Assembly: GCA_964359615.1 (NCBI GenBank)
Contig: CAYHTX010000001.1
Coordinates: forward strand, 1-25,808
Reading direction: 5' to 3'
DNA from: an uncultured Gammaproteobacteria bacterium
GTDB taxonomy: Bacteria; Patescibacteriota; Patescibacteriia; Magasanikbacterales; UBA922
DNA: 25,808 bases
Shown: piece by piece, positions 1 through 25,808 of the stretch
Position numbering within the stretch: position 1 is the first letter of the stretch
Layout: each line of letters starts with the position of its first letter
The notes under the pieces: generated by a model
What the model was told of the DNA's origin: nothing
What the model saw: only the letters and a program-made list of their open reading frames with translations
The model's database searches: none
Made by a program: the position numbers and the translations under genes

Positions 1-523
1 GGAGCACGCTAAAGATATACGCCGCGAGAACACCAGTCGCAATTAGGACCGACATGTTGAGCTTGCGGGCTTTGAGCGAATAATAGGTGCCGGTCATAAA
101 AATCGAACCTGACCAGAAAACGACCGGCGTCGTCAGGATAAATAAAATCCAATTCACCGGTATCGGCGCCGGTAGATTGAGTTTGAAAAAATTGATGCCA
201 ACCGGCGAATAAAGAAAAATCGGAATGGACAGAACGAGCGCGATCAAAAATCGCCGGCGCATGTCGGCCTCCATTGCTTTGGCCATGCTCGGGTCGGTCA
301 TGGCAGACTCGTGATCCATATGACTTACTTGGCTTATGGTATGGCCTGCATGCTCATCATGCTTTACATTTTTTTTTCCATGATACTCATACTGTTTGGC
401 ATCGTTCTCGCAACCGCAGTCCACAGCCAGTTTTTCCGCCGTGCAAGCCATACACTCGCGACCACAAGGGCAGTTACCCTGCGGTGCGTTCTTGTTCACC
501 TGGTCAGGTTTATGATTATCCAT
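1..523 (-). CDS. Heavy-metal (probably copper) P1B-type ATPase, N-terminal part only (runs off the left edge of the window)
   Basis: Not in the ORF track; translated by hand from ATG at 523: MDNHKPDQVNKNAPQGNCPCGRECMACTAEKLAVDCGCENDAKQYEYHGKKNVKHDEHAGHTISQVSHMDHESAMTDPSMAKAMEADMRRRFLIALVLSIPIFLYSP...SLKARKLNMSVLIATGVLAAYIFSVL. The frame is open to base 2. The TM1 'RRRFLIALVLSIP' and 'LNMxxLIAxG...AY..S' pattern is typical of CopA/CopB-class ATPases. Confidence 0.85.
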   Translation of the reverse strand, partial: MDNHKPDQVNKNAPQGNCPCGRECMACTAEKLAVDCGCENDAKQYEYHGKKNVKHDEHAGHTISQVSHMDHESAMTDPSMAKAMEADMRRRFLIALVLSIPIFLYSPVGINFFKLNLPAPIPVNWILFILTTPVVFWSGSIFMTGTYYSLKARKLNMSVLIATGVLAAYIFSVL

Positions 524-1220
524 ACAGATATTTATACACGACCTGGCTTTGGTCAATAATATTTTGGAGTACTGGCCGATTTTCCTCAAGTGAGTGGGAA
601 ACGGTCGGAAAAATATAGTGGCACTGGACGGGTGCGTCGCGGTGCGTCGTCGGCAAGACATAGTGGTCGTCGAGTCTTTTTAATGACTCTTCCGATGTGC
701 GTAGTTCGAGAATGGCGCGATTGCTGAACGGCACGGTCGGCTCACGGTGTTTTTTGGCCGGAAACAAAAATTCTTTGACCGTGCGGCCGCTTTTCATTTC
801 AATGAAGCGGAAACGGCCAGATTCGGCGCGTGAGAGTGACACAACCGCGGTCGCAAGGAGGTGTTCAAAAATTTTTTGTTTATCCTTTTTGGTTCGCGGC
901 GATGCAGTCAAAAGGTCGGTAGTCACTTCTTTAAGAAGCGGCAGGCGGCGGTTTACGCGCGCGATGTACTCGAACGAATCCTTGAGCTTCTCGGTCGAGT
1001 CTTCAAGTTCTTTGAGCGCCTTGGCCTTTGCCAGTTCGCGCTTGGTGATGTCGCGCCGGTGGAGAATATACACGACGCCCGCAATCGCGATCATGAGAGC
1101 GGTGGATCCTGATTGCGCATACGGACTTTGCATGCCAAACACATGGCCGGCAAAGATGTGCGGCTGCACGATGAGCGCGATAACAAGCAAAGCATAAATC
1201 GTATACGCGATCGGCGACAT
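516..1220 (-). CDS. Hypothetical membrane protein (2 N-terminal TM helices, coiled coil, soluble C-terminal domain)
   Basis: ORF 516-1343, with the start trimmed to ATG 1220 (MSPIAYT) because the longer start overlaps the DUF2933 gene. Two hydrophobic segments are followed by a charged helix (KRELAKAKALKELEDSTEKLKDSF). The stop overlaps the ATPase start by 8 nt. Confidence 0.7.
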   Translation of the reverse strand: MSPIAYTIYALLVIALIVQPHIFAGHVFGMQSPYAQSGSTALMIAIAGVVYILHRRDITKRELAKAKALKELEDSTEKLKDSFEYIARVNRRLPLLKEVTTDLLTASPRTKKDKQKIFEHLLATAVVSLSRAESGRFRFIEMKSGRTVKEFLFPAKKHREPTVPFSNRAILELRTSEESLKRLDDHYVLPTTHRDAPVQCHYIFPTVSHSLEENRPVLQNIIDQSQVVYKYLYG

Positions 1221-1233
1221 ATTCCTTCGGCAT

Positions 1234-1440
1234 TTATTTTTTATCTCCGTGTCCGCCATGATCCTCCCCATGTCCCTTGTGCATAAAGATATGCATGAGT
1301 GGACACAGGAGGAGAAGCAGATACGGCGCCACTGAAAAGACATGCGAGCGGTGGTCGCGCAACAGGAACACCAGGCCCGCGATGCCGATCACGAAAACAA
1401 TCCACCAGGTTTTGGTTGAAAAAGTATTATCCTGTTCCAT
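1234..1440 (-). CDS. DUF2933-family small membrane protein (copper-cluster associated)
   Basis: 68 aa, two TM segments, family motif 'LLLLLCPLMHIFMH' and a His/Gly tail (KGHGEDHGGHG). Confidence 0.85.
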   Translation of the reverse strand: MEQDNTFSTKTWWIVFVIGIAGLVFLLRDHRSHVFSVAPYLLLLLCPLMHIFMHKGHGEDHGGHGDKK

Positions 1441-1451
1441 ATAATTTTTGG

Positions 1452-1718
1452 TTACTTTGTTGCCCCCTCGAGACTGGCATTATGCATCCAGGCAATATAC
1501 GCGCCGGCGATGCCAGACCAGAACGCGATCGAAATGCCGCCGATGATCCAGCTCCCAAATCCGACCCAGGTGAAACCCGGCAGAAGTTCAAAAAGCGAGT
1601 GGTGGAGTTCGGCCATACTGCCCGAAAGCGTTGTCCCGTAGAGAAGACACACGGTGTACGCGATTTCGCCGCCGAGCACGCATAGCCCAGCGTATTTTTT
1701 GATAGATAATTTTCCCAT
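1452..1718 (-). CDS. DUF5676-like small membrane protein
   Basis: Start trimmed to ATG 1718 (MGKLSIKK), 88 aa. Pattern 'CLLYG...LHHSLFELLPGFTW...W..G..IAF.SG..G.Y.A..HN' resembles DUF5676. Confidence 0.65.
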   Translation of the reverse strand: MGKLSIKKYAGLCVLGGEIAYTVCLLYGTTLSGSMAELHHSLFELLPGFTWVGFGSWIIGGISIAFWSGIAGAYIAWMHNASLEGATK

Positions 1719-1734
1719 ATAAAAGGAAGTCAGA

Positions 1735-2427
1735 TTAAATGAGATTCTTTTTCTTTTCCTCAAATTCCTGGTTGTTGATTTCACCTTTTGCGTATCGTTC
1801 CTTCAGGATATCGAGTGGCTTTTTTTCTACGCCACCGGCGCCCCGTGATTGATTCATAAGCCACCTTATGAGGAGGACGATGCCAAAGATAATGAGGCCC
1901 CACCAGAGGATCATCATAAGAGAACCAAGCCAGCTAAAACCGGTTAATCCAGTGTTCATCATATTGGTCGGGTTAGTCCACTGATTAAATCCACGAGAAG
2001 ACGGCCAGCCGCCGAACATCATGTTCATCATCGGCATAAAACCAATGCTCCCAGTGGGTATGACCGCCTCAGGATCGCAGCCGCTCAAGCGCTTACCCAT
2101 GACGACATGCATCTCTTCTTCACCCTCTTCACCCATCATCCGCTCCATCATGGTATTCATCGCTTCGTGCGAATCGCCGAGCATGGTCCCCATGTAGTAT
2201 TCACCAAGCGATCCAAAATCGTCATCCGACAATTTCTCGCACGTTGTTTCGTTTGCCCGAAGCGCTTCGGAAATAACTTTTCCCTCAGCCTCTTCTCGCG
2301 CGGTGTGGCCGTCAGCTTTGATCACGCTTCGATTCGTTCCCCCCATCATGCCCTGGGCCATCGCGGAGTCGGGAATCACGCCAAGCACAGCCAGACTTAT
2401 GAGCGCGACAAATAGCATGTTTTTCAT
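1735..2427 (-). CDS. Met-rich exported/membrane protein with C-terminal SHOCT domain
   Basis: Signal-peptide-like N-terminus, Met/His-rich middle, one TM helix, and C-terminal 'PLDILKERYAKGEINNQEFEEKKKNL' (SHOCT signature). Confidence 0.85.
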   Translation of the reverse strand: MKNMLFVALISLAVLGVIPDSAMAQGMMGGTNRSVIKADGHTAREEAEGKVISEALRANETTCEKLSDDDFGSLGEYYMGTMLGDSHEAMNTMMERMMGEEGEEEMHVVMGKRLSGCDPEAVIPTGSIGFMPMMNMMFGGWPSSRGFNQWTNPTNMMNTGLTGFSWLGSLMMILWWGLIIFGIVLLIRWLMNQSRGAGGVEKKPLDILKERYAKGEINNQEFEEKKKNLI

Positions 2428-2813
2428 ATTTGTTTTGCAAGATTAATGATTGAATGTACGATCGCATCAACTTCAGCCGGCTTATTTCCCAAATCGACCG
2501 TTGGGAAAAATTGCGTAAGCACAGTTGGCCGCATGCCGGAGATGACTGTTTGACCGCCCTCTGTATACACATTGATTTTACATGGCATACAAAGACCAAT
2601 TTTTGCGTCAGCCTCGAGAAACGCGCTCGCGTACTTGGCATTGCAAAATTCGATAATTTTGAACGGTCCGCGCGTAAATCCTTTCTCCGCCAGAGCCGCC
2701 TGCACATCGTGGACGTACAGCACACGCATTCCCGCCTTGGCAATTTCTTTCTCTACGGCTTCAACGGCGATGGCAAAATTTTTAGTTGTGGTCACGGTAT
2801 AGTCAAATTCCAT
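2424..2813 (-). CDS. DUF302 domain protein
   Basis: 129 aa with 'IIEFCNAKYA...IGLCMPCKINVY' motif. Strong SD AGGAGGTG at 2821-2828 (minus strand). 4-nt overlap with the next gene. Confidence 0.85.
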   Translation of the reverse strand: MEFDYTVTTTKNFAIAVEAVEKEIAKAGMRVLYVHDVQAALAEKGFTRGPFKIIEFCNAKYASAFLEADAKIGLCMPCKINVYTEGGQTVISGMRPTVLTQFFPTVDLGNKPAEVDAIVHSIINLAKQI

Positions 2814-2834
2814 AATAATTCACCTCCTTTTTTA

Positions 2835-4427
2835 TTATTGTACTTTAAATTCCAACATCATCCCGGCTTCCAGGTGTTCGCTAATATGGCAGTGCGCCAT
2901 CCAGCGGCCGGGATTGGTCATGTCAACCAGAACTTCCACCGTGTCGCCGGTTTGGATAAGGGTGGTATCTTTCCAGACGAGATTGTTATTTGGCACGCCA
3001 TTGGTTGATAGCACTAGGAAACGCTGCCCATGAAAGTGAATTGGGTGTTGCATCGGGTGCAAGGACTTCGGGTCATTAAAAATTTTGATCTTCACTTTGT
3101 CGCCAACCGCAAAATTCCAATCAATATCTTCATTGATGTTTCCGGTTTTATTGTCCTTCATTTGCCACACCAGTGTGTCTTTGGTCGAATTGGCGTTCAT
3201 CATGTCCATATCGTCTTCCCATTCGATCTTCTCCACCTCTCCCATGTTCATCATGGTGTCCGACATCGCGCTGCCACCATGCATCATGTGCATGCCGCTA
3301 CCCGCGCCCATCATTTGCTTCATTTGAATGCCAAGCGTAATGCTTTTGTCAGGCGTTTTGACAAAGTATTCCCGGTACGGATCAATGCTTGCAATCGTGT
3401 CTTTGTTTTCCCGGAGCGTCTGAAATGCTTTCACAAAAGAAATTTCTTTTTCTGTGTTCTCGGCGAATATGGAGCCGAGTTCATACGTTTTGTCTGGGGT
3501 TGAATGGATGAGCGTATATTCACCTTTGTCAGAAAAATAGACATCAACTATTGCCCGCTCTGATGGCCCGAGGAGAACCGAATCCACAAATGTCTCACGC
3601 TCGTATTTGCCATTGTCGCCACCGACCAGTTTCATTTGTGCATCCGTAATCCATACGTTGAAGACGCGCGTGTTGGCCGAGTTGGTGAAAACAAAGCGCA
3701 CGACATCGGATTTGTTCACTCGAAGCGTATAATCAGTCTCGCCATTCACAAGCATGACATTCCCAAACCGACCCATAAGGGCGTGCGTCGCGATATCTTT
3801 ATCAAATGGCGTTTGGCCATTTTCGAGATAGAGATCATCGAGAAAGAGGTATTCGGTGCGGTTCACAGGCGAGTAGTAATTCGGATCATCCGGCATAACG
3901 ACATAGTTTCCGTACATGCCCAACTCCTGCGCATAATCTTCGCGAATGTGCGGGTGGTACCAATAAACGCCCTCGTCCGGAAATTTTATTTTGTAGGTAA
4001 ATGATTCTCCCGACTTGATTTCCTTTTGCGTCACATCCGGCACGCCATCAAATTCATTGGCGAGCCGCACGCCGTGCGAGTGAATTGTGGTCGGTACGTC
4101 AATGTTATTCGTAAACTTCAATGTTATCTCTGCCCCCTTTGGCGCGCGGATAAGCGGCCCCGGGATCGAGCCATTGTAGGCGAGCATGCGAATCTCGCGG
4201 TTGCCAATGGTTTTTTTCACGGCCTCGGCCGTCATCTCGTAGGTGTCGCCGTCGTTGAGGTCAACAATCGGCATTGGTTTGGCTTCTGGGAGAGAAGCTG
4301 CGTCGGTTATTGCATTTTGCGTTCGTTTCACGTCCGAAAAGTCGTTTTGAGAGCGCAAGGCAAACAAAACAAGAACAATAATGAGGGCGAGGCAACAGAA
4401 AATTGTATAGAAAATTTTTTTGTTCAT
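2835..4427 (-). CDS. Multicopper oxidase (CueO/laccase-like)
   Basis: All four copper motifs are present: HSHG, WYHPH, HPIHFHG, HCHISEHLEAGMM (type-1 Cys/His/Met). Met-rich insert and N-terminal TM anchor. Confidence 0.95.
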   Translation of the reverse strand: MNKKIFYTIFCCLALIIVLVLFALRSQNDFSDVKRTQNAITDAASLPEAKPMPIVDLNDGDTYEMTAEAVKKTIGNREIRMLAYNGSIPGPLIRAPKGAEITLKFTNNIDVPTTIHSHGVRLANEFDGVPDVTQKEIKSGESFTYKIKFPDEGVYWYHPHIREDYAQELGMYGNYVVMPDDPNYYSPVNRTEYLFLDDLYLENGQTPFDKDIATHALMGRFGNVMLVNGETDYTLRVNKSDVVRFVFTNSANTRVFNVWITDAQMKLVGGDNGKYERETFVDSVLLGPSERAIVDVYFSDKGEYTLIHSTPDKTYELGSIFAENTEKEISFVKAFQTLRENKDTIASIDPYREYFVKTPDKSITLGIQMKQMMGAGSGMHMMHGGSAMSDTMMNMGEVEKIEWEDDMDMMNANSTKDTLVWQMKDNKTGNINEDIDWNFAVGDKVKIKIFNDPKSLHPMQHPIHFHGQRFLVLSTNGVPNNNLVWKDTTLIQTGDTVEVLVDMTNPGRWMAHCHISEHLEAGMMLEFKVQ

Positions 4428-4437
4428 ACCGGAATAA

Positions 4438-4710
4438 TTACCCGTCCTTTTTAGACAATGTATAAACTTTCATGACCTCCTTCACGGCCTTGCCATGCGC
4501 GCCGGATTTCATCTGCTCGACAACATGGGTATTCAGGTGATTTTCAAGCATCGCGTCCTCAAAGCTTGACACGGCTTTCTTGACCGCGCTCGCCTGGGTG
4601 ATGATATCCACGCAGTACTCGCCTTTCTCGACCATGTTCTGCAAGCCTCGAACCTGCCCCTCGATAATTTTGAGGCGCTTCAGGAGTTTTTTTTGCACGT
4701 TTGGTTTCAT
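4438..4710 (-). CDS. csoR: CsoR/RcnR-family metal-sensing transcriptional repressor
   Basis: 'RLKIIEGQVRGLQNMVEKGEYCVDIITQASAV...LENHLNTH'. Start set to ATG 4710 (MKPN) because ATG 4719 abuts the -10 box. Confidence 0.9.
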   Translation of the reverse strand: MKPNVQKKLLKRLKIIEGQVRGLQNMVEKGEYCVDIITQASAVKKAVSSFEDAMLENHLNTHVVEQMKSGAHGKAVKEVMKVYTLSKKDG

Positions 4711-4719
4711 ATATATCAT

Positions 4720-4742
4720 AGTATACCCCCCTAGGGTATACT
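4720..4742. promoter_or_regulatory. CsoR-type operator
   Basis: Palindrome AGTATACCC-CCCTA-GGGTATACT (9-bp arms with a G/C tract). It matches the known ATACC..G-tract..GGTAT form of Firmicutes CsoR operators and covers the promoter spacer and -10. Confidence 0.85.
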
Positions 4743-4748
4743 AGTCAA
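4720..4748 (-). promoter_or_regulatory. Sigma70-type promoter of the csoR operon
   Basis: Minus strand TTGACT (4748-4743), 17-nt spacer, TATACT (4725-4720). Confidence 0.85.
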
Positions 4749-4794
4749 TCAATCATAGCTGTGTATAGCTGCTATGTGATTTCTATTTCTTCCA

Positions 4795-5316
4795 TTACTG
4801 CCCAGGCACATGGTGATCAACGCCGATGTAGGCGTCAATGAATTGTTTGATCACCTCGGCATCAATGGTTTGAAGTTTCAGCATCCGCGTCCAGGCAGTG
4901 AGGATAATGGGGAAGTCCATGCCTGAATATGGTTCCAATATGATGCTTTTTCCTTTGATATAGTATGGATTCACTATTTCTTCCAGTGCTTGAATCGTGC
5001 TCGATGTCACTTGCACCGGATCATAATGGACAATGACTCCGCCGTCTTCCAGATTGTGCACCTGCATTTCGTCGGGTATTTGCGTATCGGTAACGCCCCA
5101 GGACGCTTTCACACCGTGCGGACCGGAGGTCGGCGGTTTGGAGTTGTATAATTCGTGCGAGTCGGTCAGCGACGTCAGGTGACGATTGCCTTGGTTGGCA
5201 ACTGCGTCACCCGGTCGCGGGCGGGTGACAGACCATACGATGGGGCCGACAATGAGCGCCGTGGGTATGATGATGATCAGAAACCCGGTCAATTTTTTGC
5301 TTGAAGGCTGTTTCAT
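4795..5316 (-). CDS. DUF3105 domain membrane-anchored protein
   Basis: N-terminal TM, 'YNSKPPTSGPH', 'VHNLEDGGVIVHY', 'IILTAWTR'. Confidence 0.85.
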   Translation of the reverse strand: MKQPSSKKLTGFLIIIIPTALIVGPIVWSVTRPRPGDAVANQGNRHLTSLTDSHELYNSKPPTSGPHGVKASWGVTDTQIPDEMQVHNLEDGGVIVHYDPVQVTSSTIQALEEIVNPYYIKGKSIILEPYSGMDFPIILTAWTRMLKLQTIDAEVIKQFIDAYIGVDHHVPGQ

Positions 5317-5327
5317 AGAGAAAATCT

Positions 5328-6143
5328 TTAGCGCAGCGCCGCGTCAATCGTGGCCTTGATCTGCGCGTATGGGAGAGCGCCGGAGATAAGCTGCGCATTC
5401 CCGTCTTTGTCAATAAGAAACGACCCGGGCGTGCCATTGACGCCCGCGGCTGCGCCGCCGTTCATGTCAGCGGCAACGCGCGCCGCGTATTTGCCGCTGT
5501 CCAAACAATTTTTGAATTTGCTTTCACTTAGACCAAGTTCTTTGGCGAGTGGCACCAGCGCGTCAAGCGCAAAACCCGTGCCGTTTGCCGCGGTGCGCTC
5601 AAAGATGGCGTCAGTATACTTCCAAAAAGCATCATTGCCGCCGAGTTCAGCCGCGCATTCGGATGCCTCGGCCTCTTTTTGCGCATTGGCATGGAAGGAC
5701 AAGGGGAAATGGCGATACACCCATTTTACCTGTCCTTTATACTCATCCATCATCTGGAGCATGCTTGGGTGGAATCGCTTGCAGAACGGACATTCAAAAT
5801 CCGAGTATTCGATCCAGGTCAGTTCGGCATTTTTATCGCCACGCACATGATCCTCTTTCGTGACTGGCGGCACAGCCCCGGTCGGCGCCTGAGTCGGCGG
5901 AATTTGAGCTGCCGCGAGCGGCCGAGCTCCAGCATTTGCTCCGTCCGAAACGGCTTTGGCCGTGATGCCGCCTTTTAACACGATTGAAAGGAGAACAAAA
6001 AAGCCAATGGTGCAAAGAACAAGCACCGCGCCAATCATACCAAGCCCGAACACCATTTTGGGCGGCAATTGATTGAAAACACTTTTGTTATTGACAACTG
6101 GATCGAAATCAGGGTCATTGAGACGTGTTGTTTGATTGTCCAT
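5328..6143 (-). CDS. DsbA/BdbD-like thiol-disulfide oxidoreductase, membrane anchored
   Basis: 'EYSDFECPFCKRFH', 'YRHFPLSFH', 'GVNGTPGSF' (cis-Pro loop), one TM helix. Confidence 0.9.
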   Translation of the reverse strand: MDNQTTRLNDPDFDPVVNNKSVFNQLPPKMVFGLGMIGAVLVLCTIGFFVLLSIVLKGGITAKAVSDGANAGARPLAAAQIPPTQAPTGAVPPVTKEDHVRGDKNAELTWIEYSDFECPFCKRFHPSMLQMMDEYKGQVKWVYRHFPLSFHANAQKEAEASECAAELGGNDAFWKYTDAIFERTAANGTGFALDALVPLAKELGLSESKFKNCLDSGKYAARVAADMNGGAAAGVNGTPGSFLIDKDGNAQLISGALPYAQIKATIDAALR

Positions 6144-6212
6144 ACGATTTTTAAGAAAATAGTGAATAGAGATGAAGGTATAGAGATAAGTTCTACATAG
6201 GCAAAAGAACGA

Positions 6213-8555
6213 TTACAATTCCGCGCTAATGCGCGCGAAGGCGATAAAGAGCAAAGTAAACACGGCAGTCATGATAACTGGCGCGATGTCAGAGAGATAA
6301 TTTCTTTTGTCTGGCCGAAAGCCTTTGAGGAGAAGCGAGTTAGAGACGACCGACACTGAACTAAACGCCATGGCGAGTCCGGCGAGTTCCGGCCGAAGCA
6401 CAATGCCAAGGCCGATCAGCATACGCGCCGCGATCGGGATGCCGACCACGTTGTAGAACAGGGCAAAAAACATGTTCTGTTTTATTTTCCCCATAGTCTC
6501 CCGGCTCAACTGTATGGCGTGGACCACATCGCGGAGGTCATTCTTCACGAGCACAATGTCTCCAGCCTCCATAGCGACATCGGTGCCGCCGCCCATGGCA
6601 ATGCCGACGTCGGCCTGTGCCAGTGCCGGACTGTCGTTGATGCCATCGCCGACCATGGCGACCCGCATCCCCTTTTCCTGCAATTTTTTGACTTCTTTTT
6701 CTTTATCCTGCGGGAGCACATCGGCGAGCACGTTCGTGATGCCAACTTCTTTCGCAATCGCGGCTGCGGTTCGGGCATTGTCGCCGGTGATCATGTAGGT
6801 CGCGATGCCCATCTGTTGGAGCGATTTGACCGCGGCGACGCTAGTATCTTTCAGCGTATCGGCGACTGCGATGATGCCGAGGATATTTTTATCGTCAGAG
6901 AGAATTACGGCTGTTTTTCCGGCGTCCTCCAGTTTCCGCAACTGTTCTTCAACCGGTGTTGTGTCAAATCCTTCGCGCGCCATCAGTTTCCGGTTGCCAA
7001 GCGCATATTTTTGTCCATCAATCATTCCCTCAACTCCATGCCCTGGCACCGCCTGAAATCCAACGACTGGCAGGAGCGTAAGTCCGTCAGTTTTCGCTCG
7101 CTTCACAATCGCCTCGGCCAGCGGATGCTCTGACGTATTTTCAAGCGATGCGGTGATTTGTAAAAAATTCAACTGGTTTCTATTTTCTATCACATCGGTC
7201 ACTTCCGGCTCACCCTTCGTGAGCGTTCCGGTCTTGTCAAAGACGACGGCCTGAATTTTCGCCGTCGCCTCGAGCGGTTCGCCGCCTTTAATCAGTATCC
7301 CGTATTCGGCGCCCTTGCCGGTGCCAACCATGACTGCCGTCGGCGTGCCGAGGCCCAGGGCGCAGGGGCAGGCAATCACAATAACGGAAACAAATGCCAG
7401 AAGCGCAAAGGTCACTGTCTCACCCAAAACAAAGTACCAGATGAGGAAGGTAAGAATGGCAATACCGATGACCGCTGGCACGAACCAGGCCGAGATCCGA
7501 TCCGCGTACGCTTGGATCGGCGCTTTGGAGCCTTGCGCGTCTTCGACGAGACGGATGATTTGCGCGAGCATGGTATCGGCGCCGACCTTGGTCGCCCGGA
7601 ATTCAAAACTACCGTTTTTGTTGATCGTGGCGCCAACCACTGTGTCACCAGTCTTTTTTTCAACCGGAATGCTTTCGCCCGTCACCATTGATTCATCAAC
7701 TGCGGATAAGCCGTCAGTTACTATTCCGTCAACCGGAATTTTTTCACCCGGCCGCACAATCACAACGTCGCCCGCCACGACTTCTTCGACCGGAATATCA
7801 GTTGTGGTATAGCCGCGGCGCACGCGAGCAATTTTTGCCTGGAGTCCCATCAGTTTTCGGATCGCATCACTCGTCTGCCCCTTGGCGCGCGCCTCGAGCC
7901 ACTTGCCCATGAGGACAAAGGTGATAAGAAAGACGCCGATCTCAAAGTAGAGATTCGGAATTTTCTCTCCCATCGGCGCTATGATTGATCCCGTGAACAG
8001 CGCATAACTGATGAATTCATAGAGACTGTAGAAGAAGGCGGTCGAGGTGCCGATCGCGATCAGACTGTCCATGTTGAACGTCTTCATCTTGAGACTCGAC
8101 CACATCCCGCGGTAGAATCCGGCGCCGAGAATGAATTGCACAGGGAGCGCGAAAAGGAGCGACGCAAGTCCCATGCGCGGCATGATGGATTCTCGAAACG
8201 GCAGCACCGTTAAAAAATCCAACAGCATAAAATACACAAGCGGGATGCTAAAGACAACGCCGGCTAAAAATTTATTCCGGTACGCCAAAATTTCGATAGT
8301 CCGGCGTTTGCGTTCTGCTTCACGGTCTTTCTCATCGGCAATTTCCGCTCTGTATCCTGCCGCTTTGACCGCCTCTTTAATTTTTTCTTCATCCGCGAGG
8401 CTCGCATCATACACGACCCGCGCCTTTTCAGCGCTGACATTCACGTTCACTTCTTTGACGCCTGCCACTTTTTTTACTTTGCGCTCGATAAGCGCGGCGC
8501 ATGAGGCGCAGTGCATGCCATAGATGTTAAATTGTGCACGAGTGTCGGCGGTCAT
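6213..8555 (-). CDS. copA: Cu(I)-translocating P1B-1 ATPase
   Basis: N-terminal GMHCASC HMA, TGES, CPC (IACPCAL), [25 protein letters not shown] and MAFSSVSV metal-site motifs. Confidence 0.95.
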
Positions 8556-8761
8556 ACTTTTTGAACGCGATAATTGTCGAGCGCCTGAACTTCTTCAGTG
8601 AATTTGGCAAAATCAAAGGTTTCATCATGTTCGATCACTCCTTCACCAGTCGCCGCATTCACGGTGCATGATGCTACCCCGGGCAATTCACTCGCCACGT
8701 CTTCAATGAGCGTTTTACATGAAGCACAGTGCATGCCGGTGATTTTTATATTCGTTTGCAT
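8552..8761 (-). CDS. copZ: Copper chaperone, single HMA domain
   Basis: 69 aa, GMHCASC motif, 4-nt overlap with the copA start. Confidence 0.85.
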
Positions 8762-8769
8762 AAAGTTTG

Positions 8770-8799
8770 CAGATCAAGACTAAGATTGAGTTCGAGATT
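8770..8799. repeat. Degenerate hexamer tandem repeat (5 units)
   Basis: CAGATC AAGACT AAGATT GAGTTC GAGATT in the intergenic gap upstream of copZ. Confidence 0.45.
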
Positions 8800-8817
8800 G
8801 ATTTAATACTTATGGCA

Positions 8818-10449
8818 TTACGCTGATGACAACACGGTGAAACTGCCGCGCACCATGCCCATGGAACAGCTAAACTGCACCTCGCCCGATTTTTGCGGCG
8901 TAAAGGCAATGATATTTTTCCCAGGTTTGAGGAGTTGTTGAATGCCAAGTTCGCGCGAAACCATGACACTGGTACAGCCGGTGGCGTTGTCGCCGTCAAT
9001 TTCCCAGCGCACCGGAACGCCAACTTGAAGCGTAAAATGATTCGGCTCGTAGCCGGCGTAACCAATGCCCATGCTGATCACTTGCGTATTGCCGTCCATG
9101 ATGATTTTTTCGCTTTCAGATCCGCCGGACGCGATCGTCGGCGCAGTACCGAATGACGGAAACGAGACCGGATATCCGGCAATGGCGAGTCCGTTTTGGA
9201 TATTCCAGAGGCCGAGAATAATGACGAGCGCGCCGGAAAATTGCAGAAAAAATGTTCCGGCTTTGCCTTTGAGCGAACTCGACGCCAGTCCGAGCGCGAC
9301 CAGCGCCGGCGCTGTGCCAAGCGCGAATGCGAGCATGGTCATGGCCCCGGTCGTGAAACTCCCGGCCGTAAGAGCATAGAGTTGCAAGGCCTGGGTAAAT
9401 CCGCAGGGCAGGAAAAACGTCGCGGCGCCAAGTCCGAATGACGCGAGCGGATGATCGTGATGCTCGGCATCCATGATGCGGTGGGAGAGCCATTTTGGCA
9501 GGCGCGGGAGGAGTGATTTCATCCAGCCCGGCGCAATTCCCAAAATATCCAACCCCATAATGAGCATAAACACTGCCGCGGCGATGGTGATAAGCGCAGT
9601 CACCAGCGGAGACGGGGTAAGGAGCGCGCCGACCACGCCGAGAAGCCCGCCGAGGATCGTGTACCCGGCCACGCGCCCGGCGATAAAGAGCATGACAGGC
9701 CGGAGTCGCGCTACCCGGCCAGCCGCCGGATACCGCTCATTGAATTTGGCCGCGGCCGAGAGCAGGAGTCCGCCGGTCACCGCAATGCACGAAGAACTGG
9801 CGGCCACGAGTCCGACCAGAAAAACCGCGCCAAAACTGGTGGCGGCGCCCACAGCGAAGCTGGTTTTGAGAAGCCCGAGCGCGGAAAACAATTTTCCGAT
9901 GAGGAGAACCAGCGCGAAGAGGCCGACGAGCCGCCACAGCGACGGCCGGATTGCTCGAGCCATCAGACGTTCCGCTGCCGCACCCTTGTTTGTTTTCTTT
10001 CGAACGCGATACTTGTCATCGCCAAGTGCGGCCTGGAGTTCCGCGAGTGTTGGCACGCTGCCCTCGATCATGAGTTCGGCCGTGCCGGTTCCGGCATTCA
10101 CATTCACTTTTTGAATCCCAGGCAATTTTTTCCATTTTCGCTCAACCGTAATCTCACAGCTCCGGCAGGTCATGCCGTCGATCCCAACGCTCATCGTGGC
10201 GCAGGACGGCGTGGGTGACGCCGGAATCGGCTCGAGATAAAAGCCGTGCCGCTGAAGATCATCGCTTATTTTTTTGAGATCAAGCGGCGTGGCGCTCACG
10301 ATTCGCATGAGCCGCTTGCCGAGATTCACGTCCACCCGCTCGATACCCGGGATTGGCGCGAGGAGTGAACGCAATCGCTGCTCGGCCGCGGCGTCCGTAA
10401 GCGCCGCAACCGAACATTTATAGATGCAAGGTTCAGATGATTGATTCAT
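8818..10449 (-). CDS. HMA + DsbD_2/TauE-SafE-like membrane domain + C-terminal cupredoxin-like fusion protein
   Basis: A degenerate HMA-like domain, then GMTCRSC HMA, then a multi-TM core with 'ASSSCIAVTGG' and 'FLPCGFTQ' cysteines, then C-terminal 'GYEPNHFTLQVGVPVRW...GC...FSCSMGM'. Confidence 0.85.
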   Translation of the reverse strand: MNQSSEPCIYKCSVAALTDAAAEQRLRSLLAPIPGIERVDVNLGKRLMRIVSATPLDLKKISDDLQRHGFYLEPIPASPTPSCATMSVGIDGMTCRSCEITVERKWKKLPGIQKVNVNAGTGTAELMIEGSVPTLAELQAALGDDKYRVRKKTNKGAAAERLMARAIRPSLWRLVGLFALVLLIGKLFSALGLLKTSFAVGAATSFGAVFLVGLVAASSSCIAVTGGLLLSAAAKFNERYPAAGRVARLRPVMLFIAGRVAGYTILGGLLGVVGALLTPSPLVTALITIAAAVFMLIMGLDILGIAPGWMKSLLPRLPKWLSHRIMDAEHHDHPLASFGLGAATFFLPCGFTQALQLYALTAGSFTTGAMTMLAFALGTAPALVALGLASSSLKGKAGTFFLQFSGALVIILGLWNIQNGLAIAGYPVSFPSFGTAPTIASGGSESEKIIMDGNTQVISMGIGYAGYEPNHFTLQVGVPVRWEIDGDNATGCTSVMVSRELGIQQLLKPGKNIIAFTPQKSGEVQFSCSMGMVRGSFTVLSSA

Positions 10450-10473
10450 AATAATTCATTTTCAGTTATTAAC

Positions 10474-10534
10474 AAAAAAGCCTCATACCCACAAACGCTG
10501 CTTCCATCAAAGAGAAAACAGCCGGGTATTAGGC
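10474..10534 (-). terminator. Terminator-like hairpin + U-tract overlapping the stop codon of the upstream ORF (candidate attenuator)
   Basis: Minus strand GCCTAATACCC (10534-10524) pairs with GGGTATGAGGC (10490-10480) at 10/11 positions. Inner stem GCTGTTTTC/GGAAGCAGC (9 bp, 2 G-U) with an 8-nt loop, followed by TTTTTT (10479-10474). Confidence 0.65.
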
Positions 10535-10954
10535 GTACAATTTTGGCTGAAGGATACCGTCTGAAAAAAGCGGTAAAAGATAATTGTAGCGTCTCGCATC
10601 GCGCCAGCCTCTCGCGTAAAACAAAAACCGGCTGACCGCTCGAGGCATCGCAGACAAATGATTGAACACCACAAACACAACAACCGCCGCAAGGATAATC
10701 AAAATCCAGCCGCTGCCATTGACGGCAAGCGTCGCCGCGATCATGCTCTGCCAGACAGCCACGTGCTCACTCAAGTCCATCCCGCAATTCTGCCCCGGAA
10801 TGCAGTCAGGTGTCATGTGGTGCGACCCAGTCATATTCATGCGGCTCTGCATGATCGGGTTGGCGCAGTCGAATATGCCCGCATAGACGAGCGTCGCAAA
10901 TGCGAGGAGCGTTAAAGTGCTGAGGATGAAGGATGAATGTTTTGCCCGATTCAT
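10529..10954 (-). CDS. Hypothetical Cys/His/Met-rich membrane protein heading the copA unit (candidate leader/sensor)
   Basis: 141 aa from ATG 10954: hydrophobic N-terminus, 'DCANPIMQSRMNMTGSHHMTPDCIPGQNCGMDLSEH', a TM helix, and C-terminal 'LFSDGILQPKLYA'. Confidence 0.7.
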   Translation of the reverse strand: MNRAKHSSFILSTLTLLAFATLVYAGIFDCANPIMQSRMNMTGSHHMTPDCIPGQNCGMDLSEHVAVWQSMIAATLAVNGSGWILIILAAVVVFVVFNHLSAMPRAVSRFLFYARGWRDARRYNYLLPLFSDGILQPKLYA

Positions 10955-10982
10955 AAATACGTCCACGCGTATAACATCTCAC

Positions 10983-11010
10983 AGTATAGCGCAGTCCATG
11001 AAAAAGGCAA
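10983..11010 (-). promoter_or_regulatory. Putative sigma70 promoter for the leader/copA unit
   Basis: Minus strand TTGCCT (11010-11005), 16-nt spacer, TATACT (10988-10983), about 30 nt upstream of ATG 10954. Confidence 0.55.
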
Positions 11011-11341
11011 GTACCGGGTATTCCACATAGAGTCATCCTGTCACTTTCATATCGTTGTCATATATATAGTATACGCACACGATGATACGACATCCGCGGA
11101 GGGAAGAGAAAAAAACACGCGCATTATATCAACGACCCGGAAACAAACAGACTGAGGAAGATCCCGGCATCTACTCTCGTCCATTTCATGCTGATGAAAT
11201 AAATTTTTCGCACCGCTTCTCGCGGCAGCACGAAAAGTTATGCACAGCTCGACCCTTGAAAGTATTCCATTTGCAAAAAATATGCTTTATACTATCTTCA
11301 GGGTCGATAGTCCTGACAAAAAAAATATTTTGAAGGACAAA

Positions 11342-11378
11342 AAACTTTTTACACTCATGCTTGTCGTGTAAAAAGTTT
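11342..11378. repeat. Perfect 13-bp inverted repeat with 11-nt spacer
   Basis: AAACTTTTTACAC-TCATGCTTGTC-GTGTAAAAAGTTT. Confidence 0.8.
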
Positions 11379-11461
11379 CTCGCATCATGATCGTGATTGC
11401 GCGGTGCATCCCGCACACGCGCAGACCATTTGGTATACACCATGGTTATATCAAAACACGT

Positions 11462-11484
11462 TCATGATGAATAACTCATCATGA
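11462..11484. promoter_or_regulatory. 9-bp perfect inverted repeat directly upstream of an SD (operator or 5' hairpin)
   Basis: TCATGATGA-ATAAC-TCATCATGA, immediately followed by GAGGAGGTG. Confidence 0.5.
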
Positions 11485-11499
11485 GAGGAGGTGCACAAT

Positions 11500-11601
11500 A
11501 TGCCAAAGAAACGCAAAGCCGCAAAGAAGAAAGGCGGCAAACGGAAAGCCGCCAAGCGCAAAGGCGGAAAGAAGAGAAAAGGTGGTAAGAAGAAAAGATA
11601 A
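11500..11601 (+). CDS. 33-aa Lys/Arg-rich histone-H1/protamine-like microprotein
   Basis: MPKKRKAAKKKGGKRKAAKRKGGKKRKGGKKKR*. Strong SD (AGGAGGTG) upstream and a terminator downstream. Below the ORF-track length cutoff. Confidence 0.8.
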   Translation: MPKKRKAAKKKGGKRKAAKRKGGKKRKGGKKKR

Positions 11602-11609
11602 ATTCTTCG

Positions 11610-11639
11610 AAAATTCCCCGGTGATACCGGGGGATTTTT
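11610..11639. terminator. Bidirectional intrinsic terminator
   Basis: AAAATTCCCCGGT-GAT-ACCGGGGGATTTT(T), between two convergent stops (11601 and 11643). Confidence 0.85.
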
Positions 11640-11642
11640 ATC

Positions 11643-12917
11643 TTATTCTAGCGTTAAACTCGTCTGCCGCGGCTGCCCACGACCCTCCCCCTCGCCAAAC
11701 ACTTTAACGACCCCGAAGACTCCATCATACCCCGGCTCGATGACAATGTTCCCCGCTCGCACCCGTTTTACGGCTTCGGCAATCTGGGGCGATGACGCTC
11801 GCGCAATGGCGGCACAATCCGCATGGAGCAGAATAAAAAATTCATTGCCGACGTTTTTTATGAGCGCGTCATAGGCCTCTTTCACTCGCTTCGACTGAAC
11901 GCCACAGCCCAGTGTATCAGAAAGAATTTCCGGCAGCGGCACAAGGCTTTTGTACGGAATTTTCCTTCCGTGGCGCGCCGCATCGCGTGAGCGATCGGCG
12001 AGGTCGTTCACGCGATGCATGACGCCAACGACAAGCGGCTTCTTACACTTCGGGCACATGCCGCCGCGCCGTTTTGTTTCCTCCGGTTCGCAAAAAAATT
12101 TGCAGAGCCGGTGGCCATCGAGATGATATTTTCCCTCTTCTGGATAAAATTCAATCGTATATAAAAATTTTTCTTTATCTCCTTCGCGCAGAATTCGCAT
12201 GATCTCGTCATAGGTGATGTCGCGTTCGTTCGAAAACTGCATCACATTTGCCTCCATCCCAAGCTTCTGCGGACTATGGGCGTCAGAGTTCGAAATGAGC
12301 GTAATCGTGTCGAGGGCTGACCAGCGCCAGTTCATGAGGGGATCGCTCGAGAGACCGGTTTCGATCGCAAAAATATGCGGCGTTAATTCCTCGAAACACT
12401 CTTCCATGGTGTTATAGCCGCCACGCGAGCCAAAAATGCCGAACCAGGGCGTCCAGGCATGCGCCGGGATCATGACCATGCGCGGGTCAGCCTCGAGCAT
12501 GAGTTCCAAAATCTGCTTTGAGGTGAGGCCGAGAATCGGACGACCGTCAGCTCGGATATTGAAACCCCGATCTTCGAGCTCTTTATTGAACTTCGCTGCA
12601 ACCTCGAGTGTCGGCGCAAAGAGCAAGTGATGCACGCGCCTGGTCGCGGCCCCGTGTTTTTTGATCGAGGCGACTTCAGTGCCAATCATAAATCGCGTCG
12701 GACTCGAGCCGTCTCTGAGTTTGTACATGCCTTCATTCTCTGGAACGAGCCACTCAGTCATATGCTCGAACCACTTGGGATGCGTGAAATCCCCGGTGAC
12801 CGCAATCTGAATCCCGCGAATTTCGCAGGTCTTCGCAATGTTCGGCAGCACGAGATCTTTCGAGCACGCCCGAGAATAGCGCGAGTGGATATGGAGGTCG
12901 AGAATTTGTTCGATCAT
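11643..12917 (-). CDS. Endonuclease Q family protein (PHP domain + Zn finger)
   Basis: Start at ATG 12917 (MIEQILDLHIHSRYSRACSK). Motifs TGDFTHP, IPAHAWTPWF, ETGLSSDP, SNSDAHS, GKYHLDGHRLC...CPKC, PGYDGVFG. Confidence 0.85.
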   Translation of the reverse strand: MIEQILDLHIHSRYSRACSKDLVLPNIAKTCEIRGIQIAVTGDFTHPKWFEHMTEWLVPENEGMYKLRDGSSPTRFMIGTEVASIKKHGAATRRVHHLLFAPTLEVAAKFNKELEDRGFNIRADGRPILGLTSKQILELMLEADPRMVMIPAHAWTPWFGIFGSRGGYNTMEECFEELTPHIFAIETGLSSDPLMNWRWSALDTITLISNSDAHSPQKLGMEANVMQFSNERDITYDEIMRILREGDKEKFLYTIEFYPEEGKYHLDGHRLCKFFCEPEETKRRGGMCPKCKKPLVVGVMHRVNDLADRSRDAARHGRKIPYKSLVPLPEILSDTLGCGVQSKRVKEAYDALIKNVGNEFFILLHADCAAIARASSPQIAEAVKRVRAGNIVIEPGYDGVFGVVKVFGEGEGRGQPRQTSLTLE

Positions 12918-12942
12918 ATAGTGGTTCACGGGTGTAGAGAGT

Positions 12943-12971
12943 AGTATCTCACTCTCCATCCGCCTTGACAA
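12943..12971 (-). promoter_or_regulatory. Putative promoter of the EndoQ gene
   Basis: Minus strand TTGTCA (12971-12966), 17-nt spacer, GATACT (12948-12943), preceded by TG (extended -10). Confidence 0.5.
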
Positions 12972-12993
12972 TCCTGACGAACCTGCGTACTAT
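12965..12993 (+). promoter_or_regulatory. Near-consensus sigma70 promoter pointing into a region with no long ORF
   Basis: TTGACA (12965-12970), 17-nt spacer, TACTAT (12988-12993). Confidence 0.75.
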
Positions 12994-12999
12994 CAACTA

Positions 13000-13394
13000 C
13001 CGATGCTTATCACCGCATGCCTCCTGAAGCCGCTTCGTGAGACATGCCGTGAGGAAGCGACTGTTCGTGCGCTGAGTCGCGGCACTCCCTACGGGGAGGA
13101 CTGAAAAACTGAATAGCCCACACGTCGGCCTGCAAGGGGCAGGCGGACATACACGTCATGTGTTTCTCAGAATCGCGTCGGTGTGACGCGCGGACGGCAA
13201 CCCATTGAACCAGTAATTGCCGTTCGTTAGATTATATGTGGTCAGCGGTCAGGTCCCGAGACCACAAAAGGATCACTGGTTCCGCCTGCCCTAGACAGAT
13301 CTGGATGCCAGACTGGAGAGAGCAAACGACACAAGGGGACAGGGGGCTGGGGAGCAGAGCATCGCTCCCCGCCCCGCCCAACTTACCAGACTTC
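13000..13394 (+). ncRNA. Putative structured non-coding RNA of unrecognised family (~400 nt)
   Basis: Bounded by its own promoter and terminator. Multiple helices, including a perfect 11-bp long-range pair (13137-13147/13281-13291) and a loop pseudoknot (13207-13214/13275-13282). No convincing long ORF. Confidence 0.55.
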
Positions 13395-13430
13395 AAAAGA
13401 GCCCTACAAGATTATTGTGGGGCTCTTTTT
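13395..13430. terminator. Bidirectional intrinsic terminator
   Basis: AAAAGAGCCCTACAA-GATTA-TTGTGGGGCTCTTTT(T): 15-bp stem with A- and T-tracts on both sides. Confidence 0.9.
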
Positions 13431-13452
13431 CCTATAACACTTTCTCACGGCA

Positions 13453-16400
13453 TCACCTGGCATTTTTCAGGACGTATGTCTTCAATGTTTCTGCCGTGTT
13501 ATAGTCGCGATAATTCACCCCATTCGTGTGATACGGTAACTCCGCACCCGAGAATAACACGTCCACCTTCCCATCACTGTTGAAATCCGCCATCGCCACC
13601 CCGCCTTCGGCCACATATTTCGGCCGGCCGGAAAGAAAGCCGAGGCCGCTCGGGAGCGAACCGCTAAAACTCGCGAGATATTCGCTCGGGTGGACTGCCG
13701 TAAAAGTGCGATTGCCATTATTCACGAAGATCACATCTTCATAGACATACGGATTATCCGTCACGGTGTAATCTCGATGATGGCCTTGTACAAACACTTC
13801 CGGATAGCCGTCGCCGGTCAAATCCCCGACCGCGATGCTCGGCCAATCGAGGTTGCCCGGCCCGCCGTTCGTCGTCCCATCCGGATCCTGCGGCCCGGTG
13901 TTCTCCCAGATCTCAAAATTTTTACCAGTCCCGTTCACGTTAAATAGGACCGCAAAATCATAGTGTTGGCCATTTTTTCCAGGTTCCCCGCTTTGTCCGG
14001 TCGAGGAGCCGGCAATAATCACGTCATTCTTACCGTCGCGGTCAAGGTCCGCAATCGCCATCTGGGCGTTGTCCATCCCGTGACAAGAATTGATGTCCGT
14101 ACGCACTGATTCTGAAACTTTGAGGCCATAGGCAGAAATGACCGAGAGCGCCGGTGGAGCAAACCCGCTACTCCCACCCAAATTCGCATGCGTCTGTCCA
14201 TACATGAGACGTTCACCGCTTGTGATCGTTGCGCCACTGCCACAACTATGAGAACCAAACAAGATGTTCGAGTTGCCGCCAACTGCAATCTCCGGATAAC
14301 CGTCGCCGGTCAAATCCCCTGCGGCAATCGTGCCGCCGTAAGTGATGCGGTGCGAGAAATCACGCTGATGTGCGTCCCAAAGATTTGTGCTCGTGTTCCA
14401 GGCATACCACAGTCCACCGTTTTCACCGCCATCAGAATTGAACACCAGGTCATCCCGACCATCACGATTCACATCCGCCGCCGCGAGCCCGAGCGAGGTG
14501 CTGTTATTTGCGAAGTCGAGTTCGTATTTCGTGAAATTCCAGCTGCCATTATTCATGAAGCTCGCAATATTGCCACCGTTCCGCATCTCGACGGCAAAAT
14601 CTTTTCGTCCGTCTCCATTGAAGTCGCCCACAGCGAGCGTCGCCCCGCGGTTGCCGTTTTCGTTCGAGAGGGTTTGCTGTAGTTCAAAACGGATCGCGCC
14701 GCTCAGCGACGAGACATTGCGATAGAGCCGCAGTTCCTCGCTCCCGCCCCCGGGGTTATCTGAAGAATGATACATGGTCCGAAAGTGTCCGATCGCGACC
14801 ACATCCGTGTCCCCATCGCCGTCAAAATCGGCTGTGCCAAAAGAGCCGCCGTACATGCCGGGGATGCCGTGATTATCTTCGCGCGTGAGCGTGAGCGTAG
14901 TATTCGGTGCTGTGACCGGGGTTGCTGCTGGCGGGGCAGTCACAGGTGCCTCAGGCGGAGCGGGAGCGGGAGTCGGTTCGACGACCGGCGTCACAACACC
15001 GCCGACCTGATACGCACCGATGTCATAGCTCTTTCCAACCCGGCTGACGCCATCTTTATCTGCGACTACGGTAGTGAGCGTTTCCCCTTTTCCAACCGCC
15101 GCCGTGTAGAGAGCCGTACCTGTCTTCGGCTTCAAATTGCGTGCCACGACACTTTCAAAATCATTGGTGCTGTAGGTGCTCCCGAGGATAATATTTGACC
15201 CTCCGGTATGCGTTCCGCCCGAACGATCGAGAATTTGTTTATCAAGAATGTTATTCCGGACATCGGCGGTTGAGCCACTGTAACGCACGTCAATCGAAGA
15301 ATTTCCGCCGCCGGTGTAGGAGTTGATAAACGTGTTATTGTAGACCTGGGTATCATTCCCGTTTTCGAGATAGAGCGCTACGTCTTTCGTGTTCAGGCTG
15401 ACGTTGTTGCGTACAACGCCATCCCGGTGTTCATAGGTCGTATTCTGATCGCGGAACCACTGGGCGCCGGTCGTGCCGCCGATCGAGATCGAGACATCAT
15501 TGTCGTAGAACAGATTATTTTCGACAATCGTATCCTGGCTATTCCCTTTCATGAGAATCCCCCAGGCCACGCCGCTGTCTTTCTTCACCCCATGAATCAC
15601 ATTACTCCGAATGATCCACCCTTTGACGCCAATGCCATCGATGCCTTCGGCCACGCTATAATTCGTCGGTTCGCGAAAAAAGATCTCCGTATTTTCTATG
15701 AGGAGCTTGTCCGGATACGGCGCAGCGCCGGCGCCCGACCCTTTGACCCCGCCCTCAGCGCCGCGGTAGACTTCCATTTTTCCGCCACGGATCACGACGT
15801 CGTGGCCATCGGTGTCGAGCTTGTAGGCGTGATAGGCGCCGCTGCCATTTACTTTCACATGCAGATTTTCAAAAATATAGTAAGGGTGCTGGATATGAAA
15901 GGCTTCCTCAGCGCCGTTCGTTTCAATGATTGCGCCGTTTTCATTTTGTGCGCGAACGGTAATCGGTGCGCCCTGCCTACCGCCGCGCTGGGTCGTGATG
16001 CGAGTTCCAGAAAAATTGTACGTGCCGTCAGAGAGCGTGATGGTATCCCCTGGTACCGCCTTGCCGACCGCATCACGCAGAGCGGAAACCGTTGATACGA
16101 GCGTGCCGACCACGGCTGGCGGAGTCGCCGCGATCGGAACATCTGGGATATTCGTACTGGCTGAAATGGTTGGCAGCCGATCGACCCGATACAGCGCGGC
16201 CAACTCGTCATAGGAAGAAATGTACTGCCGCTCGACTTGTCCGTTCGCAGTGCGAACAACTTTATACACTTCCGGAGAATTTTGATATGTATACGCCATG
16301 CCCGCTGGGTAGTCTGCCTGCGATCGAATCGTCGCCTGTACTGTGTACCGAGCAATCACATCACTCGTCACGTCTTCGATCCACCGCCACTCTAATTCCA

Positions 16401-16824
16401 AATTGTGAAACACCGTTTCGTTGTCGATCGGATAAAGGGAATGACTAACGAGGAGATAGACTGAAGGATTATCAACTGTCTTCACGAGCGAGCCATTCCC
16501 GAATTCGCGCCGCGGACCCCACGGCAAAAACCAAAGTTCGTGATCTGGAATGCTTTCGAGTGTACTTTCGGTCGTTAAATGGATGTCGCTCCAGGATGAA
16601 AAATGAGAAAAAAAGACGGCTGGACTCTTCATCGGACGTTTTTTACAATCCGACGATACATAGTAAACTGCCGGCGAGGCCGATGACTTATACGGATACC
16701 CGACCTCGAGTGGACAATCCCCTGCGGCAACCGGCATCCGTGAGAGAACGAGCGGCGGAAAACTAAAAAGCGCTATCAGAATACTCACTCCAATGCGCTG
16801 AACCAACGGACGAAAGTTTGACAT
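13453..16824 (-). CDS. Large secreted/surface protein: N-terminal repeat domain, right-handed beta-helix (pectate-lyase-like), P/T/A linker, FG-GAP/VCBS repeats
   Basis: Start at ATG 16824 with a signal-peptide-like N-terminus. 'SALRDAVGKAVPGDTITLSDGTY' beta-helix cap, Asn/Gly ladders, 'DIGAY' end motif, linker VTPVVEPTPAPAPPEAPVTAPPAATP, and seven DxxxDGxxD loops. Confidence 0.85.
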   Translation of the reverse strand: MSNFRPLVQRIGVSILIALFSFPPLVLSRMPVAAGDCPLEVGYPYKSSASPAVYYVSSDCKKRPMKSPAVFFSHFSSWSDIHLTTESTLESIPDHELWFLPWGPRREFGNGSLVKTVDNPSVYLLVSHSLYPIDNETVFHNLELEWRWIEDVTSDVIARYTVQATIRSQADYPAGMAYTYQNSPEVYKVVRTANGQVERQYISSYDELAALYRVDRLPTISASTNIPDVPIAATPPAVVGTLVSTVSALRDAVGKAVPGDTITLSDGTYNFSGTRITTQRGGRQGAPITVRAQNENGAIIETNGAEEAFHIQHPYYIFENLHVKVNGSGAYHAYKLDTDGHDVVIRGGKMEVYRGAEGGVKGSGAGAAPYPDKLLIENTEIFFREPTNYSVAEGIDGIGVKGWIIRSNVIHGVKKDSGVAWGILMKGNSQDTIVENNLFYDNDVSISIGGTTGAQWFRDQNTTYEHRDGVVRNNVSLNTKDVALYLENGNDTQVYNNTFINSYTGGGNSSIDVRYSGSTADVRNNILDKQILDRSGGTHTGGSNIILGSTYSTNDFESVVARNLKPKTGTALYTAAVGKGETLTTVVADKDGVSRVGKSYDIGAYQVGGVVTPVVEPTPAPAPPEAPVTAPPAATPVTAPNTTLTLTREDNHGIPGMYGGSFGTADFDGDGDTDVVAIGHFRTMYHSSDNPGGGSEELRLYRNVSSLSGAIRFELQQTLSNENGNRGATLAVGDFNGDGRKDFAVEMRNGGNIASFMNNGSWNFTKYELDFANNSTSLGLAAADVNRDGRDDLVFNSDGGENGGLWYAWNTSTNLWDAHQRDFSHRITYGGTIAAGDLTGDGYPEIAVGGNSNILFGSHSCGSGATITSGERLMYGQTHANLGGSSGFAPPALSVISAYGLKVSESVRTDINSCHGMDNAQMAIADLDRDGKNDVIIAGSSTGQSGEPGKNGQHYDFAVLFNVNGTGKNFEIWENTGPQDPDGTTNGGPGNLDWPSIAVGDLTGDGYPEVFVQGHHRDYTVTDNPYVYEDVIFVNNGNRTFTAVHPSEYLASFSGSLPSGLGFLSGRPKYVAEGGVAMADFNSDGKVDVLFSGAELPYHTNGVNYRDYNTAETLKTYVLKNAR

Positions 16825-16844
16825 AGACGACTGATGCTCCACTC

Positions 16845-17414
16845 TCAAAATCCGTAATCAACCGGGCCATACCCGGGCACGCTCACATACCCCTGGCTGT
16901 TATCTGCATTGTAATTCCCTGCTCCGAAATTGCCTTCTGACCAGAAGTTATCGCCGCTCGTACCTCCGCCGGCCGGCGCGCTGCCTCCACCATACAGGTT
17001 GCCGAGCGGCGCTGGTTTTCCTTCCGTGCCATAGTTGCCATACGCATCCAGCCAGTATGATCCTGGACGAATGACTCCGAGAGACTGTTCAAGAAGCGTG
17101 AGCTCGCTTGGGGTGATTTCCCTACCGTTCACGAAAACAGCCGTGTTTCCAGGCGACACATTGTCCGGAATCTCGCCACCATCGTTTCCAGCCTCAGGCT
17201 CCGATGTTGCCTGTCCGTCTGAAATAGATGATCCGCTGGTGATATCGCTCGAATCCTCAGATGCAGATGGCTCTCCCGACTCAGTAAGACCAGACGGCAT
17301 TGCCAGTTCGGTCACTCCCGGCGATTTGAGAGCGAGGTTGGAACGGACGGCGAGACCGGCAGTGCCCCCGACCAGAAGGATCGCGACGATGCTCAAAAGA
17401 ATTTTTATATTCAT
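16845..17414 (-). CDS. Hypothetical membrane-anchored/secreted protein with acidic S/G linker
   Basis: Start at ATG 17414 (MNIKILLSIVAILLVGG). Low-complexity S/D/E/G linker, then 'VFVNGREITPSEL...PGSYWLDAYGNYGTEG' domain and a G/N/Y-rich tail. Confidence 0.75.
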   Translation of the reverse strand: MNIKILLSIVAILLVGGTAGLAVRSNLALKSPGVTELAMPSGLTESGEPSASEDSSDITSGSSISDGQATSEPEAGNDGGEIPDNVSPGNTAVFVNGREITPSELTLLEQSLGVIRPGSYWLDAYGNYGTEGKPAPLGNLYGGGSAPAGGGTSGDNFWSEGNFGAGNYNADNSQGYVSVPGYGPVDYGF

Positions 17415-17434
17415 ACGGATTTTGCGCAAAAAAT

Positions 17435-18175
17435 TTACAGTGTTTTATTTGCCTCTCCTACATATTCTATATCATCTTCCGACAACCGGCGCAACCCGGC
17501 GTCGCCGGTCATCTCTTCATACACCTGTGCCACGAGTCCCGGAACGCGTGCAATGATAAATACGCCTTTCATCACATCCCACGGAAAGCCCATGTCTGAA
17601 AGAATAGCCGCCATCGCGCCGTCAATATTGAGCGGCAGTTTCTTTGACGAAATCGCGTTCAAACTCTTACCGACCGCCTCGGCTGAGGCACAATGCTTGC
17701 CATAAAACCCGAGCTCCCGCGCCACTGCGAGGAGCTGACTCGCGCGGTGATCGTCAGCGAGGATTGCGTGGCCGTAGCCTGCCAGACGGATTTTTTGTTC
17801 CTTCATTTTTTTGATCAGGCTATCAATGTCGGCATCGTCGGCATGCTCTTGGAAAAATTTCGCGGCTCCCTCAATGGCGCTCCCGTGCCGCTCGCCCATG
17901 GCGAGAATGCCGGCAGCGACGGCCGTATGCAGGCTGTTCTTCGCCGACGCGACGATTCTCGCTGTCAAAGCTGATACCGTGCCCGGGCCGTGATCAATGG
18001 CGGCAGTCAAAATGGCGTTGAACATTTTCGCCTCCGTTTCGTTTGGGAGTTCGCCTCTCAAAATCAAATAAATCGCTTCGGCAAATGATTTCTGTTGCAT
18101 GAGATCTTTCATGGCATACCCTCGGATCACTTCTTCGCCGCGGTTGAGGTTGGTAATACTCGTTTTAAATTTCAT
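17435..18175 (-). CDS. Citryl-CoA lyase (citrate-synthase-like domain)
   Basis: Start MKFKTSIT at 18175 (or 18181). 'IDHGPGTVSA...VAAGILAMGERHGSAIE...GYGH...LNIDGAMAA...SDMGF...ARVPGLVA'. Confidence 0.88.
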   Translation of the reverse strand: MKFKTSITNLNRGEEVIRGYAMKDLMQQKSFAEAIYLILRGELPNETEAKMFNAILTAAIDHGPGTVSALTARIVASAKNSLHTAVAAGILAMGERHGSAIEGAAKFFQEHADDADIDSLIKKMKEQKIRLAGYGHAILADDHRASQLLAVARELGFYGKHCASAEAVGKSLNAISSKKLPLNIDGAMAAILSDMGFPWDVMKGVFIIARVPGLVAQVYEEMTGDAGLRRLSEDDIEYVGEANKTL

Positions 18176-18197
18176 ACGCATAGAAAAAAATACGCAA

Positions 18198-19088
18198 TTA
18201 TACCAATGGCTTGACAAGCTCAACCAAATCTTCGTATCGGTCCGCAATCATGACGCCCGCGGCTCTGAGCGCTGCTTCTTTTTCTTTCGCTCCCTTGCCG
18301 CGCTCGACGATCGCACCGGCATGGCCGATGTTCATCCCCTCAGGTAATATGCTCGTGAATTTACCACCAACATATACTGCAAGCGGTTTGGTGTATTCTT
18401 TCCTTTCAATCATCTCAACAATTTCAAATTCGTAGCTACCGCCATGCTCACCAAAAATTACTACTACTTTTGTTTGTTCATCTTTTTCAAACAAACGGAG
18501 AAGATCGGCGTACGTCATTCCCATAAGGAGATCCCCGCCGACATGCACCGCCGTGCTCTGACCTAACCCGGCCTTCCGAATCTGCCACGAGATCTCGTTC
18601 GTCATGCCGCCCGAGCGGGAAATGATGCCGATACTTCCCGGTTGAAAGATTTCATTGACGAGCGGGCCGCCAACCACGCCCACTCGGCCAATGCCTGGCG
18701 CAATATACCCGAGCGAACTGGGACCAATAATTTGAATATTTTTTTCTTTAGCTGCCGCCAGACAATACCCAGTATCTTGAATCGGGATGCGCTCCACGAT
18801 GACATTGATTTGCGGAATATCATGATCAATCGCTTCGAGGATCGCGGCTTTGGCGGCAAATGGCGGGACATAAATGGCACTCGTCGTAATATCCGTAAAC
18901 TGTGCTTTCGCTTCGGCAACCGAGTTAAAAACCGGCTTGCCTTCCACCTCTTGCCCGCCTTTTTTTGGCGTGACACCACACATAACCTTGGTACCGTAAT
19001 CAAGCATGGCTTTCGCAGCTTTGGCGCCTTCTTTGCCGGTCATGCCTTGGACAAACACTTTTGTTTGAGGGGTGATGAGAATGCTCAT
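18198..19088 (-). CDS. SucD-like CoA-binding alpha subunit (citryl-CoA synthetase small subunit / AclA N-terminal part)
   Basis: 'VQGMTGKEG', 'GVTPKKGG', 'ISRSGGMTNE', 'FGEHGG' and phospho-His motif 'GHAGA'. Confidence 0.85.
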   Translation of the reverse strand: MSILITPQTKVFVQGMTGKEGAKAAKAMLDYGTKVMCGVTPKKGGQEVEGKPVFNSVAEAKAQFTDITTSAIYVPPFAAKAAILEAIDHDIPQINVIVERIPIQDTGYCLAAAKEKNIQIIGPSSLGYIAPGIGRVGVVGGPLVNEIFQPGSIGIISRSGGMTNEISWQIRKAGLGQSTAVHVGGDLLMGMTYADLLRLFEKDEQTKVVVIFGEHGGSYEFEIVEMIERKEYTKPLAVYVGGKFTSILPEGMNIGHAGAIVERGKGAKEKEAALRAAGVMIADRYEDLVELVKPLV

Positions 19089-20308
19089 ACCATTGTAGCC
19101 GCATTGGTGCGGAATCCAGATCGGACCATTTCCGCTAAAACCTGCGCCGTATCGCTCATTGACGTTTCTTTAGTAAAAAGCTTCATATGCAAGTGATTGC
19201 GCTCGACACATTCACGCACGAGCCGCATCGCCTCCGCGCTCTCCGGTCCATCACGACGCACGACAATCGGGTACATCGGCTTTATTTGATCAAGCGCATC
19301 AATAATGCCCAGAAATGTTTCTTTGACATTTGTAAAATTTGCCACGACACCACACATCCACAGTCCACGTAGTCCTGGCTTCGACAGCACAATCTTGGCA
19401 AGCTCGTACACCTTTTCCCGCGGCGGATTGCCGGAATACTCCGTGTAATTAGCGGCTTTGAGGCCAACCGCGGCGAGCGCATCCATATTGGCGATACTCG
19501 CACCGCCACCGTTCAAAATAAGCGCGATGTCCCCGTCCAGTTCAATATACATGCCGGCAGTACCGCGATAATACGCCTCGCCCTCGTCAATTTTTTTGAC
19601 AGCAATTTCCCGCTCAGTCGGGAGTCGCCCGAGCATCGTACGAGGTTCGAGTGACTTCCATTCGTCATGCCGGTAAAACGCATCATCATCGATCGCGACC
19701 TTAGCATCGGCGGCGACCCAGCGCCCGTCACTCGTCTTCACGAGCGGGTTGATTTCGACTTGGCGCGTGTCTTCCTGGAGAAAGCAAGTCCACAGGCTTC
19801 GGCAGACCCTCTCTAGCTCCCCCTGATAGGGGGAGAATGTAAACTCCTCCCCTACCAGGGGAGGCAAGGTGGGGTCTGTCGTGCGAATATCGAGTGGAAT
19901 TTTAATAATATTCTCTTCGCGCACCTCCTCTACATCGATCCCGCCAGATCGTGAATAAATCAGCATCGGCTGCTTCTTATTCGTGTCATAGGTAATCGAG
20001 AGGTAGTGCTCCTCCGCAATCGGCAATTTCTCTTCGATCAAGACTGCCGCCACATATTGTCCAAGGATAATCTGCGCAAACAAATCAGTGACCGCGGTTT
20101 CAACCTCGGAAGCATTCGAGCAAAATCGTATTCCATTATTTTTGCCCCGCTTGCCAGTCAAAATCTGCGCTTTTACGACGACTTGAGTCAACCCTAAGTC
20201 CTCATACGCTTTCCTTACATCATCGCCACGCCGAACGACTGCGCTTGTTGGAGTCGCTATGCCGTGTTTCGCAAATAATTTTTTCCCTTCCCATTCGTAG
20301 AGATTCAT
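19085..20308 (-). CDS. ATP-grasp beta subunit with citrate-binding domain (citryl-CoA synthetase large subunit / AclB-like)
   Basis: Start MNLYEWEGK at 20308. 'VKAQILTGKRGK', 'EINPL', 'DAK', then 'GGGAS...ANYTEYSGNP...VANFTNV..TF.G...VRRDGP', an ACL-type citrate-binding signature rather than SucC. Confidence 0.8.
   Translation of the reverse strand: MNLYEWEGKKLFAKHGIATPTSAVVRRGDDVRKAYEDLGLTQVVVKAQILTGKRGKNNGIRFCSNASEVETAVTDLFAQIILGQYVAAVLIEEKLPIAEEHYLSITYDTNKKQPMLIYSRSGGIDVEEVREENIIKIPLDIRTTDPTLPPLVGEEFTFSPYQGELERVCRSLWTCFLQEDTRQVEINPLVKTSDGRWVAADAKVAIDDDAFYRHDEWKSLEPRTMLGRLPTEREIAVKKIDEGEAYYRGTAGMYIELDGDIALILNGGGASIANMDALAAVGLKAANYTEYSGNPPREKVYELAKIVLSKPGLRGLWMCGVVANFTNVKETFLGIIDALDQIKPMYPIVVRRDGPESAEAMRLVRECVERNHLHMKLFTKETSMSDTAQVLAEMVRSGFRTNAATMV
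19804..19877. repeat. REP-like doublet palindromic element inserted in frame in a CDS
   Basis: CTCCCCCT-GAT-AGGGGGAG (19817-19835) and CCTCCCCT-ACC-AGGGGAGG (19846-19864), flanked by terminal inverted repeat AGACCC/GGGTCT. Confidence 0.75.
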
Positions 20309-20309
20309 A

Positions 20310-20978
20310 CTATTCAAGATATTTCTGCCACTCTTTCGGCATCTCAATCTCCAGATATTTCACCTCTTCCTTGGTCGCGAGCTTGAAAGAAATGCTCGTG
20401 GCCGCGAGCGCGATCGCTTTATCCTGGAACGGTTCGCGCGAACCGTATTTTACATCTCCGACAATCGGGTGTCCATTATGCGAGAGTTGCGCCCGGATCT
20501 GGTGCGGCTTGCCGGTTTCGAGATTGATTTTTAGGAGAGTATTTTTGCCGTTCGATGATACAACTTCATAAGATAACACTGCCTTCTCGGCCCCCAGCCG
20601 CGGCTTGTTGTACGCAGCCACGATATTCTTTACGGGATTTTTTATGAGGTAATTTACAAGTTTTCCGCTATTCTCTTTCGGGAGACCGCTGACAACGGCA
20701 TGATACATTTTCTCCACTGTATGACTGCGAAATTGTTCTGACAGCCTCGAAGCGCCTTTACTCGTCTTGGCAAACACGACAATCCCCCCGACCGGCCGAT
20801 CCAACCGATGCACGAGACCCAAAAAAACATTCCCTGGCTTATGGTACGTCTCCTTGAGATACGCCTTTACCTCGTCCATAAGAGATACGTCGCCGGTCTC
20901 ATCGCCTTGCACGAGAAGACCAGCCGGCTTAAAGACAGCGATGAGATGATTGTCTTCGTAGAGAATCTTGAGTGCCAT
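20310..20978 (-). CDS. RluA/RluD-family pseudouridine synthase (no S4 domain)
   Basis: Start MALKILYED at 20978. 'KPAGLLVQGD', catalytic 'HRLDR', 'LETGKPHQIRAQL...PIVGDVKYG'. Confidence 0.9.
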   Translation of the reverse strand: MALKILYEDNHLIAVFKPAGLLVQGDETGDVSLMDEVKAYLKETYHKPGNVFLGLVHRLDRPVGGIVVFAKTSKGASRLSEQFRSHTVEKMYHAVVSGLPKENSGKLVNYLIKNPVKNIVAAYNKPRLGAEKAVLSYEVVSSNGKNTLLKINLETGKPHQIRAQLSHNGHPIVGDVKYGSREPFQDKAIALAATSISFKLATKEEVKYLEIEMPKEWQKYLE

Positions 20979-20980
20979 AA

Positions 20981-21940
20981 TCAGGTCTTTACTTCGCTCA
21001 ATATTTTTTCTTTTGCCACTTTCAACAGCCAAGCATCAAACTGAACACCTGGAAATCCACGGAGTATCCCTTCATCAACTTCTTTCTCTATCCCAAGAAT
21101 TGCGCGTACTTCCGGTATCGTATAATCAATGCCGCCGGCGATTTTGGTTACGTCCCCACCAGCATCGGAGATTGCCTTCATGAGCTCACTCACGATCGTC
21201 GCTAATTCTGTCCGCACCTCTCCCGGCAGGAGTGTTGATAGGACAGCCGGGAGTGCATCTGCCAATTTCGCGATATCGATCTGATTCCGAAATTGATCCG
21301 CCAAACTTATGAGCCGCTGGGGATGCAAATATGTCTTGACCGAGGAAACACGAATATCCATTTCATCTGGTAATTTCATGGCCATGGCTGTCTTGATATT
21401 GAGCGCAAATGCGCGTTCCGACTCCTCCGGTGAACGAACCGGCTTTTGTGACGTAAGGTGGAGTAAAATAACTGCGAGTACTTCTTCTGTCAACTGTTTT
21501 GCGATCTCAACATTCTCAGGTTTTGTCATGGCAAATGCCAACAAATGATCGCCAACATATTGATAATGGTGTGCTAACGTATCAAACGCGACAAACATGC
21601 CAGTCTTCATTTCTGGGTGATCCGCTACCAATGTCCGCATACCCTCAGCCAATTTTTCCTTTGCGACATGTTCTGGGGCGTCGGAGCCAAAACCTTCCAA
21701 GGGTGCGCCAGTAGGCTGGTATGACTCGTGATACGCTGCAAAGGCCTGCGTCTCTACGGCCTCCGGGGGCGAGAAAGCATGAACATCCTGAAAACCAAGC
21801 CTTTTTAGACCTTCAATCCTCGCTTCACTCGTCGAAGCAATAAATACGGGACGAGCCTTCCACTCCTCAACCATTGCTTCAGGAGTATTTTTCTTCATTT
21901 CCTGCACCGCAGGCAGATTACCACGGGGTTCATTGTCCAT
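20981..21940 (-). CDS. Divergent Maf/YhdE-like protein
   Basis: 'FIASTSEARIEGLKRLGF' (cf. Maf LASxSPRR), 'AKEK', 'AFDT', 'KPE', 'AGG' occur in Maf order, but the protein is 319 aa long. Confidence 0.45.
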   Translation of the reverse strand: MDNEPRGNLPAVQEMKKNTPEAMVEEWKARPVFIASTSEARIEGLKRLGFQDVHAFSPPEAVETQAFAAYHESYQPTGAPLEGFGSDAPEHVAKEKLAEGMRTLVADHPEMKTGMFVAFDTLAHHYQYVGDHLLAFAMTKPENVEIAKQLTEEVLAVILLHLTSQKPVRSPEESERAFALNIKTAMAMKLPDEMDIRVSSVKTYLHPQRLISLADQFRNQIDIAKLADALPAVLSTLLPGEVRTELATIVSELMKAISDAGGDVTKIAGGIDYTIPEVRAILGIEKEVDEGILRGFPGVQFDAWLLKVAKEKILSEVKT

Positions 21941-21952
21941 ATGTATTCATTA

Positions 21953-22843
21953 TTATGTCGATGACCACCGCGCAAATATACCACACGGCAGTAGCCGGCC
22001 GCTTTTTGACTCCTCAATCGCGAGCTCCCCGATCTCCATTTTCCCCGGCCAGTCTTTCATAATATATTCGACATTATTCCCATACGCAATCGCTGAATAC
22101 CCTGAGGCATATCCGTTCGCGAGGAAAAACAGTGGCGTGTCAGAGAGCACTTTTTTACAGAGACCAAAGAGCGGCAAAAGATCGTCCTCGATCCTCCACA
22201 TTTCTTTCTTCGGTCCATGGCCAAAGGCTGGCGGGTCCATGATAATGCCGTCATATTTCCGCCCGCGCTTCACTTCGCGCTCGACAAAAGTGACCACATC
22301 ATCGAGAATCCAACGAATCGGTTTCCGGTCGAGCCCGGAGACTTCGGCGTTGTCTCGCGCCCAGTTAAGCGCTACACGCGAGCCGTCAACATGGCATACA
22401 CTCGCCCCAGCCTGAGCAGCAGCGAGCGTTGCGCCGCCCGTATACGCAAATAGATTCAAGACGCTTATCTGACTTCTGGTTTCTGACTTCTGGTTTCTGA
22501 TCAACCCCCGCATCCAATCCCAATTCGGCGCTTGTTCGGGAAAAAGACCGGTGTGTTTAAAGCTCGATGGATGGATATGAAATTTGAGATCAACGAACTC
22601 GATCTGCCAACGCTCCGGGACAGGCCCACGAAATTCCCATTTCGCTGCCTTGTCATCGCGAGAAAAGACTGCTTGCGCCTTTTGCCACTCTTTTTCCGAC
22701 AAATGTTTTGGCCATAGCGCCTGTGGATCAGGGCGAGACAAAATAACGGCTCCATACCGCTCCAATTTTTCGCCGTCGCCGCTATCGAGAAGTTCGTAAT
22801 CCTTTTGACAGCCAGTGGCGAGTATGAGAGATGATGCGTTCAT
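21953..22843 (-). CDS. Class I SAM-dependent methyltransferase (RlmI/RlmK-like family)
   Basis: 'YELLDSGDGEKLERYG', 'FKHTGLFPEQ', 'VLNLFAYTGG', 'MDPPAFG'. Confidence 0.85.
   Translation of the reverse strand: MNASSLILATGCQKDYELLDSGDGEKLERYGAVILSRPDPQALWPKHLSEKEWQKAQAVFSRDDKAAKWEFRGPVPERWQIEFVDLKFHIHPSSFKHTGLFPEQAPNWDWMRGLIRNQKSETRSQISVLNLFAYTGGATLAAAQAGASVCHVDGSRVALNWARDNAEVSGLDRKPIRWILDDVVTFVEREVKRGRKYDGIIMDPPAFGHGPKKEMWRIEDDLLPLFGLCKKVLSDTPLFFLANGYASGYSAIAYGNNVEYIMKDWPGKMEIGELAIEESKSGRLLPCGIFARWSST
22468..22502. repeat. Heptamer tandem repeat inside the methyltransferase CDS
   Basis: TCTGACT TCTGGTT TCTGACT TCTGGTT TCTGATC; on the minus strand it encodes IRNQKSETRSQ. Confidence 0.8.
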
Positions 22844-22855
22844 AAAATGATTCGC

Positions 22856-23491
22856 TTAATCCGACGTGCTCATGAACGGACTCTTCGCATAGATCGCGCT
22901 CTTCGGCGTCTCCGGATCGGCATACCAGATTCCCGGCTTCATGATGACCCCGGGACCGATCGTCACATTCACACCCAACTGACATCTGTCCCCGAGAATC
23001 ACGCCAAATTTTTTTCGGCCAGTGGATTTTCCATCAACGCATATTTGAGCGCCGTCAAACCGAACATTGGCGACTTTCGCTCCAGCCCCAAAGTGAACGT
23101 CATTGCCCAAAATCGAATCCCCGACATAATTAAAGTGATCTACCCGCACGCGATCAAACAAGATGGACCGGATGACTTCGCTCGTGTGGCCGATGACACA
23201 ATCATCTCCGGCAATGACCATCCCCCGAATATATGCGCCGGCCCGAACGCGACAGTTTTTGCCGAGAATCACCGGGCCGATGATGACCGCCCCGTGTTCA
23301 ATGATGCTTCCTTCGCCGATCTCGACTGGACCGCGAATGAACACATTGCCCTGCATTTCGGCTTTGTTGCTCTCACGCACCATGTTAGCGATCGCCCCTT
23401 CGAGCCGACCGATCGCTTCCCAGGGCTCACCCGCCGGTTCAAACAGAGGAAGAAATCGTTCGGGGATGTGATTAAAATATGTTTCTTGCAT
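22856..23491 (-). CDS. Stand-alone left-handed beta-helix acyltransferase similar to the C-terminal (acetyltransferase) domain of archaeal-type GlmU
   Basis: Hexapeptide repeats and 'HFNYVGDSILGNDVHFGAGAKVANVRFD...TGRKKFGVILGD'. No nucleotidyltransferase domain in 211 aa. Confidence 0.8.
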   Translation of the reverse strand: MQETYFNHIPERFLPLFEPAGEPWEAIGRLEGAIANMVRESNKAEMQGNVFIRGPVEIGEGSIIEHGAVIIGPVILGKNCRVRAGAYIRGMVIAGDDCVIGHTSEVIRSILFDRVRVDHFNYVGDSILGNDVHFGAGAKVANVRFDGAQICVDGKSTGRKKFGVILGDRCQLGVNVTIGPGVIMKPGIWYADPETPKSAIYAKSPFMSTSD

Positions 23492-23501
23492 AGGGTATAG
23501 G

Positions 23502-24449
23502 CTAAATAATTTTCTGGAGGAGTTCTCCTAACAAGGGGGAAGAGAGTCCCCCCTCGCGCGTCTCATACGGCGCACTCACGATCTCTCGTTCACCCATTTT
23601 TTCTATATCGCGAACAAACGGCGCCCACTTTTTTTCTCTGTACGACTGTCGCTGGGCGTCGTTCAAAATGACATCATTGGTCACGATTGTATCGGCTGGC
23701 CGAGGTAAAAATCTCTCAACCGCTTCCACATATCCAGAAATTGTCTCCGGCCCTGTTTCGCCATCGGTTTCGTACCCATGGGCCACGACAAGAATCAGTT
23801 TTCCTTTCGACTCCCCAACGGCTTCTTTCACGCCCGTTGGCAGAAGTGTGGCCACGATACTGCAGTATAAACTGCCGGGGCCGATGATGATGGTATCGGC
23901 AGAGAGAATCGCTTGACGCGCTTCGTTCGTGGCCGCACCTCCTGGATCCAGCCAAACATTTTTAATTTTCTTGGCGCGATCATACGTCGGACGATCAATG
24001 GCCCCTTCGGTTCGGATGATCTCCCCGGTCGATAGTTCAGCGACGAGATGCGTTCGGTCAAGTGTCGCCGGGTACACATGGCCGACTGTCGCAAGCGCCT
24101 GCTCGATCGCTCGCACTCCGGCGAGATAATCGTCGGCATATTCATGCGCGAGAGTTAAAAATATATTCCCAAGATTGTGATCGGTCAATGGGCCACAATC
24201 AGAAAAACGCGTTGAATAAAAAATTTTTTTGACTGTTTCAAAATCGTACGCCGAGAGCGCGAGAAGCGCCCGGAGCAAATCGCCAGGTGGGAGCGTCTCG
24301 AATTCCTCACGCAGTTTTCCGGACGAACCGCCTGAATCGCTCATGGACACTACCGCGGAAATCTCATACTGATCGGCATATGGCTTCAGCGCTTGGAGCG
24401 TACAGATACTGCCGTTGCCGCCACTCATGGTCACAATCTTTTTTTTCAT
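23502..24449 (-). CDS. yvcK: YvcK/GlmR (CofD-like, UPF0052) family protein
   Basis: Start MKKKIVTMSGGNG at 24449. 'DSGGSSGKLR', 'PPGDL', 'HNLGN', 'IIGPGSLYCSI'. Confidence 0.85.
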   Translation of the reverse strand: MKKKIVTMSGGNGSICTLQALKPYADQYEISAVVSMSDSGGSSGKLREEFETLPPGDLLRALLALSAYDFETVKKIFYSTRFSDCGPLTDHNLGNIFLTLAHEYADDYLAGVRAIEQALATVGHVYPATLDRTHLVAELSTGEIIRTEGAIDRPTYDRAKKIKNVWLDPGGAATNEARQAILSADTIIIGPGSLYCSIVATLLPTGVKEAVGESKGKLILVVAHGYETDGETGPETISGYVEAVERFLPRPADTIVTNDVILNDAQRQSYREKKWAPFVRDIEKMGEREIVSAPYETREGGLSSPLLGELLQKII

Positions 24450-24479
24450 ACGAATCTTTTTTACAGAGAACATTGGAGG

Positions 24480-25808
24480 CTATTCAACCGTCACACTCTT
24501 CGCTAAATTTCTCGGCCGATCGACGTCACGCCCGAGCGCGACGGCAATATGATAGGCAAAGAGCTGCAAAGGAATTGTATTCACGAGCGGCTCGAGGAGC
24601 TCCATCGTCGGCGGCACATAGATGACATCATCTGCCAATTCTTTCGCTTTCTCATCCCCGTCGGTTGCGATCAAAATGACTCTCGCTTGCCTCGCCCGCA
24701 CTTCTTCGATGTTACTGCGCATCTTATCATAGAGTTGGTTATTCGTCATGATGCCGAGAACCGGGAACTCAGGCGAGAGGAGGGCGATCGGTCCATGTTT
24801 CATTTCCCCTCCAGGATAGGCTTCGCTGTGGATATAGGAAATTTCTTTGAGTTTGAGCGAGCCCTCAAGCGCAACCGGATAGTTGACCCCGCGGCCGAGA
24901 AAAAGAAAATTCTTGTAATTGGCATACCGAAGCGCCACGGCTTTGATCGTTTCCTCGCGCGCCAACACTTCTTCCATCTTGCGTGGGATAGCGAGAAGGG
25001 CTTGAACAAGCCGCTGTCCGGTCGCGATCGAGAGTCGGCGGACTCGACCAAACTGAAGGGCGTAGAGAAGGATGACCGCGACCATATTCATATAGGCTTT
25101 CGTCGAAGCGACAGCGAGCTCAGGCCCGGCGTGAATGTAGGTGCCGCCGTCGGTTTCCCGCCCGATGGTTGACCCAATCACATTCACGATGCCTCGAACA
25201 TACGCCCCTTTTCGTTTCGCTTCGCGAAGCGCCGCAATCGTATCCGCCGTTTCACCGGATTGCGAAATGCCGAAGACGAGCGTCCGGTCATCAATGATGG
25301 GGTCACGGTAGCGAAACTCACTTGCGACCTCTACCTCGGTCTGGATTCCAGCCAGGCGTTCAAAGGCATATTTTCCGATGAGCGCAGCATAGGAGGCAGT
25401 GCCGCACGCGATCAGAATAACTCGATTCACGCGCCGCATCTCATCCTGCGTCATATTGAGTCCGCCGAGATGGGCATCGCCTTCGGCGAGATCATAGCGC
25501 CCGCGAATCGCGTCTTCAATGACCGACGGCTCATCAAAAATCTCTTTATGCATGAAGTGCGTGTGGCCCTGTTTCTCTGCTTCGGCTTCATTCCAGTCTA
25601 TTTCCTCGATATGTTTAGCGACTGGTTCATTTTTCAGATTCACAATTTCAACGGTATCTTTCGTCACCTGCGCAATTTCACCATCATTCAAAAAGATGAC
25701 TTTTTTGGTATGCGTCAAAATCGGCGTGGCATCTCTCGCCACAAAATTTTCGCCCTCGCCGTTGAAGCGGCCCTCGCGCATGTGCGCGGGACCTATGGGA
25801 TCCTTGTC
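24480..25808 (-). CDS. glmS: Glutamine-fructose-6-phosphate transaminase, C-terminal part (5' end outside the window)
   Basis: 'HFMHKEIFDEP', 'IACGTASYAA', 'SQSGETADT', 'GPELAVASTKAY', 'EGSLKLKEISYIHSE', 'EMKHGP', terminal 'DVDRPRNLAKSVTVE'. Confidence 0.95.
   Translation of the reverse strand, partial: DKDPIGPAHMREGRFNGEGENFVARDATPILTHTKKVIFLNDGEIAQVTKDTVEIVNLKNEPVAKHIEEIDWNEAEAEKQGHTHFMHKEIFDEPSVIEDAIRGRYDLAEGDAHLGGLNMTQDEMRRVNRVILIACGTASYAALIGKYAFERLAGIQTEVEVASEFRYRDPIIDDRTLVFGISQSGETADTIAALREAKRKGAYVRGIVNVIGSTIGRETDGGTYIHAGPELAVASTKAYMNMVAVILLYALQFGRVRRLSIATGQRLVQALLAIPRKMEEVLAREETIKAVALRYANYKNFLFLGRGVNYPVALEGSLKLKEISYIHSEAYPGGEMKHGPIALLSPEFPVLGIMTNNQLYDKMRSNIEEVRARQARVILIATDGDEKAKELADDVIYVPPTMELLEPLVNTIPLQLFAYHIAVALGRDVDRPRNLAKSVTVE

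Follow-up and report, generated by a model that had tools for sequence, protein, structure and literature searches.

The hairpin at 10480-10534 (minus strand), together with the U6 tract that follows it, is predicted to form an intrinsic (Rho-independent) terminator inside an operon, and the upstream gene's stop codon lies within its 5' arm. We interpret this arrangement as a candidate translation-sensitive attenuator that would be disabled by a ribosome at the stop codon of the small upstream ORF; the probability that the element both terminates and responds to translation in this manner is put at about one half. The window, i.e. the whole stretch of 25,808 nt that was analysed, belongs to a genome of ~1.1 Mb (159 contigs, 89.8% complete) whose relatives are CPR/Patescibacteria from groundwater, and the sequencing runs that contain the locus are of groundwater DNA, with no RNA run among those listed. 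The features of the locus are, in the direction of transcription:

10983-11010, minus strand: candidate promoter of the sigma-70 type, TTGCCT-16-TATACT, ahead of the small ORF (consensus match only)
10529-10954, minus strand: 141-aa ORF for a two-helix membrane protein (ATG at 10954, TAA at 10531-10529)
10480-10534, minus strand: two-tier terminator-type hairpin of 55 nt (fold, and conservation in orthologous loci)
10524-10534, minus strand: 5' arm of the outer stem, GCCTAATACCC, including the last sense codon GCC and the TAA
10532-10534, minus strand: last sense codon GCC of the 141-aa ORF
10529-10531, minus strand: TAA stop of the 141-aa ORF, within the outer 5' arm
10497-10522, minus strand: inner hairpin, 9 bp with an 8-nt loop (fold)
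10480-10490, minus strand: 3' arm of the outer stem, GGGTATGAGGC, adjoining the U-run without a gap
10474-10479, minus strand: U6 tract immediately 3' of the hairpin, after C10480
10450-10473, minus strand: A/T-rich spacer of exactly 24 nt, from the U-run to the ATG of the following gene (10449)
8818-10449, minus strand: HMA-HMA-DsbD_2-cupredoxin membrane protein of 543 aa, first gene after the hairpin (Pfam)
2835-8761, minus strand: remaining same-strand string of copper/redox genes, CopZ to multicopper oxidase, made up of the following six
8552-8761, minus strand: CopZ (Pfam)
6213-8555, minus strand: CopA P-type (P1B) ATPase (Pfam)
5328-6143, minus strand: DsbA-like protein (Pfam)
4795-5316, minus strand: DUF3105 protein (Pfam)
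4438-4719, minus strand: CsoR-type repressor (Pfam)
2835-4427, minus strand: multicopper oxidase (Pfam)

In the outer stem, GCCTAATACCC pairs with GGGTATGAGGC at 10 of 11 positions with one A.G mismatch, and an extra G.U pair (10523/10491) lies beyond it. The inner stem joins GCTGTTTTC (10522-10514) to GGAAGCAGC (10505-10497) over 9 bp, a 5-nt bulge is located on the 3' side of the two-tier hairpin, and the stem base consists of the pairs G-C, C-G and C-G. Folding of a 65-nt stretch gave a minimum free energy of -27.4 kcal/mol, compared with a mean of -14.4 (sd 2.7) for shuffled sequences (z -4.75); none of 200 shuffles was as stable, and the minimum free energy structure is identical with the centroid. 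The earlier note, made from the letters of the window, had described a hairpin of two tiers with the stop in its 5' arm, a U6 tract and 24 nt to the next ATG. Its coordinates agree with ours, and the folding that it called for shows the structure to be stable and non-random.

A stable stem-loop closed by G+C pairs and a U-run directly 3' of it are both present, as in intrinsic terminators. What is missing is the compact single hairpin typical of this genome, with a stem of 8-12 bp and a loop of 3-6 nt. The hairpin did not appear in a simple terminator scan because the scan takes only single stems with loops of 3-8 nt. As a baseline we used the compact, well-paired terminator-like hairpins behind ~1000 crude ORFs, a subset from which long weak hairpins reaching into coding sequence were left out; most of these begin 10-26 nt past the stop and few overlap it. 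Canonical terminators of the genome span 20-30 nt, compared with 55 nt for the hairpin of the window, which is unusual among them in both length and position. No family was matched by Rfam anywhere in the window. In none of 41 genomes of this order (the window's own plus 40 relatives; 34 of the 41 are of high quality) did a search detect the Rho RNA-binding domain (PF07497).

The upstream ORF, called a leader ORF in the earlier note, is not a short leader: it encodes a conserved membrane protein of 141 aa. A profile search collected 1124 clusters of representatives of this family, nearly all of 130-150 aa, with the match reaching the last residue. Among close relatives, 3 of 60 carry a homologue; in a phylum-wide sample of 401 genomes, 19 do. 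AlphaFold places helices at 3-28 and 61-121. The residues C51, C57, M59, H64 and W68 sit, as a putative metal motif, in an exported loop between the two hydrophobic helices and are conserved in 97%, 99%, 96%, 99% and 97%, respectively, of 143 sequences. The best-conserved block of the protein is, in the same 143 sequences, formed by its last 13 residues (3.0 bits per column, compared with 0.9-1.9 elsewhere). This tail, FSDGILQPKLYA in the window, runs up to the stop and is modelled as a low-confidence coil; in 75% of members its motif FSxGILxPK[LI]Y, which contains a single Pro, leaves 2-3 residues before the stop. From the end of the second hydrophobic helix to the C-terminus the median distance is 42 residues (IQR 39-44). 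Two distant family members (L075, L076) have a different tail, FENSPSFSYK-stop; in both, a perfect 11-bp hairpin holds the TAG stop, and a separate canonical terminator follows directly after it.

None of the family members matched an informative Pfam family. Membership in DUF2946 (PF11162) was considered and rejected at the HMM level, as 0 of 47 family members matched at E<=1; in the window's genome no DUF2946 protein was found at E<=10. In language-model feature space none of the Atlas clusters nearest to the family has a name, all of them being CPR proteins, and DUF2946 is the named cluster that comes closest (0.87), which we treat as a lead only.

Pfam searches bear out the string of copper/redox genes that had been read behind the hairpin, beginning with the HMA-DsbD_2-cupredoxin protein, CopZ and CopA and continuing with the DsbA-like, DUF3105, CsoR and multicopper oxidase genes. 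Across the loci examined, members of the small-protein family precede copper or thiol-redox genes, the downstream neighbours being HMA-DsbD_2-cupredoxin, DUF411, DsbA-like, DsbD_TM and rhodanese/DUF1573 genes. Three loci (L009, L029, L077) carry a DUF411 (CopG-like) gene after the small ORF instead of the HMA-DsbD gene, and in another (L016) a gene for a rhodanese + DUF1573 protein is found there.

The distance between the small ORF and the 543-aa gene is 79 nt, and the 24-nt gap before the ATG could not accommodate a promoter plus a 5' UTR. The one promoter-like match in this region (10475-10448) has its -10 element overlapping the ATG at 10449 and is not conserved in the orthologous loci. 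A promoter of its own between the hairpin and the ATG was rejected, since initiation from this match would remove the conserved N-terminus and the match is absent from the orthologues. As judged from its consensus match, the promoter candidate at 10983-11010 probably starts the transcript in which the hairpin is reached. The earlier note had held that there was no good promoter or Shine-Dalgarno (SD) sequence before the 543-aa gene. Of these two statements that on the promoter is corrected to the extent that the match at 10475-10448 does exist. The other is empty in this genome: SD-like motifs (GGAG/GAGG/AGGA) precede 11% of crude ORF starts, compared with 13% of random coding windows. The organism seems barely to use SD pairing, and because such motifs are at background level genome-wide, a missing SD before the 543-aa gene is uninformative.

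A CsoR operator of the classical type, TATACCCTAGGGGGGTATA, is located at 4722-4740 (minus strand), directly before the csoR ATG (4719). The csoR gene itself is placed within the same-strand copper string, between the DUF3105 and multicopper oxidase genes.

About ten syntenic CPR/Patescibacteria loci keep the hairpin design, with the stop at the same register and with covarying outer stems, so that the overlap of stop and hairpin, on whose conservation the earlier note had made its reading depend, is upheld. In L002/L005, L003/L006, L004/L013, L010, L012, L022, L024 and L028 the gene after the small ORF is an orthologue of the 543-aa gene, and the small proteins of these loci are 31-48% identical to that of the window. 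In each of these loci the outer stem starts 3 nt before the TAA. A two-tier hairpin whose outer 5' arm contains the stop and that is followed by T5-7 was seen in L002/5, L003/6, L004/13, L010, L012, L022 and L024, and L019 and L021 are similar in design. The distance from the U-run to the next ATG is 13-26 nt of A/T-rich sequence in most of the orthologous loci and about 55 nt in L024. The orthologous hairpins gave fold z-scores of -1.8 to -7.2, and their inner stems are unrelated in sequence between loci, with a hairpin present every time.

The covariation check suggested in the earlier note came out in favour of the outer stem. In the nine-locus alignment 88.8% of its cells are paired, compared with 28-44% when the partner is slid, and 5 of its 11 pairs have changed on both sides. 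The stop-anchored positions +4, +5 and +7 swap among A-U, C-G, G-C and G-U in step with their partners. The covariation score is 0.27, compared with 0.12 in shuffles, and 0 of 500 shuffles reached it; this count refers to the outer stem only, as the inner stems could not be aligned by MAFFT. RNAalifold recovered only 7 outer pairs. The presence of G.U pairs points to a constraint on the RNA of the coding strand.

The tree of the small protein, whose deep branches are poorly resolved, places the terminator type in no fewer than four groups that each have their own support. Homologues of the HMA-DsbD-cupredoxin protein were found in 40 of 61 relatives, and the combination of small ORF and hairpin only in the closest of them (59-74% identical). 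A different gene lies upstream of the homologues in L087 and L088, which are 50% identical.

Across the family, the stop lies inside a stable domain of downstream pairing in 46% of 59 unique loci. By the same statistic, which is based on minimum free energy structures, the value is 20% for the genes of the window's genome and 15% for the other long ORFs of the same loci, giving odds ratios of 3.5-4.9 with p-values that are inflated by relatedness. Ungapped helices of at least 9 bp that hold the stop were found in 22% versus 2.6%; the former statistic was added because this one misses the hairpin of the window owing to its A.G mismatch. A second group of family loci (L016, L063, L029, L050, L078, L054, L070) has a stop-containing helix with no U-run behind it; here only 0-8 nt separate the end of the helix from the next start codon. 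The family thus shows, in two recurring forms, a stop region that pairs with a control point downstream; about half of the family loci are without a stop-containing helix. In L016 (2894-2965), L063, L054, L070 and L078 the stop codon pairs with bases before or overlapping the next ATG, and in L054 and L070 the long-range stop helix encloses an inner terminator-like hairpin.

According to the proposed mechanism, the outer stem must close for termination, as it adjoins the U-run. Its 5' arm is made up of the last sense codon, the stop and the 5 nt that follow, all within the stretch that would be covered by a ribosome at the last codons or at the stop, since a ribosome protects ~10-12 nt past its A site. 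With a ribosome at the stop, the outer stem would stay open as the polymerase crosses the U-run ~50 nt downstream, and transcription would proceed into the HMA-DsbD-cupredoxin gene, copZ and copA. The transcript would terminate if the small ORF were untranslated or the ribosome had already gone. Should the small protein act as a nascent-chain sensor of the CutF/CruR type, copper may influence how long the ribosome stays at the stop. We infer that the hairpin terminates and that ribosome occupancy sets the outcome, and favour this reading because the 5' arm lies under a stop-codon ribosome and because of the tR2 and rph-pyrE precedents (see below). When a stop codon was shifted in E. coli from 28 to 5 bp ahead of the tR2 terminator, termination fell from ~90% to <10%, an effect for which translation was required (PMC4824070).

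The ribosome-controlled attenuator advanced in the earlier note is thus retained in part. In its favour are the conserved and covarying hairpin around the stop, its unusual placement, the lack of promoter space, the failure to find Rho and the E. coli precedent. Attenuation of the classical leader-peptide kind and the argument from the SD are dropped: the presumed leader is a conserved 141-aa protein, the short leader peptide with regulatory codons that marks trp-type leaders is not there, and no antiterminator helix competing with the hairpin was seen in the minimum free energy or centroid structure of its 121-nt context.

Several points speak against attenuation. In B. subtilis the polymerase outruns the ribosomes in uncoupled, "runaway" transcription (PMC13323073). 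Were this also so in CPR, ribosomes would have no way of acting on the terminator while it is being transcribed. A long dwell in the absence of an arrest mechanism is made less likely by the stop context UAAU, which is efficient in E. coli. Stop-containing helices are seen in only about half of the family's loci, and efficient terminators are typically shorter than the two-tier hairpin. Moreover, CsoR, encoded in the string, could give copper control at the promoter, the hairpin then setting a fixed expression ratio.

This last possibility leads to a competing explanation, a constitutive and partly leaky terminator with fixed read-through that stops the majority of transcripts behind the small gene, keeps the ratio of small protein to operon high and stabilises their 3' end, the overlap with the stop reflecting compaction in a 1.1-Mb genome with no role for the ribosome. 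The hairpin carries all the sequence features of an intrinsic terminator, a CsoR gene is at hand for copper control, and the terminator between mccA and mccB comparably yields an abundant short and a minor long transcript (PMC4231749). Five members of the family (L014, L018, L020, L066, L090) have ordinary terminators just a few nt past the stop. Compaction, however, leaves the constant register of the stop unexplained in a genome whose other terminators lie at 10-26 nt, and a compact hairpin would save more space than the long two-tier one that has been kept. Nor does a leaky terminator account for the stop-holding helices that end at the next start in other family members. We regard this explanation as possible, at well below even odds.

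A post-transcriptional element, i.e. an RNase III-type processing or stability site, or translational coupling within ~30 nt of the next ATG with the U-run as an A/U-rich landing region for ribosomes, is unlikely for the window. The helix amounts to ~20 bp in total and SD use is at background level, both of which would suit such an element, and the group of loci in which the helix ends 0-8 nt before the ATG with no U-run (L016, L063, L029, L050, L054, L070, L078) does look like unmasking or coupling. In the window type, on the other hand, T5-7 follows at once after the 3' arm in 8 of 9 loci (the exception being L028), and the ATG lies 13-26 nt beyond the helix, so that the start codon is not masked by it. 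Still less can be said for a palindrome acting at the DNA level, as an operator for CsoR or another regulator, or for a chance inverted repeat without RNA function, which we consider very improbable. The arms do hold ATACCC and GGGTAT, the half-sites of the CsoR box TATACCCTAGGGGGGTATA upstream of csoR, and the 9-mer AATACCCGG also occurs beside the -35 element of the small ORF's promoter. The half-sites in the hairpin, however, are 35 nt apart instead of about 4-7 nt, and no site of the type ATACCC-N8-GGGTAT was found with 2 mismatches allowed; a CsoR operator within the hairpin was rejected on these two grounds. In addition, the arms of orthologous hairpins differ (TCACA/TGTGA, TAGC/GCTA) and yet pair, G.U pairs work only in RNA, and the inner hairpin is kept as structure and not as sequence.

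The attenuator reading was compared with known systems in which a translated upstream ORF controls the next gene. One of them is rph-pyrE of E. coli, in which, as is proposed here, a full-length protein gene serves as the "leader" and the distance from stop to hairpin decides read-through into the next gene (PMC2784333). In the window the stop of a full-length upstream gene is likewise at the hairpin and the next gene starts 24 nt past the U-run. The signal in rph-pyrE is UTP-dependent pausing of the polymerase and the stop is near the hairpin, whereas here it is inside the stem. The tR2 series provides direct experimental proof of the physical principle that a ribosome finishing translation at the stop conceals the 5' arm, so that the terminator no longer works (PMC4824070). 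It is a synthetic E. coli construct with the terminator a few bp past the stop, whereas here the terminator is around the stop.

Among copper-sensing ORFs, CruR (Bp2923) of Bordetella pertussis is a DUF2946 upstream ORF and likewise a small ORF with a Cys motif at the head of a copper-related operon; it works with a Rho-dependent terminator and a RAPP arrest motif, copper relieving the arrest and turning expression OFF (PMC9426467). In contrast, the terminator here is predicted to be of the intrinsic type, in a lineage in which no Rho was detected; there is just one Pro in the tail, and DUF2946 is not matched. Like the 141-aa protein, CutF of the Rhodobacter capsulatus cutFOG operon has <150 aa, begins with a signal for export or membrane insertion, carries a Cys motif in its exported part and ends in a conserved tail; an intergenic stem-loop of <100 nt precedes the copper gene, as here (PMC9973294; 10.1101/2025.02.05.636593). 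The requirement for the cutF gene in cis is counted as a further likeness to the small ORF, and so is its logic, in which copper causes stalling, the helix opens and the downstream gene is switched ON, as would apply here. The differences are that the CutF stem-loop masks the SD of cutO (translational control) and that stalling involves a PPP motif and EF-P, whereas the window has a terminator helix holding the stop, no poly-Pro and a second membrane helix. Measured by the hallmarks of CutF/CruR-type ORFs, the small protein has <150 aa with an N-terminal membrane segment (predicted helix 3-28), a conserved Cys/His motif in its exported part (a putative metal site) and a same-strand metal gene <100 nt downstream (79 nt) with an intergenic stem-loop; a DUF2946 match, or a PP/PPP or RAPP motif in the last 15 residues, was not found. 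The family is from CPR and is absent from the lists of CutF-like proteins, which demanded a PP motif. Lastly, arrest with the stop codon in the A site is known for upstream ORFs ending in NSP-stop, NAP-stop or DGMK-stop, which are small and membrane-anchored; as is proposed here, it is the conserved end of the protein that works at the stop and thereby controls the following gene (PMC10987492). Those arrest motifs differ in sequence from the FSxGILxPKLYx tail and regulate Sec/YidC genes by SD unmasking (PMC10987492).

In build the 141-aa protein resembles CutF and CruR: it exports a Cys/Met/His motif, has a helix that lies 42 residues from the end, and finishes at the stop with a conserved tail that is unstructured. 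By analogy, it may be the prototype of a CPR-wide family of nascent-chain copper sensors without a detectable DUF2946 match, in which one sensor would serve two RNA outputs; we offer this extension tentatively and consider it doubtful. The second membrane helix would be just out of the exit tunnel when the last codons are decoded, and copper bound to the exported Cys/Met/His loop would alter the force that pulls on the chain. The ribosome would then be kept at or beside the stop by the tail FSxGILxPKLYx, which is poor in proline. In the window's clade the stalled ribosome would keep an intrinsic terminator open, and in other clades it would unmask the next start codon. An arrest peptide that stalls with the stop codon in the A site is TnaC.

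To our knowledge, almost nothing is known of gene regulation in CPR/Patescibacteria, which are not growable alone and have few recognisable regulators. If the attenuator reading is true, the hairpin would be the first candidate attenuator for this group and the CutF/CruR principle would have been rebuilt with an intrinsic terminator, fitting a lineage in which Rho was not found. What would be new relative to the known copper-sensing leader switches is a CPR family with a conserved intrinsic-terminator form that holds the stop. The analysis also offers a lead on the function of an unnamed protein family with >1000 sequence clusters, whose conserved tail could add a new proline-poor arrest motif. 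Were the hairpin merely a leaky terminator, the finding would be an ordinary one, yet a clean case of a terminator structure conserved by covariation.

Further observations concern other parts of the window. The 9-mer AATACCCGG occurs twice on the minus strand, in the 5' arm of the hairpin (10522-10530) and at 11014-11022, directly upstream of the -35 element of the small ORF's putative promoter. This repeat may be due to chance or may mark a weak CsoR site at the promoter, ATACCC being a half-site of the CsoR box. A distal gene string at 1234-2813 (minus strand) encodes a DUF302 protein, a SHOCT-domain protein and small DUF5676 and DUF2933 proteins, families that are frequent in metal islands. 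The only plus-strand gene near the hairpin is a 36-aa ORF (11491-11601) that is extremely rich in Lys and Arg and is preceded by a strong SD, GAGGAGGTG, in a genome where SD motifs are otherwise not enriched. It is ended by a perfect hairpin (11609-11639), which doubles as the terminator of a convergent 442-aa gene.

Follow-up and report, generated by a model that had tools for sequence, protein, structure and literature searches.

A candidate nascent-chain sensor-leader family linked to copper and thiol genes in Patescibacteria

Gene organization of the locus

The window analyzed here is a stretch of DNA of 25,808 nucleotides, in which a small open reading frame, designated P0001, lies just upstream of a series of copper- and thiol-related genes on the minus strand. 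P0001 occupies positions 10529-10954 (ATG at 10954, stop codon TAA at 10529-10531) and encodes 141 amino acids; its program translation ends in FSDGILQPKLYA. Based on Pfam scans, the same strand then carries a 543-residue HMA-HMA-DsbD_2-cupredoxin membrane protein as the first downstream gene (8818-10449), a CopZ-like HMA chaperone (8552-8761), the P-type ATPase CopA (6213-8555), a DsbA-like thioredoxin (5328-6143) and a DUF3105 protein (4795-5316), all in minus orientation and followed by CsoR and a multicopper oxidase. The DsbA-like and DUF3105 genes putatively close the read-through unit that begins with P0001. A promoter-like site (TTGCCT-16-TATACT, 10983-11010, minus), which is a consensus match only, is found approximately 30 nt upstream of the start of the ORF. 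Sequencing runs that contain the P0001 region were exclusively DNA runs from groundwater. P0001 is a real ORF and not a chance one, since homologues at 25-50% identity retain both of its conserved motifs with different codons.

The csoR gene (approximately 4438-4710) belongs to the same cluster as P0001, with a textbook CsoR operator at 4722-4740 (TATACCCTAGGGGGGTATA) that overlaps its promoter. The unit headed by P0001, including copZ and copA, is without a canonical CsoR site, and the operator (ATACCC-n-GGGGTAT) was absent upstream of the family gene in all 18 loci that were compared, the window among them. A role of the P0001 family as a replacement for CsoR was considered and rejected, as CsoR is encoded in the window as well as in many other genomes bearing members of the family.

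Predicted architecture of P0001

The ORF, a Cys/His/Met-rich exported segment of the pattern C-x20-C-x5-C with an HH pair, and a distinctive terminal motif, all of which had been pointed out in the initial annotation of this DNA, are present in the translation. The N-terminus combines positive charge with a hydrophobic helix (TM1, approximately residues 9-28, 10871-10930, minus), which is predicted to export the loop behind it and ends in a conserved F-G, the glycine of which (G26) is kept in 113 of 127 aligned family members. The N-terminus had also been called signal-like; its hydrophobic helix has the look of a signal anchor that stays uncleaved, and less that of a signal peptide that is cleaved off. 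The wider Cys/Met/His-rich loop begins at C30 (10865-10867) and contains C30-x20-C51-x5-C57 together with H45-H46. Its conserved part, delimited by column conservation, is the motif C51-x5-C57-x-M59-x4-H64-x3-W68-Q69 (10748-10804, minus). A second membrane helix (TM2, approximately residues 80-97, 10664-10717, minus) lies inside a single long predicted helix of residues 61-122 and is followed by a spacer that conservation and charge analysis indicate to be basic, aromatic and cytoplasmic (residues 98-129, 10568-10663, minus). The protein closes with the C-terminal motif F130-S-D-G-I-L-Q-P-K-L-Y-A141 (10532-10567, minus), which was defined by alignment and is predicted to form a coil. The basic tail after TM2 comprises 44 residues, 36 of which separate the end of TM2 from G133 of the motif.

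The mean net charges of the family (N-terminus +1.9, loop -2.5, tail +4.5) predict a topology with two TM helices, in which the N-terminus is inside, the loop outside and the C-terminus inside. The AlphaFold2 model built from the 127-sequence alignment has a mean pLDDT of 76.7, with helices at residues 3-31 and 61-122, a poorly ordered loop at residues 39-60 and a coil in the last ten residues. The Cys/Met/His/Trp set of the loop is reminiscent of Cu(I) sites in the periplasm, for example the one in CusF, and the exported motif is presumed to be a Cu(I)/thiol-sensing site.

A large family without a database entry

Searching 1.84 billion cluster representatives exhaustively with HMMER (E <= 0.001) retrieved at least 139 representatives of the P0001 family, and a word-indexed search found four relatives. 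Nearly all of the 139 representatives are 75-191 amino acids long, and the HMMER match extends to the last residue. Where the taxon is known, the family is almost confined to Patescibacteria, and its members are named "hypothetical protein" or are unnamed in the source databases. One homologue comes from a Saccharibacteria MAG (locus L019). Scans of P0001 against Pfam (hmmscan, E up to 0.1) and NCBIfam gave no family, and a Pfam hmmscan of 127 members (E up to 1) gave neither DUF2946 (PF11162) nor any other plausible family, in agreement with the earlier proposal that its sequence has no relation to that of DUF2946 proteins. In the language-model features of P0001, DUF2946 was the nearest named cluster (score 0.87), which serves as a weak lead only. 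An Rfam search of positions 10300-11800 yielded chance-level matches only, and a search of the literature for the motif strings brought up no papers.

Conservation was counted over 127 near-full-length members and is concentrated in two islands, the exported Cys/Met/His/Trp motif and the tail motif, which are the most conserved parts of the protein. In the exported motif, C51 is retained in 123 members, C57 in 126, M59 in 121, H64 in 124, W68 in 120 and Q69 in 98. Thus, the metal motif of the initial annotation was upheld for C51-x5-C57, with M59, H64 and W68 added to it, but not for the first Cys (C30), which is kept in 40 of the 127 members, nor for the HH pair, which is not conserved. The tail follows the consensus FSxGILxPK[LI][YF](A), with F130 in 108 members, S131 in 95, G133 in 127, I134 in 117, L135 in 112, P137 in 109 and K138 in 111, and G133 is the sole invariant column of the alignment. 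The expectation that the C-terminal motif would be the most conserved part of the homologues is borne out by G133 and by the approximately 87-92% retention of I134, L135, P137 and K138, except that the exported motif is equally conserved.

The position of the tail motif is also conserved. It always lies two to seven residues before the stop codon in the 127 members (two or three residues follow the lysine in 101 of them and six or seven in 21), and it was never found internally or fused to a domain among the 139 representatives. The distance between the end of TM2 and G133 has a median of 36 residues (IQR 34-37), with a spacer of poorly conserved sequence, and that between the end of TM2 and the C-terminus has a median of 45 residues (IQR 43-47); the spacer of about 40 amino acids first described agrees with this. 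GILxPK was found a single time when all six reading frames of the genome from which the window comes were scanned, on account of which a shared sorting or degradation motif was rejected.

When a phylum-wide sample of 401 genomes was searched with a profile, the family and a sister subfamily were detected in approximately 27 of them. The sister subfamily, present in approximately ten of the sampled genomes, has the FG at the end of TM1, a C...C...H...W loop and TM2, and a different tail that is no less conserved. A search with one sister protein found at least 219 clusters, all of them unnamed, and KWLSL[FL]ENSP followed by 2-10 residues was present in 119 of the best-scoring 120. The sister genes adjoin genes for CopA, DsbD/redoxin or HlyD-RND proteins, and a CsoR box sometimes precedes them. 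Such a tail swap on what appears to be a common sensor chassis would fit the idea that the tails act as arrest sequences.

Association with copper and thiol genes

Gene context was compared in 18 loci from different families of the phylum, comprising the 9-kb regions of 16 GILxPK-type loci, the window and locus L001. In earlier locus scans, the full alignment had offered no usable conserved stretch and a narrower alignment had returned five loci. In all 18 loci, the family gene lies just upstream of, and co-directional with, an array carrying copper/thiol genes, and CopA is encoded within the fetched region in 15 of them. This agrees with the prediction that homologues would always precede metal genes. 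The suggestion that similar termini recur upstream of metal genes in CPR bacteria likewise proved apt, the genes in question being CopA, HMA-DsbD_2, DsbA-like or DUF411 genes in 18 of 18 loci.

The immediate neighbour is an HMA-DsbD_2 protein in seven loci, a DsbA- or thioredoxin-like protein in four, a cupredoxin, CopA or DUF411 protein in one each, and an unknown membrane protein in four. The gap between the family gene and the next gene is typically 55-100 nt. This variation of the immediate neighbour argues against a fixed protein partner, and it is the pattern that would be expected of a regulator rather than of a fixed subunit. Where the protein ends in PKL[YF]A directly before the stop codon, hereafter the PKL[YF]A-stop subgroup, HMA-DsbD_2(-cupredoxin) comes next in nearly every case, and a role as a partner subunit is possible there. 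A predicted complex between P0001 and its downstream HMA-DsbD_2 protein scored 0.00, which counts neither way. Altogether, this is a large family without a database entry, tightly linked to copper/thiol genes and carrying a clear candidate Cu(I) site, and such a context suggests that P0001 may be a cis-acting sensor-leader gene for the copper/thiol genes behind it.

A terminator-like hairpin that includes the stop codon

Folding and covariation revealed a two-tier hairpin at the end of P0001 (10480-10534, minus). Its outer stem (10/11 bp) pairs positions 10524-10534 with 10480-10490 (minus), in which the 5' arm consists of the last codon GCC, the stop codon TAA and TACCC, and the partner arm is GGGTATGAGGC; an inner stem of 8 bp lies within it. 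A U-run, TTTTTTGTT, with T6 directly after the hairpin, occupies 10471-10479 (minus), and hairpin and U-run together form an intrinsic-terminator-like element. Only 21 nt (10450-10470, minus) lie between the U-run and the next ATG. This gap contains no usable promoter and no Shine-Dalgarno-like sequence, and the downstream genes therefore need read-through; the sole promoter match, TTGTTA-16-TATTAT, overlaps the ATG and thus cannot serve the downstream gene. No alternative antiterminator structure was found in the minimum-free-energy folds.

When seven close loci were aligned over the element, 95.5% of the cells were paired and five pairs had changed on both sides, whereas sliding the partner columns reduced the pairing to 27-50%. 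With distant members added, the PKL[YF]A-stop subgroup comprised 15 loci whose proteins share 28-49% identity. In 12-13 of these, the last sense codon marks the start of an 8-13 bp stem, the first base of that codon being the first to pair; the stem has the stop codon inside and abuts a U-run located 41-57 nt downstream. The stem begins at position -3 in most loci and at -6 in L001, which has an extra codon. Compensatory pairs include TAATACCC/GGGTATGA, TAATAAC/GTTATTA, TAATAGC/GCTATTA, TAAGA/TCTTA and TAACAC/GCGTTA; the bases after the stop codon vary between subgroup loci yet remain complementary to their partners. The U-run is separated from the next ATG by only 13-30 nt in the subgroup.

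The background frequency of such elements was estimated in the genome of the window. By the same finder, a terminator-like hairpin follows the family gene in 14 of the 18 loci, compared with 18-23% of the genes in this genome (230 of approximately 1006 crude genes have one within 100 nt). In the co-directional gene pairs of this genome with gaps of 40-120 nt, a terminator is present in the gap in 18% and has the stop codon in its stem in approximately 6%. Stop-overlapping terminators are not special in themselves, as 22% of the terminator-like hairpins in this genome overlap a stop codon. What is distinctive is the enrichment of terminators after the family gene and the conserved register between stop codon and stem in the subgroup.

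Outside the subgroup, in the phylum-wide sample, the hairpin begins at positions between -12 and +36 counted from the stop codon, and all three stop codons (TAA, TAG and TGA) occur in the family, the identity of the stop not being conserved. Direct occlusion as a phylum-wide feature was rejected, as pairing of the stop region with downstream RNA is not enriched relative to 173 control pairs (Mann-Whitney p = 0.67); occlusion is therefore proposed for the PKL[YF]A-stop subgroup only. In some distant loci (G220 and G223), the end of the ORF pairs with the start region of the next gene, which would be a SecM/CutF type of control.

Possible mechanism of a nascent-chain sensor

CutF of Rhodobacter capsulatus and CruR of Bordetella pertussis are DUF2946 proteins with an exported Cys/His motif and a conserved C-terminal peptide, and it was proposed that the metal status at the exported nascent chain sets how long the ribosome dwells at the end of the ORF (10.1101/2025.02.05.636593; PMC9973294; PMC9426467). 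By analogy, P0001 may be a CutF-like sensor of unrelated sequence, with a tail that holds the ribosome on the 5' arm of the terminator stem, a proposal that we favour over its rivals and judge evenly balanced between being right and being wrong. The build of the protein, its conservation throughout the family, its gene neighbourhood and the covarying hairpin are observed, whereas metal binding, a pause and a link between the pause and termination are inferred for P0001.

During translation, TM1 would insert as a signal anchor, leaving the Cys/Met/His/Trp loop outside the cell, and TM2 would then insert as a stop-transfer helix. By the time the ribosome reaches the end of the ORF, FSxGILxPK[LI][YF] would be in the exit tunnel, with TM2 just out of it and approximately 36-45 residues away. 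The tail peptide may slow elongation or termination at this point; given that two to seven residues follow PK, elongation may be the step affected by any pause. As in the model for CutF, copper or thiol stress acting on the exported motif would alter the pulling force or the folding, and with it the length of the pause. A distance of 36-45 residues between a TM helix and a tail falls within the range in which membrane insertion pulls on arrest peptides, and in P0001 it would place TM2 at the tunnel exit or translocon while the tail is in the tunnel.

The held ribosome would cover the 5' arm of the outer stem, made up of the final sense codon, the stop codon and a few bases beyond it. A ribosome with a stop codon in its A site covers approximately 10-12 nt beyond it. 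A footprint of this size would remove the outer stem and leave the inner stem approximately 16 nt from the U-run. With the stem beside the U-run blocked, RNA polymerase could read into the HMA-DsbD_2, copZ, copA and dsbA-like genes, and the ribosome, by occluding the 5' arm directly, would stand in for an antiterminator helix. Such a model needs tight coupling of transcription and translation in the host bacteria.

Several features suggest an arrest function of the tail, including a linear, unstructured peptide at a fixed place near the stop codon, its single occurrence in the genome and the fixed length between TM2 and the motif despite a poorly conserved spacer sequence. Features that speak against an arrest are the single Pro of the motif and its lack of resemblance to any proven arrest sequence, as well as the presence of the csoR gene and its operator in the same cluster, with which a second copper sensor is not strictly required. 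In addition, the exported motif and the TM helices are as conserved as the tail, as they would be in a stable membrane protein.

Alternative explanations

The strongest alternative is that P0001 is an ordinary stable small membrane protein, which has a Cu(I) site on its outer face (and acts as a sponge, chaperone or transmembrane sensor) and a partner-binding tail, followed by an ordinary or partial terminator. The partner of the tail could be, for example, the HMA-DsbD_2 protein, CopA or a protease, and the hairpin would set the ratio of the small protein to the downstream proteins. Such a protein would be expected to conserve its sensor motif and both TM helices strongly, as the family does, and the confidently predicted AlphaFold2 helix of residues 61-122 could relay a signal across the membrane. 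Conserved C-terminal motifs are mostly protein-binding, the next gene in the subgroup is almost always HMA-DsbD_2-cupredoxin, and CsoR is at hand for regulation. Hairpins between co-directional genes are also common in the genome of the window (18%), including those that overlap the stop codon (22% of hairpins). However, no partner gene is common to all loci, which have at least six types of immediate neighbour, and the motif is found in one protein only within the genome, never with more than seven residues after it and never in a domain fusion. The register between stop codon and stem, moreover, is held by compensatory changes down to approximately 30% protein identity, and the downstream genes of the subgroup are without space for a promoter of their own. 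Taken together, we consider a stable membrane protein of this kind plausible, though less likely than the sensor.

A second alternative retains the leader function of P0001 and dispenses with a programmed arrest, in that the terminator would be set by the leading ribosome reaching the stop codon. The speed of membrane insertion, for instance, may decide the outcome, with the tail acting in the finished protein, so that P0001 would be both a leader and a working protein. The conserved register of a stop codon within the terminator stem, the absence of space for a downstream promoter and the conservation of the whole protein beyond its tail are all in line with such an attenuator. What it leaves unexplained is the most invariant linear stretch, the last 12 residues, and their fixed distance to the stop; outside the subgroup, furthermore, the hairpin is often too distant for a terminating ribosome to cover. 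We regard it as improbable.

Least probable, and in our view very unlikely, is a tail that serves as a C-terminal degradation tag mimicking the tmRNA tag and making the released protein short-lived, for which the hydrophobic ends LYA, LFA and IFA, the SLAI- or ALAAL-like ends of a minority subgroup and the rapid degradation of CutF after release (PMC9973294) could be adduced, whereas the tmRNA tags in four genomes with family members end in AYALA, SVLA, PAIA and TAIA, unlike the family proteins encoded alongside them (PKLF, PKTW, PKIS and PKSW), and the invariant part is G-I-L-x-P-K rather than the final two residues.

Returning to the nascent-chain sensor, a broader version of it holds that FSxGILxPK[LI][YF] represents a new and widespread class of arrest peptides in candidate phyla, by which the copper/thiol status outside the cell would be read by a membrane-inserted nascent chain and converted, through a ribosome parked at the stop codon, into antitermination before copA and thiol-redox genes, and that the same chassis would bear another, independent arrest module in the KWLSL[FL]ENSP sister subfamily. 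This wider claim is tentative, and we place its chances somewhat below even. To our knowledge, only two nascent-chain metal sensors have been studied, CutF and CruR, both from one Pfam family and from Pseudomonadota. If the proposal is correct, sensing of outside signals on the ribosome would have evolved more than once, here with a new tail, a TM anchor and a terminator read-out; it would also show how envelope copper/thiol defence is controlled in very small genomes with few regulators and provide a new arrest sequence for studies of the ribosome exit tunnel. Even if the arrest idea fails, the analysis defines a large uncatalogued family that is linked to copper/thiol genes and has a candidate Cu(I) site.

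Comparison with known systems

The features of P0001 were compared with those of several groups of known leaders. Like CutF and CruR, P0001 is small, has an exported Cys/His motif and a conserved C-terminus, and is directly followed by a stem-loop and copper genes. On the other hand, the 127 members examined have no PF11162 match, and the chain is anchored by a second TM helix, unlike the secreted CutF and CruR with their cleaved signal peptides. GILxPK has one Pro in place of a PPP or RAPP-like repeat. The stem-loop of P0001 is terminator-like, with the stop codon inside, whereas that of cutF-cutO masks the RBS and CruR acts through Rho-dependent termination. The family is found in Patescibacteria, in contrast to the Pseudomonadota hosts of CutF and CruR.

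A second group consists of leaders that respond to membrane insertion. A set of published criteria for candidate arrest peptides, namely an unannotated small upstream ORF, an N-terminal TM or secretion signal, C-terminal conservation and a stretch of over 30 amino acids from the localisation signal to the last conserved residue, led to arrest peptides that were later proven, and all four features are present in the P0001 family (PMC10987492, Fujiwara et al. 2024). An N-in/C-in arrangement with two TM segments is known from MifM and ApcA and was also the predicted topology of most proteins in one newly identified candidate cluster; in MifM, ApcA and the uC_KYxIW cluster, the arrest is released by membrane-insertion force, and the arrest motifs of such proteins are diverse and mutually unrelated (PMC10987492). 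P0001 shares with these proteins, which are N-in/C-in or single-TM, a small upstream ORF, conservation of the C-terminal peptide and over 30 amino acids of spacer. The MifM/ApcA type regulates sec or yidC via translation initiation, whereas P0001 precedes copper/thiol genes, displays a conserved metal-type motif in its small outer loop and has a terminator behind it.

Resemblances also exist to peptides that act at the stop codon and to classical attenuators. The conserved peptide of P0001 ends close to the stop codon, as in the TnaC, NSP-stop, NAP-stop and DGMK-stop peptides, on which ribosomes arrest with the stop codon occupying the A site (PMC10987492). TnaC is a 24-residue peptide with a cytoplasmic ligand, and the P0001 family differs from such stop-dependent peptides in that the identity of its stop codon is not conserved. 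A ribosome held at the TnaC stop codon changes the fate of the downstream transcript by blocking Rho. The trp and his attenuators have the same layout as P0001, with an intrinsic terminator placed after a translated leader and before the structural genes, and the position of the ribosome is proposed to decide on its formation for P0001 as well; the trp and his leaders are 14-30 amino acids long, whereas that of P0001 is a 141-residue membrane protein for which no antiterminator helix was found. Considering all of these likenesses and differences, the P0001 system is probably best filed as a CutF/CruR kind of system that stands outside DUF2946.

Junction between the candidate leader gene and the downstream gene

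The gene for the candidate copper-sensing leader protein (10529-10954, minus strand), whose tail carries GILQPK, is followed by the HMA-DsbD_2 gene (8818-10449, minus strand), and the start of the latter lies in all close loci within an A/U-rich stretch ending in AAAATATG or a similar sequence. No Shine-Dalgarno-like sequence was detected ahead of this start, either at 10450-10470 of the window or in the comparison loci L001, L002, L016 and L075-L077. In two related genomes (loci L053 and L055), the family gene and the HMA-DsbD_2 gene stand farther apart, with 139 and 337 nt between them, respectively; this intergenic region contains, 3′ of the first terminator, very long perfect inverted repeats with stems of 15-18 bp, which are possibly inserted repeat elements. 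At L059 (genome G348), 201 nt separate the family gene from the next gene; this gap, judged by eye from its sequence, reads as holding a putative tRNA gene, which any read-through past the family gene would enter.

A frameshifted copy of the candidate leader protein

A near-identical copy of the protein from another assembly (P0005, ENA contig, 77 aa) carries a frameshift inside the tail-coding region, close to the T-run ahead of the motif, and its called product lacks the GILQPK tail. Either an error in the assembly or natural variation could account for the frameshift.

Upstream region and the probable csoR unit

The approximately 680 nt at 10967-11642, 5′ of the candidate leader ORF and a long such stretch for a 1.1-Mb genome, contain neither a convincing ORF nor an Rfam match; terminator-like hairpins are located at 11205-11236 (minus strand) and 11609-11639 (plus strand). 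Elsewhere in the window, a csoR gene with its operator occupies 4438-4740 on the minus strand (Pfam Trns_repr_metal, E 8e-27). The operator, TATACCCTAGGGGGGTATA (4722-4740), is of textbook form and lies ahead of csoR between a -35 TTGACT and a -10 TATACT. It probably governs csoR together with the multicopper oxidase gene (2835-4427), the two forming a unit of their own.

Comparison with a sister subfamily

A sister subfamily (loci L065-L074, e.g., L067:1996-2400; proteins P0144-P0263), mostly from Nomurabacteria/Parcubacteria and matching no Pfam family, shares the sensor architecture of the GILxPK family but differs from it in the conserved tail: the sequence KWLSL[FL]ENSP[SA][FL], followed by 2-10 residues to the end, occurs in 119 of the 120 best-scoring clusters. 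Its genes adjoin those for CopA, DsbD/redoxin or HlyD-RND proteins, and in many cases one or two terminator-like hairpins come after them, with the stop codon overlapped by the first.

Follow-up and report, generated by a model that had tools for sequence, protein, structure and literature searches.

A candidate lineage-restricted structured RNA gene next to an EndoQ-like gene in a Magasanikbacteria genome

A 535-nt gap without genes (positions 12918–13452) was identified in a 25,808-nt stretch of DNA (the window) from the genome of a Magasanikbacteria bacterium (Patescibacteria/CPR). This gap is best read as a stand-alone gene for a structured RNA on the plus strand, young and restricted to one lineage, the product of which would act in trans; we put the probability of this reading at about 0.45. 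The gap is flanked by two minus-strand genes. The left flank is an EndoQ-like (endonuclease-Q-like) PHP gene (ORF 11643–12971, with a conserved start ATG at 12917), and the right flank encodes an FG-GAP/beta-helix surface protein of 1131 aa (13453–16848, stop codon at 13453) that is convergent with the candidate. The host assembly of 1.1 Mb in 159 contigs is 89.8% complete and contains a single copy of the candidate RNA region. The proteins it encodes have their closest counterparts in Candidatus Magasanikbacteria. The GC content of the gap (0.56) ranks seventh of 92 long gaps, which have a mean of 0.48. The gap sequence is also present in groundwater metagenomes, and the sequencing runs that contain it are DNA runs only. 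Contigs from four runs in three studies covered the promoter, 5' domain, core and terminator junctions with 0 differences. These identical contigs indicate that the gap DNA is real, but they supply no variation for covariation analysis.

Promoter, terminator and coding potential

The initial annotation described a consensus-like promoter firing into a region that lacks a credible long ORF and ends at a strong terminator, and all three elements were recovered. A sigma-70-type promoter (TTGACA-N17-TACTAT) is located on the plus strand at 12965–12993, with a predicted start near 12999–13003. It matches the consensus at 10 of 12 positions and fits the TTGACA-N17-TAxAxT pattern of the genome's own promoters, among which matches of at least 10/12 are TTGACA-N17-TATACT-like nearly throughout. 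Such matches number 0.55 per kb in long gaps, against 0.15 per kb over the genome as a whole and 0.07 per kb after block shuffling, an ~8-fold difference between gaps and shuffled sequence.

The divergent EndoQ promoter (TTGTCA-N17-GATACT, TG-extended) is located on the minus strand at 12943–12971, outside the candidate RNA. The plus-strand −35 element (TTGACAA) is the reverse complement of the conserved, near-palindromic EndoQ −35 element (TTGTCAA). Thus, the plus-strand −35 element comes free from that of EndoQ and only the −10 hexamer had to arise; by our own estimate the chance of such a −10 hexamer arising is ~0.05. The sister lineage described below lacks a corresponding plus-strand −10 hexamer and has a TTGTCA-N17-TATCGT promoter at the same place upstream of its EndoQ gene (10230–10272 of contig L170). 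In these two lineages the EndoQ-like gene has retained a TTGTCA-N17 promoter of its own with a terminator before it, and its leader is very short, the distance from the −10 element to the ATG being ~9 nt in the sister lineage and 25 nt here.

A bidirectional intrinsic terminator with a 15-bp stem is located at 13395–13429; its U tail is U5 when read on the plus strand and U4 when read on the minus strand. This terminator also ends the convergent FG-GAP gene, the stop codon of which is 24 nt away. Its predicted stability is −23.2 kcal/mol on the plus strand (z −6.4) and −18.5 kcal/mol on the minus strand (z −5.7), and the 13405·13419 pair is G·U on the plus strand and a C·A mismatch on the minus strand. 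No credible ORF was found in 12918–13452, and no frame gave a Pfam match. From the promoter and terminator signals, the fold and the lack of a credible ORF, we predict a plus-strand transcript of ~430 nt extending from 13001 to 13431. A promoter of its own, an intrinsic terminator and no ORF are the generic attributes of a bacterial ncRNA gene, and the candidate has all three.

Predicted fold of the candidate RNA

The predicted plus-strand RNA begins with a 5' hairpin domain (13005–13058) consisting of four stacked helices (13005–08/13055–58, 13010–13/13049–52, 13015–19/13043–47 and 13025–29/13033–37; pair probabilities 0.92–1.00), which is computed to fold as soon as it is transcribed. A CUCCC-UACG-GGGAG hairpin follows at 13085–13098 (probability 1.00), capped by a UNCG-type tetraloop (cUACGg) that is present on the plus strand only. 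The central multibranch domain (13136–13292; probabilities 0.81–0.99) is closed by a stem formed by 13136–47 and 13281–92. This stem, GGGCAGGCGGA/TCCGCCTGCCC at 13137–47/13281–91, is 12 bp long when the terminal G·U pair is counted. Enclosed within it are four hairpins (13151–63, 13175–89, 13190–13227 and 13230–74), and the other core helices are ACAC/GTGT, GCGTC/GACGC, GCGGACGGCAA/TTGCCGTTCGT and TGTGGTC/GACCACA. A GC-rich hairpin of 12 bp (GGGGC.GGGGAGC/GCUCCCC GCCCC) is found further 3' at 13343–13375 (probabilities 0.97–1.00, z −4.25).

Most of the helices that had previously been read by eye were reproduced in these computations. All of the listed core helices are present with pair probabilities of 0.81–1.00, as are the hairpins at 13085–98 and 13343–75 (0.97–1.00). 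A pair of mutually exclusive 5' helices had been proposed as well; they exist as sequence at 13031–36/13054–59 and 13057–62/13075–80, but their pair probabilities are ~0.00–0.01. The outcome for the proposed pseudoknot was intermediate. A hairpin loop (13207–13214) is complementary over 8 nt to a junction segment (13275–13282) that overlaps the closing stem by 2 nt, and 13 of 2000 shuffles reached this complementarity for the 13207–14 loop. Allowing for about six loops gives p ~0.04, so the candidate pseudoknot is suggestive only. If formed, it would stack coaxially on the closing stem.

The fold is more stable and better defined than those of shuffled sequences. The folding tool returned minimum free energy (MFE) z-scores of −5.5 for the plus strand and −6.0 for the minus strand. 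In our own shuffles the full 431 nt scored −6.3. The z-score was −4.3 when the terminator was left out, −4.5 for the core of 157 nt and −2.6 for the 5' domain, and every sub-domain was significant on its own. None of 200 shuffles was as stable as the core (13136–13292). On the plus strand the MFE structure is identical to the centroid. The ensemble has a diversity of 0.096 per nt compared to 0.235 ± 0.075 in shuffles, none of 60 being as low, and positional entropy is below that of all 60 shuffles.

Two further sequence features were observed in this region. A 14-nt inverted repeat (13044–57/13440–53, 13 of 14 positions complementary) encloses the terminator and most of the structured region. 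The arm on the right adjoins the FG-GAP stop codon, the chance occurrence of such a repeat is estimated at ~0.08 per kb, and only in a read-through transcript could the repeat close the structure. In addition, an anti-Shine-Dalgarno-like CCUCCU (13020–13025) and an SD-like GGAGG (13095–13099) both lie inside helices, each being expected by chance at roughly 0.1–0.4.

Search for relatives of the candidate RNA

The known distribution of the candidate is limited to one lineage. BLASTN identified no homologue in 60 relatives or in 400 genomes of the class, and BLASTN against phages and plasmids likewise returned no relative. A covariance model built from the single sequence (R1; 13124–13330, 65 base pairs) found nothing at E≤10 in 106 genomes of the family, 150 of the order and the five nearest genomes. 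The sole match to the model (23 bits, genome G172) lay inside an ORF and was rejected as spurious. Exact-pattern scans gave 14 chance matches in genome contigs and 61 in viral contigs; these fell in GC-rich taxa and viral contigs, and none was confirmed by R1. An exact scan with a 20-mer gave no match. As a positive control, the RNase P RNA of the host was used as a BLASTN query and gave a match in all 24 of the 24 family genomes and in 10 of 16 others of the order. Among 5.8 billion proteins, homologues of the EndoQ protein reach at most 72% identity, indicating that public data contain no close or genus-level relative of the host lineage. As no homologue of the candidate is available, there is no covariation and no sign of selection.

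Synteny and age of the structured segment

Of the 106 family genomes, 95 carry the EndoQ gene. In 29 relatives it lies 0–147 nt from its upstream neighbour, the neighbours being variable, and no comparable gap is found. The neighbour is a citryl-CoA-lyase-like gene (CCL) in 5 of these 29; here CCL is located at 17435–18247, 4.5 kb from the EndoQ gene. The nearest syntenic lineage (G095/L066) is of the same species as NCBI contig L170. Its order is CCL, a 264-aa gene, an FG-GAP orthologue (64% identity), a 1015-aa gene encoding an fn3/Big_7 surface protein, a terminator, the TTGTCA-N17-TATCGT promoter and EndoQ. The order in the window is CCL, a 194-aa gene with 58% identity to the C-terminal part of the 264-aa gene, FG-GAP, a terminator, ~390 nt of structured sequence, the TTGTCA-N17-GATACT promoter and EndoQ. 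The structured segment therefore occupies the exact slot of the sister lineage's 3-kb gene (1015 aa). We conclude from this position that the segment is evolutionarily young. Since the EndoQ promoter is conserved in both lineages, the gap is not required as an EndoQ leader.

Searches with tblastn and tblastx revealed no similarity of the structured segment to the 1015-aa gene or to other genes. A gene remnant was considered and rejected; with the neighbouring and replacing genes as queries these searches gave matches at E≥0.025 only, Pfam gave none, and any remnant is undetectable.

The content of the slot between CCL and EndoQ (12918–17434 here, compared with L170 and L017–L045) varies within the family. 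Some genera have nothing there, others have one or two genes for large surface proteins, and the slot appears to be a hot spot for the gain and loss of surface-protein cassettes.

Structured gaps elsewhere in the genome

About 25 of the 92 ORF-free gaps of at least 250 nt have z-scores of −4.5 or lower, and the candidate gap is approximately 14th among them. When MFEs of 200-nt windows across the genome were regressed on dinucleotide content, the candidate's windows ranked 54–619 of 10,789, similar to those of RNase P RNA (4 and 100–151). The structure of the gap is thus less special than it first appears and is not unique in the genome.

The 20 most structured other gaps contain one Rfam match above gathering score, an AdoCbl riboswitch at C24:3149–3304. 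Other structured gaps include C59:4685–5031, C143:645–956, C92:2713–3055, C37:8238–8512, C20:8772–9167, C42:4395–4732, C52:4254–4573 and C19:8390–8876. Many gaps of this structured set have a TTGACA-N17-TATACT promoter, and the set supplies candidates for further RNAs of no known family or for leaders. Two families of short palindromic repeats (24–50 nt) with a REP-like look are common to several intergenic gaps. The first occurs in C23:721–1054, C92:2713–3055 and C5:15051–15549, and the second in C24:7882–8136, C59:4685–5031, C71:3585–4015, C127:2401–2673, C20:10323–10812 and C53:1251–1864. These shared repeats partly account for how highly those gaps score for structure. Unlike several other structured gaps, the candidate gap has no repeat in common with any other gap. 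A REP- or MITE-like element was also rejected, as the candidate is present in single copy and its inverted repeat has neither other copies nor a flanking duplication.

These comparisons bear on the main rival explanation, which is that the segment is a non-functional spacer, either a leftover or a recent acquisition, in a slot prone to recombination that separates the surface-protein cassette from EndoQ. Its promoter would then be a by-product of the palindromic EndoQ −35 element, its terminator would belong to FG-GAP, its helices would have no function, and there may be spurious transcription or none. The variable neighbours at 0–147 nt in the relatives, the 1015-aa gene exactly at this place in the sister lineage, the similar z-scores of many gaps in the genome and the lack of a homologue in ~650 relatives, compared to 24 of 24 for the RNase P RNA control, are all consistent with a spacer. 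However, a z-score of about −6, significance of all of the sub-domains and a well-defined ensemble would be unexpected from decaying or random DNA, and perfect helices of 11–12 bp should erode if neutral. The lack of similarity to the 1015-aa gene or any other gene, together with the lack of a shared repeat family, also argues against it. On balance we regard a spacer as unlikely, although it is the strongest competitor of the RNA gene.

In weighing an RNA gene we counted in its favour the promoter, the plus-favouring terminator, the well-defined fold, the lack of an ORF or Pfam match, the high GC content, the lack of a shared repeat, the reality of the DNA and the fact that EndoQ has its own promoter. 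Counted against it were the missing homologues, the −35 element that comes free from EndoQ, the terminator that FG-GAP needs anyway, the ~25 of 92 gaps that are equally structured and a minus strand that folds equally well.

Strand of the putative transcript

Among the readings that involve transcription, the plus strand is favoured by about 4:1, the strand being called from the signals only. The plus strand has the better promoter and terminator, the cUACGg tetraloop and an MFE structure identical to the centroid, and two G·U pairs lengthen the 13190–13200/13217–13227 helix. On the other side, the 13207–17/13272–82 pairing reaches 11 bp on the minus strand by way of one G·U pair, and the total energy of that strand is slightly lower. 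The evidence from G·U pairs is therefore mixed and not decisive.

A minus-strand RNA would be a structured spacer or long leader within a transcript reading through from FG-GAP into EndoQ, for example a processing or stability element. Such a role would fit the equally good fold of this strand (z −6.0 to −6.2), the 11-bp pairing that is available only there and the inverted repeat that brackets the region including the terminator. Because the terminator on this strand carries a mismatch and only a U4 tail, read-through is plausible. However, the EndoQ promoter lies directly upstream of its gene and is conserved in the sister lineage, and the gap contains no minus-strand promoter. The minus-strand MFE and centroid structures differ by 27 pairs, its helices contain more G·U pairs, and it has no match to a riboswitch or leader family. 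A minus-strand RNA seems improbable.

The plus-strand transcript could also be a sensor leader, with the terminator deciding on antisense read-through into the FG-GAP gene. Riboswitch- and leader-controlled antisense RNAs include the B12 riboswitch/AspocR of Listeria and the S-box antisense RNA of the ubiG operon of Clostridium. The candidate resembles these in having a structured 5' region followed by an intrinsic terminator that faces the 3' end of a convergent gene, here 24 nt from the FG-GAP stop codon. By our own reading the 3' strand of the closing stem (13288–93) can pair with the 3' arm of the terminator, and the inverted repeat could form only in a read-through transcript. The candidate differs from the known examples in that it has no recognisable aptamer, a candidate antiterminator of only 6 bp and no sign of read-through. 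In addition, its terminator is very strong (−23 kcal/mol), and no homologue supports such a role. We consider an antisense leader more improbable still.

A cis-acting riboswitch or leader was rejected, in agreement with the initial annotation. There is no plus-strand gene downstream and no aptamer match in Rfam, and EndoQ on the minus strand has its own conserved promoter.

It is highly improbable that the transcript is a leaderless mRNA for a 33-aa peptide (13003–13104) with a long structured 3' UTR. The ATG at 13003 lies 10 nt past the −10 hexamer, but this spacing is long for a leaderless start and the ORF lies inside stable helices. Moreover, the peptide has no recognisable feature and no Pfam match, and ORFs of similar length are expected to arise by chance.

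Comparison with known RNA families

A search of the whole window against Rfam 15, including the models for group I and group II introns, OLE, ROOL, GOLLD, HEARO and raiA, gave 0 matches at gathering score. At E≤10 the only matches in 12800–13600 were chance ones to miRNA and sX13 families (E 1.9–6.3), located on the GC hairpin. The Rfam comparison proposed in the initial annotation thus matched no family, and its impression that the region resembles neither tmRNA, RNase P, SRP or 6S RNA nor group I/II introns holds even at E≤10. The RNase P RNA model (RF00010) had no match in the region and identified a canonical copy at C10:1786–2269 (148 bits). ARAGORN found no tmRNA in the window, nor did Rfam (RF00023), and the canonical copy is at C20:140–532 (107 bits). 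Since both RNAs are encoded at other loci, the candidate is neither of them. 6S RNA (RF00013) is a rod of ~185 nt with a central bubble; it gave no match, and the candidate is multibranched rather than rod-like. A CsrB-like sponge was rejected because 10 GGA motifs compared to ~7 expected do not constitute an enrichment.

The check for housekeeping RNAs elsewhere in the genome was thus positive for RNase P RNA and tmRNA and negative for SRP RNA. The SRP RNA models (RF00169 and RF01854) gave no match at E≤10, and the genome lacks Ffh and FtsY. The candidate does contain a 10-mer, GGUCAGGUCC, that is common to SRP RNA, but its structural context differs. Neither SRP RNA nor 6S RNA was found anywhere in the genome. 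The genome is also without the SRP proteins, so an SRP RNA would not be expected there.

A highly diverged RNase P, tmRNA, SRP or 6S RNA, or group I/II intron, is effectively refuted: the genome does lack a recognisable SRP RNA and 6S RNA, but even at E≤10 no model matched, RNase P RNA and tmRNA have loci of their own, SRP RNA is not expected without its proteins, and the candidate, unlike a housekeeping RNA, is not conserved in relatives, being absent from 106 family genomes. This part of the original interpretation was abandoned, and its suggestion of a ribozyme found no support. What stood of the interpretation was the lack of an Rfam match and of an ORF, the promoter, the plus-favouring terminator and the stable fold.

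As a separate observation, the whole SRP pathway is seemingly absent from the host genome and from ~40 relatives of the same order. The host genome yielded neither an SRP RNA (RF00169, RF01854) nor an Ffh M domain (PF02978). The SRP54-type GTPase domain of Ffh/FtsY (PF00448) was absent as well, and a six-frame motif search found no GxxGxGKT[TS]...DTAGR protein in it. RF00169 and PF02978 gave nothing in 30 relatives, and PF00448 gave only partial P-loop matches of at most 23 bits in 40 relatives, 34 of which are of high quality. Controls for these searches were positive in 12–14 of 14 reference genomes. A literature search identified no paper that evidently reports SRP loss in this order. The absence could reflect a real loss in this Magasanikbacteria-like order or extreme divergence.

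The candidate is comparable to OLE, ROOL, GOLLD, raiA motif RNA and HEARO in that it is several hundred nt long, multi-domain and ORF-free, and forms a stand-alone unit, located in a long and GC-rich intergenic region, that has a promoter and a terminator of its own. It has no sequence or structure match to them at E≤10 and no associated conserved protein gene. Moreover, those RNAs are defined by covariation across many genomes, whereas the candidate is known from one lineage.

Proposed mechanism and implications

A stand-alone RNA gene on the plus strand would operate as follows. RNA polymerase would start at the sigma-70-type promoter, the −35 element of which is shared, back to back, with the divergent EndoQ promoter. 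The ~430-nt non-coding transcript would fold into the 5' hairpin domain, the central four-hairpin domain and the GC clamp hairpin, with the central domain closed by the 12-bp stem and possibly locked by the loop–junction pseudoknot. Transcription would end at the bidirectional terminator common to the convergent surface-protein gene. The product would probably act in trans as a stable folded RNA, e.g. as a protein-binding scaffold or regulatory RNA.

A more ambitious version of the RNA gene reading is that the candidate founds a new class of large structured RNAs with a tertiary fold, so far known from a single lineage, such as a ribozyme or an RNP subunit. The closing stem could then be coaxial with the pseudoknot, and the RNA could have originated de novo or by capture at the place of a surface-protein gene that was lost. 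We view this as a long shot.

The candidate alone changes little, and it is chiefly useful as a coordinate to inspect in groundwater metatranscriptomes when these become available. If transcribed and functional, it would be a lineage-restricted structured RNA gene of no catalogued family in an ultra-small CPR bacterium. It is unusual that the age of such a segment can be bracketed by means of a protein gene in a sister lineage, and the locus could exemplify how a structured RNA gene was recently born or captured.
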